From: a virus
Reading direction: 5' to 3' (one strand)
IMG/VR virus record: IMGVR_UViG_3300036791_000264
Coordinates: 1 to 64,000 of that record
Length of the DNA stretch: 64,000 bases
Under the pieces are notes generated by a model. The model was not told the origin of the DNA. It was given only the letters and a program-made list of their open reading frames with translations, and searched no databases. Positions 1 to 64,000 of this stretch are shown piece by piece (within the stretch, counting starts at the first letter, position 1; each line of letters opens with the position of its first letter). The position numbers were made by a program, and so were the translations under genes.

Positions 1-329
1 TGCATGAGGAAGCTGGCATAGGGGCCGTCTTCCATGAAGCAGATTAAGCCCTCTTCGTCTTGCACCTTGTAGAGCTTGGTGAACTGAGAGGGGGCGTTGG
101 CCTTGGTGCGGCGGTAGCCGCTCCAGCCCTTGGCTACGGCCAGGCCGCGGTCATCGTCGGCGTCGTCACGAGCCGGCGCCCGCTTGGTCTCAGTCGGGTG
201 GGGGCGGGATGAGCGCAGGGTGCTGGGCGGCTCCTCACGCCGCAGGCGGCGTTGGGGTTGGGGTTCGGCTGGGGTCTCGTCGTACTCTTCGGCTGGACGA
301 GGACGAACCAGCCTTCTTGGCTGTGCCAT
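1..329 (-). CDS. Putative ssDNA-binding protein, N-terminal part (runs off the window edge)
   Basis: Not in the ORF track. ATG at 329 preceded by AAGGAG; reads MAQPRRLVRP...AKGWSGYRRTK...LICFMEDGPYASFLM, resembling the N-terminus of actinophage gp32-like SSBs; lies in the replication operon. Confidence 0.55.
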   Translation of the reverse strand, partial: MAQPRRLVRPRPAEEYDETPAEPQPQRRLRREEPPSTLRSSRPHPTETKRAPARDDADDDRGLAVAKGWSGYRRTKANAPSQFTKLYKVQDEEGLICFMEDGPYASFLM

Positions 330-639
330 GTTGGCTCCTTTGTATTGGTGCAGATGACAGGGGTGCAGAGTGCAGGAAGTCGTCAGCAAGGTTGGGTGAG
401 ATCTCGGTCCAGGAAGCAACGGTTTGCAGTTCTTCTCGGGCCAGTTTTTCCACTTCGGTGATGACCAGTAGCTCAAGCTGGTCGGTCCAGGAGGCGCGGG
501 TCTCTCGGAGGGCAGCCCAGTCCTCGTCGGACCAGCCCAGGTCGTGGTGGTCAGCCTCGGCCCCCACCTCCACCTGGACGATCTCGTAGTCGCGGACCCG
601 CACGGTGTAGCGGATGTTCTTGGAGAGCTTCACCGCCAC
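235..639 (-). CDS. Hypothetical protein
   Basis: 134-aa ORF overlapping both neighbours in the replication operon. Confidence 0.6.
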   Translation of the reverse strand: MAVKLSKNIRYTVRVRDYEIVQVEVGAEADHHDLGWSDEDWAALRETRASWTDQLELLVITEVEKLAREELQTVASWTEISPNLADDFLHSAPLSSAPIQRSQHGTAKKAGSSSSSRRVRRDPSRTPTPTPPAA

Positions 640-1100
640 GACCTCCAGGCGGCGATGACACGAGCCGTGAAGTTGGTCTCACGAGGTGACACCGCTACCG
701 GCCACTGGACAGGCAACAGGCCCTCCTCTTGGGCGATGGCAACGATGCCCTCGATCTGGGCGCGGGTGAACAGGCGCCGGCCCGCGTTCCCCCTGGACCC
801 GACCACCGGATTGGTCTGGTAGCTGTTGCGGGGCAGCCAGCCCTTCCGCTGCCAGGCCCGGATGGTGACCGAGTCCCGGTCCAGGGCCTTGGCGAGCGCC
901 CCGACCCGGAACATCTCGTACTCGACGCCCTTGATCCAGACCTTCAAGGGGTGTGCGTCCCAGGGTTCCTCCTCACGGGTCAGCCGGCGTTCCTCCACCA
1001 ACCGCTCGTGGCGCATCTCCTGGGACTCCCGGCGCTTGCGCTTGGAGCCGGGGTAGTACTCGTCCTGGAGAGGGGCGAAGGCTCCCATCAGTTCGCTCAT
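630..1100 (-). CDS. MerR-like HTH DNA-binding protein
   Basis: MFRVGALAKALDRDSVTIRAWQRKGWLP...GRRLFTRAQI matches the MerR winged-HTH pattern. Confidence 0.8.
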   Translation of the reverse strand: MSELMGAFAPLQDEYYPGSKRKRRESQEMRHERLVEERRLTREEEPWDAHPLKVWIKGVEYEMFRVGALAKALDRDSVTIRAWQRKGWLPRNSYQTNPVVGSRGNAGRRLFTRAQIEGIVAIAQEEGLLPVQWPVAVSPRETNFTARVIAAWRSWR

Positions 1101-1561
1101 GCGCGCACCGGCTTCTCGTCCTCGTCCAGGAGGAAGAAGCGGTAGGACGTGACCGCCGGGAACATGCGGGCCAACTCGTCGTCGCTGATCTTGTTGTCGT
1201 AGTAGGCAGCTTGGATCCGGCTCTGATCGGGCACCCGGACGACCTCAGTCATGTCCTCCCACATGCCCTTCTCGGAAAGGATCTGCTCAGCCACCTCATC
1301 ATTGATGACGTTCTTCGACGTCACGCACAGGCTCTTCAGGAATCGGATCCGCTCGTCCCCTATCGGTTCCCCCAGATCCAAATAAATAGAGCCGTCCGCG
1401 GGATCCTTGTCACCATATTTTGCCAACAGGGCCTTGAACCGGTCGGTGCCCTTCTTCAGCTTCGGGGCCACCAGAGCTTCCTGGCGCTTGAGGGCATACC
1501 ACTCCCGCACCTCCCCCCTCAGGGCCAGTAGATCCAGCTTTGCGGCTCGCTTCGTCGGCAT
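1097..1561 (-). CDS. Hypothetical phage protein (coiled-coil N-terminus)
   Basis: 154 aa, ATGA overlap with the next gene; TACCCT -10-like hexamer 7 nt before the ATG suggests a leaderless transcript. Confidence 0.7.
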   Translation of the reverse strand: MPTKRAAKLDLLALRGEVREWYALKRQEALVAPKLKKGTDRFKALLAKYGDKDPADGSIYLDLGEPIGDERIRFLKSLCVTSKNVINDEVAEQILSEKGMWEDMTEVVRVPDQSRIQAAYYDNKISDDELARMFPAVTSYRFFLLDEDEKPVRA

Positions 1562-1591
1562 GTCTACCAGGGTAAGCGGGGGGTGAGACCG

Positions 1592-1954
1592 TCAAGATGG
1601 CGCTGGGGGATCGCCTCCCTTGCCGTACATGTCGTTGGCGCTGCCGATGACGAACCAGGGGCGCAAGTTCTTCTCAGCGACCGCCAGCAGCCGCTCAGAG
1701 GCGCGGTTATGGCTCATACGGTCCATGAAGCAGAGAACGATGTTGGGATCCTCCCAGCCGTCGACCACCCGGTGCTGGAGGTACTTGAACTGCTCTACCT
1801 CAAACTCCAGGCCCTCCAGGGTGCCGTTGTCCTGGATGGTGATGACCTCACTCCACTGGCGCGACCAAGTGTTGAGGCCCTCCAGCAGGAGCCGTAGGAC
1901 GAAGGTGTCGTCGGTCAGCCGGCTGCCACAGAACAGGTACTGGGGGCCTTTCAC
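1592..1954 (-). CDS. SLOG/YspA (DUF2493)-like protein, divergent
   Basis: YLFCGSR...PNIVLCF...RASERLLAVAEKNLRP resembles the SLOG fold. Start placed at GTG 1954, which overlaps the helicase stop (GTGA). Confidence 0.5.
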   Translation of the reverse strand: MKGPQYLFCGSRLTDDTFVLRLLLEGLNTWSRQWSEVITIQDNGTLEGLEFEVEQFKYLQHRVVDGWEDPNIVLCFMDRMSHNRASERLLAVAEKNLRPWFVIGSANDMYGKGGDPPAPS

Positions 1955-3525
1955 ACCGCACTCTCCCGGAGCCACTCCGACAGGCTCTTCAGATCCAGGG
2001 TGATGCTGCCCTTGGGGTTGATGCCCTTGCCGTCCACCACGGCGTCAGCCACCTTCTTCTTCTGGCCCAGGAGCCGGAACTGGTACTCCTCGATGGTGCC
2101 AGTGGCCTGGACCGTCAGGAGGGTGACCTGGGGGAATCGGCTGGACAGGCGCACGATGCGGGCCTGGCGCTGGGCGTAGGCGCCGGCTGACCAGGGCAGG
2201 TCGTAGCTGATCAGGAAGTTCGCCACCGGCAGGTCGAGGCCGATGCCCCCGGCGTCGGAGGAGAGGAAGAGCCGGGTGTCAGGGTCGGTGGCGAACTGGG
2301 TCTTGGCCTGGTCGCGCTTGGTGACCGACACGGCCCCGGTGAACAGCACTGATTTGGTCAGGCCCTTGGTGGCGTCGGCCACGAGATCGAGCATGTCCTT
2401 GAAGAAGGAGAAAAAAACCACCTTGTTGCGCGGATCTGCCTCCAGGATCTCGCATATAAGGCCAGGGCGATCCCTGGTACCTACAACGGCATCCAGCTTG
2501 GGCGCCTTGGGCAGCTTTTCCAGCTTGCCGGCTTGGTGTAGCTCTTCGGCGTACTCGCTCCCGGTGCGGTTGCCGGGTAGTACCCCACGAAAGTGCGCTG
2601 CTGACAGGCGCAGTAACTCGGGATGATCGCAAAGCATCCTCATGCACACCAGCTTGCTCATGATCCGGCCACGGGCCTCGCCCTGCTCCTCGCCCCGGTA
2701 GAACCCACCCAGGGAGAAGTTGCCCCAGGTGTTCAGGGCCTCAGCCAGTTCGGCCTGGAGGTCATGCACCATGCGCCTATACAGGACCGCCGCGCTGGCG
2801 TCAAGGTCAACCAGGATGGGCGCCGGGGCCACCACCGCTGGTAGCTGATCAGCCACTTCTGCTCGGGTACGGCGCACCATGTGATCGGACAGCAGCCGGT
2901 GCAGGGTGGGCAGGTTCCGATAGGAGCGGACACGTCCAAAGTGGTCCCGCTTCACGAAGGCGGCGTCAAAGGTCTTGAAGTGGCCCAGGACGCTGGAGTC
3001 CACCCACTGCATAATGCTGAAGACCTCTTCGGCCCGGTTTTCAATGGGCTGGCCGGTGAGCGCCCAGCGGTAGGTGGCCGTGAGCCGCTTGATTTTTTTC
3101 GACCGTTGGGGCTTGAAGTTTTTGAACCATGTCGCCTCGTCGGCCACGATGTAGTCGCGGGGCAGCCGGCTCACGATCTCCCAGTCGTTGGTCATCTGCT
3201 CCGGGTTGATGATCAGGTACTCAGCGTCACCCCGCTTGTAGCGCTGGTACTGGGCCTCGCGCTGGGGCGCCGTGCCGTTGACGACGATGACGTTGGCCTC
3301 CGGGGCGAACTCCTCGATCATGTGCCGCCATTGCAACTTGATGCTGGCTGGGCAGATGATCAGGCCCCCGCCGATCTTGCCGGCGTCGATCAGATCCTCG
3401 ATGGCGGCGATGGTGATGACGGTCTTGCCCAGGCCCATCTCATAGGCCACCAGCAGGGTCTTCATGTCGAGCATGCGCTCGACGGCCTGCTCCTGGAACT
3501 CGTACAGCGTGCCCTTGAAGACCAT
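1951..3525 (-). CDS. SNF2-family helicase
   Basis: YEMGLGKT (motif I), VADEA (II), ALTGQPIEN (III), SSDAGGIGLDL (V), QRQARIVR (VI). Start placed at ATG 3525 (TAATG overlap with primase). Confidence 0.92.
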   Translation of the reverse strand: MVFKGTLYEFQEQAVERMLDMKTLLVAYEMGLGKTVITIAAIEDLIDAGKIGGGLIICPASIKLQWRHMIEEFAPEANVIVVNGTAPQREAQYQRYKRGDAEYLIINPEQMTNDWEIVSRLPRDYIVADEATWFKNFKPQRSKKIKRLTATYRWALTGQPIENRAEEVFSIMQWVDSSVLGHFKTFDAAFVKRDHFGRVRSYRNLPTLHRLLSDHMVRRTRAEVADQLPAVVAPAPILVDLDASAAVLYRRMVHDLQAELAEALNTWGNFSLGGFYRGEEQGEARGRIMSKLVCMRMLCDHPELLRLSAAHFRGVLPGNRTGSEYAEELHQAGKLEKLPKAPKLDAVVGTRDRPGLICEILEADPRNKVVFFSFFKDMLDLVADATKGLTKSVLFTGAVSVTKRDQAKTQFATDPDTRLFLSSDAGGIGLDLPVANFLISYDLPWSAGAYAQRQARIVRLSSRFPQVTLLTVQATGTIEEYQFRLLGQKKKVADAVVDGKGINPKGSITLDLKSLSEWLRESAV

Positions 3526-4400
3526 TACCAGAATGTTGCCAGGACGGCCTTCTCTAGGCCCTTGCGAACCTCCAGCGGTGATAGCTCCCCTGGATCCTTG
3601 CCGCTCAGGCCCCGGTAGTTGAACACCGTCATAGGGATCCGATGGTGCCACTTCTCGCGAAGAATCCGGCTGGTCTCCGCGAGACCAGCCCGGTCGTCGT
3701 CCAGGGCCAAGGTCAACCGGTCGAGCCGCTCCACCAGGAGCTTCAACTGCATGTCGGAGATCTGACAGCCGAAGGCAGCGACCGCCGGCACGTCCAGGGT
3801 GTCGAGGTAGGCCACGTCGAGAGGGGACTCCACCAGGACCGCCTCGTCAGCGCGCAGCACGTCGAGACCGAAGAGGGTCTTGCCCTTCTTGATGCCCGGA
3901 GGGTGGTTGCGGATCTCGGTGCCCTTGGTCTGCCAGCCCCACTTTTCCCCAGTTGGGGAGAAGATGGGGATAACCCAGGCAGCCTCCTCGCAGTCCCAGC
4001 GCAGTTGGTAGCGGTCGCACACCTCCGGGGTCAGGTGCCGGCGCTCCAGGGCGCGGGATGGGGGCGGGCCGAACTCCTCCAGCTTGCTCTCGATCACCAG
4101 GCCGATGGGCGGCTCCCAGGGGGCCTCGTCGTCGGACAAGTCCACGTCGAAGCGCCGCATCAGGCCACGGGCGTCCCACAGGCTGACCTTGGTGACGTCC
4201 ATGATGAGCCGGGTCAGGGAGCCTGAGTACTCGCAGGAGAAGCAGTGGTGGGCGCCTGAGTGCCGGTTGATGCTCCAGTGGTCTGGCCGGCGCTCCTGCT
4301 CCCCGGTGCGCTTCTCGTGCATGGGGCAGCGGGCTTGCACCTCGGCGCCCAGGGAGCGGATGTCCTCGACGCCGATGTACTCCAGCAGATCCTCGATCAC
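3525..4400 (-). CDS. DNA primase (Zn-binding domain plus TOPRIM)
   Basis: CPMH...HHCFSC zinc finger; LVESPLD and LALDDDRAG TOPRIM motifs. Confidence 0.9.
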   Translation of the reverse strand: MIEDLLEYIGVEDIRSLGAEVQARCPMHEKRTGEQERRPDHWSINRHSGAHHCFSCEYSGSLTRLIMDVTKVSLWDARGLMRRFDVDLSDDEAPWEPPIGLVIESKLEEFGPPPSRALERRHLTPEVCDRYQLRWDCEEAAWVIPIFSPTGEKWGWQTKGTEIRNHPPGIKKGKTLFGLDVLRADEAVLVESPLDVAYLDTLDVPAVAAFGCQISDMQLKLLVERLDRLTLALDDDRAGLAETSRILREKWHHRIPMTVFNYRGLSGKDPGELSPLEVRKGLEKAVLATFW

Positions 4401-5665
4401 TTCATGTCGCGCACGTCGTCGTCTTCCTCGTACTCAATCTCCCCGGTCTCCATGATGGAGCCATGGTCAAGGTCGACCAACAGCATGACATCCCTGGGCG
4501 AGCAGTTCCGGGACGCCAGGATCCGCAGCAGGGCTTCGTTGTCGTTGGTCTGACCTTCCCCATCCCTGGTTGCCTCGACGCCAAAAACCACGTCGCTGTC
4601 CTGGCCGAATGACGAGGAATATCCGATGGAGTTAAGGCTCAGCTTGCCCCTGGGAGTTTTCCAGGTCAGGGCCTGGGTGGTCTGGCAGATGGGCACATCA
4701 GCCTGTTGGGCCAACCGTTTTAGAGATCGGGTGATGCTGGTCAGGGCCTGAGCCGAGTTAGGTGTGATCCCTGGATCCTCGCAATCCATCATGTAGGCCC
4801 CGTCGATGTAGACGGCATTGGGTCGGTGCTGGGCGACCTTGGCCCGGATGGCTGAGACTGTCGTAGTACTGGTGGGGTCATGCACCAGAGTCAGGGTGGG
4901 CCGGTCCTCTAGCTCGTGCATCATGCGTTGGAGCTTCTTCCACTCCCAGTCGAGCATCTGGGCCGGGGCCTGGAGGTGGGACAGGCTGATACCGGCGCGC
5001 AGGGCATCGTGGCGGGTATGTTGCTCTCGGTTGGACATCTCAAAGCTGATGTACATCGTCCTGGCGCCGGCCTGGTTGGCGGCGACCATCATCCACATCA
5101 GTAGCAGGGACTTCTTGACCTTGGGGTTGCCAGCCAGGGTTACTAACTGCCCTTTCTGAAGGCCGCTGGTGGCCTGATCCATGGAGGGGAACCCGGTGGG
5201 CCAACCCAGGAGACCCTTGCGGGTGGTCAAGTCCCGGTAGTAGTCCATTCGTTCCTCCCAGTCGTTAAGTGGCTCGTCCAGTAGCTCGGTGACCTCTAGT
5301 TGGATGCCCTCCAGGCCAGTAGCTAAGAGCCTCACGGCGATGTCGCTGTCCTGGTTTATGAGCGAGTCCTTGACGCCGTCGAGCATGTCGGTGAGCATGG
5401 CGTACTTGCGTTGATCGCGTAGCTCATCGATGTAGTAGGCCAGCGGCTCAGGGGTCTCGATCAGGTTGTCAGCGGGATATTCCCGGTGGAAAGCCTCCTC
5501 ACTGGGAGACTCCCCGTACTTGGCCCAGTGGTCTCGCGCCCAGTTGAACATGGCGGCATTGTCGGGATCGAGGAAGAAGGCGGTAGTGATCCGGGCATGG
5601 GCCAGGGCGTCGAAGTTGCGCTCCTGGAGGGTGCGGCAGATGGTCTGGTACTCGATGTCGGGCAT
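4397..5665 (-). CDS. dnaB: DnaB-like replicative helicase
   Basis: TGFPSMDQATSGLQKGQLVTLAG, YISFEMS, VYIDGAYMM, SLKRLA, SSSFGQDSDVV. Walker A is atypical (GNPKVKKS). Confidence 0.88.
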   Translation of the reverse strand: MPDIEYQTICRTLQERNFDALAHARITTAFFLDPDNAAMFNWARDHWAKYGESPSEEAFHREYPADNLIETPEPLAYYIDELRDQRKYAMLTDMLDGVKDSLINQDSDIAVRLLATGLEGIQLEVTELLDEPLNDWEERMDYYRDLTTRKGLLGWPTGFPSMDQATSGLQKGQLVTLAGNPKVKKSLLLMWMMVAANQAGARTMYISFEMSNREQHTRHDALRAGISLSHLQAPAQMLDWEWKKLQRMMHELEDRPTLTLVHDPTSTTTVSAIRAKVAQHRPNAVYIDGAYMMDCEDPGITPNSAQALTSITRSLKRLAQQADVPICQTTQALTWKTPRGKLSLNSIGYSSSFGQDSDVVFGVEATRDGEGQTNDNEALLRILASRNCSPRDVMLLVDLDHGSIMETGEIEYEEDDDVRDMK

Positions 5666-5668
5666 CGC

Positions 5669-6118
5669 TTACTCCACTGTGAGGGGGGTGTCGGGACCGA
5701 TGTGGTAGCCGTGGGGGCCGAAGATCCAGCGGTGGTCTTCCAGGCCGTAGTAGATGCGTGCGATGTCAGGGGCGTGGGCCAGGGACCGGCCCAGGTCTTC
5801 GGCCTGGGCGCAGTAGACGTACTCCACCGGCCAGTTCTCCTGGAGGATCTTCTTGCTCACCGCCTGGGTGAAGCCGGGGCCGCGGCTGGTGACGCAGATG
5901 TCGATGCGGTAGAAGGTGCGGGCGAACAGGGTCCACATCAGGCCGAGTGATCGCCCGGAAACCTGCCAGTACCCCAGGGCCTGGTCGTGCAGCGTCAGCC
6001 GCTCCTTGTAGCGCTCTAGCATCCGCACGGTGTAGCGATCTGGGAGAGAGGCCACCGCTCCCTCCCAGATGAAGATGACGCGCTGCTTGGCTTCGGTGCC
6101 TAGTTCTCCACGGCGCAT
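5669..6118 (-). CDS. HAD-like fold protein, degenerate motif I
   Basis: VIFIWEGAVA in place of hhhDxDG; CVTSR resembles HAD motif II. Confidence 0.45.
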   Translation of the reverse strand: MRRGELGTEAKQRVIFIWEGAVASLPDRYTVRMLERYKERLTLHDQALGYWQVSGRSLGLMWTLFARTFYRIDICVTSRGPGFTQAVSKKILQENWPVEYVYCAQAEDLGRSLAHAPDIARIYYGLEDHRWIFGPHGYHIGPDTPLTVE

Positions 6119-6729
6119 CGGTAGTCCTCGCCCTCCATCACGACCAGGATCGTGGCCTCATGGAGGAAGCTGGACAGTCCTTCGGAGTATCGAACATCGA
6201 TCTTGTCGAGCGGCTGGTTAGTGGTGACGATTGACGGGAGACCACGGTTGTGGCGGAATCGCAGCAGATCGAACACGCGCCCATTAGACCAACCTGACTG
6301 GGACTCGGTCTCGCGACCCAGGTCGTCCAGTAGCAGGAACTTGGCCCGCATCTCGATGTAGCGGATGCGCTCTTCCAGTTCATGGTGTCGGTCTTCCCAC
6401 TTTTCGTAGTACTGGGAGTCCTGTCCAATCCGCTGAAGGCGGGCGTTGAGGTCGAACATCTCTGTATTCAGGGAGATGTACGTGCTGAGTTCGATGCACT
6501 CGTAGCGATAGCCGGCGTCCTCTACCGCATGCAACACGGCGCAGGCCAGGTGGGTCTTGCCCACCCCGTTCGGACCCACGAAGGTGATGCCCATACCCTG
6601 ATCCATCATGGCCTTCAGGTCAGCGGTGTAATCGCGGACGATCCTGACCGCCTCAGTCAGGCTGGGGTTATCGCCAGTCTCAAAGTCATCGAGGGTCTTG
6701 TCCCGATAGTGTGGAAATACTTCTTTCAT
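6100..6729 (-). CDS. DnaC/IstB-like helicase loader ATPase
   Basis: Walker A GPNGVGKTHLA, Walker B LLLDDLGRE, LPSIVTTN, C-terminal GEDYR. Confidence 0.9.
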   Translation of the reverse strand: MKEVFPHYRDKTLDDFETGDNPSLTEAVRIVRDYTADLKAMMDQGMGITFVGPNGVGKTHLACAVLHAVEDAGYRYECIELSTYISLNTEMFDLNARLQRIGQDSQYYEKWEDRHHELEERIRYIEMRAKFLLLDDLGRETESQSGWSNGRVFDLLRFRHNRGLPSIVTTNQPLDKIDVRYSEGLSSFLHEATILVVMEGEDYRCAVEN

Positions 6730-7256
6730 AGTTCCTCTCCTAGGAAGTTACGGTTGCAGGTACGACAGTGATAGCGCTGGCGGTCAGGCAGCACGCTGTT
6801 GGTCTGGCGCCCGTTGCGGGACACGCTGGCCCGTTGATCACAGAAGGGGCAGAGCGGCATCCCATCCTTGGACCGGGAGCGCTTGCGTTGCCCAGCCCGG
6901 TAGTTCTCCCGGAGGGTCTTGGCCGCGAGCCGTGCCTTCCAGTGGCGGCGGTTCCATTCCTGGCGCCAGTCGTAGTAGATCTCCTTGCCCTGGTAAATCC
7001 GCCTGCGAACGTCCTGGGTCAGGCCGGCGAAGGTGCCGTACTCCAGGTTGTCGTAGTTTCCCAGGGTCCACCGGGTGCAGTCCCTGAACACCGGGCAGCG
7101 TACACAGACGGCCTGGCATGCGGCCAGGGCCTCGATGGTGTCATCGAAGTAGATCTCGTTGAGCCTGCCAGTGGGAGTGATGCAGGCCCGCCGGGGGTCG
7201 TTGATGAAGTCCGGATCCAGTTGGCCCCGGACCCAGAGCGGCGTGCGCCGGGTCAT
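6726..7256 (-). CDS. WhiB-family transcription factor with C-terminal zinc ribbon
   Basis: AC...CxxC...C (CVRCPVFRDC) and YGTFAGLT turn of WhiB; C-terminal CPFC...QRYHCRTCNRNF. Confidence 0.8.
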   Translation of the reverse strand: MTRRTPLWVRGQLDPDFINDPRRACITPTGRLNEIYFDDTIEALAACQAVCVRCPVFRDCTRWTLGNYDNLEYGTFAGLTQDVRRRIYQGKEIYYDWRQEWNRRHWKARLAAKTLRENYRAGQRKRSRSKDGMPLCPFCDQRASVSRNGRQTNSVLPDRQRYHCRTCNRNFLGEEL

Positions 7257-8014
7257 GTCGCGTAGTTAACACGGGGTGTGTGACGGCCAAGCCAAAACTC
7301 TTTACCGCTACCAGACCAGCGACGGTTCGATGGGTCTTTCGTTTTTCGGAAGGCGACGATGCTGGCGATCTCATCACGTCTACCCACGAAGACCCGCCAG
7401 GGGGGTCTACGCGCTCCTCGGCACCATTCCGGGTGTCGAGCAAACTCCTCCATCATCAGTTGAATGGTGAGCATGTCGACGCCCTGGAGCCTCCATCGGT
7501 TCAGGTGTTGGGTCAGGGCAGCCCCGTTGGTCTGGAGAGGGTTCATCTGAATCCCCGCCGCTCGGACTATGGCTGGAAAAAAACATTTCGACAGGTAGAC
7601 CGTCGAGACTGGTTTTTGGGCAGACTCCGACTTAACCCCGTTAGGAACATCAACATCACCAACTGACACCGACTCATTAACCGAAACAACAGGGCGGTCG
7701 TCAAGCCGCAGGCTATACTCCCTCCGCAAAGCGGGGGAGGAGGTTGGGGAATCACCTCCCCCGCAACTACAGGAGACCAGCACGCGATACCGGTGGCTGT
7801 CCCCGATGGAGACTCTCTCGATCCAGCCGCCGTCTTCCAGGTGCTGGAAGGTCTCCATCCCTGCACCAGGCATCTTCTTCAACTGGTACTCCAGCTTGTT
7901 CCCACTCATGGTCACCAGGCCCTGACGCCCGGTATGCCTCCCGGCCCAGGCCAGGAGCCGGTGTTCCGGCCCGTTACCCAGTTCCAGGCATGGTGGAACC
8001 ACACCTCTGTCCAT
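7253..8014 (-). CDS. Putative replication initiator / wHTH protein
   Basis: ATG 8014 with GGAGG RBS; ...FQHLEDGGWIERV...RYRV wing pattern; first gene of the replication operon, upstream of loader and helicase. Confidence 0.5.
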   Translation of the reverse strand: MDRGVVPPCLELGNGPEHRLLAWAGRHTGRQGLVTMSGNKLEYQLKKMPGAGMETFQHLEDGGWIERVSIGDSHRYRVLVSCSCGGGDSPTSSPALRREYSLRLDDRPVVSVNESVSVGDVDVPNGVKSESAQKPVSTVYLSKCFFPAIVRAAGIQMNPLQTNGAALTQHLNRWRLQGVDMLTIQLMMEEFARHPEWCRGARRPPWRVFVGRRDEIASIVAFRKTKDPSNRRWSGSGKEFWLGRHTPRVNYAT

Positions 8015-8103
8015 ACTGCCTCCTCCCGGCCAGCCCCGCGAACAGGGCTTCCTATGCTCCAGCCCACCTGGCTCCCTGTCGGGGGTCATGCAGGTAACCG
8101 GAT

Positions 8104-8132
8104 ACACTGCCCTTCCCGGTGGCGGCTGTCAA
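8104..8132 (-). promoter_or_regulatory. Sigma70/SigA-type promoter for the replication operon
   Basis: TTGACA (8132-8127), 17-nt spacer, CAGTGT (8109-8104) on the minus strand. Confidence 0.6.
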
Positions 8133-8349
8133 GCCCGAATGGAAAGAAGTTTGAGGCGAACAAATGACAAAGATGTGTCTATCGTGAGCCATGTAAATGA
8201 TGCAAATCAGCGCACGCTGTGGCTTGCATTCCACAGCGCCGCCTGTGACCGCCTACAAGCGCGTTAATCATTTCGCCAGGCTTCCCGCCAGATGAACGCC
8301 GATAACCGCAGCCAGAAAAAACCTAGCCGGTTCTGCCGGTTCCCGCAAG

Positions 8350-8385
8350 GGTGGTTTTTTCCACAGGTTGTCCCCTTCCTACGCT
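8350..8385 (+). promoter_or_regulatory. GGTG-class (putative late) promoter upstream of terminase
   Basis: GGTGGTT at 8350, TACGCT at 8380 (30-nt offset, as in the other copies). Confidence 0.55.
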
Positions 8386-8394
8386 GGAGGGGGT

Positions 8395-10047
8395 ATGACC
8401 TACGTAGACGATCCTAGCCTCGCTGGTCCGGAGGAAGACGACCGCCCCGATGCGAACGAGGGCCTGTCTGATGATCTGGCCCAGTACGCCCCTGCTGTCC
8501 TTGATCCCGGTCAGCAGGGCTTTGTGGATCACCTTGTGGACAAGGTGTGGGACTTCACCGTGATCTTCAGCGGGATGGCGATGTTCCCCTACCAGGCTGC
8601 CCTGGGCCGGCGCATCATCGAGAGCGTGATCAGTGGAGATGGCGCCACTATCACTGGGGAACTCAGCCGTCAGAGCGGCAAGACAGAGGTGGTTGCTAAC
8701 GTCGCCGCCAGCCTCATGATCCTGCTGCCGCGCCTGGCTGAGATGTTCCCGGAGTTTGAGCCGTTGCAGAAGTTCATCAAGGGCGTGATGGTGGGATGCT
8801 TCGCTCCCGTTGAGCAGCAGGTCGAGACTCTGTTCGGACGTGTGGTCGACCGTCTGACCTCGGAGCGTGCCCTGGAGATGCTGGAGGATCCAGAGATCGA
8901 TGATCAGGTGCGCCCTGGCTCGCGGAAGGTGCGCCTGAAAAAATGTCAGTCGTTCTGTGCCATGCAGACCGCCAACCCCCGCGCCAAGATCGAGTCCAAG
9001 AGCTACCACATCATCTTTGTGGACGAGTCTCAGTCGGTGGACGAGTACGTTTTGAATAAATCCATCGCCCCCATGGGTGCCTTTTACCTGGCAACTATGG
9101 TCATGACCGGCACTCCAGACATCGTGAAGGGTGTTTTTTACAAGACCATTCAGCACAACCGGCGCATGGAACTGCGTCGGGGTGGCAAGAAAAACCACTT
9201 CCGCTTCGACTGGCATTACTGCGCCCGATTTAACAAAAACTATGCCTCCTACGTCCGGGGCGAGGCCATGCGTACCGGGGAGGACTCCGACGAGTTCCGC
9301 CTCAACTACCGGCTGGAGTGGCTCCTGGAGCGGGGCATGCTCATCACCGAGAGCCGGATGGATGAGCTTGGTGACCCCACCATGCCCATCGTCCAGGCGT
9401 ACTGGAGATCGCCCCTGGTGGCGGGCATTGACTTCGCCAGACGCATGGACTCCACCGTGGTCACCATCGTCTGGGTGGACTGGGACAGGCCCGATGAACT
9501 GGGCTTATACGATCATCGGATACTCGCATGGCTGGAGATGCACGGGGAGGAGTGGGAAGACCAGTACTTCCGGATTGTCGATTTCCTGTCCAACTACTCG
9601 GTGGTAGCCATCGGCGTGGACGCCCAGGGCGTGGGCGACGTGGCCGCGGACCGGCTGAAGCGGTTGCTGCCCCGCATTCAGGTGGAACCCCTGTCGTCCC
9701 AGATCGGGGACCAGTCGGCCCGGTGGAAGCACCTCCAGCAGCTATTACAGCGGGGGCTGATGTCCTGGCCGGCGCACCCCAGGGCCAAGAAGACAAAGAC
9801 CTGGCGCCGGTTCCGCCAGCAGATGGTGGATGTCGAGAAGAGCTACAAGGGTGCCCACCTCGTGGTGTCAGCCCCCAACGAGGTCGGTGTCCACGATGAC
9901 TACGTGGACTCTCTGTCCTGCGCCACCATCATGAGCCAGGTGATGATGGTGCCTGAGGTGGAGATGATGTCGACGCCGTGGGCGTCGTCTGCTCGTCGGG
10001 CGAGGGCTGCTCATCCGCGCCAGCGGGGGAGGCAGAGGACAGCATAG
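8395..10047 (+). CDS. Terminase large subunit
   Basis: SRQSGKTE Walker A, IFVDESQ Walker B, AGIDFAR and HDDYVDS nuclease motifs. Start placed at ATG 8395 after GGAGG. Confidence 0.93.
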   Translation: MTYVDDPSLAGPEEDDRPDANEGLSDDLAQYAPAVLDPGQQGFVDHLVDKVWDFTVIFSGMAMFPYQAALGRRIIESVISGDGATITGELSRQSGKTEVVANVAASLMILLPRLAEMFPEFEPLQKFIKGVMVGCFAPVEQQVETLFGRVVDRLTSERALEMLEDPEIDDQVRPGSRKVRLKKCQSFCAMQTANPRAKIESKSYHIIFVDESQSVDEYVLNKSIAPMGAFYLATMVMTGTPDIVKGVFYKTIQHNRRMELRRGGKKNHFRFDWHYCARFNKNYASYVRGEAMRTGEDSDEFRLNYRLEWLLERGMLITESRMDELGDPTMPIVQAYWRSPLVAGIDFARRMDSTVVTIVWVDWDRPDELGLYDHRILAWLEMHGEEWEDQYFRIVDFLSNYSVVAIGVDAQGVGDVAADRLKRLLPRIQVEPLSSQIGDQSARWKHLQQLLQRGLMSWPAHPRAKKTKTWRRFRQQMVDVEKSYKGAHLVVSAPNEVGVHDDYVDSLSCATIMSQVMMVPEVEMMSTPWASSARRARAAHPRQRGRQRTA

Positions 10048-10129
10048 AGGCCACATTGCTGCCGGTGGCCCGCTGCATCGAGGTGTGATGCGCCCACTGG
10101 TCTGAGATCGACACGCTTTCAGGGTACTG

Positions 10130-10165
10130 GGTGGTCAGGGGGCGCGTGGGTGACGTCACTAGCCT
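10130..10165 (+). promoter_or_regulatory. GGTG-class promoter for the head operon
   Basis: GGTGGTCAGGGGGCGCG at 10130, TAGCCT at 10160. Confidence 0.6.
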
Positions 10166-10202
10166 CGTAGACAGCCCTGAATCCCCTATGGGAGGAGCAG
10201 AT

Positions 10203-10604
10203 ATGTCTCTTGGCCCTGAGCCACAGTTCCCGGAGCGGGGACGGTACCAGTACGACCAGACTGTGGGTCCGAACCAGCCCGGTGGCCGTGGTCCCCTTCG
10301 CTTTGAGGAAGGGCTGGGCACTGACACCGACATCCCCACAGATTTTCAACGGGGCATGACCGAGTTCATGATCTCCGCGCCCGGTCGCATCAACCACGTC
10401 GATCCGAACACCCAGTTCAAGATGCCTGAGGAGACCATGGCTGAGCGCGCCCACGTCGGCTCCGCGGCCTGGATCGACGCCCCCACCATGCTGGGGGAGT
10501 TCGCTCACGGTTCTTTCACGGACCAAGCTGAGGTGCGCTACGAGGAGGTGTACCGCTCGGGAGGCATCCAGAAGCGCCGCGCCCCTGAGGTTGTCACCGA
10601 CTGA
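10203..10604 (+). CDS. Head-region hypothetical protein
   Basis: GGAGGAG RBS then ATG 10203; GPLRFEEGLGTDTDIP...ERAHVGSAAWI, a type of gene seen between terminase and portal in actinophages. Confidence 0.75.
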   Translation: MSLGPEPQFPERGRYQYDQTVGPNQPGGRGPLRFEEGLGTDTDIPTDFQRGMTEFMISAPGRINHVDPNTQFKMPEETMAERAHVGSAAWIDAPTMLGEFAHGSFTDQAEVRYEEVYRSGGIQKRRAPEVVTD

Positions 10605-10605
10605 G

Positions 10606-10881
10606 ATGGCGCCTGAAGGTAGCTTCCGGCATGACCTTGCCTGGGGTCTTCGCGGGCTTCGTAGGTCGAGTCCCCTTGAACCGATTGTTCAGGGCGCTCG
10701 TGTGCTTCGCGGGTGGGGTCAGGATCTCTCTGACCTCCACCATGACCGACGTGTGGAGGGCCGTAGGAATACGCCCACAGATCGCAACGCTCTGCACGCT
10801 GAGGGAAAAAATCCCAGCTTCGGCTTCGGTGCGACCGGGATGGGTGGGGGAGGAGACACGATGGGCGGGAGAGGCTGGTAA
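10606..10881 (+). CDS. Hypothetical protein
   Basis: Fills the gap between flanking genes; TAATG overlap with the next gene. Confidence 0.55.
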   Translation: MAPEGSFRHDLAWGLRGLRRSSPLEPIVQGARVLRGWGQDLSDLHHDRRVEGRRNTPTDRNALHAEGKNPSFGFGATGMGGGGDTMGGRGW

Positions 10882-12677
10882 TGCCACGTCGTAGTACCCA
10901 GGGACCGGCGGCACCCTCCGGGGTGCTTCAGGTCGAGGATCTCAGCCGCAGTAGTCTCCGCGCCGCCAAGGAGAACTGGGCTGAGATGGGCATGGCGAAG
11001 CAGCGCATCGGTGGTGCCATCGAGGAGGCTGGACGAGCCAAGGCATCGGCAAAAGAGCGCCATGGTTCCCCTGAGGGAGAAGAGGACGAAACTCCTGGCG
11101 ACTACGAGAAGAAGATGGGCCACCGGGAGTCCACTCTCAAGGCCGTCGAGCCTCATGTGGAGGACAAGCCCATCACCATGCGGGGAGCCATCTCCCAGCG
11201 ACTCAAGTTGGCTGAAGCGGGCCGGCAGCGGGCGCGCCAGGAAGGTGGGATTGGCGAGGCTGACTGGTTCTTCACCCACCACAACCTGATCAGGGGAGCG
11301 GCTCGGGAGACCGGTACTGCGACCGGGACCGCCATCAGATCCACCACTGGTATGTCTCCGATGAACCCACCGGAGACAGAGCGTGCTGCTGGTCACGGCA
11401 TGATGCGCCTGGTCAATGAGCCGCACACGGTGGAGATGACGCCAGAGCTTCACAAAGCCACCAAGGCCAAGGTGAAGAAGCTGGGTGGCCCTCCCATCCC
11501 GGAGGAGCAGATCGGCCAGACGGTCAAGACCAAGGATCTTCACCACACCCACCTGGCCGCTATTGGGTCGGTGGACGCCTCCATGCGGAAGAAGGGCACC
11601 CCGATCCAGTCGACCGCGCCCGAAGCCTTCACGGCCCTAGGAGCCACCCGGCAATCCGCGGCTGCCGCCAAGGGCATGCAGCACCTCCGGGGACAGACGC
11701 CACCAGGGCAGCAGGTCATCCATCCCTGGACAAGTCCCAAGGTGAAGAGCTACGAGGAGTCCACCCAGGAGGCAGAGCCAGGATCTGCGGAGCATGGTGA
11801 GTTGGGGGTCCGACTGCACCACTGGATCCATGGCGACCCCAACCAGGGTGTGCTGGATCTGTGGGGTAAGCGCCACTCCGAAGAGGGCATGCTGAGTTCA
11901 GGCCGGAAGCCTGGCCCTGGTAGCCATACACCGGAGGACACCTGGATGCAGTCGGTGTCAACCGGGCAGACCCCGAAGAACATCGGGGGCGGGGGCCGTG
12001 GTGTCAGTGTCGCCAAGACGGTGGGCAGCGAGTCTCGGCTGGCCGGCGCGGAGGCCATGACCAAGACGACCCCCTCAGGCGGGAAGATCGACGTCGACCC
12101 CCTCATCGGTGGCTACGCCGTCACCCACGCCCTGAACAACTTCGCCACCCGGCAGGCATCTCAACGTGTTCCCATCCGAATGGGCGCTGAGTACCCGAAG
12201 GGCAAAGAACCCAAGGTCGAGACCTATCGCGGCGAGGGTGGTGAGGAGCGGAAACGGCTGGTGGGCGGGGAGGCTCAGCTGGTGACCACCAACATGCCGG
12301 TGCGTGCCCTGCACCCCATCGTGTGGAGCGAGATGCGCCGTCAGGCTGACAAGGATCCGGAGTACAGGAAGGCTCAGGAGTCCACGGCCAGGCGGGCTGA
12401 GGTCGGTGGCCGGCAGTTTGAGGCAGAGCAGTTGACCACCCACAGGAAGGTCGAGAGAAGGAAGGCCGGCGTGCCCGCACCGACCCAGACCCAGATGCCG
12501 GGTGAAGTTCAGCGAGGTCAGCGGGGCCAGGTCAGGACGCGGCGAGGTGAGGTCGTACGAGGGCCGGCGCGCACGGTGCCGTTGCCCAAACGGGCAACTC
12601 AGCCGGCCATGTTCGCTGAGAGCGGGGAGCCGACAGCCGCGGCCAGGATCCCCAAGAGGAATCAGAGAGGTGCGTAA
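10881..12677 (+). CDS. Large basic head-region protein with a possible divergent DNA-acting helical domain
   Basis: 598 aa, coupled at both ends (TAATG). Contains DWFFTHH...MSPMNP...SPKVKSY...EDTW...LHPIVWSEMRR. Confidence 0.7.
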   Translation: MPRRSTQGPAAPSGVLQVEDLSRSSLRAAKENWAEMGMAKQRIGGAIEEAGRAKASAKERHGSPEGEEDETPGDYEKKMGHRESTLKAVEPHVEDKPITMRGAISQRLKLAEAGRQRARQEGGIGEADWFFTHHNLIRGAARETGTATGTAIRSTTGMSPMNPPETERAAGHGMMRLVNEPHTVEMTPELHKATKAKVKKLGGPPIPEEQIGQTVKTKDLHHTHLAAIGSVDASMRKKGTPIQSTAPEAFTALGATRQSAAAAKGMQHLRGQTPPGQQVIHPWTSPKVKSYEESTQEAEPGSAEHGELGVRLHHWIHGDPNQGVLDLWGKRHSEEGMLSSGRKPGPGSHTPEDTWMQSVSTGQTPKNIGGGGRGVSVAKTVGSESRLAGAEAMTKTTPSGGKIDVDPLIGGYAVTHALNNFATRQASQRVPIRMGAEYPKGKEPKVETYRGEGGEERKRLVGGEAQLVTTNMPVRALHPIVWSEMRRQADKDPEYRKAQESTARRAEVGGRQFEAEQLTTHRKVERRKAGVPAPTQTQMPGEVQRGQRGQVRTRRGEVVRGPARTVPLPKRATQPAMFAESGEPTAAARIPKRNQRGA

Positions 12678-12880
12678 TGGCTGAGGTACAACCGCTGAAG
12701 ACCAAGGGCGTACCGGTCGACTACATGGATCTCCAGACCCTGTGGAACGACCGGCGTGACCCCCATGCCAGTCCCCTCTCGTCATCGCCCCGACGAGAGG
12801 GGGGCCGTGCTTCTGGCGCCAGTTCCCTGGGTGGCCTGGTCGAGCAGATCTATCGGGGTAAGCCTGAGAAGGGCGAGTGA
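12677..12880 (+). CDS. Hypothetical protein
   Basis: 67 aa, GAGAGG RBS, overlaps neighbours. Confidence 0.6.
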   Translation: MAEVQPLKTKGVPVDYMDLQTLWNDRRDPHASPLSSSPRREGGRASGASSLGGLVEQIYRGKPEKGE

Positions 12881-13089
12881 TGCCTGAAGTCGAGCTTCAG
12901 ACAGCACCACCCATCATCTTGGCGACGTCGACCCTGGGCCAGGTGATGAAGCCTCGTCATGCCGCCATGGCGGCTCAGTCTGAGACCAAGCAACTCCAGA
13001 AGCAGGCGGCGCGCCGGCTGCTACAGCAACAGCAGCGCCGCAGTTTGCCCATCACCCAGGTGGACTTCTACAACAAGCTGGCCCGCTGA
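12877..13089 (+). CDS. Hypothetical protein
   Basis: 70 aa, directly upstream of the portal. Confidence 0.6.
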   Translation: MMPEVELQTAPPIILATSTLGQVMKPRHAAMAAQSETKQLQKQAARRLLQQQQRRSLPITQVDFYNKLAR

Positions 13090-13092
13090 TAA

Positions 13093-14859
13093 ATGTCGAT
13101 CCAGTTCCAGTCCCCTAGCTATCGAGCGGCGTCGTCAGACCTGACGATCCAGATCAGCCCGCTCGGGCTGGTGGAACTCGCGGACGAAGAGTTTGAGGTA
13201 CATGGCCCCAGGCTGAATCGCTATGCCATGAACTGGGCCTTCTACCTGGGTTACCACTGGGCGCAGCGACCGGACCTGGGTGAGCCACAACTCACGTTCA
13301 ACTGGACTCGTGCCCTCAGTGACTTCACCACCAACTTCGTCTTCGGCAAGGGGGTGGGCTTCCGCTCCCCGGATGCCACCAGCGCCATCGTGCCCACCCG
13401 ATTGCAGCGCATCTGGGAGAGGGACAACAAGAAGGACTCCCTGCTGTGGGAGATGGGGTCCATGGGGTCGGTCACGGGCGACTGCTTTGTGAAGGTGGCC
13501 TACGAGGAACCGTGGGAAGATCCATCAGGGATGCCACATCCGGGCAGGGTGCGGATTCTGCCCCTGAACTCTGCGTTCTGCTTCCCGGAGTGGCATCCCC
13601 ACGACAGAAAAAGGCTCATCCGCTTCAAACTCAAGTACCGATTTTGGGGGACCACCCAGGAGGGCACGCGCCAGGTCTTCACCTACACCGAGTTGCTCAC
13701 TGAGGAGAACATCGAGGAGTACGTCAACGACGAGTTGATCGACCAGCGTGAGAACCCGCTCGGTGAGATTCCCATTGTCCACATCAGCAACTTGCCAATC
13801 GCTTCATCGCCCTGGGGAATGCCTGACATCCAGGACGTGACCGTCCTGAACCGGACCTACAACGAGGTCGCTACCGACATCACCGACATCGTGAACTATC
13901 ACGCTGCTCCGGTGACGGTGGTGATCGGCGCTCGGGCCTCCAACCTGGAGAAGGGGAGCCACCAGACCTGGAGCATCCCCAACAAGGAAGCCAAGGTCGA
14001 GAACCTGCTCTTCGATCCTCGTGGCGTCGAGTACTGCATCAAGCTGTTGGACGTCCTCAAGCAGGCCATGCACGAGATGACTGGCGTCCCCAAGACCGCC
14101 CTGGGTGAAGAGCAGGCCATCTCCAACACGTCTGGTGTGGCCCTGGCGATTCAGTACCAGCCCCTCATGAACCGGTTCAACCTCAAGAAGACCCAGTACG
14201 GGGAAGGCTTCGCAGAGGTCAACCGGTTGGCCCTGAAGACCCTGTTCATGAAAGAGCCTGAGACCCTGGTCTACAACCCCACCTGGGATCCGCCCATCCA
14301 GGATGACCAGATGCCCATGCTCGATCCCATGGACCCGATCACCTACGAGAACACGGTCCACTTCCAGCCGCCGCTCCCGGTGGACAAGCTGGTGCTGCTC
14401 AACGAGCTACAGGTGAAGATGGCCCTGGGCCTGGAGTCCAAGCGTGGCGCCCTGGAGGAACTGGGCGAAGAGTTTCCCGAAGAAAAGCTCCAGGAACTCT
14501 TCCACGAGCTACTCGATGACTCGGAGCAACAGGCCGCGCTGGAGCTACTCAAGGCCCAGGTGGCGTCCCTTGTCGCCAACATGACCGGCATGGTCAGCCC
14601 AGAGGGTCCGCAGCCCATACCACCTCCACCTCAGAATGGCAATGGCAACGGGAAGAGCAAGAGCGACGGCGGTGGTGTGAAGTCGGCGGGTGGCCCCAAC
14701 GTGAGCAGCGCCCCAGGCTCGGCCCCGAAGATCGGCGCCTTGCCTGGGATCGACCTCACCAACAGCGACGACGTGAAGAAGATGTTTGAGCGGGTAGTGG
14801 CGTTGGCTCACGGCACCACGATCCCGCAGCGCCGAGTACCAGAGGAGGACGAAGCCTAA
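13093..14859 (+). CDS. Portal protein (SPP1 gp6-like)
   Basis: GSVTGDCFV, NPLGEIPIVHISN, ISNTSGVALAI motifs; position between terminase and scaffold. Confidence 0.9.
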   Translation: MSIQFQSPSYRAASSDLTIQISPLGLVELADEEFEVHGPRLNRYAMNWAFYLGYHWAQRPDLGEPQLTFNWTRALSDFTTNFVFGKGVGFRSPDATSAIVPTRLQRIWERDNKKDSLLWEMGSMGSVTGDCFVKVAYEEPWEDPSGMPHPGRVRILPLNSAFCFPEWHPHDRKRLIRFKLKYRFWGTTQEGTRQVFTYTELLTEENIEEYVNDELIDQRENPLGEIPIVHISNLPIASSPWGMPDIQDVTVLNRTYNEVATDITDIVNYHAAPVTVVIGARASNLEKGSHQTWSIPNKEAKVENLLFDPRGVEYCIKLLDVLKQAMHEMTGVPKTALGEEQAISNTSGVALAIQYQPLMNRFNLKKTQYGEGFAEVNRLALKTLFMKEPETLVYNPTWDPPIQDDQMPMLDPMDPITYENTVHFQPPLPVDKLVLLNELQVKMALGLESKRGALEELGEEFPEEKLQELFHELLDDSEQQAALELLKAQVASLVANMTGMVSPEGPQPIPPPPQNGNGNGKSKSDGGGVKSAGGPNVSSAPGSAPKIGALPGIDLTNSDDVKKMFERVVALAHGTTIPQRRVPEEDEA

Positions 14860-14862
14860 GCC

Positions 14863-15669
14863 ATGACCGTCACCGATCCAGGAACCGCCCCGCCCGAAGG
14901 CGACCCGCCGCAGCCGCCTGACCCCAACAGCATCACCGTCCCTGTCACTCCACCTGAGCCAACGGCGCCCACCAGTGGCAATCGCTCCCAGCGCTCCGGT
15001 GAGCCGCCTCAGGCGTTCACCAGTGAGGATGTCGAGCGGATTCGCCAGGAGGAGCGCAATCGGGTACTGGCAGAGCAGCAGCGTGCGGACCAGCTAGAAA
15101 ATGAGTTGGCTCAGTACCGCAAGGATGCTGAGGATCGCCAGGCCGCAGAGGCCAAGGCCCAACGGGACGCGGCCCGTGTCCAGAAGAAAAAAGAAGAGGA
15201 CGAGATGGAGCTTCGTGACCTGATCCAGAAGAAGGATCAGGAGTGGGAGGCTCGTCTTCAGGAGGAGCGGACTGAGAGGGAAAAAGCCTTTGTCATGCTG
15301 GAACAGGAGCGCCGGCATGCCTCCCTTCAGACCTACCTGGCCCAGCGCATGGCAGAAATGGGTGAGGAAATCTCGCCCGAACTACGTGATCTTGTAGCCG
15401 GAAACTCAGAGCAAGAGATCGACGCTTCCATCCAGATTCTCGTGCAAAAATCTGAGTTGATCAAAAATAACGCCGTGTCGGCTATGCGGAATATCAACGC
15501 TGGCCGTCCTATGGTGGGAGTCACCGCGCCCCCAGTCGGTCCCATGGAAACAAGCGGGACGACACGCACGTATACAGCCGATGAACTCAAGGCGATGACC
15601 CCCGAAGAGTACGCTGCTGAACGAGACAACTTGCTTCGTGCAGCGTCGCAAAGCCGTCGAGGACAATAG
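14863..15669 (+). CDS. Capsid scaffolding protein
   Basis: Pro-rich N-terminus, long charged coiled coil, C-terminal ELKAMTPEEYAAER; directly upstream of the MCP. Confidence 0.8.
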   Translation: MTVTDPGTAPPEGDPPQPPDPNSITVPVTPPEPTAPTSGNRSQRSGEPPQAFTSEDVERIRQEERNRVLAEQQRADQLENELAQYRKDAEDRQAAEAKAQRDAARVQKKKEEDEMELRDLIQKKDQEWEARLQEERTEREKAFVMLEQERRHASLQTYLAQRMAEMGEEISPELRDLVAGNSEQEIDASIQILVQKSELIKNNAVSAMRNINAGRPMVGVTAPPVGPMETSGTTRTYTADELKAMTPEEYAAERDNLLRAASQSRRGQ

Positions 15670-15699
15670 AGGTAGTACCCGAAATCAGGAGGTAGGCAA

Positions 15700-16710
15700 G
15701 TGCCGTCCAGCATCACTGGAACCCCACTGCTGAGTGCGTCACCCACCGGTTATCCGGGTACGAACTCACAACTTTCCCCGGCCATCCAGGTCATCTGGTC
15801 GAAAGAGATCCTCTTCCAATCGATGCCCGTACTGCGTTTTGAGCAGTTCGCTGTCAAGAAGACCGAACTCGGTGTACAACCGGGTCTTCAAGTGAACTTC
15901 ATGCGTTATAACAACCTGGGTGACGCCACGCAGTTGGTTGAAGGTGTCCGCATGCAGACCGCCGCCCTCACGGCCAGCCAGTACGCCATCACGGTGGCTG
16001 AGCAGGGCTACGCCGTGGCCGTGAGCGAACTGCTGCTCAACTCGTCCTTCGATGACGTCATGGCCTCGTCCTCGCGGCTCCTGGGCCGCAACATGGCGAA
16101 GTACCTGGATGGGTCCGCACGAGACACCCTGTACCAGTCGTCATCGGCCATCTTCGGCTATGCCCTGCCGACTGGCACCATCACCCCGCTGTCGCCCTAC
16201 GACGCTGGTGTGGTGGCTGCCAACTACAGCGCTCTGGCCGGCACCCAGTTCATGTCTGTCAATGTTTCCAAGGACGCCGTCGAGACCTTGGCTACCAAGA
16301 ACGTGCCGCGCATCGGTGAGACCTACGTGGCCTTCATCGACCCGCACCAGTCCCGGCGCCTGCGTGACAACCCTGAGTTCATCGAGATGACGAAGTACGC
16401 CGCCGCCGGCAACTTCATGATCGGTGAGATCGGGCGCTTGAACGACGTGGTGTACATCGAGACCACGCAGATCCGCCAGTACGCCGTCAACACTGGCCCT
16501 CCGGGCATGGGCGCCACCACCAACGCTGGCGTCACCCACGGGGCTATGTTCCTGGGTGATAACGCCTTCGGTCACGCCATCGCATTGCCGGTGGAACTTC
16601 GTGATGGTGGCGTCCTTGACTTCGGTCGTGAACACGCGTTGTGCTGGTACGCGATATGGGGTTTCGGACTGATCACCGATCAGAGCGTTGTCATCGCCTG
16701 GACGAACTGA
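15700..16710 (+). CDS. Major capsid protein (N4-gp56-like, HK97 fold)
   Basis: WSKEILFQSMPVLRFEQFA, EQGYAV, GEIGRL, DFGREHALCWYAIWG; AGGAGG RBS. Confidence 0.92.
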   Translation: MPSSITGTPLLSASPTGYPGTNSQLSPAIQVIWSKEILFQSMPVLRFEQFAVKKTELGVQPGLQVNFMRYNNLGDATQLVEGVRMQTAALTASQYAITVAEQGYAVAVSELLLNSSFDDVMASSSRLLGRNMAKYLDGSARDTLYQSSSAIFGYALPTGTITPLSPYDAGVVAANYSALAGTQFMSVNVSKDAVETLATKNVPRIGETYVAFIDPHQSRRLRDNPEFIEMTKYAAAGNFMIGEIGRLNDVVYIETTQIRQYAVNTGPPGMGATTNAGVTHGAMFLGDNAFGHAIALPVELRDGGVLDFGREHALCWYAIWGFGLITDQSVVIAWTN

Positions 16711-16714
16711 CGGC

Positions 16715-17245
16715 ATGCCTAGAGGAGCGCAACGCGGTGACTTCACTGGTAGCCAGCGGCAACGACTGGCTGAGGAAAACGCCGCAGAGTTAGCAGAGCG
16801 TCAGCAGCAAGTCGGCCTGGTGAATCAGGTTGATACGGTGCGTGAGGAAGAGGGGATTTGGGATCCTTCGACGGGTCAGGTGATGGAGTTATCACCTGAG
16901 ACTGAGGATAGGATCCGCGAGCTTGAGGAGCCGGTAACGGTTGACACTGACCCGATCCTGGATCCCTCTGTCCCTGTGCCAGGCTACGACCCCATGAGGG
17001 ATCTCCAGCCAGTCGGGGTGCAGCAGCAGGCCAGGCCGGCGACTGCTAATCCTCTGGAGGTGCAAGACCTGGGGCCTGAGCCGATGACCGTCGAGAGCGA
17101 GTGGCGGGTCATCCGGGTCAACACCGACATCGAGGACATGACCTACGGTGTCGGCACCAGCTACACCTTCCTGCGAGGCCGGCGCTATCGCGTCCCGTAT
17201 CCGCTGTACCAGTGGCTGGAGAGTCGTGGTGTCATCTACCACTGA
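16715..17245 (+). CDS. Hypothetical head-associated protein
   Basis: ATG 16715 just after the MCP; C-terminal IRVNTDIEDMTYG...FLRGRRYRVP...LESRG. Confidence 0.7.
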   Translation: MPRGAQRGDFTGSQRQRLAEENAAELAERQQQVGLVNQVDTVREEEGIWDPSTGQVMELSPETEDRIRELEEPVTVDTDPILDPSVPVPGYDPMRDLQPVGVQQQARPATANPLEVQDLGPEPMTVESEWRVIRVNTDIEDMTYGVGTSYTFLRGRRYRVPYPLYQWLESRGVIYH

Positions 17246-17549
17246 GCCAGCCCCTGAGCCAGTAGAGCGCACCTGTGCCAAGTGTGGGGCCTCTGACACT
17301 GAGCCGCACCACGTCAACTACGTAGCTCTCACACACCCGATCAGCGGTCAGGGCGTGGACTTGTCCGTAAGCAAGCACGTCCAGTGCTGCGCCGAAGACG
17401 GTTGCCCTATCTGCTCGGCTGACGTCGAGCGCGCTGCTGAGGAAGGGGCTGATCCCTCCCGGCTACGGGACTTCCTCCAGAACCGTCCTGCTGATCACCA
17501 GGGGATGCTCCAGGAACAGTTCGGAGTAGCAGTTGCCCAGGAGGGCTAA
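17229..17549 (+). CDS. Cys/His-rich hypothetical protein
   Basis: CAKC...HH...HVQCC...CPIC; start uncertain (GTG 17229). Confidence 0.55.
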   Translation: MSSTTEPAPEPVERTCAKCGASDTEPHHVNYVALTHPISGQGVDLSVSKHVQCCAEDGCPICSADVERAAEEGADPSRLRDFLQNRPADHQGMLQEQFGVAVAQEG

Positions 17550-17947
17550 TGGCGAACCTCGTCACAACTGAAGCTGGGAATATCCTGGCGGCAAGCTCAG
17601 GCCAGGCCAGCTACATCGCTCCGGTTTTGCCCGTCCAGGTGGCCCTGGTGACGGCCATGGGCACGGCCTCTACGCCTGGTACAGAGGTGGTGAACACCAC
17701 CACTCCTGCCAGTCAGTACGCCCGTCAGAACATCACCTTCGCTGCGCCTAATGCCGGCAGCATCGCCTCCAGCAATGCTCTGACGTTCGTCAACTGCCCT
17801 GCCGCGACCATCGTGGGAATCGATGAGTTCGACAGTGCTGCCCCACCGGTTAGACGCTGGTTCGGCCCACTGTCGACCACTAAGTCAGTGAACGCGGGTG
17901 ACACCTTTAGCATTAGTATCGGTAGCTATAGCAAGAGCATGTCCTGA
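17549..17947 (+). CDS. Small virion structural protein (minor tail/decoration type)
   Basis: YARQNITFAAP...LTF...KSVNAGDTFSI beta-rich pattern; GGAGGG RBS. Confidence 0.7.
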   Translation: MANLVTTEAGNILAASSGQASYIAPVLPVQVALVTAMGTASTPGTEVVNTTTPASQYARQNITFAAPNAGSIASSNALTFVNCPAATIVGIDEFDSAAPPVRRWFGPLSTTKSVNAGDTFSISIGSYSKSMS

Positions 17948-18139
17948 ATGGCCGTCGTCAGCGGCGTGGTCAACATGTCGGTGACGACGTCAATGGCCGT
18001 GGTGGGTAACTCGCACATCACCACGACCCCCCTGGTCGACCAGATCGCCGCTCTCGCTGGTCAGGATCCCGCTCTGCTCGGAGCTACTGGGTACGCGGAC
18101 GACGTCTTTACGACGCGTCTGGCTGGAGACATCAACTAG
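17948..18139 (+). CDS. Hypothetical protein
   Basis: 63 aa immediately after the previous stop. Confidence 0.55.
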   Translation: MAVVSGVVNMSVTTSMAVVGNSHITTTPLVDQIAALAGQDPALLGATGYADDVFTTRLAGDIN

Positions 18140-18144
18140 CGCAC

Positions 18145-18390
18145 CTACCGCTTCAGTTCGTCTTCTGGGTGAGTCCGGGTAGCTTTACGGTCCACTCGGA
18201 TCCTGATCCAGTTCTCGATGGGGAGTACTCCCAGTAGAATCAGACCACAGATCAGGAAGGCAACGTCGTGCCCTGGACTGATGAGGGCATAAAGGATCAC
18301 CACCACGCCCAGGATGAAGATGATGGCTCGCCGGATCAGATCGAACCAGATCGGGCCGTTGATGCTGGCTAGGTTACCGGGGCGGTCCAA
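18145..18390 (-). CDS. Putative holin (2 TM helices)
   Basis: AIIFILGVVVILYALI and VAFLICGLILLGVLPI hydrophobic segments, charged tail, directly downstream of the endolysin. Start uncertain (TTG 18390). Confidence 0.6.
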   Translation of the reverse strand: MDRPGNLASINGPIWFDLIRRAIIFILGVVVILYALISPGHDVAFLICGLILLGVLPIENWIRIRVDRKATRTHPEDELKR

Positions 18391-19211
18391 CTTGCTGCCC
18401 AGGTGTTTGGTCCCACCAGACCATCCACACCCAGCCCCTTCTCCTCCTGGAAGCTGCGGCAGACCCCATACGACTGATCTCCATACTGACCATCTATGCC
18501 GATGGCCCATCCCCGGTTCGCCATCTGCTGTTGCCAGGTACGTACGTTCGTCGTATCCACACCGCCGTAGAAACCGGAATGACAATGTGGATCGGGGTCT
18601 GGTCTGCCGAGATAGTGGTCAGCCGGGTAGGGAAAGGGTGGCGCGGGGCCTCCTGGCTTGGGAGGAGTCGTAGGAGGAGTCGGTCCAGGAGCGATGGGCG
18701 CTTCCCCAGAGGCCATCGAGAGAACCGAATCCATGGGAAAGCCAGGGCCGCAGTCCCAGTGCCCTCCTCCCCAACTGCCGAGATCGACGTGCTGACATAC
18801 ACCCCGGCCTCCACCCTGGGCCTGACTGGCTGACAGCTTCACGATGGGGATGCCAAAGGCGGCGGCTTCCTCCTTGACCCACTGGGCACAGTTGTTGAGC
18901 ATGTTGGGGTGCCTGTTCCACTCGGCAGTGTCCCACTTGGCGAAGGCACATAGCTCTGTCTGAACGGCCACAGGATTGGCGTTGCTGGCCGTCCAGGCTT
19001 TGTTGCCCCTGTCGACATATTCCCCGCAGATACCGGCCTTGTCATCGATGCCGGTGTGTGAGGACACGCCACTACTGGGATTTTGGAAAAAACTTCCCAA
19101 TGACTCGATGCTGGTCGATCCCTCAGCGGTATGCAGCACTATCAGGCGCACACTGCTACCACCCCGGCTGGAGTAGTTGGGACTCATGATGCGCTTCCGC
19201 TGTAGGGCCAT
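18369..19211 (-). CDS. Endolysin: Amidase_2 plus peptidoglycan-binding domain
   Basis: LIVLHTAEG, SSH, AWTA, HWDCGPGFP; Pro-rich linker; IDGQYG...FQEEKGLGVDGLVGPNTW (PG_binding_1). Confidence 0.92.
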   Translation of the reverse strand: MALQRKRIMSPNYSSRGGSSVRLIVLHTAEGSTSIESLGSFFQNPSSGVSSHTGIDDKAGICGEYVDRGNKAWTASNANPVAVQTELCAFAKWDTAEWNRHPNMLNNCAQWVKEEAAAFGIPIVKLSASQAQGGGRGVCQHVDLGSWGGGHWDCGPGFPMDSVLSMASGEAPIAPGPTPPTTPPKPGGPAPPFPYPADHYLGRPDPDPHCHSGFYGGVDTTNVRTWQQQMANRGWAIGIDGQYGDQSYGVCRSFQEEKGLGVDGLVGPNTWAASWTAPVT

Positions 19212-19349
19212 TCATTCCTCCTCAGGTGGTACTGCACCGGGGGTACCATCGTCGGCCAGGGACTCGGCAGGCTCTTCCGCTGGCTCGGGCACCGGCTCAG
19301 GGGCTGGCTCAGGCTCGGGGGCCGGGGTGGGTTCTTCGGTAGTGGACAT
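19212..19349 (-). CDS. 45-aa acidic Pro/Glu-rich peptide
   Basis: Not in the ORF track. GAAAGGA RBS, MSTTEEPTPAPEPEPAPEPVPEPAEEPAESLADDGTPGAVPPEEE; its stop abuts the endolysin ATG. Confidence 0.6.
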   Translation of the reverse strand: MSTTEEPTPAPEPEPAPEPVPEPAEEPAESLADDGTPGAVPPEEE

Positions 19350-19363
19350 GGTGTTCCTTTCAG

Positions 19364-20179
19364 TTAGCTCGCCCAGAACTCAGCGTAGATAGTGGAGAAG
19401 CCTGCCGTGAGCGCGGTGTATTGCCACAGGACTACGGTCTCTGTGGGTCGCAGGACTACCGTCGCAGGAGTTCGGATGTAGGCACCGGCATAAACGCCCC
19501 CACCCGAAAGCTCTGCTGATGCGACGATGTTCGCCCCGGTGTCACGGGTGATCACCCATATCTGGTCGCCGGTCTCATCTGCTGTGACAACGTGCAGGAA
19601 CGAGGTGAAGACCGAATGCAGGTTGCCGTCGTTGGGCGCCGTCCAGAAGAGTAAATCCTTCGACCCGGTGGTGGAGGGAGTCACGCCATTTATTCCGGTC
19701 GTGGCTGTTAGTGCTAGTGGGCTGGTGGGTCCGGTAGGCCCCGCAGGACCGGTGCCACCAGTAGGTCCGACTGAGCCTTGCGCTCCGGTGGGACCGACTA
19801 CTCCTTGGGGACCGGTCGGACCCGCGGTACCAGTTGGGCCGGCAGGCCCCTGGGGACCAGCCACCATGTTGAGTGCTTGCCAGGCCGTCCCGTTCCACCA
19901 GTAGACGACGTAGCTGGTGGTCCCCACCAGCCATACCATGCCCTGCTGTTCGGTGGTGGGAGCCGCCGGCAGATGGCTGGTGTCTGGCACCACACCAGCG
20001 ACGGTGAAGCCTCCAGGAGGGCCATGGACACCTGTGGGACCGACTGGGCCTGCTGGACCGGTTGGTCCCTGCACACCACCTGGACCCCGTGGGCCTGGTG
20101 CGCCTGGAGGCCCCGGCAATCCAGGGACGGTGATCTCGATCACGTCCGCAGTAGGCCCGGTAACCGTGATGTCACTCAT
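19364..20179 (-). CDS. Collagen-like virion fibre protein
   Basis: Two G-P-x tracts and a C-terminal beta domain; start placed at ATG 20179. Confidence 0.8.
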   Translation of the reverse strand: MSDITVTGPTADVIEITVPGLPGPPGAPGPRGPGGVQGPTGPAGPVGPTGVHGPPGGFTVAGVVPDTSHLPAAPTTEQQGMVWLVGTTSYVVYWWNGTAWQALNMVAGPQGPAGPTGTAGPTGPQGVVGPTGAQGSVGPTGGTGPAGPTGPTSPLALTATTGINGVTPSTTGSKDLLFWTAPNDGNLHSVFTSFLHVVTADETGDQIWVITRDTGANIVASAELSGGGVYAGAYIRTPATVVLRPTETVVLWQYTALTAGFSTIYAEFWAS

Positions 20180-20624
20180 AGCTGCCCCGCTCTCCGATGG
20201 TAAGGGCCAGGTTGGTGCTGGGACTGAGGGGCCGGCTGATGTTCGGGTCCACGTTGAAGAAGCCGCGCATGATGCGATCCTGCACTCCACTGGCCGCGTA
20301 GGTGGCGAAGATGTCGTACACGTAGGACCGCCCGATACCCCAGAACCCAACGGCCTGGACGGCGCCGGGATAGTTGCCCTGGGCGAAGTAGACCAGCGAA
20401 TCCTCCGCGCTGATGTGAAGCTGGATGGTGGCGCCATCCCCCAGGATGGTGCAGCGGCTGCTGGCGGCATCGAGGCGCAGCACTAGCACCCAGTTGGTGT
20501 TGCGGATCTCCATGACCGCGTTACTCAAGGGCACCAGCCGTCCGGTCTGGGAGTCCCTGATCCCCACGGTCCTCTGCCAGTCGGCCCAGGAGTCGAGATT
20601 GAAGTCGTATTGCGCCAATGGCAT
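20172..20624 (-). CDS. Beta-sandwich virion adaptor protein (BppU/LtfC-like)
   Basis: DFNLDSWADW...AVMEIR...YVYDI...IMRGFFNVDPNISR pattern. Confidence 0.55.
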   Translation of the reverse strand: MPLAQYDFNLDSWADWQRTVGIRDSQTGRLVPLSNAVMEIRNTNWVLVLRLDAASSRCTILGDGATIQLHISAEDSLVYFAQGNYPGAVQAVGFWGIGRSYVYDIFATYAASGVQDRIMRGFFNVDPNISRPLSPSTNLALTIGERGSYE

Positions 20625-20628
20625 CTGA

Positions 20629-21135
20629 TCACCAAGTCATCGTTTGAACGAAGAAGTCCTGTTGCTGGGTGTCGTTGACCACCTCTTCGGCCTTGACCTG
20701 TTCGCCCAGTGCAGAAATGGTCAGGTAGGTGCCATGAACGAAGCCTTGTTTTTCGTACTTCGTCACCTTGTAGACGATGTTGTCGTAGCTGAAGCGGTCA
20801 CGAAAATGGTTGGCTGTGAAGAGCGGGCTGGTGCGGAAGCGATCCACAGCCGCAGTCACCTGGAAGACGACGCTGGCGGTGGAGAGGACGTAGAAGCCCT
20901 CGTCGGTCTCCAAGGGGTCGTCCTGGCGGAAGTCCACGAACATGACCGGCAGCACCACGGGCTGGTACCAGGCGCGGCTCGGTCCCTCGTCGTAAACCCC
21001 ATTCTTGGTCGAAGCCATGGCGTCGTACTCGGCCCACAGGACGCTCTCGCCCCAGTAGCGCTGGTAGTTCTGCATGACCTCGTTCATGCGGATGATCTGG
21101 TCTTTCTGGAACCAGGCTGGTGTGTAGAGGGGCAT
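20629..21135 (-). CDS. Putative head closure / neck protein
   Basis: GESVLWAEYD...VYDEG...DRFSYDNIVYKV; start ATG 21135 (TAATG overlap). Confidence 0.55.
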   Translation of the reverse strand: MPLYTPAWFQKDQIIRMNEVMQNYQRYWGESVLWAEYDAMASTKNGVYDEGPSRAWYQPVVLPVMFVDFRQDDPLETDEGFYVLSTASVVFQVTAAVDRFRTSPLFTANHFRDRFSYDNIVYKVTKYEKQGFVHGTYLTISALGEQVKAEEVVNDTQQQDFFVQTMTW

Positions 21136-21563
21136 TACCAGGCCAACCTCGACGCCACGGTGCGGTGGTGACCCTCTGCGATCCACTCTTGACCACCGTG
21201 GTGGTAGGTCTCTGGTTCGTAGGGGACGTGTGGCCCTTCGTGTTCATCGATGTCGTAGTCGGGGTCAAGCTCTGGGACGTGACCCTGGGCGTATCGCTTC
21301 AGGGTGGGGACGTGCAGATGTCGCTGGGAGGTCATGACTGATCCACTGGGATAGCCCCGGCTCTCTCCATAGCCCTGAGTCACTCCGACGATGTGCGGAG
21401 CGTCCACGTCCTCTCTGGTCTGGTGGACATCAGCCCGGTGCATGACGTGCTTTGCCACTCGGCCTTCGATCACATCAGGCACCTTGCTGCCACCCAGTGA
21501 TGGGTGCAGTCCACCGACCTGAGCTAGGTCGAACTGCTGAGGGCTGAGAGCGCGGTGGCTCAT
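21135..21563 (-). CDS. ParB/Srx-like domain protein with N-terminal RALSPQQF tag
   Basis: MTSQRHL...WIAEGHHRTVA ParB/Srx core motif. Confidence 0.65.
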   Translation of the reverse strand: MSHRALSPQQFDLAQVGGLHPSLGGSKVPDVIEGRVAKHVMHRADVHQTREDVDAPHIVGVTQGYGESRGYPSGSVMTSQRHLHVPTLKRYAQGHVPELDPDYDIDEHEGPHVPYEPETYHHGGQEWIAEGHHRTVASRLAW

Positions 21564-22676
21564 CTACCACCAGCCCACCCAACCAGTATTGATGGTCGTC
21601 CAGGCCCAGTAGTACCCGTAGCCGGTCTCCGGATTGACGTCCCTGGTGGGGTCGATGTCGGTGCTGGGCTGGAGGGCCACGTAGCGCCGGCCCTCGTAGT
21701 CGATGAGATCCTGGGGCTGGTAGGTGATCTTGGAACCCCACAGGCCCTGGTAGGTGTACATCTTCTGGGTGACGTCGATCTGCGGCATCTCCCGCTGGGG
21801 CCAGGTCAGGTCGTCGTACTCCTTGGAGCGGTAGATAGGCACCAGCCTCTTCGTGGTGCGCGAGACCCGCCGCAGCCTCGACTGGGTGATGCGGTACAGG
21901 CCCACGCCCAGGGCGCTCGACAGGGCCATGTACTGACCGTTGAGCCGGTCGATCATCTGGGTGATCTGGTTGAAGGTCTGGCTGATGGGGATGGTCACCC
22001 CATCAGGAGTATGGACGTCGTGCTGTTGGGCCACTCCGGTGGCGATGTCCCACAGCGCCATGACGGTGACCAGGATCGAGATGGGGTACTCCTCGACCTC
22101 ACTGATCATCATGGGAGCCGGCGTGCCGTAGGTGACAGGCTGGCCCGTAGTACCCAGTTGTGGAGGCATGCTCGGGGGGTAGCCGGTGTCGATGTCGCCG
22201 GTTGGACTGGTGCCGTAGGTGTGCTGGATATAGGCCGTCCGCACGTACAGATCAAGCTCGGGAGGGAGCAGGTCGCGGTAGTAGGTGCCCTGGGCCACCA
22301 GGAGCAGGCCGGCGGCTGGCGCCTGCGTGAAGACCAGGACGCCACCATGCTCGTCCAGGACGAAGTCAAAGCCCAGGTTGGCCTGGGTAGTACCCCCCAC
22401 CGTGGTGTCGGTCAAGACCACTTGGAGGTTGGGCGACGACACGTTCTCGACGGGAAGCTCAAAGCGAAAGGCCACGCCAGAGCAGGTCTGCCGGCAGATG
22501 AAGGGCCGGGGCAGATCCCGTAACCGGAGCCGCGCCATCTGGGAGATTCGCTGCGTCGATGCAGGGTTGACCGGAGGATAGGGCAGCCCTTGGTCGGTGT
22601 CGGGGTACTGCCCCGGCTGGCCTGCGGTGATGTCGTATGGGTTCGGAAGCCCGGAGACTGGCCCAGTTACTGACAC
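21564..22676 (-). CDS. Head-to-tail adaptor (neck) protein with C-terminal carbohydrate-binding-like module
   Basis: RLRLRD...EEYPI...ALWDIA...PDGVTIP...RLRRVSRTTKRLVPIY; C-terminal W..KITYQPQDLIDYEGRRYVA (CBM5/12-like). Leaderless GTG start. Confidence 0.6.
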   Translation of the reverse strand: MSVTGPVSGLPNPYDITAGQPGQYPDTDQGLPYPPVNPASTQRISQMARLRLRDLPRPFICRQTCSGVAFRFELPVENVSSPNLQVVLTDTTVGGTTQANLGFDFVLDEHGGVLVFTQAPAAGLLLVAQGTYYRDLLPPELDLYVRTAYIQHTYGTSPTGDIDTGYPPSMPPQLGTTGQPVTYGTPAPMMISEVEEYPISILVTVMALWDIATGVAQQHDVHTPDGVTIPISQTFNQITQMIDRLNGQYMALSSALGVGLYRITQSRLRRVSRTTKRLVPIYRSKEYDDLTWPQREMPQIDVTQKMYTYQGLWGSKITYQPQDLIDYEGRRYVALQPSTDIDPTRDVNPETGYGYYWAWTTINTGWVGWW

Positions 22677-22682
22677 AGCACC

Positions 22683-22730
22683 AGGCTACGTCCGGGTGGT
22701 CAGGGGGGGCGCGACACCCGGACCTAGCAT
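22683..22730. promoter_or_regulatory. Back-to-back GGTG-class promoters (neck/lysis operon on minus, tail operon on plus)
   Basis: Plus: GGTGGTCAGGGGGGGCGCG 22695, TAGCAT 22725. Minus: GGTGTCG 22718, TAGCCT 22688, 6 nt before GTG 22676. Confidence 0.6.
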
Positions 22731-22800
22731 TGTCGCTATCCGGTCTGCTTTCACCGGTCAGGTAGTACAGCCAGAAAATGCCTAGCTTTGTGAGGAAAAA

Positions 22801-23217
22801 ATGCCTTCCTCGTCGTACAACTGCGTCAAAAAATCAGACGTGGCAAAGCTGGGAAAAGCTGTCTCCCAATACAAGAGGATCTCGGATCCAAAGACGATCA
22901 GGAAGCAAGCGTCGAAGGCCGGCGGGCCGTTGCTGGAGCAGATGCAGGGCCTGATCCGGAACGAACCCAGCCTGTCTGAGTACGGTCACATAGCCGACGC
23001 CATGAGCGTCTTCAGCCACGAGGACAACGTCAGTGTCGGCCTGCCCGCGGATCACCCTCTGTTGCCCCAGGCCCAGCAGATGCATGACACCTATCAGGTC
23101 AGCGACGTGGCCTTCGACCTGGCCCAGCAGAGCGGTGACATCGAGGGCGCCTTCCACGACAACCTGGGCCTGCGGTCCCAGCCCTGGTGGCGACGCATGG
23201 TGGAGGCGATGCGATGA
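22801..23217 (+). CDS. Hypothetical neck/tail protein
   Basis: GAGGA RBS; first gene of the tail operon. Confidence 0.6.
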   Translation: MPSSSYNCVKKSDVAKLGKAVSQYKRISDPKTIRKQASKAGGPLLEQMQGLIRNEPSLSEYGHIADAMSVFSHEDNVSVGLPADHPLLPQAQQMHDTYQVSDVAFDLAQQSGDIEGAFHDNLGLRSQPWWRRMVEAMR

Positions 23218-23885
23218 CCATGACCAACCCGGTCAACGACGTCGTCCCCAACCCTCCCTTCCTGGGCCTCTACACCGAAGAGGACATGGGCCTGAAGACA
23301 TTGCTCCAGGGCCTCAGGGTCAGTGATCTGAACGCTCCCGACGAGACTCGCCCGGTGCCGGTGTGGTTTCACAATCCAGAGAGAGAAGAGCGTCGCATCA
23401 CCTACCCCAACATCGTGATCAACTTCACGGGCGAGCGGGTGGCCCATGAGCGCGAGCATCGTGGCTGGGTTGGCATCGGTTACCGGTACCTCCAGGACGT
23501 CCCCTTCGACATCGGGCCGATGCAGGCGCCGCCCTCCATCGAGTGGCCGATCCCGATGGACTTCGACTACACCGTCACGGCCAGCGCCCGGATCAACCAG
23601 CACATCTCTCAGATCTCTGGCAGCTTGGCGTTGAGCAAGCTCCACCCTCGCCTTGCTCAGATGACCTGTCCAGGCGGCACGGTGCGTCGCATCACCATCC
23701 AGGGGGTGACCCGCACCAACAGCATGGAGGCCGACAAGCGGCTCTTCCGGCAGATTTACCAAGTCCGGATCTCTACAGAGGTGGAGGACGTCGTCCTCTT
23801 GCTCAACACCAGGGTGCGTCATGTGGCTCTGAGCATTATGGACATGCAGGGCCACCGTCTGTTGACTCCGGACACCACACCATAG
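23214..23885 (+). CDS. Putative tail terminator/completion protein
   Basis: VPVWFHNPEREERRITYPNIVI...PIPMDFDYTV; directly upstream of the sheath. Confidence 0.65.
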   Translation: MTMTNPVNDVVPNPPFLGLYTEEDMGLKTLLQGLRVSDLNAPDETRPVPVWFHNPEREERRITYPNIVINFTGERVAHEREHRGWVGIGYRYLQDVPFDIGPMQAPPSIEWPIPMDFDYTVTASARINQHISQISGSLALSKLHPRLAQMTCPGGTVRRITIQGVTRTNSMEADKRLFRQIYQVRISTEVEDVVLLLNTRVRHVALSIMDMQGHRLLTPDTTP

Positions 23886-23898
23886 GAAGGAATAGCGC

Positions 23899-25716
23899 AT
23901 GCCCACCTTGACCAGGCCGGGGGTCTACGTCGATGAGTCGTCGTTCCCCACCTACGTCAGCGCCACGCCGGGTACGGCAGCGGCCTGCTTTGTCGCGCCA
24001 TGCCCTCGTGGTCCGCTGACGCCCACCAGGGTCAACTCCTGGAGAGAGTTCACCGCTAGTTACGGTGGCTTTGAAACGGCCTACCCGCCCAGTCTGTTGC
24101 ATCTGGCTGTCTTCTGCTTCTTCTCCGCGGGCGGTACTAGCGCCACCATCATCCGCGCCTACCGGCTCGACGCCTCAGGTCCGACTACGGCGAGTACGAC
24201 ACTGCACGACACGCAAACCGTAGCGCCCCGAACTGTGACTGATGGTGTGACCACTAACAACTCGGCCACGGTCACGTCGGCTACCGCCAACTTCACCAGT
24301 AATGACGTGGGGAGGGGAATCGCAGGAAACGGGATCCCTGCGGGTGCCACGATTCTCACGATCAACAGCCCCAGCAGTGTGGTCATCTCCGCGAATGCCA
24401 CGGCTACCGGTGCTGCGGTCTCCTTGACGATCAGCGGGGGAGGCTTGCCGTCCCTGCAAATCCAGGCTGACAACCCAGGGGCCTGGGCTTCCGGGACGCC
24501 TGCGAATCCCGGTGGTGGACTGTGGATCGACATTCTGCCGGGGAACATCAAGGATTCCAACCAGAACATCATCAGCTTCACCATCCAGGTGAAGTACCAG
24601 GGCAACGGCCCGACGAATGTCGTAGAACACTGGCCGGATTTGTCCATGATCCCTGGCTCGACCAACCTGGGTCAGAACAACTACGCCCCTACCATCGTCA
24701 ACAACCCTTACACCGGGTCCAAGTACATCGAGTTGGTGGACGTCGGGAATACGCCTACGCCCCCGGCGATTCGGGATTACACCTGGAACCCATCCACGAC
24801 CACAGCCCCTGTGCAGTTGGTCGGCGGTACGGATGGTTCGGCTATTACCTTCCAGGATCAACTTACCGCCCTGCACCTTCTGGATCAGTTCCCGGATCAG
24901 CCCTTCGTAATCAACATGCCGGGACTGATCACCGGATCGGACATCTCCAGTGTGGTGGGCTACGCCCAACAGCGTGGTGACGCCTTCGTGGTCATCGATT
25001 GCCCGCCTGGCTACTCCCCGGCCTCCATGGTCACCTTTGCCCAGGGCCTGTCGTCTAGCGCTCAGTGCGCCATCTACTACCCCCAGGTGCAGATCTCTGA
25101 TCCCTACTCGTCGGTGCCTGGTGTGACGCGGATGGTGCCGCCGGGTGGCTTCGTTGTCGGGCAGTACATCGCCACTGATGCCAGGCGAGGAGTGCAGAAG
25201 GCTCCTGCTGGGTTGGGCAACTCTCTCTTAGGGGCTTATGGCCTGGAGACCACGTTGACCAACACTGACCAGGGCAACCTGACTCAGGCCAACGTGAACT
25301 GCTTGGTCTCCATCCCTGGCTCGGGCGTGGTGATCTGGGGTGCCCGTACCCTGTCGCCTTATCTCGTCACCCGGTACGTGCCCGTCGAGCGCACTCTCAT
25401 CTTCCTCTCCACTCAGTTGGTGGCGCTGACGAAGTTCGCGGTCTTTGAACCGAACGACTGGGTGCTGTGGAACATGATCACGTCGATACTGAGCCAGTTC
25501 CTGACGTCGTTCTGGCAGAGTGGTGGTCTTTCGGGGACGAGCGCGGCAGAGGCGTACTACGTCACCTGTGACGCCTCTGTTAACACGCCACAGTCCATTC
25601 AGCAGGGCATCGTCAACATCGAGGTCGGTGTGGCGCTCCAGTACCCAGCCGAGTTCGTCATCATCGCCATCGGCCAGTGGGCCGGCGGTCAGAGCGTCAG
25701 TGTCACCACGGCCTGA
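23899..25716 (+). CDS. Contractile tail sheath protein
   Basis: RPGVYVDE, RGVQKAPAG, VIWGARTL, RYVPVER, FAVFEPND, PAEFVII. Confidence 0.95.
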   Translation: MPTLTRPGVYVDESSFPTYVSATPGTAAACFVAPCPRGPLTPTRVNSWREFTASYGGFETAYPPSLLHLAVFCFFSAGGTSATIIRAYRLDASGPTTASTTLHDTQTVAPRTVTDGVTTNNSATVTSATANFTSNDVGRGIAGNGIPAGATILTINSPSSVVISANATATGAAVSLTISGGGLPSLQIQADNPGAWASGTPANPGGGLWIDILPGNIKDSNQNIISFTIQVKYQGNGPTNVVEHWPDLSMIPGSTNLGQNNYAPTIVNNPYTGSKYIELVDVGNTPTPPAIRDYTWNPSTTTAPVQLVGGTDGSAITFQDQLTALHLLDQFPDQPFVINMPGLITGSDISSVVGYAQQRGDAFVVIDCPPGYSPASMVTFAQGLSSSAQCAIYYPQVQISDPYSSVPGVTRMVPPGGFVVGQYIATDARRGVQKAPAGLGNSLLGAYGLETTLTNTDQGNLTQANVNCLVSIPGSGVVIWGARTLSPYLVTRYVPVERTLIFLSTQLVALTKFAVFEPNDWVLWNMITSILSQFLTSFWQSGGLSGTSAAEAYYVTCDASVNTPQSIQQGIVNIEVGVALQYPAEFVIIAIGQWAGGQSVSVTTA

Positions 25717-25727
25717 GAGGAGGACAC

Positions 25728-26363
25728 ATGACCAGGCCCTTGAACAGTGACCCATTGCGGAACTTCCGCTTTTTGGTCACCATTACCCCACCCCACCCCT
25801 CGGCTGTTCCCACCACTATCGGTCGTATGGGATTCATGGCTGTCTCCGGTTTATCGGTAAACAACGAGGTCATTCCTTACCGTGAAGGCGGCAACAACAC
25901 GACGACCCGTAAGATGCCCGGACAATCTGATTTCGGCCCGCTAACTCTCACAAGAGGGTTCATGGCCGTCCCTGTCAATGGCGGGAATGGCGGCACCGAT
26001 GAGATCTATAAGTGGTTTGAGATGATCTTCGCCGTGGCTGGAGCCTCAGGCAGTGGCACTGGCACACCTGGCATGAACTTCAGAAGCGGCGTGACCATTG
26101 ATGTCCTGGAACACCCCATCACCAAGGGGCCGTCCGCTGCCGGTGTGGATCAGACCCCACCCATCAAGGCACGCTTTGCTGTCTACAACGCCTGGCCTAT
26201 GGGCTACAGCTTCAGCGACCTGGAGGCTGGGGGCAACGCTGTCTTCATCGAGAACCTAACCCTGGCTCACGAGGGATTCGGGGTGGTCGTTTCCACCAGC
26301 AACGATCCGGCCATCTTCGTTGGTGGCTCTCAGTATCCAGCGGCAGGTAATCCTGGTGCCTGA
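25728..26363 (+). CDS. Tail tube protein (T4 gp19-like)
   Basis: DPLRNFRFLV, VSGLS...YREGG...KMPG...LTLTRG, NAWP, IENLTLAHEG; GAGGAGG RBS. Confidence 0.92.
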   Translation: MTRPLNSDPLRNFRFLVTITPPHPSAVPTTIGRMGFMAVSGLSVNNEVIPYREGGNNTTTRKMPGQSDFGPLTLTRGFMAVPVNGGNGGTDEIYKWFEMIFAVAGASGSGTGTPGMNFRSGVTIDVLEHPITKGPSAAGVDQTPPIKARFAVYNAWPMGYSFSDLEAGGNAVFIENLTLAHEGFGVVVSTSNDPAIFVGGSQYPAAGNPGA

Positions 26364-27192
26364 GGATCCACTCGCGGAGTTCACTGGGACGATCATTGAT
26401 CCTGCTGTCAATCCGGAGCAGGCCAATAAGGCCGTTAGGGAACTGACCAGGCCCCCTGTACCACTCATGCCCTCGTTGCCGGCTGACACGGTGACGCTTC
26501 CAGGTGGGTTCCTGGATGACGACGGCGTGTTGCATACAGAGGCACGCATCCGGGAGATCAACGGGTCGGACGAAGAGGCCATGGCTCGTGAGCTTCGTAA
26601 CCCCACCGTCAACATCCCGAAGGTGGTGGATCTCATTCTCAAGAGGTGCGTGCTGTCAGTGGGCACTCATGGATCCACCCCTCAGTTGCTGCTACAGATG
26701 CTGACCGGTGATAGGTCCGCGCTCATGCTGGCGATCCGGATCCTGACCTTTGGCTCGGACTGGGAAGTGCCTGACTTTCCCTGCCGGCTGTGCAACCGAA
26801 CCTTCGGTGTCGTGGTGGAACTCGACAAGGACATCTCCATCCAGGAGATGGAGAACCCCAGGGTGCAGGACATCGAGGTGTCACTACGCAACGGTCACCT
26901 AGCGCTCGTTCACATGCTGACTGGCGCCGTGCAACTGGAGATGGTGGGTGACGGCAACAGGACCGGTCCAGAGGAGGCGACCATCGCCATCGACCGCAGC
27001 ATCCGCTCACTCGATGGCAACCCGGTGATGGGCCACGTCGCCCAGAAGATGAGCATGGCTGACCGCCGCAAGATCATCCAGGCCATGACTGACGCGCAAC
27101 CTGGCCCGCGGATGGAGGAGGTGATGGTGACATGCACCGAGTGCGGTCAGGAAGCCGCCTACCAGTTCAATCTGGTCGATCTCTTTCGCTAA
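26356..27192 (+). CDS. Tail assembly chaperone / hub assembly protein (T4 gp26-like)
   Basis: IREINGSDEE, GDRSALMLAIRILTFG, two CxxC pairs; lies between tube and tape measure. Confidence 0.75.
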   Translation: MPEDPLAEFTGTIIDPAVNPEQANKAVRELTRPPVPLMPSLPADTVTLPGGFLDDDGVLHTEARIREINGSDEEAMARELRNPTVNIPKVVDLILKRCVLSVGTHGSTPQLLLQMLTGDRSALMLAIRILTFGSDWEVPDFPCRLCNRTFGVVVELDKDISIQEMENPRVQDIEVSLRNGHLALVHMLTGAVQLEMVGDGNRTGPEEATIAIDRSIRSLDGNPVMGHVAQKMSMADRRKIIQAMTDAQPGPRMEEVMVTCTECGQEAAYQFNLVDLFR

Positions 27193-27331
27193 CTACGTCA
27201 CCCCATTCGATCTTCTCTATCTCCAGTACCGCCGGATCGCTGAGCGGTTCTCGGGTTGGAGCCTGTCCGAGATCAAAGCCATGAGCTACCCGGAGCGCAT
27301 GCACTGGGTCGACGTCGTTCTGGAGAAGTAA
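27185..27331 (+). CDS. Frameshift extension of the tail assembly chaperone (+1 frame)
   Basis: Reading frame FANYVTPFDLLYLQYRRIAERFSGWSLSEIKAMSYPERMHWVDVVLEK* with no start codon ahead of the conserved part; entered from CTC TTT CGC TAA; ends 1 nt before the tape measure. Confidence 0.7.
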   Translation, partial: FANYVTPFDLLYLQYRRIAERFSGWSLSEIKAMSYPERMHWVDVVLEK

Positions 27332-30166
27332 GTGCCGCCTGGTGGTGGATACGGCATCGGGCTGTTCGACTCCGAAGGCCCTGAGAACTTCGCGAAGTCA
27401 ATCGGGAAGATCACCGCGGCCCTGACCGGGGTCCAGTCCGGTTTCACTAACTTCGGCAGTGCTGCCAACAAGAGCCTCAGTGGCCTGGGGCAACTCATCG
27501 ACAGCCTGACCAAGAAGCTGGGTGACTTCCAGAAGGCCGCTCAGCAAGCCGGTGGTGCCATGCCCGGTGGTGGAGGCGGCGGTGGTGGTGCTACTGCCGC
27601 TGGCCCTGGAGGGAGTGGTAACACCGGGGCACGGGATGGCTCGTGGACACCACCCAGTTCCAAGGGTAACGCTGGCGGCTTCAACCAGGGTCCGCTCGAT
27701 ACGGGTCAAGGCACGCAACCGGATGGGAGTGCTGCCGCAGCCCAGACGAAGGATATATGGGGTCGCATGCCTGAGCAGACTCCGAAGCCTGACACCCAGA
27801 ACTCCATGGTCAGCCCTGGTAATGACCAGAGCAGTGTGCTGGGTAGAGCAGCCGGCTCCATGATCCCGGCTGCTGCTGGGAAGCTGGCAACTTCTTTGCA
27901 GCAGGGCGCGGCTGGCAATCTGATGGCTTCCGCTATCCAGGGCGCCACCATTGGTCAGATGCTCGCCCCGGCCTATGGGGTGAGTGCCAGGAGCATCTAC
28001 ACCTTCGGTACTGGTACGTGGGCGCAGAACCCCCAGGATGTAGCTCAGTCCAATATGTACGCCGCTTCCTACATGGGTGCTGGCCCTGGTACCACGAACT
28101 GGTCGACCGTTCAGCGTGGTGGCAACGAGATGATGGCGTTGATGCCTGGCGCCACCCGGCAGCAAGCGTTCACCACCATGAACCAGATGCAGCAGCCGGG
28201 GGCGCTCAACGCCGGCCTGATGTTCGGCCTGAACTTCAAGCCTGGTGGGAAAATGATGGACCCCCAACAGCAGTTCGGCATGATTTACCAGAAAATGTTT
28301 GCCAACTACCCAGGTGGCAAACCAACTGCTGATCAGTTCTCGGCGTACATGGCGCCTGGTGGACCGGGTGAGAACAACCTCTCTGCTATGGGCATCACCC
28401 CTGGTAGCGATCAGTACACGGCTTTCATGGCGTATGCCACTACCCGTCTGGGAGTGGCTAACAAGGGCAAGTCCATAACCAATATGGATCTCAGCACGAA
28501 AAAAGGAGTGAAGCAGGCTGGCCTCGACACACCGGCTTTTGCCCAGTTGCAGGCTCAGACCGCCAAGGCTTCGACGTTGTCACAGGCTGAGCCTGGCCTC
28601 GCCGCAGCTTCCAAGAACCTCAACGACGCCGCTGCTGCATTGCTGAAGGCTGTCGGCCCCCTGAGCAGCCTGGGTGGTGGCCTCATCGGCAAGGTGCTGG
28701 GTGGCGGTAGTGGTCTGCTGGGCAGCATTCCTGGCCTGGGCATGATGGGCAGCATCGGTGGTCATCTACCGGGTGTCGGCGGGATCATCAAGAGCATCTT
28801 CCAGCAGGGTGGACAAGTCCCAGGAACCGGCCCCCAGTTGGCTGTCGTCCATGGTGGCGAGTATGTCCTGACCAAGGACGACGTCGACAAGATGCAGGGC
28901 AAGAAGGGCGGTCATGGAGCCGGCGCGGGTGGTGTCCTGGGCAGTGTCAAGGGCTTGACGAAGGGTGGGGACGGTAAGGGTGGTGCTGACACCATTATCG
29001 GGCTGCTCTCGGCCAAGCCTTCTGATAACCCCACCCTTGCCCTGTCTGTGCTGCTGTCACCCGCTCCTCCGGGGTCTCCCCTGGCGGCGCTCACCAAGGG
29101 GGGTGCTGCTCATCAGCTAGGTGCAGGCAAGACCGCGGCTCCTGCCCAAACCGGTGGAAAGGGGAATGCTGGTGTAGGCGGTGTGCCCGGTCAGTGGGTG
29201 GTGAACGGCGCCCTCACTCCCGCCGGCCTCGCAGCCTTGGCGGGAGGAGCGGGACTGATGGGTCAGGCGGCGGCACCGTCGTTGCCAGGAGCCGCCACTG
29301 GGACAGCGGGGGGTCAGCCAGCAACTGGCGCCAGCGCTTGGCAGTACAAGTCGGCTGGCCTGGGGGCGAGCGACTTGTCAGGGATGTTCATGTCGTCGGG
29401 CACGACCAAGAGCCAGTCCTCTGATGGCTCCGGTAGCGGGTCGGGTGGTTCAGGTGGGACCGGCTCTGGTTCGCCCACCAAGCTGAACGGCAGTGGCAAC
29501 GTCGCTCAGGCGTACAACTTCTTCCTTGGCAAGGGCCTGAAGGATTTCCAGTCCGCGGGCATCGTGGGCAACCTGGCCCAGGAGTCAGGCGTTAGTGCGA
29601 CATCGAAGTCACCGGGTGCCTTCGGGGTGGCGCAGTGGACCCCACCGGATGCCCTGTACGCCTGGGCTAAAGCCCAGAACCGTGACCCCAGCAGCCTCGC
29701 CACTCAGTTGGATTTCCTCTGGTACCAGTTGAACTCCAACGAGAAGGGGGCGCTCGTGATGGTTCAGGGATCCACCGATGCCTCCTCAGCCGCGCAGGCT
29801 TTTGAGAAAGGCTATGAGCGGGCTGGGATCCCGGCCATGGAGAACCGCATCAAGTACGCCCAGAACGTGCTGTCCTCCAAGGGTGGCAACTACGCCCGTG
29901 GCACTCAGCTTGTGGCCCGTACCCAGCTTGCCATGCTCCACCGGGGTGAGGCCGTGGTGCCGGCGGCTGACAACTACTCCTCTGCCCCCTACAACAAGGG
30001 TGGCGCCCAGGGCAGCAGCCCTATCGTTCAGATGAACTTCAAGCCAGGCTCGATAGTGCTGCAAGTGCCGGCCAACTCCAACCAGCAGGACATGGACAAC
30101 CTGGCGAAGCAGTTCATCGCCGCGGTGTCCAAGCCTCAGAATCTGGCCTCGGTGAGGAGTTCATAG
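27332..30166 (+). CDS. Tape measure protein with C-terminal tail lysozyme domain
   Basis: 944 aa, Gly/Ala-rich; AGIVGNLAQESG...GVAQWT...QLDFLWYQL...FEKGYER (Phage_lysozyme2-like). Confidence 0.88.
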   Translation: MPPGGGYGIGLFDSEGPENFAKSIGKITAALTGVQSGFTNFGSAANKSLSGLGQLIDSLTKKLGDFQKAAQQAGGAMPGGGGGGGGATAAGPGGSGNTGARDGSWTPPSSKGNAGGFNQGPLDTGQGTQPDGSAAAAQTKDIWGRMPEQTPKPDTQNSMVSPGNDQSSVLGRAAGSMIPAAAGKLATSLQQGAAGNLMASAIQGATIGQMLAPAYGVSARSIYTFGTGTWAQNPQDVAQSNMYAASYMGAGPGTTNWSTVQRGGNEMMALMPGATRQQAFTTMNQMQQPGALNAGLMFGLNFKPGGKMMDPQQQFGMIYQKMFANYPGGKPTADQFSAYMAPGGPGENNLSAMGITPGSDQYTAFMAYATTRLGVANKGKSITNMDLSTKKGVKQAGLDTPAFAQLQAQTAKASTLSQAEPGLAAASKNLNDAAAALLKAVGPLSSLGGGLIGKVLGGGSGLLGSIPGLGMMGSIGGHLPGVGGIIKSIFQQGGQVPGTGPQLAVVHGGEYVLTKDDVDKMQGKKGGHGAGAGGVLGSVKGLTKGGDGKGGADTIIGLLSAKPSDNPTLALSVLLSPAPPGSPLAALTKGGAAHQLGAGKTAAPAQTGGKGNAGVGGVPGQWVVNGALTPAGLAALAGGAGLMGQAAAPSLPGAATGTAGGQPATGASAWQYKSAGLGASDLSGMFMSSGTTKSQSSDGSGSGSGGSGGTGSGSPTKLNGSGNVAQAYNFFLGKGLKDFQSAGIVGNLAQESGVSATSKSPGAFGVAQWTPPDALYAWAKAQNRDPSSLATQLDFLWYQLNSNEKGALVMVQGSTDASSAAQAFEKGYERAGIPAMENRIKYAQNVLSSKGGNYARGTQLVARTQLAMLHRGEAVVPAADNYSSAPYNKGGAQGSSPIVQMNFKPGSIVLQVPANSNQQDMDNLAKQFIAAVSKPQNLASVRSS

Positions 30167-31461
30167 TGGCAGTGACATCGAAGCAGATAGACGACATGGT
30201 GGCCTGGGCGCTCAGCAAGGTGGGCTTGTCGTACTCCGAAGCTCAGGGCAAAAGGTGTGGTCCGGACTCATACGACTGCTCCGGGTTTGTCTACTCAGCC
30301 TGCGTCGCTGCCGGCATCCGGCCCCCTGGTGGGGTTCAGTCAAGCTGCACTGCTACCTTCTCCCAGTGGCCTGACAGGAACTCCAACGGTAACAAGGAAG
30401 TCCAGCCACCCTTTGCCAAGGGAGTCTTGATCTACTTCGACACCGGCAGTGGGGCGCAGCCGGGTCATACAGCCATCTCCCTGGGCGACGGGACGATGGT
30501 GAATGCGTACGACACCCAGGCCGGTGTCATTACCTGCCCTCAAAGCCAGGGCGGGACGCCCATGGGTGGCATCGATCTCACCGGTACTGGTGTCGCCGGC
30601 AAAGATACGACATCCTCCACCCAGGGAACCGGCTCTGGTAATGACTCCACCCAGGGATCTGGCGATCAAAGCACCACAGGTGCGACCTGGCAGCAGGAGG
30701 TGGCTGCTCAGCAGGCCATCGTGGCCGCGCTCCCCGACCCTCGTAACAATCTGCCCTTCTCCAAGTATTTCCAGTCGATGCACATCGATCCCGCCAACCA
30801 GCTTGTGCGAGGTGGGATTGCTGACCTGACTACCAAGCAGTTCCGCTGCTACTTCATGATGAACCCGCAGCAGATCTCGATGGGGTCCAACATCGACACC
30901 AGCAATCTGACCTCCCCCTTGCAACAGGATCCCTCGGTCATGCAGATGGGCAGCTACTGGGTGACTAACCAGACCATCAGCTTCACCATCTACTTCAACC
31001 GCATGTACGAGGTGTGGCAAGGGGGGATCAAGGGGCCGTCCGACATCGGGTGTCGTTGGGACATCCGCGCCTTGGAACGACTCATGGGGATCTTCGACGC
31101 CCAGACCAAGGGCGGCGCCTCAGTCGGTGTGGGTAACTACGGGGCCGGGGGCTACCCGCCCATGACCTATCCGCTCCAGGTGGTCTTCGGTGGGTCCAAC
31201 TCGTATCAGTTCCAGGGCACGATTGCCGGCATGGACTACTACTACACGCTCTTCTCCAAGGACATGATCCCCATCGAGGCTTACGCCGATCTTCAGATCA
31301 TGCGGATCTATCAGCCCAGTATGTCCAGTCCTGATCTGGTGAACGCTACGTACATGACGGCTACGACTGGGAAGCAGTACGCGGTTAACACGATCAAGGC
31401 ATCGAACTTCAACAACGCTCCCTTCAACCTGCCGAAGAAAGGCACGGGGAAGAAGAAGTGA
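30166..31461 (+). CDS. NlpC/P60 peptidase fused to a baseplate tube-initiator-like domain
   Basis: GPDSYDCSGFV...GHTAISLG catalytic Cys/His; C-terminal FMMNPQQI...IYFNR...VVFG. Confidence 0.8.
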   Translation: MAVTSKQIDDMVAWALSKVGLSYSEAQGKRCGPDSYDCSGFVYSACVAAGIRPPGGVQSSCTATFSQWPDRNSNGNKEVQPPFAKGVLIYFDTGSGAQPGHTAISLGDGTMVNAYDTQAGVITCPQSQGGTPMGGIDLTGTGVAGKDTTSSTQGTGSGNDSTQGSGDQSTTGATWQQEVAAQQAIVAALPDPRNNLPFSKYFQSMHIDPANQLVRGGIADLTTKQFRCYFMMNPQQISMGSNIDTSNLTSPLQQDPSVMQMGSYWVTNQTISFTIYFNRMYEVWQGGIKGPSDIGCRWDIRALERLMGIFDAQTKGGASVGVGNYGAGGYPPMTYPLQVVFGGSNSYQFQGTIAGMDYYYTLFSKDMIPIEAYADLQIMRIYQPSMSSPDLVNATYMTATTGKQYAVNTIKASNFNNAPFNLPKKGTGKKK

Positions 31462-31733
31462 TCGTCAACGGTTCGCGCTACATGGGGCAGCCCGTGGTCA
31501 CCGTGCCCCTCAGTACCACGGGTGACAACGCGGTAGCGGTATTCGGCCCTCCTGTAGCCGGTCCCTCCCAGTTCGCCTACTACATAGTGGTGGATGGGGA
31601 CCGCTTCGACACGATCTCTTCCCAGGTGTATGGCCTCCCTGATTATTGGTGGAAGATCGCCAACGCCAACCCTGAGGTGTTCTACCCGGACTACCTCGTC
31701 CCTGGCGCCATCCTCAGGATCCCCACCTCATGA
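31458..31733 (+). CDS. LysM/Tail-X-like baseplate protein
   Basis: YIVVDGDRFDTISSQVYG...WWKIANANP...LVPGAILRIP. Confidence 0.85.
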   Translation: MIVNGSRYMGQPVVTVPLSTTGDNAVAVFGPPVAGPSQFAYYIVVDGDRFDTISSQVYGLPDYWWKIANANPEVFYPDYLVPGAILRIPTS

Positions 31734-32917
31734 CCATTCAGGCCACGGCGTACACGATCTTCGATCCTGGTGGCATCGCGTCCAAGAAGACGGTCAACAC
31801 CGTCAAGGTGATGATGACTGAAGGGATGCATGACACCGCTGTCATCACCTTGCGAGCAGAGCCGTCTGACGCCCCAGAACTTCAGCCAGGCACCCCGGTG
31901 CAGATGCAGTACGGCTGGAATCCTCTCGACACCGACTGGTTCTACGGCTATGTCGATCACATCGAGACCCAATACAATAAATCCCTTCCTGATCAGTCCA
32001 CCTTTGGGGACGTGGTTTGCCTGGGGGCCAGTTACTGCCTCAAGGATCCTTTCGCTGGGGCCTGGGCACATGTACAGGCGTCGGGTCTCGTGCAGCAGAT
32101 GGCGAATACGTATTTCCTAGCTTCGTTGATCGAGAACGACGACTACATCTGGCCGCAGTTATCGAACCCTGGTTCCTCGGCCTGGTCGTTCCTCATCCAG
32201 CTTGCCAACAAGAACGGCTACAGCCTGGCGGTGAACCAGACGCTGCTGCGCTTCCTCTCCATCGACGCTGCCGTGCGCTGCTATGGGCCATCCATGCCCG
32301 TGTTCAAGACTCGTAACACCGCGGCCAGTCTGGCTCAGCAGGGGATCTCGTCCTTTCAGGCCGTGACTGGCGAGACCTTCACCAGTCCGAAATCCAACAA
32401 GGCCACCCGCACCATCGCTGGCCTCGACCTCAGCACAGGCAACATCGTCGGGGCTGTCAATACTGGCACAGAGACCATTCTGGGCCAGGACGTGGTCTAC
32501 CCCTTCTTCACTCAGCAGGTCTCTGATCAGGTGGTCAACTCTCAGGGCACGGCTCAGAATGTGCTGATCGGCATGGCTGAGTACAACCGATTCAACTACC
32601 GCGCTACGGCCACTCTCACTGGTATGACCACGGTCAAGCAGGGCACGCCCATCATTCTCAACGGGATTGATTCCAACAATGACGGGATGTGGTGGGTCAT
32701 GGAGGTCATCCACAAGATCTCGTCGGTGGGTTACTCCATGGATGTCTGCCTGGGCCGTGGCTCTAAGGGTGACAGCGGCATGCGCCCTGTCCAACATCCA
32801 TCTGTGGCCTTCTCGCCCATGAACCCCATGTCCTACGCCGTCAAGAACGCCCCGACCACCAAGCTAGTGAACAATCGCTGGCGCGCCTCCAACCATTTCA
32901 ATGTCAACGTCAGTTAG
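31730..32917 (+). CDS. Baseplate hub protein (gp27/GpD-like)
   Basis: HDTAVI...[10 protein letters not shown]...FYGYV...[15 protein letters not shown]...[11 protein letters not shown]. Confidence 0.75.
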
Positions 32918-34670
32918 CCCCACTACCGGTCAGCTTTACCCTGGCGTCTACCCCGCCAAGGTCTACGCCAACAACGACCCGCAGCACAAGAGCCGGATCC
33001 AGATGTACATCCCCCAGATCTACGGCACCACGCCGGTCAAGGTCTGGGCGCCCCCGGTCTCTCAGGCTGGCAGTGTGCCGGTGATCGGCAGCGTGGTGTG
33101 GTGCCTGTTCCAGGGTGGTGACCCCTCTTACCCCACCTACCTGCCCCAGACGTCGGGAGGAGGCCCAGCCGGTTCCACCGGTCCTACCGGTCCCGCGGGT
33201 CAGCCGGGTATTCAGGGACCAGCGGGGCCGGCAGGACCGACTGGGGCGACAGGAAACGTAGGCCCTGTTGGCCCCACAGGGCCTTCAGGAGGGCCTCCTG
33301 GACCCACAGGGCCAACAGGACCGATGGGTACCCCTGGTACAACAGGGCCTGCTTCCACGGTCCCTGGGCCTACCGGTCCTACTGGTGGGGTTGGGGCCAC
33401 TGGTCCCACTGGACCCTCAGGGCCGGCAGGAGGGCCAACGGGTCCGACAGGCCCTGCCGGTCCACCCGGACTGACCTTCATCTACAGGATCGTTTCTCCC
33501 ACCGTCGCAGGATCGCCCTACACCGTCGCGCACAACCTGAACACCAGCTACCCCCTGGTGGAGCTATGGGACGCCGTCAATGGGCAGATGCTGACGGCCA
33601 ACGTCACTGTGGTCAATGCCAACACCATCAATGTCATCTTCACTCAGAACGCCCCGCATGACGTCGAGGTAGTGGTGACAGGTGGGGCGACTGGGACTAC
33701 CGGCCCCACTGGTCCGACCGGACCCACCGGAGCAGCCTCCACTGTGCCTGGTCCCACAGGGCCTACCGGTTCTACTGGCCCCACTGGTGCGACAGGAACA
33801 GCCGTCACCATCAAAGGCTCGGTGCCCAACGCGGCCAGTCTCCCCACCACTGGCAATCAGCCAGGTGATGGGTGGATCACCGCTGATACCGGACACCTGT
33901 GGGTATGGGACGGGACCAAGTGGGTGGATGCTGGTTTGGTTCAGGGACCAGCCGGCGTCACTGGCCCAACAGGACCGACTGGCGCCACTGGCTCTACCGG
34001 AGCGGCCTCTACCGTGCCGGGTCCAACGGGTCCGACAGGAGCTACAGGAGCGGTCTCCACCACGCCTGGGCCGACTGGTGCCACTGGGCCGACTGGCGCC
34101 TCTGGGCCTACGGGCGCAGCCTCTACCGTGACTGGACCCACCGGTCCTACTGGTCCGAGTGGATCAACTGGTCCCGCTGGCACTGGTCTCGCGTACACAA
34201 CCACGCTCACCGCTCCCACGGTGGCCGGCTCCCCTTACACCGTCACTCACAACCTGGGCGCCTCATACCCGTTGGTTGAACTGTGGGACGCCGCCAATGG
34301 CTCGATGCTTCAGGCCGACATCACGGCGATAAATGCCAACAGCATCACGATCACCTTTCGTCAGAATGCCCCTCACAACGTCACTGTGGTGGTCACTGGC
34401 TCGACTACGGGGAGCGGCCCACCTGGACCCACCGGTCCTACAGGACCGACTGGTGCTGCCGGTTCAGCGGGCGGGGGCACCTTGACCTGGAGCCAGGCCA
34501 CGGCCAGCACCATCTGGACGATCCCTCACAACCTTGGCTACTACCCCAACGTGACGGCGGTGGACTCTGCTGGCACTGAGATCTTTCCTGGCAACGTCAA
34601 ATACACCAGTGCCACCACCGTTGAACTTGACTTCTCGGCTGCCGTGGGCGGCTCGGCGTATCTGAGTTAG
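32901..34670 (+). CDS. Baseplate spike-like protein: gp5/gpV OB domain fused to collagen repeats
   Basis: [25 protein letters not shown]...WA...[19 protein letters not shown] followed by long GPT repeats. Confidence 0.8.
33165..34475 (+). repeat. Collagen-type (Gly-Pro-Thr)n coding repeats
   Basis: Several ggn-ccn-acn tracts with synonymous variation, interrupted by globular modules. Confidence 0.85.
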
Positions 34671-34679
34671 GAGCGAACC

Positions 34680-36086
34680 ATGCCCACCTTCTACGGTGCC
34701 GTCGACCTGATCAAGAACGAGCTTCGCAACGCTGTCGTTCAGAACCTGGGATCGGCCCCGGCCTCACCGTTGCCGGGGCAGCTTTACTACGACACCACAT
34801 CGAACACTCTGTTCTGGTGGAACGGCACGGCCTGGCAATCGGCCAAGAGCCTGGCGCTCTCGTCCACGGTCACTACCGCGGCTATTGGTGACGCACCCGT
34901 AGTCGGTGTTGCGAATACAGCTAGTGCAGGCGACCACAAGCACGGCATGCCGGCCTTCTCTACCACCGTCATCGCGGAGACAACGTACGGCCTGGGGTCA
35001 GGGGTCGGTAGCGCGGCCACGTTGCCTCACGGTGATCACACTCACGGCACGCCGGCATTGACCGCCAACGCCCCTGTGATCCAAGCCATTTCCGACGTGG
35101 CAACGGTGGGTGTTTCGACCTTCCCGGCGCGTGATGACCACCGGCATGGAATGCCGGCGTTTGGAGCGCCCACGGCTCAGGCCGCGTTCGGTCTGGCGAC
35201 GGCTACTGGTAGCGCGGTCACGGTCCCGCACTCTGACCACGCGCACGGCACTCCTGCTTTGCCCGCGGTGAACGCCCTGGCGACCACGTCGGGTGCGCTC
35301 AACATGAACTCGTTCCAGATCAATGCTCTGGCTGATCCCACCAACCCCCAGGACGCCGCCACCAAGAACTACGTCGACAATGCCATCGCCGGCTTGTCCT
35401 GGAAGGAAGCAGCGAGAGCCGCCACCACGGTCAACATCACCCTGTCGGGCACCCAGACCGTTGACGGCATCGCCCTGAACGTGGGTGACCGGGTGCTGGT
35501 CAAGAACCAGGCCACGGCATCGGCCAATGGCCTCTACCTCGTGGCCGCAGCGGCTTGGACCCGGACCACCGACGCTACAACCGGCGCACAACTCGCTGGC
35601 ATGGCGGTGTTCATCGAGCAGGGCACCACTAACGGCACCACGTCGTGGACCCTCTCCACACCGCCACCGATCACGGTCGGTACCACCAACCTGACCTACT
35701 CCCAGTTCGGGGCCAATAGCACCTACACGGCTGGCAATGGTCTGCAACTCACTGGCAACGTCTTCTCGGCCCTGAATGCTGACACCAGCATCACCGTGAC
35801 GGCGGGTGGGATCGCGGTCAACACCGCGGTCATCGCCACCCAGGCATACGTCAATACTGCTGTCACCGGGGTCACGAAGAAGTACGCCACCACCCTGGCG
35901 GGTACGGCCTCGCCTGAAACGATCACCCACAACCTGAACACGAGGGATATAGAGGTGGCTGTCATCAACGGCAACTCGCCATACGGCACAGTCCAGGTGG
36001 ACTGGCAAGCAGTCACGGTCAACACCGTCAGCATCATCTACAACCCGGCCCTGGGCGCCGGCTACCGAGTGGTGGTGATCGGATAA
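34680..36086 (+). CDS. Tail fibre protein
   Basis: Four DHxHG repeats, ADPTNPQDAATKNYVD and DGIALNVGDRVLVKNQ...NGLY fibre modules. Confidence 0.8.
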   Translation: MPTFYGAVDLIKNELRNAVVQNLGSAPASPLPGQLYYDTTSNTLFWWNGTAWQSAKSLALSSTVTTAAIGDAPVVGVANTASAGDHKHGMPAFSTTVIAETTYGLGSGVGSAATLPHGDHTHGTPALTANAPVIQAISDVATVGVSTFPARDDHRHGMPAFGAPTAQAAFGLATATGSAVTVPHSDHAHGTPALPAVNALATTSGALNMNSFQINALADPTNPQDAATKNYVDNAIAGLSWKEAARAATTVNITLSGTQTVDGIALNVGDRVLVKNQATASANGLYLVAAAAWTRTTDATTGAQLAGMAVFIEQGTTNGTTSWTLSTPPPITVGTTNLTYSQFGANSTYTAGNGLQLTGNVFSALNADTSITVTAGGIAVNTAVIATQAYVNTAVTGVTKKYATTLAGTASPETITHNLNTRDIEVAVINGNSPYGTVQVDWQAVTVNTVSIIYNPALGAGYRVVVIG

Positions 36087-37259
36087 ATGCCTCGCACCTA
36101 TGGCACCACCAATATCGCCCCCTACGCGGCTGCCCCGGCGGTAGGCCCAGCCGGGGACACCTACTACAACACGGGCAACAAGGCCCTCTACATCTCGGAC
36201 GGTGCAGCCTGGAACCCCATCCAGGGTGGAGGGGGAGGAGCGCCCTATGCTCCGGTCACCGGTACCGCCCCGCCCCCCAGCACTCCCACCGTCACACCTC
36301 CCACTGGTCTGCTCTGGGTGGACACGTCCACCACGCCCTCCTGGACGCCGTCTGCCGGCCCTGGTGTCCCTCCTGGTGGCACCACCGGCCAGTACCTCCA
36401 GAAGAGGTCGAACACCGACTACGACACCCTGTGGTCAGGTGCTTCCCGCCTCATCTTCTACCAGACGCTCACGGCTCCCACCGCGGCCTCTTCGCCCTAC
36501 CCCGTCACCCACAACCTGGGCACGCAGTACGTCCAGGTGCAGTTGTGGGACGCGGTGACCGGTCTGCTGGTGGGCGCTCAGGTGCAGGTAGTCAACGTCA
36601 ACACCATTCAGATCGCCGTCGCCCAGAACATGCCCAACAATGTCAACGTGGTGGTCATAGGGGCGGCGAACCTCGCGCCTCCGGTGAACCCACCGGACAT
36701 CGCCAGCAAAAGCTATGTCGATGCGCGTACCCCTAACCTGCCGCCTTCGATCACGTCTGGGTCAGGAGTACAGAGCTTTACCGACGTGCTGGGCACCGTG
36801 TGGGTGGCTGCCAACGGTGTGAATGGTGGCGCTTGGAAACAAGCCAGGGATGTTCTGTATAGCAAGTGGTTCCGTAGTTCTGCTCTTACCATGGCAGCAG
36901 CAGGCGGTCTCGTACCACTTGATACATCGGTCAGAGACCAATACGCTCTCTATTTGTCCGCGAACTCAGGCTGGACTATCCCGGTTAGTGGTCTTTGGCA
37001 GTTCACATTCTCTCTGGGTGCTGTTTCTACTGCTGCTGGTCAAGCCTACAACTGTCGGCTGTACCAGAACAGTGGAGTTATAACCGTCTATACTTCACAA
37101 AGTGGACTAGCGGGAAACTTGTCTGCCATTTCTGTTCTTGAGCAGTTCTGTTCTGTTGGTGATCTTGTTCAGACTTATGCTGTTTCCGCTAACGCGCTTG
37201 CGGTCATAACTGGTCAGGTTTGGACTTATGGTGTTGCACAATACGTAGGGACGGGCTGA
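36087..37259 (+). CDS. Tail fibre / receptor-binding protein 1 (C1q-like tip)
   Basis: PPGGTTGQYLQKRSNTDYDT, THNL module, SFTD...WKQARDV module, beta-sandwich ending YVGTG. Confidence 0.75.
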   Translation: MPRTYGTTNIAPYAAAPAVGPAGDTYYNTGNKALYISDGAAWNPIQGGGGGAPYAPVTGTAPPPSTPTVTPPTGLLWVDTSTTPSWTPSAGPGVPPGGTTGQYLQKRSNTDYDTLWSGASRLIFYQTLTAPTAASSPYPVTHNLGTQYVQVQLWDAVTGLLVGAQVQVVNVNTIQIAVAQNMPNNVNVVVIGAANLAPPVNPPDIASKSYVDARTPNLPPSITSGSGVQSFTDVLGTVWVAANGVNGGAWKQARDVLYSKWFRSSALTMAAAGGLVPLDTSVRDQYALYLSANSGWTIPVSGLWQFTFSLGAVSTAAGQAYNCRLYQNSGVITVYTSQSGLAGNLSAISVLEQFCSVGDLVQTYAVSANALAVITGQVWTYGVAQYVGTG

Positions 37260-39142
37260 TGACAACACTGAGATATTACGATGGGGCTGCCTACCAGCCC
37301 TTGCCAGGAATGCCCGGTCCCACCGGTCCTATCGGCCCCGCGGGACCGACCGGGGCGCAGGGTCCAGTCGCGCCTGGAGTGACCCTGAACTATGTGGCTC
37401 AGGGCTGGGGGCCAGCATCTCCACCGTATACAGGGACGCAGCCGCTCACGGTGGTTGCCACTGGCTTGAAGGCCAGTCATAACTATCTGGTCACCGGCTA
37501 TGCCATCGCTCAGAACACCTCAGCCGCTGCTGCCACATGTAGAATATATGTTACGACCACTGCTGGTAATAATGTTGGTCCGAATGTAGGGGCCTGGATT
37601 ACTTATGAGGCCAACTTGGCAGCTAACCAAGTCCCTGCTACTGGTTATTCGCATGGTACTACCGGCAGTTTTATTTACACGCCTGCTGTTGACGGTGATG
37701 TCTCCTTCACCATCTATAGTTCCGGTACTGCGGGTGCCATGAGCTTTGGCCCTAACAACTGCGCCATCTTCGTTGCTGACCTGACGGGTACGCAGGGGCC
37801 GATAGGAGCGACAGGTCCGGTGGGGCCTGCGGGGCCTGCTGGTGGCGGCAGCATCATTGTCAGCGTGCGAGCCTATCGTAGTGCTGCTTTCACAACGTCG
37901 ACAACACTCACATCGTTCATCTTCGATACAGACAGTGGTACAAACTTTTGGGATACACAGAACGCCTTCAATAACGGGGTGTTCACCTGTCCCGTAGCTG
38001 GCAAGTATCGGGTTACTTGTTCGTATGTCATGGCTGTTGGTACTGGTTACTGGGTTGAAGCGGTCATCGCCAAGAACGGCGTACAATACGCTTGGAACTT
38101 TTCTGGTCCCTCTGGCGGTGCGAGTACATATACGACTGCTGCTGTGACAGATACGATGGATCTGGCTGTCGGTGACACTATTGGGACCATGATCCAGGCC
38201 AGCGGTGCCTTTGCTTTGCTGAATGATGCCAGAGGCACCTTCCTGACTATTGACTTGATTGGTGGGACGGGACCACAAGGAGCAACTGGCCCCACCGGGC
38301 CGGCGTATGCAGCAGGGCAGATGTACAGCCTGGTCTACTACCAGACCATTCCCGCCCCGAAGGTCGCCTCCAATCCGTACACGGTTACTCATAACCTGGG
38401 CACCACCTTCCCCATGGTGCAGCTATGGGATGCGCTCACGCTCCAGTTGGTGAACGCCCAGGTGCAGGTTGTTGACGCCAACCGTGTTCAGATCTCGGTG
38501 GCAGCAGACATGCCCAACCCGGTGAACGTGTCGATTATGGGTGTCGCGGCCTCGCCGGTCCCTATCAACCCTGGAGATCTCGCCACCAAGGCGTACGTGG
38601 ATGCCAAGACGGCGACGCTGCCGGCCCCAGTCACGTCGGGTACCACCATCCAGTCCTTCACCGACGTCCTGGGCGACGTGTGGGTAGCCAAGAACGGCGT
38701 GAATGGTGGAGCCTGGAAGCGAGCCAGAGATGTCGTCCACTGCGAGTACTACCGGGCTGCGGCCCATACGTTCCCGACTGCCTGGACAGCCTTTAGCTTT
38801 GACGGCCTGCTCTCCGATGCCTATGGATTGTATGTCGCGCCCCTCTTCACACCGCCAGTGGCTGGGTTGTACGACTTCACCATGGTTCTGACTGCCAACC
38901 CGACTGCTACCGGACAGCATGTAGATATTTCGCTGTACAACACCACGACCGCCGGCTACCTATTGGCACTCAATCAGCAATCGGCTCAGGCTAGCTGGGG
39001 GGTTGCTCCTATGCTGCACGCGAAAAGGGTGCTAGCTGCAACTGATGTTATTCAGACTCGCAACCTCGCCGCCGCAGCCTTGACAGGACAAACCGGGGGC
39101 TTGTCCACACTTCTTGCTATTGCCTATCTAGGGACGGGCTGA
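37259..39142 (+). CDS. Tail fibre / receptor-binding protein 2 (collagen plus C1q-like domains)
   Basis: ATG 37259 (TGATG overlap); FNNGVFTCPVAGKYRV and FTPPVAGLYDF C1q signatures; ends YLGTG. Confidence 0.8.
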   Translation: MTTLRYYDGAAYQPLPGMPGPTGPIGPAGPTGAQGPVAPGVTLNYVAQGWGPASPPYTGTQPLTVVATGLKASHNYLVTGYAIAQNTSAAAATCRIYVTTTAGNNVGPNVGAWITYEANLAANQVPATGYSHGTTGSFIYTPAVDGDVSFTIYSSGTAGAMSFGPNNCAIFVADLTGTQGPIGATGPVGPAGPAGGGSIIVSVRAYRSAAFTTSTTLTSFIFDTDSGTNFWDTQNAFNNGVFTCPVAGKYRVTCSYVMAVGTGYWVEAVIAKNGVQYAWNFSGPSGGASTYTTAAVTDTMDLAVGDTIGTMIQASGAFALLNDARGTFLTIDLIGGTGPQGATGPTGPAYAAGQMYSLVYYQTIPAPKVASNPYTVTHNLGTTFPMVQLWDALTLQLVNAQVQVVDANRVQISVAADMPNPVNVSIMGVAASPVPINPGDLATKAYVDAKTATLPAPVTSGTTIQSFTDVLGDVWVAKNGVNGGAWKRARDVVHCEYYRAAAHTFPTAWTAFSFDGLLSDAYGLYVAPLFTPPVAGLYDFTMVLTANPTATGQHVDISLYNTTTAGYLLALNQQSAQASWGVAPMLHAKRVLAATDVIQTRNLAAAALTGQTGGLSTLLAIAYLGTG

Positions 39143-39708
39143 TGTCAACCATTGAAATCCCAATCTATGTACCGACCATCCCGCTTCCCGCGCCTGTCAC
39201 CTCTGGCAGCGGTGTCCAGAGTTACACTGACCCCTACGGTGACGTGTGGGTGGCTCTCAACGGTGTGAATGGCGGGAACTGGAAACGGGCCAGGGACGTG
39301 TTGCAGGCAAAGGTCAGTAAGGGTGGTGCGTACACCACTTCAACATCGGCTACAGCGATTCCTTGGACTGCTGTGAGTTTCGACTCATACGGAATGTGGA
39401 ATGGGTCAGCTTCGTTCATTGCTCCGATTGCTGGCATTTATCAGGTAAAAGCTGCGGTCGGAATCAACTTTACCGCTGCGGGGCAGTGGAGTCTTCTTTA
39501 CATGACTCAAAGCAGCGTCGGAGGAAATGCTCAAGGATTCCAGACTCTTCTCAGTGGAACGGCAACGGCATCCCTCATTACTGAGGACTTACTACAATGC
39601 ACTGCTGGCGACATCATCACGGCGTTTCTCCAGACTTCTGCGGCCTTGGCCTTGTGGACGAACTCTGCCGCTAACCGGTTCCATCTCTCTTATCAAGGAA
39701 CAGGCTGA
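39142..39708 (+). CDS. Receptor-binding module 3 (C1q-like)
   Basis: SYTD...WKRARDV then FIAPIAGIYQV; ends YQGTG. Confidence 0.75.
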   Translation: MSTIEIPIYVPTIPLPAPVTSGSGVQSYTDPYGDVWVALNGVNGGNWKRARDVLQAKVSKGGAYTTSTSATAIPWTAVSFDSYGMWNGSASFIAPIAGIYQVKAAVGINFTAAGQWSLLYMTQSSVGGNAQGFQTLLSGTATASLITEDLLQCTAGDIITAFLQTSAALALWTNSAANRFHLSYQGTG

Positions 39709-40271
39709 TGAGCATCCAAACCTACGCGGTTCTCGACAATCTGCCTGCGCCTCTAGCCGCTGGCGCACTCTTCCAGAGCTTTACTGATGTCACCGGTGAT
39801 GTGTGGGTGGCTCAGGGTGGTGTGTACGGGGGAGCCTGGAAGAGAGCCAGAGATGTACTGAAGGCACGGGCGTACCCCAACGCCAACGTGGCGATAACCA
39901 CTGCCGGGTGGGTGGTCATAGGTCTGACCAATATCTCGTTCGACAGCTATGGGCTGATGTCCTTGTCTAACAACCGCTTCATTTGCCCGATACCAGGAAT
40001 CTACCGTGTTCACGGCACTGTTGGTTACACGGCTGTGGTAGCCAGGTACATCGCCAGCCTTTACAAGAACGGTGTCGAAATGGGTCGTGGTAACGATCTT
40101 TACAACAGCACGGCTCAGATCATTAGCCTGGTCGTCAGTGACATGATGGTGTGTGCCGCCGGGGATTTCATTCAGCTATACGGTTACGCATCCGGTGCCA
40201 CCAGTACGTACTACGGCGGCGGCACGGCATCACTGACCTTCCTCAGTGTGGCTTACGATGGCACTGGCTAA
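39708..40271 (+). CDS. Receptor-binding module 4 (C1q-like)
   Basis: SFTD...WKRARDV then FICPIPGIYRV; ends YDGTG. Confidence 0.75.
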   Translation: MSIQTYAVLDNLPAPLAAGALFQSFTDVTGDVWVAQGGVYGGAWKRARDVLKARAYPNANVAITTAGWVVIGLTNISFDSYGLMSLSNNRFICPIPGIYRVHGTVGYTAVVARYIASLYKNGVEMGRGNDLYNSTAQIISLVVSDMMVCAAGDFIQLYGYASGATSTYYGGGTASLTFLSVAYDGTG

Positions 40272-40293
40272 GAGAGCATAATCAAGGAGGAAC

Positions 40294-40632
40294 ATGAGTT
40301 ACCTGACCTACTCCCTGTTGACTGAGGACGTGAACTTCGGCAGGCGATCTCGGGCCTGTATCATTGAGCAGAGCAATACCTTCCAGACTGACGCCAACCT
40401 GGCCGTCGCTGCTCTCGCCAAGGCTCTGTTGAAGGGTGAGCCGGCTCAGACCCAAGTCATGCTGCAAGGGATTGCGGCGGGACCACAGTTCGACACCCAG
40501 GTGGATCTGGGTGATGGCACCATCGACTCCACCAAGATCACTGACGAGGAGATCCTGGCTCAGACCCAGGCCATCTTCCCCACCGTGGCTGCTCTGTACT
40601 ACGACGACACCGGGGCACCCATCCCCGCCTAA
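40294..40632 (+). CDS. Hypothetical protein after the fibre cluster (possible fibre chaperone)
   Basis: AAGGAGG RBS, 112 aa. Confidence 0.65.
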   Translation: MSYLTYSLLTEDVNFGRRSRACIIEQSNTFQTDANLAVAALAKALLKGEPAQTQVMLQGIAAGPQFDTQVDLGDGTIDSTKITDEEILAQTQAIFPTVAALYYDDTGAPIPA

Positions 40633-40641
40633 AATCCTGAC

Positions 40642-40983
40642 GTGATCGACGGCCCGCGCCCGGTGCGCCTGCAAAATAGCGGGGACATCTACCGAGAACT
40701 CGGCCCCAACTATTCCTCCCAGGAGCTACTGGTCACGGCTGCCCTGCGGACGGCCATGATCCCCGGTCAGGAGATCGTGGCTGAGGTACGCCCGCCCATC
40801 CCCTCCCTGGGCCACCCCTTCCCGCCCCGTTACGGGTACCCCGACTACCAGGAGCGCCAGGCTGACATCTCCCAGGTGCTGGACGTGAACCGGAGCTACC
40901 CCAACCGGCGTTGGGACTTGTCCGGAGGGGTCGCCGGCTGGCAGGGGGCAGCGCGTAACGTGGGTGTCGAGGACGTCTGGTAG
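40642..40983 (+). CDS. Hypothetical protein
   Basis: TAAAAT 6 nt before the GTG (leaderless arrangement). Confidence 0.6.
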   Translation: MIDGPRPVRLQNSGDIYRELGPNYSSQELLVTAALRTAMIPGQEIVAEVRPPIPSLGHPFPPRYGYPDYQERQADISQVLDVNRSYPNRRWDLSGGVAGWQGAARNVGVEDVW

Positions 40984-40991
40984 GAGGAAGC

Positions 40992-41282
40992 ATGTCTGAT
41001 CTGTTCGGTGGTGGAGGACGAGGGGCGCCCGGTATCGAGGCTATTGGACCCATCATGGGCATCGCACCGTCACCGGGGGCTGGTCGGGGGCGTGTCCTGG
41101 GCCTCCCCCAGGCCCTCAGGTTCGCGGGTGACGTGGGTGGACCCTTGGCTGAGGCTGCCATCAACCGGAAGAAGGCACGCAAGAACTACAACGACGCCCC
41201 GGTGGATGACATCGACGGGCAGGCGGGTGGCAAGCTGGTGAATACCGGCGCTGGACCCATGGCGCCTGCCGCAGCGCCCTAG
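40992..41282 (+). CDS. Hypothetical protein
   Basis: AGGAGG RBS. Confidence 0.6.
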   Translation: MSDLFGGGGRGAPGIEAIGPIMGIAPSPGAGRGRVLGLPQALRFAGDVGGPLAEAAINRKKARKNYNDAPVDDIDGQAGGKLVNTGAGPMAPAAAP

Positions 41283-41290
41283 GAGGGCAC

Positions 41291-41602
41291 ATGTCTGAGA
41301 ACAGAGACCGCAGCATGAACGCCGAGTTGCTCGATGGCATGGTCGATGGCACCTACAAGCGGGTCATCCGCGACCGTTCCCTCTACCCGGACCCTGACCG
41401 CCGGCTTCAGCGGGCTGACCGGATCGCTCTCTTCCATGGCACGGGTGGCTATGGCGTAGCTGAGGCCCCGGAGAAGCGCACCCCGGATGGTCGCTACTCC
41501 CATGACCAGGGGTTTGTCCCGCCCCTGTTCCCGGAGGTGACCGTGCGGGCGGCGATGACGCCCGAAGCTCGTGCGGTGATTGCCAGCGAGAGGATGACCT
41601 AA
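41291..41602 (+). CDS. Hypothetical protein
   Basis: AGGAGG RBS; DGMVDGTYKR. Confidence 0.65.
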   Translation: MSENRDRSMNAELLDGMVDGTYKRVIRDRSLYPDPDRRLQRADRIALFHGTGGYGVAEAPEKRTPDGRYSHDQGFVPPLFPEVTVRAAMTPEARAVIASERMT

Positions 41603-41603
41603 G

Positions 41604-42155
41604 ACGCCTCGCCTCCTGGTATGCAGGGAGTGCAAGACCATCGAGGAACTCCCCCTCTACAACGGCCCTCCCCAGCTTGAGGCCCAGGATCCTCTCCTGG
41701 ACAACCTCGTGCGCCGGCACGTCCAGCTTCATGGTGACATCGGCCCGGACTCTGCGGCCCTCCTGGTGGCCTCGGAGGATCCCTGCCACTGCGGCGAGAA
41801 GACCACGGTGGACGTGAACGGCAGGATCCAGGCGAACCCCCTCAGGATCCGGACACAGCACACCTTCTGGGAGGGGCACAAGGACGACGTCCTGAAGGGC
41901 CTGGGTGAGCGCTGGACTGGGTTCCACCCGGAGTACTACGCCACCAAGGACACCTACAAAGAGGACGCCATGCGGTGCTACAACCTGCACCGCCGGCCCA
42001 AGGGCACCGACTGCATCGACTATCGGGATGACAACCGCAAGCTCACGGGGAAAAGCTGGCCCAAGGACAGGGCTGTCTACCTCTGTGATTTTTGCCCTGT
42101 GTCCAGCCAGGTGACCACGGCTATCCGCGCCGCGGCAGGGATGTACAAGAGATGA
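41604..42155 (+). CDS. Cys-rich (Zn-binding) hypothetical protein, apparent ACG start
   Basis: The frame is open upstream of the tracked GTG 41709: ACG-PRLLVCRECKTIEELP...; also YKEDAMRCY and YLCDFCPV. Confidence 0.65.
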   Translation, partial: TPRLLVCRECKTIEELPLYNGPPQLEAQDPLLDNLVRRHVQLHGDIGPDSAALLVASEDPCHCGEKTTVDVNGRIQANPLRIRTQHTFWEGHKDDVLKGLGERWTGFHPEYYATKDTYKEDAMRCYNLHRRPKGTDCIDYRDDNRKLTGKSWPKDRAVYLCDFCPVSSQVTTAIRAAAGMYKR

Positions 42156-42412
42156 GCGACGTCAACGGCTCGGAGCCACCGCCTCAGCAGGTACTCACCC
42201 TGTTCATGGTCGTGATCGACCTGGACGGCTCCTCCAGGGCCGTCTTAAACACCGAAGAGCGGTTTATAGCCCAGCGAATCGCCACCCCCAAGGACATCTA
42301 CCCGGCGGTGATGAACGTGGCCGCGGACTTCCAGGGCCTGAAGACAGCAGAGGCCATCGCCAGCTTCCAGTTCCAGATGGCACGCCAGGCTGCCGCCCAG
42401 CAGGAAGAGTGA
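42152..42412 (+). CDS. Hypothetical protein
   Basis: ATGA overlap with the previous gene. Confidence 0.6.
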   Translation: MSDVNGSEPPPQQVLTLFMVVIDLDGSSRAVLNTEERFIAQRIATPKDIYPAVMNVAADFQGLKTAEAIASFQFQMARQAAAQQEE

Positions 42413-42451
42413 GGATCGTCTACAGAGGCCCCTGAAGGCCCCTGTGACCGC

Positions 42452-42652
42452 CTACGACCGACTCTGGGCTGTCCAGCCCTCTGTGTACTGGTAGGCGTCC
42501 TCCAGGGACACTGAGGCGCCATGATCATGTCCACAGATCCACTCCCCCCAGCGGTCCCGGAAGCAGGGAGGACCGCTGGCGTCGTCAACGAGGAACGAAC
42601 GTCCGGAAGGGCGAAGCTCCTGGGGAGTGACGATCCCGCGCTGGACTGCCAT
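42452..42652 (-). CDS. Hypothetical protein
   Basis: TGATG-coupled to the IPT gene; MAVQRGIVTP... Confidence 0.5.
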   Translation of the reverse strand: MAVQRGIVTPQELRPSGRSFLVDDASGPPCFRDRWGEWICGHDHGASVSLEDAYQYTEGWTAQSRS

Positions 42653-43194
42653 CAGGTGTAGACGAAGCCGCCCAGGGTGCCGGTGCCTGCCGGTGTAGTC
42701 ACGGCCACGCTGGCGGTCCCCGCTACTGATGTCGCAGGCGTGGTACAGGTGATCGTACTGTCGTTGACCACAACCACAGCGGTGCAGGCAATCCCGCCGA
42801 TGGTCACGGCAGTGGCTCCGGTGAAGCCGTACCCGGTGATGGTGACCGGGGTGGCGACGGCGTGGACCGCGGTGCCTGGGCTGACCCCGGTGGTAGTGGG
42901 TACCTTCGTGGCCTGGCGGTCCGCAACCAGGGCGTCGGGCCAGGAGCAAGAAGCGGTGGAGACAGGGCTGGCGAGGTTCGGGACTGGCGTGGTGGTGACG
43001 TTGGGCGGGACCAGCATGCTGCCCCAGTTCGGGGTGGTGAAGGGGGAAGCGGCCCAGTTGGCAGGGGCTACGTAGGCAACGCCGGTCGCGGGGTCGATGG
43101 TGTTCCACTTCGGGACGGCAGCAGCAGCCGCCGGGTTGCTGGGCAACTCCCTTGGGTTCATGGTGTAGGGATTGGCGCCGGGGTTGTAGGGCAT
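42652..43194 (-). CDS. IPT/TIG (Ig-like) domain protein
   Basis: PTTTGVSPGT...VTITGYGFTGATAVTIGG...VVVVNDSTITCTTP. Confidence 0.8.
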   Translation of the reverse strand: MPYNPGANPYTMNPRELPSNPAAAAAVPKWNTIDPATGVAYVAPANWAASPFTTPNWGSMLVPPNVTTTPVPNLASPVSTASCSWPDALVADRQATKVPTTTGVSPGTAVHAVATPVTITGYGFTGATAVTIGGIACTAVVVVNDSTITCTTPATSVAGTASVAVTTPAGTGTLGGFVYT

Positions 43195-43204
43195 CGGTTA
43201 CTCC

Positions 43205-43885
43205 TCAGGTCTGGGTGACGACGAATGGTGGGCCGTCATAGGTGGTTCCCGCCACGGTCACCCTGACGGCGTACGTTCCATTCTTCAGGTTGTTCGGCGT
43301 GGCGCAGGTCACGGTGCTGTCATCCACCACCACCAGATCGGTGCAAGGCGTGCTGATCCTCACCTGGGTTGTTCCTGTCAAGGTTGTGCCGGTCACTGTT
43401 ATCGATACTGCTGTGTCCATGGGGCCAGTGTTTGGAGTTACTCCGGTAACGCTGACCCCCTCAGGAGGGTTTTCCCCACCACCTCCTCCTCCTCCCAGGC
43501 GTGGATCTTCGACGGTGACGCCCGCCGCAGCCATCGTGTCTACGTGATCCTGGATGTTGGCGACGGCCAGGTCTTGACGGTCTGGATCCAAGGTCAAGGT
43601 GGGATCAACGGCTTCCGGGTTGGCGGTCTGGAATGCTTGAGCCGCTGCCGTGTTCGCTGGTAGTTCGTAGGGGCTGTAGACCCTGAGTGGGTAGTAGTCC
43701 GGAACCTCGTCAGTAGCTGCGACCTCTTCTTCACCCTCCTCTGTGCCGGCTGCCGTGGCGTCGTCCTCCTCCAGGCGGGCCACCAACTCATCCTTGTGAC
43801 CCGATGTGGGGAGATCCCTGGCTCTAAGCTCGTCCCGCAACTCTTCCACGGTGTTGTTGTGATATGACGCTTCTACGTCTGTCAT
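43205..43885 (-). CDS. SAP-domain plus IPT/TIG-domain protein
   Basis: TVEELRDELRARDLPTSGHKDELVARL (SAP); VTGVTPNTGP...ITVTGT...VVVDDSTVTCATP (IPT). Confidence 0.8.
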   Translation of the reverse strand: MTDVEASYHNNTVEELRDELRARDLPTSGHKDELVARLEEDDATAAGTEEGEEEVAATDEVPDYYPLRVYSPYELPANTAAAQAFQTANPEAVDPTLTLDPDRQDLAVANIQDHVDTMAAAGVTVEDPRLGGGGGGGENPPEGVSVTGVTPNTGPMDTAVSITVTGTTLTGTTQVRISTPCTDLVVVDDSTVTCATPNNLKNGTYAVRVTVAGTTYDGPPFVVTQT

Positions 43886-43888
43886 GCC

Positions 43889-44194
43889 CTAAGTTTTACC
43901 CATGGCCTGCTCACCCCCTGTGTCACCCCAGGGATCCTCGGTGACCACTCCGAAAATCATGGGCGGCGTCGGTCCAAAGAAGGGCAGGGTTATGCAGGAG
44001 TTGTGCATCCGGGCCATGACCAGGCCCTCAGGGAGAGTTGGCCCTCCTGCCCAGGCCAGGTTGAGCGGCCAGTTCACCCCCTGACTGAAGGACAGCACCC
44101 CCAGGTGGCGGAAGCAGGCTCGCAGGGGCGGCTCGGGGGAGCGGTCGATCAGGAAGGCGTCAGCCCAGTCGCATGGCTCTCGCCAGTCGCACAC
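43889..44194 (-). CDS. Hypothetical protein
   Basis: 3' part of the tracked ORF, from GTG 44194; fills an otherwise empty 300 bp. Confidence 0.4.
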   Translation of the reverse strand: MCDWREPCDWADAFLIDRSPEPPLRACFRHLGVLSFSQGVNWPLNLAWAGGPTLPEGLVMARMHNSCITLPFFGPTPPMIFGVVTEDPWGDTGGEQAMGKT

Positions 44195-44206
44195 TAGGCT
44201 TGCACT

Positions 44207-44449
44207 ATGCCAGAGATCGCAGCACTTCCTGAGCTTCTGGGGGCTGGTGAGGCTGCTGGGGGGGCTGGTGAGGCCGCTGGGGGCATGGGTCGCATGGGCA
44301 GCATGTTGAAGGATTTCAATGACAATCCTGTCACTAAGATCGCCGGCCACATCGGTGGCAACCTCGTCCACGAGTTCATGGGGTCCATCGGTACCGGTGG
44401 CGGTGACCAGGAGAAAGCCAACATCGGACCTATCGGAAATCTGGCCTGA
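44207..44449 (+). CDS. Gly/Ala-rich small protein
   Basis: TAGGCT 6 nt before the ATG (leaderless). Confidence 0.6.
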   Translation: MPEIAALPELLGAGEAAGGAGEAAGGMGRMGSMLKDFNDNPVTKIAGHIGGNLVHEFMGSIGTGGGDQEKANIGPIGNLA

Positions 44450-44469
44450 TTTTTCACAGGCTGGACGCG

Positions 44470-44496
44470 AAGAGGCCCCCCTGGAGGGGGCCTCTT
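44470..44496. terminator. Hairpin terminator between convergent genes
   Basis: AAGAGGCCCCC-ctgga-GGGGGCCTCTT, perfect 11-bp stem. Confidence 0.75.
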
Positions 44497-44574
44497 GCAT
44501 GGCTACATGGCTACCACACCATGACCGCAACACCGTCCTAGGAGAACCGATGCCGTGTTTTTCAGTGTAGCGGA

Positions 44575-44964
44575 TCAAGATGCCTGTCGCACCAGCACCC
44601 GGCGCCGTGCTGGCACGGTGGTCTCTTCCCCTTTGTCCTCTGCCAGAGCTTCAGCGACGGTCTTCTCCTGGATGCGCTCGTTGACGTCCCACTCCTGGAG
44701 GCCCCGGCGCGCCAGGGTCTGCTGGACGTACTGGTAGGGCCAGTTGTTCAGGTTGCGGGAGATCTCCATGATCCCCTGCCCGTCGAGGAACATGGCGACG
44801 ATGGTCTCGTCCCGGATCTGGGACTCGTCCCACTTCGCCATGGGGGTCTCGGAGCAGTCCTCGCTACACCAGAACACGAACCGTCCTATGCGGCGCCGGT
44901 AGCCCATGAACACGCCGCAGCAGCGGCAGCGCATCTCCTGAAGGTCATCATCCTGGTCTGCCAT
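44575..44964 (-). CDS. Zn-finger plus HTH protein
   Basis: CRCC...WCSEDC; IVAMFLDGQGIMEISRNLN...YVQQTLARRG. Confidence 0.6.
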   Translation of the reverse strand: MADQDDDLQEMRCRCCGVFMGYRRRIGRFVFWCSEDCSETPMAKWDESQIRDETIVAMFLDGQGIMEISRNLNNWPYQYVQQTLARRGLQEWDVNERIQEKTVAEALAEDKGEETTVPARRRVLVRQAS

Positions 44965-45206
44965 TAGCTGGCCTTCCTGAGGGCGGCGATGACCTCGTCC
45001 AGGTAGCTGGCCGGGAAGACGGCGCCGCTCATGTTCTGCCCATTGGGGAGCAAGTTGATGCCAACTCGGATGTAGTCGTCACCACCTCCGGTGGCGATCC
45101 GGGTGATCCGGACCTCGCGGCTGTCGCCCAGCTTGACCCGGCTCAGGATCTTGGGGGGTCGGATCGTCCTGGTGGGGCCTGGCTTGGTGGTCTTACTTTC
45201 TGACAT
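44964..45206 (-). CDS. Small protein, possibly PC4/whirly-like ssDNA-binding
   Basis: REVRITR...YIRVG...SGAVFP..YLDEVIAAL. Confidence 0.45.
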   Translation of the reverse strand: MSESKTTKPGPTRTIRPPKILSRVKLGDSREVRITRIATGGGDDYIRVGINLLPNGQNMSGAVFPASYLDEVIAALRKAS

Positions 45207-46209
45207 GGAATACTCGATCTTTCTCTATGAGGGGGAGGTGATCTGGCCCCTTGACGCAGGCCGATACGGTGGTCTCACGGTAGTTGCCGTGCTTGTCTAT
45301 CCAGCGGCGCTTGTGTTCACGCACTCGCCAGCGATGCGACCACACCACTAGCTGGGGGACATGGTCGGGGTCGGTGATGGTGGGCGGTCGATCCACGGGA
45401 CGCAGGTCGACCACGGTTACCTCTGACAGCGGGCTGTGCGCCCGCTTGAGCCGCTTCAGCATGGGCCGGTCAGCCGGCATGCGGAAGGGGATCTGCTCCT
45501 GCACGAACTCCCACAGGGAGATCACGAAGGCATTGAATCGGTTGACCGAGAAGGCGTAGCTCTCCTTGTGCTTCTCGTACTCCTCACGGTCCCCGGCGGC
45601 GCCATGGAACTCGGCTAGTTCCTCAGGCTTGGACATGTCTTCATCAGTGAGGTTCTGTACCTTCTTGCCCCACGCCCAGGGGACGATGTGCAGGATGGGC
45701 AGGTCGCCACAGACTGAGGTGACTCCCTCCTTGCTACCGAACTCGGCGTACTCCATCTGGTTGATCTCATCCAGTTCGTCGTGGGCGTCGCTGAACTCAG
45801 TCATGACCACGCCCGCCCGTTCCTCTGACCACAGGATGGCCTTGACTGAGGTGACCCGACCACGGGCGTCCAGGATGTGGATGGGACGCTCCAGGTAGAT
45901 GAATCCTCTGGGACAGGGCAAGTCCTGGGGTAGGACGACCTCATGCTCGTGGGCCTCGTAGACATCGGTGAAGTCCCACAGGCGGGCGATGATCGGGCTG
46001 CGGACGTAGAAGGTCTCGGCGCTGTCGAGCCGGCTGATCAGGTACTCGTCCACCTTCCAAGGCTCGTCCAGGTCGCGCATGGTCACGTAGTTGTCGACCA
46101 TGCCCTGGAAGGTTTTGATAAACCCGTCCCGGTACTGGCTCGACTTCCACCAGCGCATCAGCTTGACCTGTTCCTCCAGCACATCGATGGGTCGGTAGAC
46201 GGTAGCCAT
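45193..46209 (-). CDS. Hypothetical phage protein
   Basis: Start ATG 46209 (TGATG); C-terminal WSHRWRVREH...VKGPDHLPL motif of a type seen in actinophage proteins of unknown function. Confidence 0.7.
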   Translation of the reverse strand: MATVYRPIDVLEEQVKLMRWWKSSQYRDGFIKTFQGMVDNYVTMRDLDEPWKVDEYLISRLDSAETFYVRSPIIARLWDFTDVYEAHEHEVVLPQDLPCPRGFIYLERPIHILDARGRVTSVKAILWSEERAGVVMTEFSDAHDELDEINQMEYAEFGSKEGVTSVCGDLPILHIVPWAWGKKVQNLTDEDMSKPEELAEFHGAAGDREEYEKHKESYAFSVNRFNAFVISLWEFVQEQIPFRMPADRPMLKRLKRAHSPLSEVTVVDLRPVDRPPTITDPDHVPQLVVWSHRWRVREHKRRWIDKHGNYRETTVSACVKGPDHLPLIEKDRVFHVRK

Positions 46210-46667
46210 CAGGGCCACACCATCGTGGGGCGAACGTCGATCAGCTTGAGCCGGTACCGGCTGTAGGGCACCCACACGGGCTGACCGGTGCGCTCGATCT
46301 CCTGGAGGACGGCGTAGTACTGGTCGTAGCGGCGCCGGTAGCGTGCCCGCACACTCAGGTACCAGATGGCGTAGATGGGCAGCACCAGGAAGATGAAGAC
46401 GGCGTCGACCCCGGCGAAGACAGCGGCGCTGCCGGCTACGATCAGGAAGCCGGTGTACCACTTGCTCCAGAGATCCTTCTGGTTCTGCATCAGGCCCATG
46501 CACCCGAAGGGGTCCATGTAGCGGCCCAGCTTCTGCTTGCCCTTGACCAGGCGGTACGAGGGAGCCGGCGGATCCGCAGAGCCGCGTAGCTGGGACCAGT
46601 AGTCCTGAGAGTCCAGCAGGTAGTTGGCGTACTTCGGATTCGGCTGCGGTGGTAGTTGGTTTGCCAT
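46209..46667 (-). CDS. Membrane protein (2 TM)
   Basis: Leaderless ATG 46667 behind TGG-TATACT; hydrophobic GFLIVAGSAAVFAG and AVFIFLVLPIYAIWYL. Confidence 0.65.
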   Translation of the reverse strand: MANQLPPQPNPKYANYLLDSQDYWSQLRGSADPPAPSYRLVKGKQKLGRYMDPFGCMGLMQNQKDLWSKWYTGFLIVAGSAAVFAGVDAVFIFLVLPIYAIWYLSVRARYRRRYDQYYAVLQEIERTGQPVWVPYSRYRLKLIDVRPTMVWP

Positions 46668-46673
46668 GTCTCT

Positions 46674-46682
46674 AGTATACCA
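46674..46682 (-). promoter_or_regulatory. Extended -10 leaderless promoter
   Basis: TGgTATACT, 6 nt, ATG 46667. Confidence 0.65.
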
Positions 46683-46715
46683 CAGTTCGCTCATACATGT
46701 GGGAATGAACACGAG

Positions 46716-46740
46716 GGTGGGAGGGGTCAGCCCTCCCACC
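46716..46740 (-). terminator. Hairpin terminator
   Basis: GGTGGGAGGG-gtcag-CCCTCCCACC 10-bp stem just downstream of the 46751 gene. Confidence 0.65.
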
Positions 46741-46750
46741 TCCCATGGGT

Positions 46751-47026
46751 CTAGTAGTCCTCGTCTTCGTCTTCGTCCTCGTCCTCGTCGTCTGGATCCA
46801 GTTCGGTCCAGCCCCTGGCTGAGCCGATCTGGTCTCCGACGTAGTAGACGTGTGACTTGAAGGGGTTGATGGCCTTGTCGACCATGTCCTTTTGCTCCAT
46901 GACTGCTTCCATGGCTTCGGCCTCAGTGACCGGCTGCTCGCTGCCGTTGTAGTAGTTCTCCATCAGGTAGCGGACCACCTGGCTGCGGCTGGTTGTTTCC
47001 TCACCTCCGAGATAGCGCTTGCTCAT
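46751..47026 (-). CDS. Hypothetical protein with acidic tail
   Basis: GGAGGTGA RBS, ATGA overlap; ends DEDEDEDEDY. Confidence 0.7.
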   Translation of the reverse strand: MSKRYLGGEETTSRSQVVRYLMENYYNGSEQPVTEAEAMEAVMEQKDMVDKAINPFKSHVYYVGDQIGSARGWTELDPDDEDEDEDEDEDY

Positions 47027-48483
47027 TTCTCACCTCCCCTGTACTGCTCTAGTTGAGTCGGGCAGGAGCGCATGCTGGCGCCGATGGTGGCGATGTCATG
47101 GATGAACCGGTCGGTGAAGTGGTCATCGGCGGTGGCATGGGTGAACTCGTGGATGATGAGGGCGTCCAGGGTCTCCTGGTCGACCCCATCGGGCCAGCCC
47201 TTGCCCAGGTGTCGCAGGTAGAAGGTGACCGTGCCATCACTCCAGGACGCCGGGTAGCGCTTGCCCCCGGTGCCGCAGTTGGTGGGCATGAACTTGACGT
47301 CTGGCTTGTACCCCAGGATGAAGTGCCCCACCTCCTGGACGTACCCGGCCACCGCATGCATGCCTTCGGTCCACTGCTCCACCGGGATGGGCGGGATGCC
47401 GTCCGGTGAGGTGGGAACTTGGGTCTGGATGACCTGGCCTGCCGGCTTGAAGGTCTCTCGCTCCCGTATGCGGTCTCGTATGTCACCGCTCAGGGACCGA
47501 CTGTGGATGATCGTGCGGTTCTGGTCGACGGCTCGCTTGGTGGCCTCCCAGTTGGAAGGGTCTGCGATGACAGCGTCCTTGCCGTAGGTGCCCACCATGA
47601 CTGAGTCGAACGCTTCGTCAGTGGCAATGGCAACGACGTCCTTGACCCAGGTGGACTTCTGATCGACAGAGGTCAGCAGGTCGAAGGTGGAGTTGAGCAT
47701 GATCTCCCGCAGCTTGCGGAGGTACGCAGGCTTGACGTTGTCACGGGCGCTGTTGAGGGGCACCTTCTGCCCCACGTTGATGTGGAACCGTCCATCGTGT
47801 TCCACCACCGGGATGCCTAGCTCGTAGATGTAGGGCCGATTGCCGGCTGCCTCAAACAGTTCGACGCTGGTGAGGCGCCTGGTGTCGCGCATGTTGCCCT
47901 CGGCGTCCCAGATAACGGTGTCGAGGGTCTCTTGTGTTGTCCGCACTGGCTCAGTCCGCTCGATGATCTCGTCGTTGAACTTGAAGACCACACCCTTGGG
48001 CACGATGATGGCCCGCATCAGGGTGACGAACTCAGCCGCCTCGGTCTTGTTCAGCTTGAGCCTGGCCTCCAGGATGGTGCCGTGCGGTGTCTTGGCTGCC
48101 TCTTCGACGCGTCCTGCCTTGGTGAAGCGGACACTGCCCTTGGTGGAGGTGATGGAAAGTAGACCGCCGTCGACAGCAATGGCAATCAGTTCCTTCTCCC
48201 CCTGGCCGAAACGGCCACGAGCCTCAGGATCCTCGCGCCGGTTCGATGCTGCGAACAGAGTCCAGGCGTCCTTGAGATTGGTGAACCCATCGGGGTCGTT
48301 GTCCTTGATGACGAGGTCAGCCCAGCCATCCTTCTGTGCGAAGGTGACCAGGACGACGTCGGTGTGGGTGTCGAAGGCGTTGGACAGACCTTCAACCAGG
48401 ATGCGCGGCTTGCCCTTGTTCTGCAAGGTTTGCCGGTACCCTTGGATGTCGATCTCCAACACCTGGGTGGTGTATTTAGCCAT
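47023..48483 (-). CDS. GHKL (HSP90/MORC-like) ATPase with C-terminal HExxH metallopeptidase-like motif
   Basis: EGLSNAFD (N box), IKDNDPDGF (G1), RGRFGQGEK (G2), HGT (G3); ALIIHEFTH. Start ATG 48483. Confidence 0.8.
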   Translation of the reverse strand: MAKYTTQVLEIDIQGYRQTLQNKGKPRILVEGLSNAFDTHTDVVLVTFAQKDGWADLVIKDNDPDGFTNLKDAWTLFAASNRREDPEARGRFGQGEKELIAIAVDGGLLSITSTKGSVRFTKAGRVEEAAKTPHGTILEARLKLNKTEAAEFVTLMRAIIVPKGVVFKFNDEIIERTEPVRTTQETLDTVIWDAEGNMRDTRRLTSVELFEAAGNRPYIYELGIPVVEHDGRFHINVGQKVPLNSARDNVKPAYLRKLREIMLNSTFDLLTSVDQKSTWVKDVVAIATDEAFDSVMVGTYGKDAVIADPSNWEATKRAVDQNRTIIHSRSLSGDIRDRIRERETFKPAGQVIQTQVPTSPDGIPPIPVEQWTEGMHAVAGYVQEVGHFILGYKPDVKFMPTNCGTGGKRYPASWSDGTVTFYLRHLGKGWPDGVDQETLDALIIHEFTHATADDHFTDRFIHDIATIGASMRSCPTQLEQYRGGEK

Positions 48484-48601
48484 GTGTACATCATAGCATG
48501 TCACATGTGAAGAGTGTTGGCAGCATGTGGACAGATTTGTGTGACACACGTCACACCAAGGGTGCTCACACCTAACTGCTCACTCTGATATGCTATCAGT
48601 C
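48484..48601. promoter_or_regulatory. Divergent extended -10 leaderless promoters with a central CRP/GlxR-type palindrome
   Basis: Minus TGcTATGAT (48498-48490) 6 nt before ATG 48483; plus TGaTATGCT (48586-48594) 7 nt before ATG 48602; TGTGA-cacacg-TCACA at 48540-48555. Confidence 0.7.
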
Positions 48602-49144
48602 ATGGCAACTACCACACCCAAGCCAGACATCCGGTTCATCGTTGATGTCAGGCCAAGAAAGTACAGTGACCACGGTGGCCTTGAGGCCGTGGCCTACCCA
48701 ATCATCATGGAGGGCGGCAAGATCCGCAACTGCTCCTGGACGTCCCTGACTAACCAGGGTGCTCAGTACGCAGACCTTCGCGTCGAGGGCTGGGTCGACC
48801 GGGACTCGGGCAACAAGGAGGACTTCTACTACGGCTACGAGCCGCTGGAGTATCGGGAGGTTTTCACCTTGACCCTGCCCAGGGCTGAGGTCATGGTGAA
48901 GACTCTCCGGAGTCTCAACAAGAAGGTGGAGGCCCTTAGCAACAAGTTCGGTCGACCCACTGACTTCGCCGGCTTCCTGGGCTATCTTGCCATCGCAGTC
49001 GGCGGTGACGGCACGGCCATGTTCGCTCGCAAGACGAGTGGACATGGCTGGACCCACGACGAGTGCGAGTACCGCTGGCTGGATGTCGACGGTCTCCGGT
49101 ATTACTTCCAAGACGAGCTACGCAAGTGGAGAGGTGATGACTGA
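48602..49144 (+). CDS. Hypothetical protein
   Basis: Leaderless ATG 48602. Confidence 0.7.
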   Translation: MATTTPKPDIRFIVDVRPRKYSDHGGLEAVAYPIIMEGGKIRNCSWTSLTNQGAQYADLRVEGWVDRDSGNKEDFYYGYEPLEYREVFTLTLPRAEVMVKTLRSLNKKVEALSNKFGRPTDFAGFLGYLAIAVGGDGTAMFARKTSGHGWTHDECEYRWLDVDGLRYYFQDELRKWRGDD

Positions 49145-49457
49145 AGTCCACACCTACGAAGACGAGTTCCCCAGGCATCTTGGCCCGCCTCCGGTCCCCA
49201 ACGGGACCGGGGCCAAGCTGCACGACACCACCAAGCCCACCTACCTCCTCCAGATTGACTCTGGAGCCTTCATGGCTGTGTGGGAACACATGGAGGCTGA
49301 GGCCAAGCATCGCTTCCCTACCAATGGCACCTACGCTCACGTTCGCGCCTACCTCCGGGCTGTGGCCGCGTTCCGCCATTGTTACTGGGCCAACCACGAG
49401 GCCCCGGAGCCTCCCAAGCCATCAGTCCGCAAGCTGGTGAGAAGGGCACGCAAGTGA
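49137..49457 (+). CDS. Hypothetical protein
   Basis: GAGGTG RBS, ATG 49137. Confidence 0.6.
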   Translation: MTEVHTYEDEFPRHLGPPPVPNGTGAKLHDTTKPTYLLQIDSGAFMAVWEHMEAEAKHRFPTNGTYAHVRAYLRAVAAFRHCYWANHEAPEPPKPSVRKLVRRARK

Positions 49458-49654
49458 GTTACGACAAGTACATCGCATGGCGTCGACTGACCAACAATGG
49501 CCGGCGTGGCCGGGACGAGATGTCTCCGGAGTCCCAGGCTGAGTACGACAGTCATGGCTTCCAGGAACTATCGGCCCCTGACTTTGAAGAGGCCAAGCGC
49601 GCCTACGAGGAGGTCACGCGACGTTCTGACCCTGGATCCTCTTCATCCTCTTGA
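49454..49654 (+). CDS. Hypothetical protein
   Basis: GTGA overlap with the previous gene. Confidence 0.5.
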   Translation: MSYDKYIAWRRLTNNGRRGRDEMSPESQAEYDSHGFQELSAPDFEEAKRAYEEVTRRSDPGSSSSS

Positions 49655-50060
49655 CCGGGTCGTCCATGTGCGCCGGGTTCTTGATCTCGGCATCCTTGGT
49701 GACGTGGTAGGCAGCCTTCTGGAAGTTCGCCACCATCCTGACGTAGGACTTGCTCTGCCCCCAGGGTGACTCCGGGTAGTGGGTGGAGCGGTCTAGGTAC
49801 GCCTGTTGAGGCTTGGCCTCCTTGTCAGCCCAGCCGCCCAGGAACCGGTGGGGGCCAGTTAGCCGCTTCCCCTTCTTCTGCTCCGCATACGCCTGGATGT
49901 CCCGCCCGGTGGTGCCACGCAGTGGCTGCTTCTTCTCGCCCTGGAGGTCTGACACCATGTACCCGCTGGTGGGTCGCTCCCCGGTGTGTACGTTGACCGA
50001 GAAGCCGCCCTTGCTGCGTAGCTCACCACTGAGGCCGCTGAACTGACGAGGACTAAGCAC
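49614..50060 (-). CDS. Hypothetical protein with N-terminal LSPRQF tag
   Basis: GGFS...G..PTSGYMVS...FLGGW...YLDRS...QKAAY; GGTGACC (50102) / TAGCCT (50072) promoter, leaderless GTG. Confidence 0.7.
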   Translation of the reverse strand: MLSPRQFSGLSGELRSKGGFSVNVHTGERPTSGYMVSDLQGEKKQPLRGTTGRDIQAYAEQKKGKRLTGPHRFLGGWADKEAKPQQAYLDRSTHYPESPWGQSKSYVRMVANFQKAAYHVTKDAEIKNPAHMDDPVKRMKRIQGQNVA

Positions 50061-50145
50061 ACCCCAAGGCTAGATCTGCCAGCACTGCCCCCCTGGGTCA
50101 CCGAAAACTGAGGGTGTGGGAGGGGGATCTGGGTAGTACCTAGAC

Positions 50146-50349
50146 ATGACTCAGCCTGTCCAGCCCCGCTATCGCTGGACCGTATCGGAGCCGGTGTCTC
50201 TCCTGCTGCGAGTGGTGGCCGTTGCCTGCGTGATTGCCATCCTGCTCGTCGGTTTTATCGTGCTGAGTGACAGCAAGGTGACCGTCGACCGCGTCGCCAC
50301 TGGCTTCATCTCAACTGGTGTACTGGGGGCGATTTTGATCATCATCTAG
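50146..50349 (+). CDS. Small membrane protein (2 TM)
   Basis: Two hydrophobic segments in 67 aa. Confidence 0.55.
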   Translation: MTQPVQPRYRWTVSEPVSLLLRVVAVACVIAILLVGFIVLSDSKVTVDRVATGFISTGVLGAILIII

Positions 50350-50603
50350 TCAGGGATGACGTTCTCCAGCATGCCCAGGCTCGCCTCTAGCTGGAGGCGT
50401 AGCTCTCGTAGCTGATCGAGTTGGTTCTCCCGGTTACCGGCAAGCTGTCGGTACCGGGAGATGCTCGCGCCCATGGTCATGACCGTGGTGTCGATCTCGT
50501 TGACGATCTCTGGCTCCCGCAGGGAGGCTGAGCGGTCTCTGGCCCTCTTCCAGTAGCCAGTGTCACGCCTGTCTCGTCGCCAGATTTTAAGAGCCGACGC
50601 CAC
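50346..50603 (-). CDS. Hypothetical protein
   Basis: 85 aa, helical, overlaps the upstream gene. Confidence 0.55.
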   Translation of the reverse strand: MASALKIWRRDRRDTGYWKRARDRSASLREPEIVNEIDTTVMTMGASISRYRQLAGNRENQLDQLRELRLQLEASLGMLENVIPD

Positions 50604-51450
50604 TGGCCTTGTTGCCCACCCTCACCAGGCGCCGCCTGGGAAGCTCAGTGACGGTAGCTATGGGTTCGTGCTGGCTGCTCCTGCCAGCACCGGCAGCTAC
50701 GAGCTTCCGTACTCGCTTGGCAGGAGTCTTCGGCTTGGCCTGCTCTCGCTCCTTGAGTCGCTTGGCTCGTGCCCTCTCCAGGCTCCGCTGCTTGGCCTTG
50801 TCAGCCGCCCTGGCCTCCTTGGACCCAGGTGGCAACCCGTCCTTCCTGGGGCGCCCACGAGGTCGCACAGACCCCTCTGGTCGGTTCTTGGCGGCTCCAG
50901 GCGGCGGTGTGGAAAATGCTGTCTTGGTGAAGGCGTGTCGAGGACCGAACTTTGTCCGGGATCCAGGGCTGTTGAAGTCCAGGGTGGCCTTGGACTCGGA
51001 CTCCAGGGGGACCGCCGGCAAGACGTACTGAGGGCTGGGCCTGGTCTGCACCACGATCTTGAAGCTGGTGTTAGCCAGGGCCAGGGCGTCCTCGACATGC
51101 ACCGGCAGCCCGTTCGTTGGCCCGGTGTTGAAGATCGAGTCAGCCCACGCCTCGACGTCCTCCTGGGTCTTGATCTGCTTGTTCAGCAGGGCCTTGACCC
51201 GTACCCCTAGCTTCTCTAGCTGGGGGATGGTGTCAGGGAAGGCTTCCAGCAGCTTGACGGCACTCTGTCGCAGCTTGTCGACCCGCTCAGGGTCAGACGA
51301 GTACTCCATGCCAGGCCAGATGACGGCAGTGTTCTTGAACCACGTCCAGGTGTCGTCGTGGAACACCGGGATGTAGCCCACACGCCCCAGCTTGATGGTG
51401 CCATTGAAGCCTGCGATTTTTTGCCAAGCCTCAGTTTCGTTCAACTCCAC
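50587..51450 (-). CDS. Hypothetical protein with AT-hook and basic tail
   Basis: RPRGRPRK and a Lys/Arg-rich C-terminus; start placed at GTG 51450. Confidence 0.65.
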   Translation of the reverse strand: MELNETEAWQKIAGFNGTIKLGRVGYIPVFHDDTWTWFKNTAVIWPGMEYSSDPERVDKLRQSAVKLLEAFPDTIPQLEKLGVRVKALLNKQIKTQEDVEAWADSIFNTGPTNGLPVHVEDALALANTSFKIVVQTRPSPQYVLPAVPLESESKATLDFNSPGSRTKFGPRHAFTKTAFSTPPPGAAKNRPEGSVRPRGRPRKDGLPPGSKEARAADKAKQRSLERARAKRLKEREQAKPKTPAKRVRKLVAAGAGRSSQHEPIATVTELPRRRLVRVGNKASGVGS

Positions 51451-51784
51451 TCTCCAGATCACTAGCTCTAGCAACGGTCTCATGCAAGTTCCGCTCTAGG
51501 GGTGAGTCGCTCAGGATACGCGGAGCCTTCCCACGAATCCAGACGCCTAGCGCGAAGGCATGATGTTTTTTCCGAAGCATAATACCCAGGCCACGCCGCC
51601 AGGGTGGGGTGATCTCTCGGGTGAGGGCTATGGAGAGGCGCCGCTGGTGGGGGTTCGGCTGGCCGCTCCAGGTGTAGAAAATCCACCAGGACTTGGTGTT
51701 GTCAGGAACTGAAGAGGCGTCGGGCAGGCTGGGTAGTACCCAGTCGTTTTCCTCCGGATCTCGGCTGTCGGGGTGGATCTCCAA
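51431..51784 (-). CDS. Hypothetical protein
   Basis: EITPPWRRGLG...ALGVW pattern; start uncertain. Confidence 0.55.
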   Translation of the reverse strand: MEIHPDSRDPEENDWVLPSLPDASSVPDNTKSWWIFYTWSGQPNPHQRRLSIALTREITPPWRRGLGIMLRKKHHAFALGVWIRGKAPRILSDSPLERNLHETVARASDLESGVERN

Positions 51785-51890
51785 GAACCTTTTCGTTCTC
51801 TGCTAGGGCTTCATCGATCTGGGCTAAGAGAGCGTCAATCCGCTCATTCAGCACAGGGGCTTTTTTCGGCGGATCGCACTTTTTCGGCAT
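51702..51890 (-). CDS. Small protein with Pup-like core helix
   Basis: RIDALLAQIDEALAENE versus Pup TDDLLDEIDDVLEENA. Confidence 0.5.
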   Translation of the reverse strand: MPKKCDPPKKAPVLNERIDALLAQIDEALAENEKVLGDPPRQPRSGGKRLGTTQPARRLFSS

Positions 51891-51892
51891 GG

Positions 51893-52375
51893 CTACTCAA
51901 TGCTCCCCCAGCCTCCGCGTCCATACGGGTAAGCGTTCAGGACGGCGTTGATGTACCTCCCAGGACTCTCCACTCGCTTGAAGCGGTTCCAGATCCTGGG
52001 GGGCACATTTTCGTAATGCCAGGGAGTCCCGTCGCGAAAAATAACCTCCAGTTGTTGCCGATTGCGGGAATACCTGGCTTGCAGCGTCCGGGGCCTAGGA
52101 GGGTTGATCGTCCTCGTCGGCCAGTAGTAGTCCCAGGCCGGATCCGGTGTGGGGCCGAATGGGCCTTGTGTGCCGTGTGGCTCCTCGTCGGAAACCAGGG
52201 GGAAATCCTCAGGCCGCACGTACTGGGGGTGCAGCCTGAGCATGGCATTACGGGCGCGCTCCTCCCGTGCCTGGGAGTAGCTGTCGTAACCGCGGGCCTT
52301 CTCCCGTTCGTTGCGTACTGCGAAGTAGCTGATGCCCCTCCGGGTCGCCTCGCCCCGGATGGACTCTCTGGGCAT
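51893..52375 (-). CDS. KTSC domain protein
   Basis: ARYSRNRQQLEVIFRDGTPWHYENVP..IWNRF...SPGRYIN. Confidence 0.8.
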   Translation of the reverse strand: MPRESIRGEATRRGISYFAVRNEREKARGYDSYSQAREERARNAMLRLHPQYVRPEDFPLVSDEEPHGTQGPFGPTPDPAWDYYWPTRTINPPRPRTLQARYSRNRQQLEVIFRDGTPWHYENVPPRIWNRFKRVESPGRYINAVLNAYPYGRGGWGSIE

Positions 52376-52379
52376 GCTG

Positions 52380-52688
52380 CTAAGGGGCGGTCAGGCCAGG
52401 GATGGAGGGTCTCATGACCGGCACCTGTGCCCCAGCCGAGTTCAGCACGAATGCCTTCTGGTCGGTCCAGCCTCCGAAGGGGTCGACGGCATTGATCGTG
52501 ACCCAGTTGCCGGGGCTGGCAAGGCCGGGGTACGGCGGGATCGAGGTGGTCATGTTGATGAGGTCGGGGATCGGCCCCACGCCGGGGAATACAGAGTTCG
52601 GTACATAGGGAGTGCCAGGCGGGTTGGGAGCAGTCGGCATGCTGCCGCCGCCTTGTGCCGTCCAGGCCCTCCAGTCCGCTACGCCCAT
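52380..52688 (-). CDS. Pro-rich hypothetical protein
   Basis: GAAGGA RBS. Confidence 0.55.
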   Translation of the reverse strand: MGVADWRAWTAQGGGSMPTAPNPPGTPYVPNSVFPGVGPIPDLINMTTSIPPYPGLASPGNWVTINAVDPFGGWTDQKAFVLNSAGAQVPVMRPSIPGLTAP

Positions 52689-52689
52689 G

Positions 52690-53031
52690 TCATCCTTCTT
52701 TCACTCGCATCACGGGGGTGCCCTTCATTTGGGCCAGTCTGGCTCGGACGAGGTAGAGATCCTGAAGCACCCCGTCGATGATGTCGATCTGCCGGCCTGG
52801 GTCGGTTTCCTCCACCATCTGGTTCAACTCGCCCAGGACGTTTCTTGTCCGCTGATCCCAGGACAACATCGGCACCTTGGGCTTGACGGCCCGTGCTTGA
52901 TGCTCCTGGTCGAAATGGGCCTGGACGTCGGTCTCGATGGAGGTGTTGCAGAGGTAACACCAGCCCTTGAGTACCTGGGTGTCAGACACGGGATCAAGCC
53001 TAGGTGGTCGGGGTGGCGCGACCTGGGGCAC
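52690..53031 (-). CDS. C2H2-type Zn-finger protein
   Basis: WCYLC...AHFDQEH. Confidence 0.55.
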   Translation of the reverse strand: MPQVAPPRPPRLDPVSDTQVLKGWCYLCNTSIETDVQAHFDQEHQARAVKPKVPMLSWDQRTRNVLGELNQMVEETDPGRQIDIIDGVLQDLYLVRARLAQMKGTPVMRVKEG

Positions 53032-53038
53032 TTAGGCT
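53003..53038 (+). promoter_or_regulatory. GGTG-class promoter for the tagged-effector operon
   Basis: GGTGGTCGGGGTGGCGCG at 53003, TAGGCT at 53033, GTG start 6 nt later. Confidence 0.65.
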
Positions 53039-53044
53039 TGAGGC

Positions 53045-53314
53045 GTGTCCATCCCCTTCTCAACCAAGCAGTTTGAGAAAAAACCCAACCCGAAAATGCC
53101 CCGCACCACGGTGCGTTTAGACAAGCTCGACGCCACCCAGGGCAAGCTCGATCAGAAGAAGGTTCAGAGCATCGCTCAGAGGGGGGCTGACGATGGCACT
53201 GACCCGATAGTGGCCCCGTTCAAGGGCAGGTATCGAGTCCTCGACGGCCACCACCGAGTGGCCGGCGCCATGGAGCGCGGTGACACCAAGATCAAGGTCA
53301 AGAGGGTCAAGTGA
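53045..53314 (+). CDS. Stand-alone ParB/Srx-like domain protein (FSTKQF tag)
   Basis: VRLDKLDATQ...KVQSI...PIV...YRVLDGHHRVAGA...IKVK. Confidence 0.8.
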   Translation: MSIPFSTKQFEKKPNPKMPRTTVRLDKLDATQGKLDQKKVQSIAQRGADDGTDPIVAPFKGRYRVLDGHHRVAGAMERGDTKIKVKRVK

Positions 53315-53517
53315 AGAAGCCGCCCCCAGGCCGCACGCCTAGGGCCACGAACATCTCCAGCTTCTACGACGGCGCCAACGGTTCCCGTCACCCTGGTGAC
53401 TGGCCCACGCTGCTGCGTCGTTCCTGGGAGGAACGCTTCGGCCAGACCCAGCCCTACCCGCACGCGTCCGACAACATCGAGAGCCGCGGCGCCAGAGCCA
53501 GTCAGTACACGAGTTGA
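53311..53517 (+). CDS. Hypothetical protein
   Basis: Overlaps both neighbours by 4 nt. Confidence 0.55.
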   Translation: MKKPPPGRTPRATNISSFYDGANGSRHPGDWPTLLRRSWEERFGQTQPYPHASDNIESRGARASQYTS

Positions 53518-54035
53518 GCGTCGTCCTGGTCGCCATCGAGGGGGTGCTGGGGGAGAGCAGTGTCATCCACGGCTTCTATCCCATCCCGGACGGGGTCAAG
53601 CTGGCCCACGCTCTGCGCTCGGGCTACCGCCTGCACTTCAGCAGTGTCCAGGCCGGCGCGGAGGCGGTTGAACACTGGCTGCTGATCAACGGCATGAGCC
53701 AGCCGGCCTTCTACGAGAACTTGATAGTCAGGGACTCAAGATGGACCGATTTGTCCGATTCCATGCTCAGGGCAGAGCATGCCGCCCACCTGAGGCGCAC
53801 GGGGGTTGACCTGGGCTTGGTCGTGTCCGGAGACCCCGCCACCATCCTCCTGGTGAGCGAAATGGGGGTGCCGGCGCTGCTGTTCACCAACCCCACCTAT
53901 CGCTGGGGTGAGTACCGGCCCGACAAGAAGAGGATGCCCAAGCCCTGGCAGGACATCGATGACGAGATGGTCCGACAGATGGAGCTAAAGGCCGGTGATC
54001 CCCGGCTCAGGGAGTACGAGGGAGAGCAAGTATGA
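53514..54035 (+). CDS. HAD-like protein, degenerate motif I
   Basis: VLVAIEGVL (for hhDxDG); PIPDGVKL..AL; VVSGDP...GVPALLF. Confidence 0.6.
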   Translation: MSVVLVAIEGVLGESSVIHGFYPIPDGVKLAHALRSGYRLHFSSVQAGAEAVEHWLLINGMSQPAFYENLIVRDSRWTDLSDSMLRAEHAAHLRRTGVDLGLVVSGDPATILLVSEMGVPALLFTNPTYRWGEYRPDKKRMPKPWQDIDDEMVRQMELKAGDPRLREYEGEQV

Positions 54036-54268
54036 GCATGGAAGCCCTGTCCAACAAGCAGTTCAACACCGAGAAGTCGATGCTGTCCCAGGGCAACGAG
54101 GACGAGCTTGCCACCAGGGTCCGCGGCATCCAGAACCTGACCTCCAACGTCTTCCGGCCCGCCTTCTCCTCCGACTACACCAAGGTTCACTCGATGCCCT
54201 CTGGCACCCAGTTCGGTGAAAACCGCCAGATGTCAGAGGGCATGGCAGAGGGAGAGGAAGAGGAGTGA
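54032..54268 (+). CDS. Small protein with ALSNKQF tag
   Basis: 78 aa, ATGA overlap with the previous gene. Confidence 0.65.
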   Translation: MSMEALSNKQFNTEKSMLSQGNEDELATRVRGIQNLTSNVFRPAFSSDYTKVHSMPSGTQFGENRQMSEGMAEGEEEE

Positions 54269-54271
54269 GTC

Positions 54272-55252
54272 ATGAGCGCGCTGGAGTCCCTTGGCGCCCA
54301 GTTCCACGGGTTCACGGGCGGGCCTGCTGAGGCCCACGCCATTGTCAACCCGCCACGACAGGATCGTGACCAGGAGTACTCGCTAGAACATGGGTGGCGC
54401 GACAAGCCGAAGGCTGAGCAGGGCAGGCTGTTCTCTCCTGAGTCGGTAGCTCGGCCTGAGGCCCACCAGCAGACTCCAGAGCGGTTCGCTGCTGATCCTC
54501 GGACGTGGTGGCATGGACGTGTCACAAAGGGCGGTCCTCAGGGCCGGCTGGGCGGCAGTGGCGTAGGTCGAGGGGAGGGCTTCCACGCCGGCACAGAGGG
54601 CGCCGCCCGCCAGCGCGTCACTCAGAACATCAAGCGTCGGGGCCTCAAGGAGGGCATGTCCGGTCACATGTATCCTCTGCGGATCACGGGACCGGTAGAG
54701 GGGCCAGAGAACTTGCAGCCCGACGTCAACGTCCATCGGGAGCTTGGTCCGCATCGGTATGGAGCCTGGGGTGGAGCATCCACCGGGGGTCGCTCTACGG
54801 GCTATCTCTACGAGAACAAAGTCGAAGGTGCCGGTTCGATCTCGGTCGGAGTGCCACAACGTAAGGGCTTTATGTCCACTCACCGGGAGATGGTCAAGTC
54901 CGCACAGCAGCGCGGTGAGAAGGTTCACCCCAACATCGCCTGGGCAGCCAAGACGGCCCCGGAACATACCGGGGAGAAGATCAAGGAGGTGCGTAGATAC
55001 AGCAGCACGCCGCCCCAGGGTCATCAACAGGGACTGCACGAACAGTTCCCTGAAGGCAATCGCATAGTGGATCAGGGTGGAACATACGATCCTCGCCGTA
55101 GGGAAGCCTTCATGGGGTTGCATCCCGAACCCACCAGGACGCACCGGACCAGCTACACCACCGAGTCCGGTCGACAGAAGGGCGTTTACGCCTTCAGTAC
55201 CGATCAGCCCGGTAGCGCTCTGCTGAGTAAGCAGTGGCAGCCAATGTCATGA
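54272..55252 (+). CDS. Putative ADP-ribosyltransferase-fold protein (SLGAQF tag variant)
   Basis: WWHG...GFHAGTEGAA...MYPLRI...YLYENKVEGAGSISVGV, the pattern of ART domains in phage polyvalent proteins. Confidence 0.6.
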   Translation: MSALESLGAQFHGFTGGPAEAHAIVNPPRQDRDQEYSLEHGWRDKPKAEQGRLFSPESVARPEAHQQTPERFAADPRTWWHGRVTKGGPQGRLGGSGVGRGEGFHAGTEGAARQRVTQNIKRRGLKEGMSGHMYPLRITGPVEGPENLQPDVNVHRELGPHRYGAWGGASTGGRSTGYLYENKVEGAGSISVGVPQRKGFMSTHREMVKSAQQRGEKVHPNIAWAAKTAPEHTGEKIKEVRRYSSTPPQGHQQGLHEQFPEGNRIVDQGGTYDPRRREAFMGLHPEPTRTHRTSYTTESGRQKGVYAFSTDQPGSALLSKQWQPMS

Positions 55253-55647
55253 GTCACCGCGCCCTCAACTCGGAGCAGTTCCGGTCCTTCAAGGCTGACC
55301 CCGACGAACCCGGTGGTAGGGGGTACCACACTGTCGAGGTCTGGCATCCCGAACATGTCGGGACTGAGTGGGCACAGGCTCGCCCCCAGGAACGTGACCG
55401 GTACACAGGATCGAGTGCGGATCCTGGGCACCGTCCCATCGGCTCGATCTCATGGCACCACCGGACTGGTGAGATCCTTGGCATGCATGTGGTGCCCGAA
55501 CATCAACGCCAGGGCGTAGCGACGGCTATGCACCGTCACGCCCATGAACTCGCGGCCACGAGTGGCGTCGTTCATCCTGAACACTCCTCCTATCGCACCC
55601 CTGCTGGTGACGCCTGGGCACGTTCGACTGGGGAGCGGCTTCCATGA
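55249..55647 (+). CDS. GNAT acetyltransferase (RALNSEQF tag)
   Basis: MHVVPEHQRQGVATAM acetyl-CoA motif A; HSSYRTPAGDAWA. Start ATG 55249. Confidence 0.8.
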   Translation: MSHRALNSEQFRSFKADPDEPGGRGYHTVEVWHPEHVGTEWAQARPQERDRYTGSSADPGHRPIGSISWHHRTGEILGMHVVPEHQRQGVATAMHRHAHELAATSGVVHPEHSSYRTPAGDAWARSTGERLP

Positions 55648-55994
55648 GCCAGCGCGCCCTAAATAACGAGCAGTTCGGGGACTACACCTTGGAGTACGCC
55701 AAGCCGGATATGTACATCCCTAGGCACCGTATTGTGGCGAGTAAGGAGGGGCAACGGGCCGGGGAGATGACCTGGCATCCCAAGACCCATGCTGTCACTG
55801 GCATCAATGTGGAGGAGGGTGAGCGTCGCCAGGGACTGGCTACGGCCATGTGGAAGATGGGCCAGAACGTGCGCCCTAAGCCGGTGCATTCCGCTGATCG
55901 CACCACCGCTGGGGAAGCCTGGGCCAAGTCGGTGGGAGGACGCTTGCCTCGTCGTAAGCCGGTGCTGGACCCGATCTCCAGGAGGGAAGTGTGA
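55644..55994 (+). CDS. GNAT acetyltransferase (RALNNEQF tag)
   Basis: INVEEGERRQGLATAM; HSADRTTAGEAWA; paralogue of the previous gene. Confidence 0.8.
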   Translation: MSQRALNNEQFGDYTLEYAKPDMYIPRHRIVASKEGQRAGEMTWHPKTHAVTGINVEEGERRQGLATAMWKMGQNVRPKPVHSADRTTAGEAWAKSVGGRLPRRKPVLDPISRREV

Positions 55995-56122
55995 GCCGGC
56001 GCGCCCTGAGTCCGCAGCAGTTCGACCTCATGGTGACCAACGAGCGCGAGGTGGAACAGAAGAGGCGCGAGGATAGGGCTGGGATCCAGTGCCCAGAGGA
56101 CGAGGATAAGGATGAGCGTTGA
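55991..56122 (+). CDS. 43-aa peptide made of the tag plus a charged tail
   Basis: Not in the ORF track. GGAGGG RBS, GTGA overlap: MSRRALSPQQFDLMVTNEREVEQKRREDRAGIQCPEDEDKDER. Confidence 0.65.
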   Translation: MSRRALSPQQFDLMVTNEREVEQKRREDRAGIQCPEDEDKDER

Positions 56123-57539
56123 GCTTTACTTCGGTGGCGCAGAGGTGCCCACCTGGCGCAAGCTGCTGGCCCAGGAGCGCGTCCCCCACATCGGCATCAA
56201 CTACCTCCACCTGAAGGCTCGCCTGCCCCAGGAGAAGCCCTGGAGCCTGGCTCAGCACTTCCCTGAGGAAGCCAAGCTGTTCCTGGTGTCAGGCGCCTCA
56301 GGCACCGAGAAGAAGGGCTGGAGCCAGGATCAGCACGAGGCGTTCTTCGCCGGCTACTTCGACTTCGTCCGGGCCAACATTGAGCGGCTGGCCTACTTCA
56401 CCGAGTACGACCCCCTGGGCCTGGGCCTGGAGTGGGTGCTGGGCCAGCGCGAGGTCTGGGCGGGCCTGGCCGACGACAAGCTGGTGCCCATCTGGCACGA
56501 GACCTGGGGTGCGCCTCTGCTCAGGGACATGGTCGAGGCGCACCCCAATCTGGGGGTGCCTCCTGTCACGCCCAGGCTCCAGAACGTACTGGGGAGCCTG
56601 GTCAGGCGCACGAGGATTTCCCTGCACGGGCTGTCCTTCGGCCACCCCTATGATGCTCCTGGCGGTCTTTATCGCACCATTGTCTCCTCGTCGTGGATCT
56701 CCCCCACCCGCTTCGGGGAGACCGTGGTGTGGGATCAGAACCGCCTGCGGCGCTATCCCGCCGACGAGAAGGCCAAGATCCGCATCCGGCATGCCCAGCA
56801 CTTCACCCAGGCCGGCTTCGACGCGAAGAAGATCCAGGCTGACGACCGCAAGGAGGTGGCCCGGTACACCATCTGGGCTTGGCGGCAGATGGAGGAGTCC
56901 ATGGTGGGTCCAGGATCAACTCACGAAGGCAACGGGCGAGTCTCGGATAACGGCTCTGTGCCCGTCGATCTAGTTGGTCACGGTGCCGTGGAACGACACC
57001 AAAACGGTTCTGATGGCCGAGAGGTCATGCCGGTGTTCGGCTTCCGCCCGGTGACCTCCACGATCCCCAACCCGGACGGCGCCGGCACCGTCGAGGTGAC
57101 CAGCCAGGTGGCGGTAATGGGGCAGGCCAGCCTACGTAGCTGCAACTCCTGCTCCCTGGCCGTGGTGTGCCCGCTGCACGAGCCAGGCTCGGAGTGCAAG
57201 TACTCGATCCCGGTCGAGATCCGCAACCGTGATCAACTGTTGGGCATCCTGCACTCGCTCCTGGAGATGCAGGGCCAGCGCGTGGCCTTCGGCTTCTTCA
57301 CAGAGCAGCTTCAAGGGGGCTATCCCGACGCTAACCTGTCGATGGAGTTGGACCGGTTCATGAAGATGACCCAGTCGGTTAAGGACATCCAGGACAACCG
57401 GGACTTCTTGAAGGTGACGGTGGAGGGGCGTGCCCAGGCGGGAGTGTTATCCAGGCTGTTCGGAGCCGAGAGAGCCGAGTCGTTGCGTCGAGTCGATCCC
57501 GACAAGGCCGAGAACGCTGTCCGCAGAACGATGGAGTAA
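56112..57539 (+). CDS. TGT/DpdA-like TIM-barrel protein (catalytic Asp positions altered) plus Cys4 domain
   Basis: LYFGG, LFLVSGA, EYD, VPIWH, LHGL, SSSWISPTRFGE order matches phage queuine-tRNA-ribosyltransferase-like proteins; CNSC...C...C follows. Confidence 0.6.
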   Translation: MSVELYFGGAEVPTWRKLLAQERVPHIGINYLHLKARLPQEKPWSLAQHFPEEAKLFLVSGASGTEKKGWSQDQHEAFFAGYFDFVRANIERLAYFTEYDPLGLGLEWVLGQREVWAGLADDKLVPIWHETWGAPLLRDMVEAHPNLGVPPVTPRLQNVLGSLVRRTRISLHGLSFGHPYDAPGGLYRTIVSSSWISPTRFGETVVWDQNRLRRYPADEKAKIRIRHAQHFTQAGFDAKKIQADDRKEVARYTIWAWRQMEESMVGPGSTHEGNGRVSDNGSVPVDLVGHGAVERHQNGSDGREVMPVFGFRPVTSTIPNPDGAGTVEVTSQVAVMGQASLRSCNSCSLAVVCPLHEPGSECKYSIPVEIRNRDQLLGILHSLLEMQGQRVAFGFFTEQLQGGYPDANLSMELDRFMKMTQSVKDIQDNRDFLKVTVEGRAQAGVLSRLFGAERAESLRRVDPDKAENAVRRTME

Positions 57540-57571
57540 GCGCGCCCTCTACTGGACCCTCTTCGTCATGG

Positions 57572-57781
57572 CTACGGCGGTGGTGGTGCTACTGGGACTC
57601 TGCCTGGGGATCCTCCTCGCCTTGATGACCTCCTAGGCGGGTCCATGAAGATCTGATCGGCGTGGTGCTTGGCCCGTGCGAACTGGCCCCAGCCGCCTCG
57701 CTCCTCCAGGTAGTCCACCCAGGCTTTCCACTCCCAGTGCCTGGCTCGCCACAGCCGCCATCTCCACCGTATTTTTTTCAC
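57572..57781 (-). CDS. Trp/Arg-rich small protein
   Basis: Starts at the stop of the upstream gene. Confidence 0.45.
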   Translation of the reverse strand: MKKIRWRWRLWRARHWEWKAWVDYLEERGGWGQFARAKHHADQIFMDPPRRSSRRGGSPGRVPVAPPPP

Positions 57782-58047
57782 TAGTCAGGCAGCCTTTTGT
57801 TCTTGATTTTCTGAGACTCTACCGCTTTCTGGTGGAAGTAGTCGGCTATGTCGAGTTGCTGCTGGTACACGTCAGGGTCCATGTCATCGGCCATGAGATC
57901 GAGGACGGTCAGGATGGCGTTGGTGTAGGCATGCAGGGCACTGCTGGCGTAAACATCCTTGAGGCGGATAACCACAGCGTCATCCACAAGTTCTCCACTG
58001 ATCTTGTGGACAACGTACTTGGCTTGCTCTTCTTCGATCTGAGTCAT
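57781..58047 (-). CDS. Hypothetical protein
   Basis: ATG 58047 with CAGGCT 6 nt upstream; DAVVIRLKDVYASSALHAY...KRLPD. Confidence 0.65.
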   Translation of the reverse strand: MTQIEEEQAKYVVHKISGELVDDAVVIRLKDVYASSALHAYTNAILTVLDLMADDMDPDVYQQQLDIADYFHQKAVESQKIKNKRLPD

Positions 58048-58159
58048 GGCGCCAGCCTGACAGGACGAGCCGGCGCGACAGGGGCCTGGGGGGAATCGCC
58101 TCCGGAGGTAATCCCCGGTGCCCACGGCTACCCAGGTGGCCGTCGTTACGCTCGGAGCT

Positions 58160-59158
58160 ATGGCCGTGAAGATGATCCTCCAGGATGGGCCGCTCGCTGG
58201 GGAACAGCAGCTAGTCGAGAACCTCAACACCACCCCTGGGTACGAGATGCAGTTCAACATCCCGAACTACCAGACCTTCGACGCTGCTGGTGAGTCGGTG
58301 GTGGGCCAGGGCCTGGTGGCGGTCTACAGCTATCTGGGGCCTGGGCCGGCTCCAGGAGGAAGTGACACCTGGACGTCGTCCTCGATCTACGAGTTCACAG
58401 GTGAGTACTTCGTGCAGCCACCTGGGCCGGTGACGCCTCCTGGGCCATTGCCGCTGCCGCCCGCGGTGTTCCTGAACGCCTTGAGCGGTATGACGGTCAA
58501 TGCCGACGACCCAGCGGCGGGGGTCCAGCTTGTTGGCCTCGCCGGCATGACGGTCGACGCCACAACTACCTCAATCGGCTACGCCACTGTGGCTCTGTTG
58601 GCTGAGACCGTCATGAGCATTACCCGCCAGTCCTGGTCGAACGTGGTCAGCATGAGCGCCCAGACAACTCTGCAAGTGACAGGGTCTGGTCCGGTCAATG
58701 TTCTGACTGCGGAGGACACTTCGTTTGAGGGTGGCACCACAGGTGATTGGACCGCCGCACTCAACTGCACGATTGCCAACTCCACCGCTCAGGCTCAGGA
58801 CGGTACTCATTCATTAGCAATGACCGCTACCGCGGCTGGGAACATGATGGTGGCGCTCCCGCACGCGGTTTCTGGGATCTCGGTCATACCGGGCACGACG
58901 TACACCTTTCGATGTGGATTTTTCCCCGCCGCCCAGGTCAGATCAGTCGTCGCGTATATCCAGTGGTACAACGCTGCCGGTACCAACATAAATCAGTCAC
59001 AGGCAAGTGCTACTGAGGTGGCTGGGCAGTGGGTCTCTGTGAACGCCACAGGGGTAGCCCCAGCCGGGGCGGTAACGGTCGATTTACAGGCCATGGTCAG
59101 CAGTGCTGCGATCAACGGGGTCCACTACATCGATTTGATCGAGTTCTTCTCCCACTAA
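58160..59158 (+). CDS. Virion-type protein with C-terminal CBM4/9-like carbohydrate-binding domain
   Basis: NVL...SFEGGTTGDW...DGTHSL...VIPGTTYTF...IQWYNAAG...APAGA...YID; GGTG (58117) / TACGCT (58147) promoter. Confidence 0.7.
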   Translation: MAVKMILQDGPLAGEQQLVENLNTTPGYEMQFNIPNYQTFDAAGESVVGQGLVAVYSYLGPGPAPGGSDTWTSSSIYEFTGEYFVQPPGPVTPPGPLPLPPAVFLNALSGMTVNADDPAAGVQLVGLAGMTVDATTTSIGYATVALLAETVMSITRQSWSNVVSMSAQTTLQVTGSGPVNVLTAEDTSFEGGTTGDWTAALNCTIANSTAQAQDGTHSLAMTATAAGNMMVALPHAVSGISVIPGTTYTFRCGFFPAAQVRSVVAYIQWYNAAGTNINQSQASATEVAGQWVSVNATGVAPAGAVTVDLQAMVSSAAINGVHYIDLIEFFSH

Positions 59159-59172
59159 CCCTAAGGAAAAAC

Positions 59173-59400
59173 ATGAGCAGCTTGATTACCCTCCGGACCA
59201 CCGATGGCCGGGTCATCCATGGCATCAACTACACGGTCAACACCACCGGCCTGCCCACCGATCCAGTGAGGTTGGCTGCGGGTATGCCAGGTGGGTTGGC
59301 CTATGGCGTGTACCACGTCCAGACCCCTAGTGGCTGGCAGTACATCCCGGCCAGTCAGATCGCCGCTGTCCTGCAAACCAAGGCCGGCGCCCCCACATGA
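59173..59400 (+). CDS. Hypothetical protein
   Basis: AAGGAA RBS, ATG 59173. Confidence 0.55.
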   Translation: MSSLITLRTTDGRVIHGINYTVNTTGLPTDPVRLAAGMPGGLAYGVYHVQTPSGWQYIPASQIAAVLQTKAGAPT

Positions 59401-60128
59401 GCGGCGAACACACCCATCCCACCCATGGTGTGGGACTGCTGGAGTCCTCAGATATTTTCCACCGAGTGATCAACGAGAAGGGGTCACAGCGCATAGGCAT
59501 CACGCCGTGGGAGCAGGAGCGTCTGCAACCGGCCAGCTATGAGATGGCGCTCGGATCCAAGTTCCGGGTGTTCAGCCCGGTGATGACCGAGATCGACCCG
59601 GAGTTCCCTGGGGACTACACCCAGTTGATCGACATCGATGACAACGAGCAGGAGTGGTACGACCAGGGTTACTACCTGCTCTTGCCAGGGGAGTTCATCC
59701 TGGGTAGCTCGGTGGAGACCTTCACCTTCCCATCCGATGTGGCAGGAGAACTCACCGGGAAATCATCCATCGGACGCCTGGGCCTCCAGGTACACGCCAC
59801 TGCTGGCTTCTTCGATCCCGGTTTCCGGGGTACGGCCACCCTGGAGATCTCCAACCTGGCTCGGGTACCGATCAGGTTGCGCTCTGGCCTGGTCATCGCT
59901 CAGATGCGCTTCGTCACCTTGTCCAGGCCCAGCGAGTGGGCCTACGGACACCCGTCGCGTCACTCCCACTACCAGGGTCAGAATGGCCCCACACCCAGCC
60001 GGCACGGCTCGCGACTGACCATCAAGAGGCCGGAAGAGGTTCCAGAGCAGATCGCAGAGCAGCTACAGATCCCCGGAGAAGACTGGTCGAAGTATGAGCG
60101 CCATGAATGGAGCGGGACTGGACATTAG
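59397..60128 (+). CDS. dcd: dCTP deaminase
   Basis: LQPASYE, GKSSIGRLGL..HATAGFFDPGFRG..TLEISN, IAQM, YQGQNGPTPSR. Confidence 0.93.
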   Translation: MSGEHTHPTHGVGLLESSDIFHRVINEKGSQRIGITPWEQERLQPASYEMALGSKFRVFSPVMTEIDPEFPGDYTQLIDIDDNEQEWYDQGYYLLLPGEFILGSSVETFTFPSDVAGELTGKSSIGRLGLQVHATAGFFDPGFRGTATLEISNLARVPIRLRSGLVIAQMRFVTLSRPSEWAYGHPSRHSHYQGQNGPTPSRHGSRLTIKRPEEVPEQIAEQLQIPGEDWSKYERHEWSGTGH

Positions 60129-60513
60129 CTGCGGTTGCTACAGCGGCACCTGTGAGGCTTTCGACGCCCTGCGGATCATGCTGTCAATGTCAGCCGGCTA
60201 TGGCGTCCTGGATCATCGCCACCAGGGTGGCCCGGTGATGCCCGATCTCCCCTACTACACCTACAGCACTGATGACTTGCTCGGGGAGTGGCCCAATGGC
60301 GCCCCTGATGATCCCTTGATCATCCTCCTGGCTCACCACGAGCATGAGGGGCGGATCAAGCGGGAGCATGCCTCTTATCTGGCTGATCGCCTGGAGGAGC
60401 TAAGCGCGGTCCTCCTGGGGCACCCGGACATGCGTTGGGCACTGATGACCCAGCAGTTCGTGCGGGGCCTGCGCTACGCCGTGAGCAATCACATGGATGT
60501 TCAGTTCAACTAA
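60094..60513 (+). CDS. Hypothetical protein
   Basis: GLDIS...DPLIILLAHHEHEGRI...LADRLEEL; start uncertain. Confidence 0.65.
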   Translation: MSAMNGAGLDISCGCYSGTCEAFDALRIMLSMSAGYGVLDHRHQGGPVMPDLPYYTYSTDDLLGEWPNGAPDDPLIILLAHHEHEGRIKREHASYLADRLEELSAVLLGHPDMRWALMTQQFVRGLRYAVSNHMDVQFN

Positions 60514-60523
60514 TGTGCGGACC

Positions 60524-60766
60524 ATGACTACCACTGAGGGCACTCTGGATGATGGATGGGACTTCGCCACTGATCCTCTCAATCCCCAGCCCTACATCTA
60601 CCCCGTTTGCCCTGACTGCAAGGAGGCGTGGGTCTACACCCGTTGCCTCAGCCTTTCTCGGGGCGGCTATTACTGGGCGTGGATGCGGCCTCAGCCGGTC
60701 ACGAAGGGGTGTCGTCACAAGGGCCACCCTCAGATGCAGAACGACAGAGAGAATCCCGGTGACTGA
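60524..60766 (+). CDS. Small Zn-ribbon-like protein
   Basis: CPDC...C...CRH. Confidence 0.55.
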   Translation: MTTTEGTLDDGWDFATDPLNPQPYIYPVCPDCKEAWVYTRCLSLSRGGYYWAWMRPQPVTKGCRHKGHPQMQNDRENPGD

Positions 60767-60950
60767 CGAATACCACCAGAAGCTGGACGAGCATTCCTTC
60801 GTTCACCGCGTGGATCCCCTGCGAGATGCAGCCCGCAGGGCGGTGTCGGTCTGGCATCAGGAAGACAACCAAGAGAAGAACGATCTGAGTGAGGAGTTCT
60901 GGTCAGCTATGGGTGAGCTAGAGACAGTCCTGGAGTCGGTGAAGAGATGA
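60759..60950 (+). CDS. Hypothetical protein
   Basis: GTG 60759, overlaps neighbours. Confidence 0.5.
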   Translation: MTDEYHQKLDEHSFVHRVDPLRDAARRAVSVWHQEDNQEKNDLSEEFWSAMGELETVLESVKR

Positions 60951-61444
60951 GTGATGAAGCTGTCGACGTTAAGCCAATCGTGGTCGGTGCCCGTAGCCTG
61001 GGGTTGGACAACGATCCTCAGTTCTGGCAGGAGGTCAACACCAGTCCCTACCTACAGGCGGCAGTCACAGCCCTGGGGCAGCACCTGGAGAGGGTGCCTG
61101 AAGTCGAGGTGACCGCAGATGTCCGCTCGCTCATGCATGTGGAAGCTGCTGAGAGGCCCCCAGCAGCCCGCAGGAGCGCCGCAAAAAATGTTTCCTCCCC
61201 ACACCTCCAGAACGCATTTATTGACGAGGCACGGCATTCTATGGGCCAGCCCTCCCTGGAGGACTGCCACCGGCTTCTCGACGCCTTCGTGGAGATCGAC
61301 TTCAATGACGACAAGCCTTCGGTACGAGGCGTCGTGACCCTTGTCACCCAGCCATCTGTTGGCCCCGCCTACGTGATGCTCGACAACGACACGAAGCTGA
61401 TGTACCCGCTCAACTCGATCCAGGCCATAAGGAGGATGCCCTGA
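60947..61444 (+). CDS. Hypothetical protein
   Basis: ATGA and TGATG coupling to neighbours. Confidence 0.6.
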   Translation: MSDEAVDVKPIVVGARSLGLDNDPQFWQEVNTSPYLQAAVTALGQHLERVPEVEVTADVRSLMHVEAAERPPAARRSAAKNVSSPHLQNAFIDEARHSMGQPSLEDCHRLLDAFVEIDFNDDKPSVRGVVTLVTQPSVGPAYVMLDNDTKLMYPLNSIQAIRRMP

Positions 61445-62028
61445 TGGATCTGCCCACCATTGAAGTCACTGAGGAAGAGGCCCAGGCCAAGCTGGCTGAG
61501 TATGAGAAGATGCTGGCTCAGGACCGCACCGTCGAAGACGAGGCCATCGCCCAGGCGTACCGTGCGGCCAAGCGTGGCCTCCAGGTGGTGCGCTTGACCG
61601 AAGCCGTCAAGATGGCCGGTTACTTCGACACTGGTCTGCCTCGCATCGCCATCGCGGGCGCCACCTGGCCTGAGTGCTTTGTGGTCTGGAGTGGGGATGA
61701 CCTCGTCTTCACCGATGACGGGGGCTGGTCTCACAACCGCGGTGCCCTGGTGGGGCGTGGTTCAGTGCGGGTGCCCATGCATGATGTGGGAGTTGCCCCC
61801 GTGCGGAACTGGCGACGTGGTCAGGCTCCTATTCCTCTGGTGCCGCCCCGCTGCCGCCCCAGACCTCGCCGGCTGAAGCACTGTCACGTCCTGTGGGAGG
61901 TGGAGGCGTGGAACAACGTGCCCGCCAAGGATCCCGCTCTGCTGCGTCATATACGTGGTGACCTCTGGGCGGTGCTGGCGGTGTGGGATCTGACAGATTT
62001 GGAAAGGGCTATCCTTGCCCAGCGCTGA
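61444..62028 (+). CDS. Hypothetical phage protein
   Basis: AGGAGG RBS; GLPRIAIA...PLVPP...VLWEVEAW...DPALLRH..GDLWAVLAVWDLTDLE. Confidence 0.75.
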   Translation: MDLPTIEVTEEEAQAKLAEYEKMLAQDRTVEDEAIAQAYRAAKRGLQVVRLTEAVKMAGYFDTGLPRIAIAGATWPECFVVWSGDDLVFTDDGGWSHNRGALVGRGSVRVPMHDVGVAPVRNWRRGQAPIPLVPPRCRPRPRRLKHCHVLWEVEAWNNVPAKDPALLRHIRGDLWAVLAVWDLTDLERAILAQR

Positions 62029-62336
62029 CCTAGGAGGCGAGGCGGGAGGGCCGGCGAGCGGGATTGATCACCCGCCACGAGTCAGCGACGAAACGGCTGA
62101 CCCCTCCCGTCTTGACCTTGACTCGTTCACTGTCGAGGCCATCCCTGGCTTCAACGTGACCATCTGGCCCACGCGGGACCATCTACACCATCTGGTCGCC
62201 ACCAGGGTCATGGTGGCTGCTCTGGATCCAGCCCACCCCGTCAATGGCACCATCATGCGCCGGGTCTCAGTGGCTCGCCTGTTGGAGGAGCATGACCACC
62301 CGGACAGCAAGCCGTGGTTCGACGTACAAACCAGTC

Positions 62337-62510
62337 ATGGTGAAATATCGCGAAGCCAGCACGATAATCCCTCACGGCTGCCAAGCGGACGACTTGAGGG
62401 ATCTGCTGAAGAGGATCGAGGAGCAGGGGATGCCAACGATCAACCGCAGGACACGACGCCAGGCCCAGAGAGTGGGGGACAGAGCCAGGAGAGCAAAGGC
62501 CAAACGATGA
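62337..62510 (+). CDS. Small basic hypothetical protein (possibly the 3' part of a frameshifted gene)
   Basis: MVKYREAST...INRRTRRQA; ATGA overlap with the next gene. Confidence 0.4.
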   Translation: MVKYREASTIIPHGCQADDLRDLLKRIEEQGMPTINRRTRRQAQRVGDRARRAKAKR

Positions 62511-62683
62511 GGTTCTTCAATCTGCTGCCCAGGGAGTTGGCCCCAGGAGACCAGTGGGACGACGGTCAGATCGTGGAGAGCATTGAGCCGTGGGAGTCCT
62601 CGTCGCAGTGCCTCATCATGTTCCAGGATGGCACCAGCATCGTCTGGCCCTGGGAAGCACCCAGGAGGATCTACCGGCCATGA
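62507..62683 (+). CDS. Small hypothetical protein
   Basis: MRFFNLLPRELAPGDQW...; 3' end of tracked ORF 62015..62683. Confidence 0.55.
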   Translation: MRFFNLLPRELAPGDQWDDGQIVESIEPWESSSQCLIMFQDGTSIVWPWEAPRRIYRP

Positions 62684-62760
62684 CCCTCTTCTTTGTTGCT
62701 GCTGGCTTCACCGTCTGTGGCTATCTGCTCATGATTATCGAGAAACTGCGCCACTCATGA
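62680..62760 (+). CDS. 26-aa single-TM peptide
   Basis: AGGAGG RBS; MTLFFVAAGFTVCGYLLMIIEKLRHS; ATGA overlaps at both ends. Confidence 0.5.
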   Translation: MTLFFVAAGFTVCGYLLMIIEKLRHS

Positions 62761-63809
62761 CCATCGGCCTGGTGATGATCGTCAAGGACGAGGCGTTGAT
62801 CCTGCCTCGTCTGGCCGACAGCGTGCGCGACCACATCGATTACTGGACGGTGGTGGACACCGGTAGCACCGACGACACCCTGGAGGTGCTGGACCGGATC
62901 TTCACCCCGATCCCAGGCCATGTGGCGATCCATCCCTTCGACGGGTTCGGCCCATCTCGCACCTTCGCCCTCCAGGAGGCAGAGCCACATACTGACTGGA
63001 TGCTGTGCCTGTGCGCCGATGAGACCTTCCATGGTGCCATCGAACTGATCGACGCTGACATCATCGAAGCAGAGCAGCACAATGGCGATCTCCGGTTCTG
63101 GCTGCCCCGGTTGCTGAAGTCAGGCCGGGGCTGGGAGTCGAGAGGTCGGGCACATGAGTACTACTGGTCCCCGGTAGGCAGTGCCACCTGGCCGGCGCGC
63201 ACCGACACCTTCTACGTCGAGCATCACGGTGACGGTCACGACCAGCCCAACAAGTTCCGACGCGACGCCGAGTTGCTCCTCCAGGACTGGGCTGAGGACA
63301 GCGCCAATCCCAGGACGGCCTTCTACCTGGGCCGCACCTATGACTGCATGGGTGAGCCGGCAGAGGCAGTGGGCTGGTACCGCCAGCACATCAACATGGG
63401 AGGCTGGATCGAGGAGGTCTTCTACTCCCGGTTCCGCCTGGGTGTGTGCCTGCTCAACCTGGGCGCCAAGGAGGAAGGTGCGGGGCATCTGTGGGAAGCC
63501 TGGGGCATGATCCCCCACCGGGCTGAGCCTATGGTGGCCCTGTCGGAGCATTATCGCCTCGCCAACCAGTGGACCCTGGCCTGGCATGTCGCCAACCTGG
63601 CCCAGGAGTACATGGATCTGGATGAGCCTGGCCTGTTCGTGGACAAGTCCATGGAGTGGCGGGTGACGTATGAGATCTCCATCAGTGCCTGGTACACCGA
63701 TCACAAGGACTGGGGCAAGCTGGCCCTCAACCGGCTGCTGCGCTACCCCGACATCCCGGAGCCGTTCTATAGCTCGATCCGCTCCAACCAGGAGTTCTAC
63801 TTCACATGA
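62757..63809 (+). CDS. GT2-family glycosyltransferase with TPR repeats
   Basis: LVMIVKDE, VVDTGSTDDT, WMLCLCADE, GRAHEY, H.GDG; TPR-like RTAFYLGRTY...EEVFYSRFRLG...RAEP. Confidence 0.88.
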   Translation: MTIGLVMIVKDEALILPRLADSVRDHIDYWTVVDTGSTDDTLEVLDRIFTPIPGHVAIHPFDGFGPSRTFALQEAEPHTDWMLCLCADETFHGAIELIDADIIEAEQHNGDLRFWLPRLLKSGRGWESRGRAHEYYWSPVGSATWPARTDTFYVEHHGDGHDQPNKFRRDAELLLQDWAEDSANPRTAFYLGRTYDCMGEPAEAVGWYRQHINMGGWIEEVFYSRFRLGVCLLNLGAKEEGAGHLWEAWGMIPHRAEPMVALSEHYRLANQWTLAWHVANLAQEYMDLDEPGLFVDKSMEWRVTYEISISAWYTDHKDWGKLALNRLLRYPDIPEPFYSSIRSNQEFYFT

Positions 63810-63970
63810 GTCAGGCCAGTCTGCCACCCATCACTGGCCCGGACCCAGAGCCACCGGACGGTGAGCAGTTAGCACAGATCACGGTGCGGATAAAACGCAG
63901 CGAGCTACGCATGTTCCTGCTCCTCCTGCCGGAAACGGTGGACTACCTGGAGGTGCAGTTTCTTGAGTGA
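63806..63970 (+). CDS. Hypothetical protein (54 aa)
   Basis: ATGA overlap with the glycosyltransferase; open to TGA 63968-63970. Confidence 0.45.
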   Translation: MSQASLPPITGPDPEPPDGEQLAQITVRIKRSELRMFLLLLPETVDYLEVQFLE

Positions 63971-64000
63971 CAGCTTCACCTGTCCCCGGTGCGGCATGAC

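What the first reader, a model, noticed from the sequence alone, without database searches (positions are those of the whole stretch)
51702..51890. Candidate Pup mimic lacking the conjugatable C-terminus
Seen: residues 19-32 read DALLAQIDEALAEN, matching the Pup core DDLLDEIDDVLEEN at 8 of 14 positions (D-x-L-L-x-x-I-D-x-x-L-x-E-N) in a 62-aa protein, about the size of Pup. There is no terminal GGE/GGQ; the tail is basic. Established: this Pup segment folds on binding the Mpa/ARC coiled coil and also docks on PafA and Dop in Actinomycetota. Inference: a decoy that competes for the Pup-proteasome machinery, protecting phage proteins or disturbing host proteostasis.
Basis: partly seen in the sequence, partly recalled or inferred. 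Interest (0 to 1): 0.72.

Follow-up and report, generated by a model that had tools for sequence, protein, structure and literature searches.

The report
Phage protein copying Pup's receptor-binding helix
An uncultured phage of actinobacteria carries a small, conserved gene whose helix closely copies the part of the bacterial degradation tag Pup that docks on the proteasome ATPase, but it lacks the ends needed for attachment or destruction; it may therefore block the host's proteasome receptor, which is untested.

Summary
The ORF is real and as described: 62 aa on the minus strand (51702-51890), DALLAQIDEALAEN at residues 19-32, no GGQ/GGE. Alone, the Pup match is not significant (Pfam Pup E=0.073, below cut-off; IDEAL scores better).

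The protein belongs to a family of 11 small proteins (60-79 aa), found only in related uncultured viral or metagenome contigs. The family profile gives a significant match:
- The six best PDB hits are all Pup (E=7e-7); the next hit is at 0.053.
- hhalign against a Pup alignment gives 95.9% probability, with ORF residues 8-36 matching Pup 25-53.
- None of 10,000 shuffled Pups reaches the real score.

Family-invariant residues coincide with Pup's invariant hydrophobic stripe. Residues 2-35 are under purifying selection (pN/pS 0.13). The basic tail is not: it is the alternate-frame reading of the overlapping downstream gene.

The phage has two WhiB genes and a portal like that of Streptomyces BRock-like phages, so the host is an actinobacterium. 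The family lacks Pup's invariant C-terminal module and its long N-terminal threading segment.

Best reading (about 0.45): a non-conjugatable, non-degradable occupant of the ARC/Mpa coiled-coil receptor. Binding is untested. I found no published precedent.

The parts
51702..51890 (-). ORF62: a 62-aa small protein, ATG start 2 nt after the stop of the upstream KTSC gene, TGA stop
   Evidence: Homologues are 84-87% identical with the same length, and more distant ones fall to 33% identity.
51783..51869 (-). Pup-like segment, residues 8-36, aligned to Mtb Pup 25-53. The predicted helix is residues 10-35.
   Evidence: hhalign probability 95.9%. PDB profile search: top six hits are Pup. AlphaFold2 gives a single helix at 10-35 with block pLDDT 83-92. 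pN/pS is 0.13 for window versus L002, Fisher p=1.4e-4.
51795..51836 (-). Core motif DALLAQIDEALAEN (residues 19-32), equivalent to Pup 37-50
   Evidence: Family-invariant L22, D26, L29, E31 and near-invariant D19, I25 correspond to Pup L40, D44, L47, E49, D37, I43.
51702..51784 (-). Overlap of the ORF62 tail (residues 36-62) with the start of the next gene in the +1 frame. The overlap is conserved in all five loci at 83-101 nt.
   Evidence: In the ORF62 frame pN/pS is 0.65-2.55 across the ten pairs (eight of ten about 1 or above; 2.55 for window-L002). In the gp117 frame it is 0.12-0.91, with 5 synonymous and 2 non-synonymous changes for window versus L002.
51431..51784 (-). gp117: downstream 117-aa gene of unknown function (TTG start here, ATG in L005 and L008), with a conserved acidic N-terminus DPEEN-WVLPSLP
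   Evidence: No Pfam or PDB match.
51893..52375 (-). Upstream gene: a 160-aa KTSC-domain protein. Its last codons (GGWGSIE) carry the GGGGGAG Shine-Dalgarno-like run at 51903-51909, 12 nt before the ORF62 ATG.
   Evidence: Pfam KTSC E=2.4e-12. Sequence. Homologues in BRock-like Streptomyces phages.
50587..51483 (-). Next gene in the operon: a 298-aa protein with DUF6424 and an AT-hook-like RGRPRK segment
   Evidence: Pfam DUF6424 E=8.9e-14. Conserved in L002, L005, L006 and L008.

Best explanation
ORF62 is a genuine small phage protein. Its functional part is the first ~35 residues: a short basic N-terminus followed by one amphipathic helix. That helix is a truncated copy, by descent or by mimicry, of the central helix of Pup (Mtb residues ~28-53).

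Established from the literature: this Pup segment folds onto the N-terminal coiled coil of the proteasomal ATPase Mpa/ARC.

Inferred mechanism: in the infected actinobacterium the protein docks on the ARC/Mpa coiled-coil receptor in the way Pup does. It lacks Pup's invariant C-terminal FVRAYVQKGG[QE] module, so PafA cannot conjugate it. Its N-terminus reaches only 1-13 residues beyond the pore entrance, against about 21 in Pup, so it cannot be threaded and degraded. It would therefore sit on the receptor and compete with pupylated substrates, slowing Pup-dependent proteasomal degradation. That could include phage proteins the host has pupylated.

Shown here: gene reality, helix similarity, absence of both Pup ends, and an actinobacterial host. 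Inferred: binding, competition and the benefit to the phage.
For: - Gene reality. There are 11 family members of 60-79 aa. pN/pS is 0.13 in residues 2-35, Fisher p=1.4e-4. Shine-Dalgarno-like runs precede each start.
- Pup likeness. The six best PDB hits are Pup, E=7e-7. hhalign gives 95.9%. 9 of 11 members hit Pfam Pup below threshold, more than for any other family. 0 of 10,000 shuffles reach the real score.
- Residue-level match. Every hydrophobic stripe position of Pup (L32, L39, L40, I43, V46, L47, N50, F54) is matched by L14, L21, L22, I25, A28, L29, N32, L36. The family invariants coincide with Pup residues most perturbed on Mpa binding in in-cell NMR: L39, E42, I43, D44, D45, L47, E49, A51 (PMC3769308).
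- Structure. AlphaFold2 gives a single confident helix at 10-35 with disordered ends.
- Literature. Pup 21-51 forms an antiparallel three-stranded coil with Mpa. About 22 N-terminal residues thread through the OB ring and the pore (PMC8755798).
- Host. Two WhiB genes and a portal 53-60% identical to Streptomyces BRock-like phages. The phage encodes no PafA/Dop or 20S subunit of its own.
Against: - No binding evidence of any kind exists; multimer modelling was not available.
- The similarity covers only 27-29 residues of an amphipathic helix. No member reaches Pfam's Pup gathering score.
- The family helix is less acidic than Pup's (D41 to A, D45 to K, E48 to A in most members), which could alter or abolish receptor contacts.
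- The host is unknown, so presence of ARC/Mpa is assumed from kinship.
- The window's own sequence scores better against the IDEAL domain than against Pup.
- The family profile also collects TPR and zinc-finger false positives through summed weak stretches.
- The cultured relative examined (Streptomyces phage Alone3) lacks the gene, and tblastn found no homologue in the cultured-phage collection, so it is dispensable for this type of phage.
Confidence: 0.45

Rival explanations
1. The helix is a coiled-coil or peptide-binding element with some other partner: a phage protein such as the overlapping gp117 or the KTSC protein, another host coiled coil, or itself. On this reading the likeness to Pup is convergent and functionally irrelevant.
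For: The match is short and lies in an amphipathic heptad-like helix. Surface acidic positions differ from Pup. Sub-threshold IDEAL-domain hits occur in 5 of 11 members. Tight operon coupling with gp117 is conserved in all loci.
Against: Among 177,635 PDB sequences, which include many coiled coils, only Pup scores well. The match sharpened as the family grew, from E=9e-5 to E=7e-7. Order-specific similarity is shown by the shuffles.
Confidence: 0.25
2. [quoted passage not shown]
For: The conserved core corresponds to Pup 38-47. This is the first of the two short helices Pup forms in the enzymes' groove (review PMC8223512; PDB 4bjr listed).
Against: The second helix and the GG[QE] end (Pup 51-64), invariant in Pup, are absent. 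Only about half of the enzyme-binding element is present.
Confidence: 0.12
3. It is a non-covalent adaptor. The helix docks on ARC/Mpa while another part (basic N-terminus, conserved Cys or tail) holds a host protein, delivering it for degradation.
For: It rests on the same helix evidence as the best explanation. A Cys in the basic N-terminus is conserved in 9 of 11 members. A linear Pup fusion is sufficient for targeting (PMC8755798).
Against: The tail shows no selection in its own frame. The N-terminus is too short to start threading. No second folded domain is predicted.
Confidence: 0.08
4. It is not an independent protein: either a spurious ORF, or the N-terminal part of a frameshift fusion with gp117.
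For: There is an 83-101 nt overlap with gp117 in every locus, and the tail is unconstrained.
Against: Residues 2-35 show purifying selection in the ORF62 frame. gp117 has its own ATG in L005 and L008. The junction has no conserved slippery sequence. A search over all protein lengths found no fused form.
Confidence: 0.05

Closest known systems
Prokaryotic ubiquitin-like protein Pup (Pfam PF05639; PDB 3m9d, 3m91, 7px9)
   Same: Similar size. Intrinsically disordered apart from one inducible helix. The helix is aligned without gaps over about 27-29 residues, with the same hydrophobic stripe and the D-x-x-L-x-x-I-D-x-x-L-x-E-N pattern. It occurs in an actinobacterial setting.
   Different: There is no FVRAYVQKGG[QE] C-terminus, so it cannot be deamidated or ligated. 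The N-terminal segment is much shorter and basic rather than Gly/Asp-rich. It is below Pfam's threshold. It is encoded in a phage operon, not beside dop/prcBA/pafA. Its C-terminus is overprinted by a neighbouring gene.
N-terminally truncated Pup variants used in vitro (Striebel et al. 2010, cited in PMC8755798; paper not held, so this rests on my knowledge and on the citing text)
   Same: The Mpa-binding helix is kept and the threading segment removed. The N-terminus is described as necessary for engagement in the pore.
   Different: Those are laboratory constructs that keep the C-terminal conjugation end. ORF62 is natural and lacks both ends.
IDEAL domain (Pfam PF08858), from UPF0302/YpiB-type proteins of Bacillota, function unknown
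   Same: A short helical motif containing the literal string IDEAL. It is the best single Pfam hit for the window protein (E=7e-4).
   Different: It is below threshold (19.7 bits against 22). Only 5 of 11 family members match, against 9 of 11 for Pup. The other members read IDQAL, IDKAL or IDKVL. The family belongs to a different phylum and offers no functional information.
Phage-encoded inhibitors of host proteases (general class; mentioned in PMC13696103 citing Holtappels 2023 and Beggs & Bassler 2024)
   Same: A small phage protein proposed to protect phage proteins by blocking a host proteolytic machine.
   Different: No known example targets the Pup-proteasome system. The proposed mode here is mimicry of the degradation tag itself.

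Membership tests
Pup (PF05639) | Score above Pfam's gathering threshold (27 bits) | tested here: not met
   The window protein scores 14.4 bits, E=0.073. The best family member reaches E=2.4e-4. 9 of 11 match below threshold.
Pup (PF05639) | Central helix that binds the Mpa/ARC coiled coil (Mtb 21-51), with the conserved L32, L39, L40, I43, D44, L47, E49, N50 | tested here: met
   hhalign 95.9% over Pup 25-53. PDB profile E=7e-7. Column-by-column correspondence.
Pup (PF05639) | Invariant C-terminal F-V-R-A-Y-V-Q-K-G-G-[QE], ending at the conjugated residue | tested here: not met
   It is absent from all 11 members, whose tails read G-T-T-Q-P...L-S-S or similar. It is invariant in 20 Pups.
Pup (PF05639) | Disordered N-terminal threading segment of about 21 residues before the helix | tested here: not met
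   ORF62 residue n corresponds to Pup n+18, so Met1 is about Pup 19. Family members extend 1-13 residues beyond the position of Pup 22. The required length is taken from PMC8755798.
Pup (PF05639) | Gene context with dop, prcB/prcA, pafA, arc/mpa | tested here: not met
   It sits in a phage operon between a KTSC-domain gene and unknown genes. There is no PF03136 or PF00227 match in the 114.5-kb record.
Pup (PF05639) | Physical binding to Mpa/ARC, PafA or Dop | not testable with these tools
   No complex prediction or experiment is available.
IDEAL domain (PF08858) | Score above the gathering threshold (22 bits) and consistency across the family | tested here: not met
   19.7 bits for the window protein. 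Only 5 of 11 members match at E<=10.
Phage anti-protease / receptor-decoy proteins (functional class) | Inhibition of a host proteolytic machine by direct binding | not testable with these tools
   Inference only.

The most novel reading that the evidence does not exclude
A lineage of actinophages carries a Pup-derived 'headless and tailless' decoy. Only the receptor-binding helix of the degradation tag is kept, and its C-terminus is overprinted by the next gene. The decoy plugs the ARC/Mpa substrate receptor during infection. This would be the first direct sign that the Pup-proteasome system and phages are in conflict, and it would be a natural peptide inhibitor of the proteasomal ATPase.
Probability: 0.4. 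Interest if true: 0.85.

Novelty: new variant of a known kind. Interest (0 to 1): 0.7.

Why it matters
Whether the actinobacterial Pup-proteasome system acts on phages is an open question. [quoted passage not shown]

A conserved phage gene that copies only the receptor-binding helix of Pup gives that question a concrete, cheap test: a 36-residue peptide against Mpa/ARC. If it binds, it is a natural inhibitor scaffold for the mycobacterial proteasomal ATPase and a new mode of phage interference, namely mimicry of the degradation tag. It would also be a clear case of a gene end reshaped by overprinting.

Full-text searches of the held library found no report of a phage Pup mimic.

Tried and rejected
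- Cultured-phage homologues: none by blastn or tblastn, and the family is absent from Streptomyces phage Alone3.
- Bacterial or prophage copies: a pattern scan of 185,579 species genomes found none. This is limited to one degenerate pattern.
- ESM Atlas: no usable hit.
- Frameshift fusion with gp117: rejected, because there is no conserved slippery site and gp117 has its own ATG starts.
- The 68-aa ORF at 51480-51686: rejected as a gene, because it is not conserved in L002, where only 40 aa remain.
- gp117 as a homologue of Alone3 gp68: BLASTP found nothing and hhalign gave probability 2.4%, so this is inconclusive.
- Alone3 gp69 region compared with ORF62: no similarity.
- The second genome-contig scan, with the phage WhiB, returned only a Planctomycetota and a Hyphococcus MAG at low identity. 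It gave no host information.
- Wang 2010 and Striebel 2010 are not held, so crystal contact residues could not be checked directly.
- Promoter and terminator scan: nothing above the shuffles.
- Two long hits of the family profile are TPR and zinc-finger false positives.
- Fold search on a single-helix model was not run, because it would be uninformative.

Full report
**What is there.** The minus strand of 51702-51890 carries a 62-aa ORF. It starts at an ATG two bases after the stop of the upstream gene and ends at TGA. Residues 19-32 read DALLAQIDEALAEN. That is 8 of 14 identities to Mtb Pup residues 37-50; the Pup sequence I used is identical to PDB chain 7px9_G. There is no GGQ/GGE end and the C-terminal third is basic.

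**What the window is.** It is the first 64 kb of a 114.5-kb IMG/VR virus record, 98% complete by CheckV.
- It encodes a portal, tail sheath, baseplate spike and tail lysozyme.
- The portal is 53-60% identical to those of Streptomyces phages BRock, Alone3, LuckySocke, GiJojo and pSt2308.
- The record holds two WhiB-domain genes above Pfam's threshold; this family gave a hit in only one of the 14 control genomes, the actinobacterium Corynebacterium.
- The host is therefore an actinobacterium, probably soil-dwelling and Streptomyces-like, but it is not identified.
- The phage has no PafA/Dop or proteasome subunit of its own.

**Is the ORF a gene?** Homologues were found in stages.
- One JGI protein at 87% identity.
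- Four related viral contigs.
- Five more metagenome proteins from an exhaustive HMM search of 1.84 billion representatives.
- All are 60-79 aa. All share the layout: basic N-terminus (usually with one Cys), helix, and a Pro/Arg-rich tail ending G-T-T-Q-P...L-S-S.
- In the four viral contigs the gene sits in the same place (KTSC-domain gene, this gene, a 114-123-aa gene, a DUF6424 gene) and is single-copy.
- GGAGG-like runs precede each start.

Nei-Gojobori counts give the following.

| Region | Pair | Result |
|---|---|---|
| ORF62 residues 2-35 | window vs L002 | 9 synonymous, 4 non-synonymous; pN/pS 0.13; Fisher p=1.4e-4 |
| ORF62 residues 36-62 (tail) | all pairs | pN/pS 0.65-2.55, mostly about 1 or above |
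| Same nucleotides, +1 frame (downstream gene) | all pairs | pN/pS 0.12-0.91 |

So the gene is real and its selected part is the first ~35 residues. The basic tail is what the acidic N-terminus of the next gene (YEDPEEN-WVLPSLP) reads as in the other frame. The 83-101 nt overlap is conserved in all five loci. A frameshift fusion is unlikely. The downstream gene has its own ATG in two loci, the junction has no conserved slippery site, and no fused form exists in the all-length search.

**Is the Pup likeness more than chance?**
- For the single sequence, no. Pfam Pup gives E=0.073, and the IDEAL domain scores higher, driven by the literal string IDEAL.
- For the family, yes. A profile of six members put Pup in the top six of 177,635 PDB sequences (E=9e-5).
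- With eleven members this sharpened to E=7.3e-7 and 32 bits, with the best non-Pup hit at 0.053.
- Against an alignment of 20 Pups, hhalign gives probability 95.9% and E=5e-9 over 29 columns. ORF62 residues 8-36 align to Pup 25-53.
- Real Pup scores 31.0 bits against the family HMM. Whole-sequence shuffles (5,000) reach at most 16.8 bits and helix-only shuffles (5,000) at most 11.3 bits. Composition therefore does not explain the match.
- 9 of 11 members hit Pfam Pup below threshold, against 5 of 11 for IDEAL.
- The most Pup-like member (P0004) has 11 of 14 identities in the core.

**Residue-level comparison**.
- The family's invariant L22, D26, L29, E31 and near-invariant D19, I25 fall on Pup L40, D44, L47, E49, D37, I43, which are invariant in Pup too.
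- Every hydrophobic stripe position of Pup from L32 to F54 is matched by a hydrophobic or identical residue.
- These are also among the residues most perturbed when Pup binds Mpa in cells: L39, E42, I43, D44, D45, L47, E49, A51 (PMC3769308).
- Surface acidic positions are less well kept: D41 to A, D45 to K, E48 to A in most members.
- AlphaFold2 with the family alignment predicts one confident helix (residues 10-35, block pLDDT 83-92) and disordered ends.

**What is missing relative to Pup.**
- The C-terminal F-V-R-A-Y-V-Q-K-G-G-[QE], invariant in the 20 Pups, is absent from every member. Deamidation or ligation by Dop/PafA is therefore excluded. Only the first of the two short helices that Pup forms in the enzymes' groove is present (review PMC8223512).
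- The N-terminus is short. ORF62 residue n corresponds to Pup n+18, so Met1 is about Pup 19.
- The cryo-EM study of the Mpa-proteasome places Pup residue 22 at the pore entrance. It finds that about 22 residues are needed to cross the OB ring and reach the pore loops (PMC8755798).
- Family members extend only 1-13 residues past that point.

**Most likely mechanism.** The helix docks on the ARC/Mpa coiled-coil receptor as Pup does. The protein can be neither conjugated nor threaded, so it would occupy the receptor and compete with pupylated substrates. I put this at about 0.45. The steps that are shown are gene reality, helix likeness, loss of both ends, and the actinobacterial setting. Binding, competition and benefit to the phage are inferred.

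**Rivals.**
- A coiled-coil helix with a different partner and a convergent likeness to Pup (0.25).
- An inhibitor of the PafA/Dop groove (0.12).
- A non-covalent adaptor to the proteasome (0.08).
- An artefact or a fusion with gp117 (0.05).

**Comparison with the known.** It works like, and probably derives from, Pup's receptor-binding helix, but it is not a member of the Pup family as defined. It fails the Pfam threshold, the C-terminal module, the threading segment and the gene context, and meets only the helix criterion. It is not an IDEAL-domain protein by threshold or by consistency.

Phage inhibitors of host proteases are a known class, but none is known for the Pup-proteasome system. 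Three full-text searches found no phage Pup mimic. A 2026 review states that a phage versus Pup-proteasome conflict is hypothesised but untested (PMC13696103).

**Side finding.** Scanning viral contigs with the Pup alignment turned up an unrelated 174-kb IMG/VR record with a full-length Pup ending AYVQKGGE. It scores 76 bits on Pfam and lies among small same-strand ORFs, with no PafA/Dop in the record. If that record is truly viral, phages touch the Pup system in more than one way.

**Limits.**
- The host is unknown and there is no expression data.
- No complex modelling was possible.
- The primary structural papers on Pup-Mpa contacts are not held.
- An earlier first-stage note on the same stretch (e1-6006502) makes the same suggestion and is not independent evidence.

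Noticed in passing
L020:3001-3198 (+), IMGVR_UViG_3300005529_000024, 174,395 bp: This is a 65-aa full-length Pup (Pfam 76 bits against a cut-off of 27), ending AYVQKGGE, so it is conjugatable. Its N-terminus is Lys-rich. It lies among small same-strand unknown ORFs in an unrelated large viral contig, and no PafA/Dop was found in that record. I did not verify that the record is viral.
   Followed up: partly
window 51702-51784 (-), and the same place in L002, L005, L006, L008: There is a conserved 83-101 nt out-of-frame overlap between the small gene and the next gene. The basic tail (RRPRGERLGTTQP) is the frame-shifted reading of the neighbour's acidic start (YEDPEENDWVLPSLP). Selection acts on the neighbour's frame.
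   Followed up: yes
window 51876-51878 (-), Cys5 of ORF62; alignment A3: A single Cys in the basic N-terminal segment (KKC, QQC or KPC) is kept in 9 of 11 family members (absent from L008 and P0002). Pup has nothing like it. Its role is unexplained.
   Followed up: no
window 6726-7256 (-), and G000 108788-109009 (outside the window): There are two WhiB-domain genes in the phage (35 and 63 bits). The one in the window lies in a 176-aa ORF with a long N-terminal extension.
   Followed up: partly
window 50587-51483 (-): This 298-aa protein combines a DUF6424 region with an AT-hook-like RGRPRKDG segment and a Lys/Arg-rich C-terminus. It is conserved in all related contigs and is probably DNA-binding.
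   Followed up: no
window 51431-51784 (-) versus Alone3 gp68 (L001:3199-3591): The gene after the KTSC gene in both phages shares a T-x-E-I-x-P-P-[WY]-R ... F-x-L-x-x-G-x-W stretch. BLASTP found nothing and hhalign gave E=0.02 with probability 2.4%. They may be distant orthologues. Alone3 has no Pup-like gene between them.
   Followed up: partly
window 49614-56122: Earlier first-stage notes report a shared N-terminal L-x-x-x-Q-F tag on several unrelated proteins around this operon. The 148-aa ORF at 49614-60 does start MLSPRQF. I did not examine this further.
   Followed up: no
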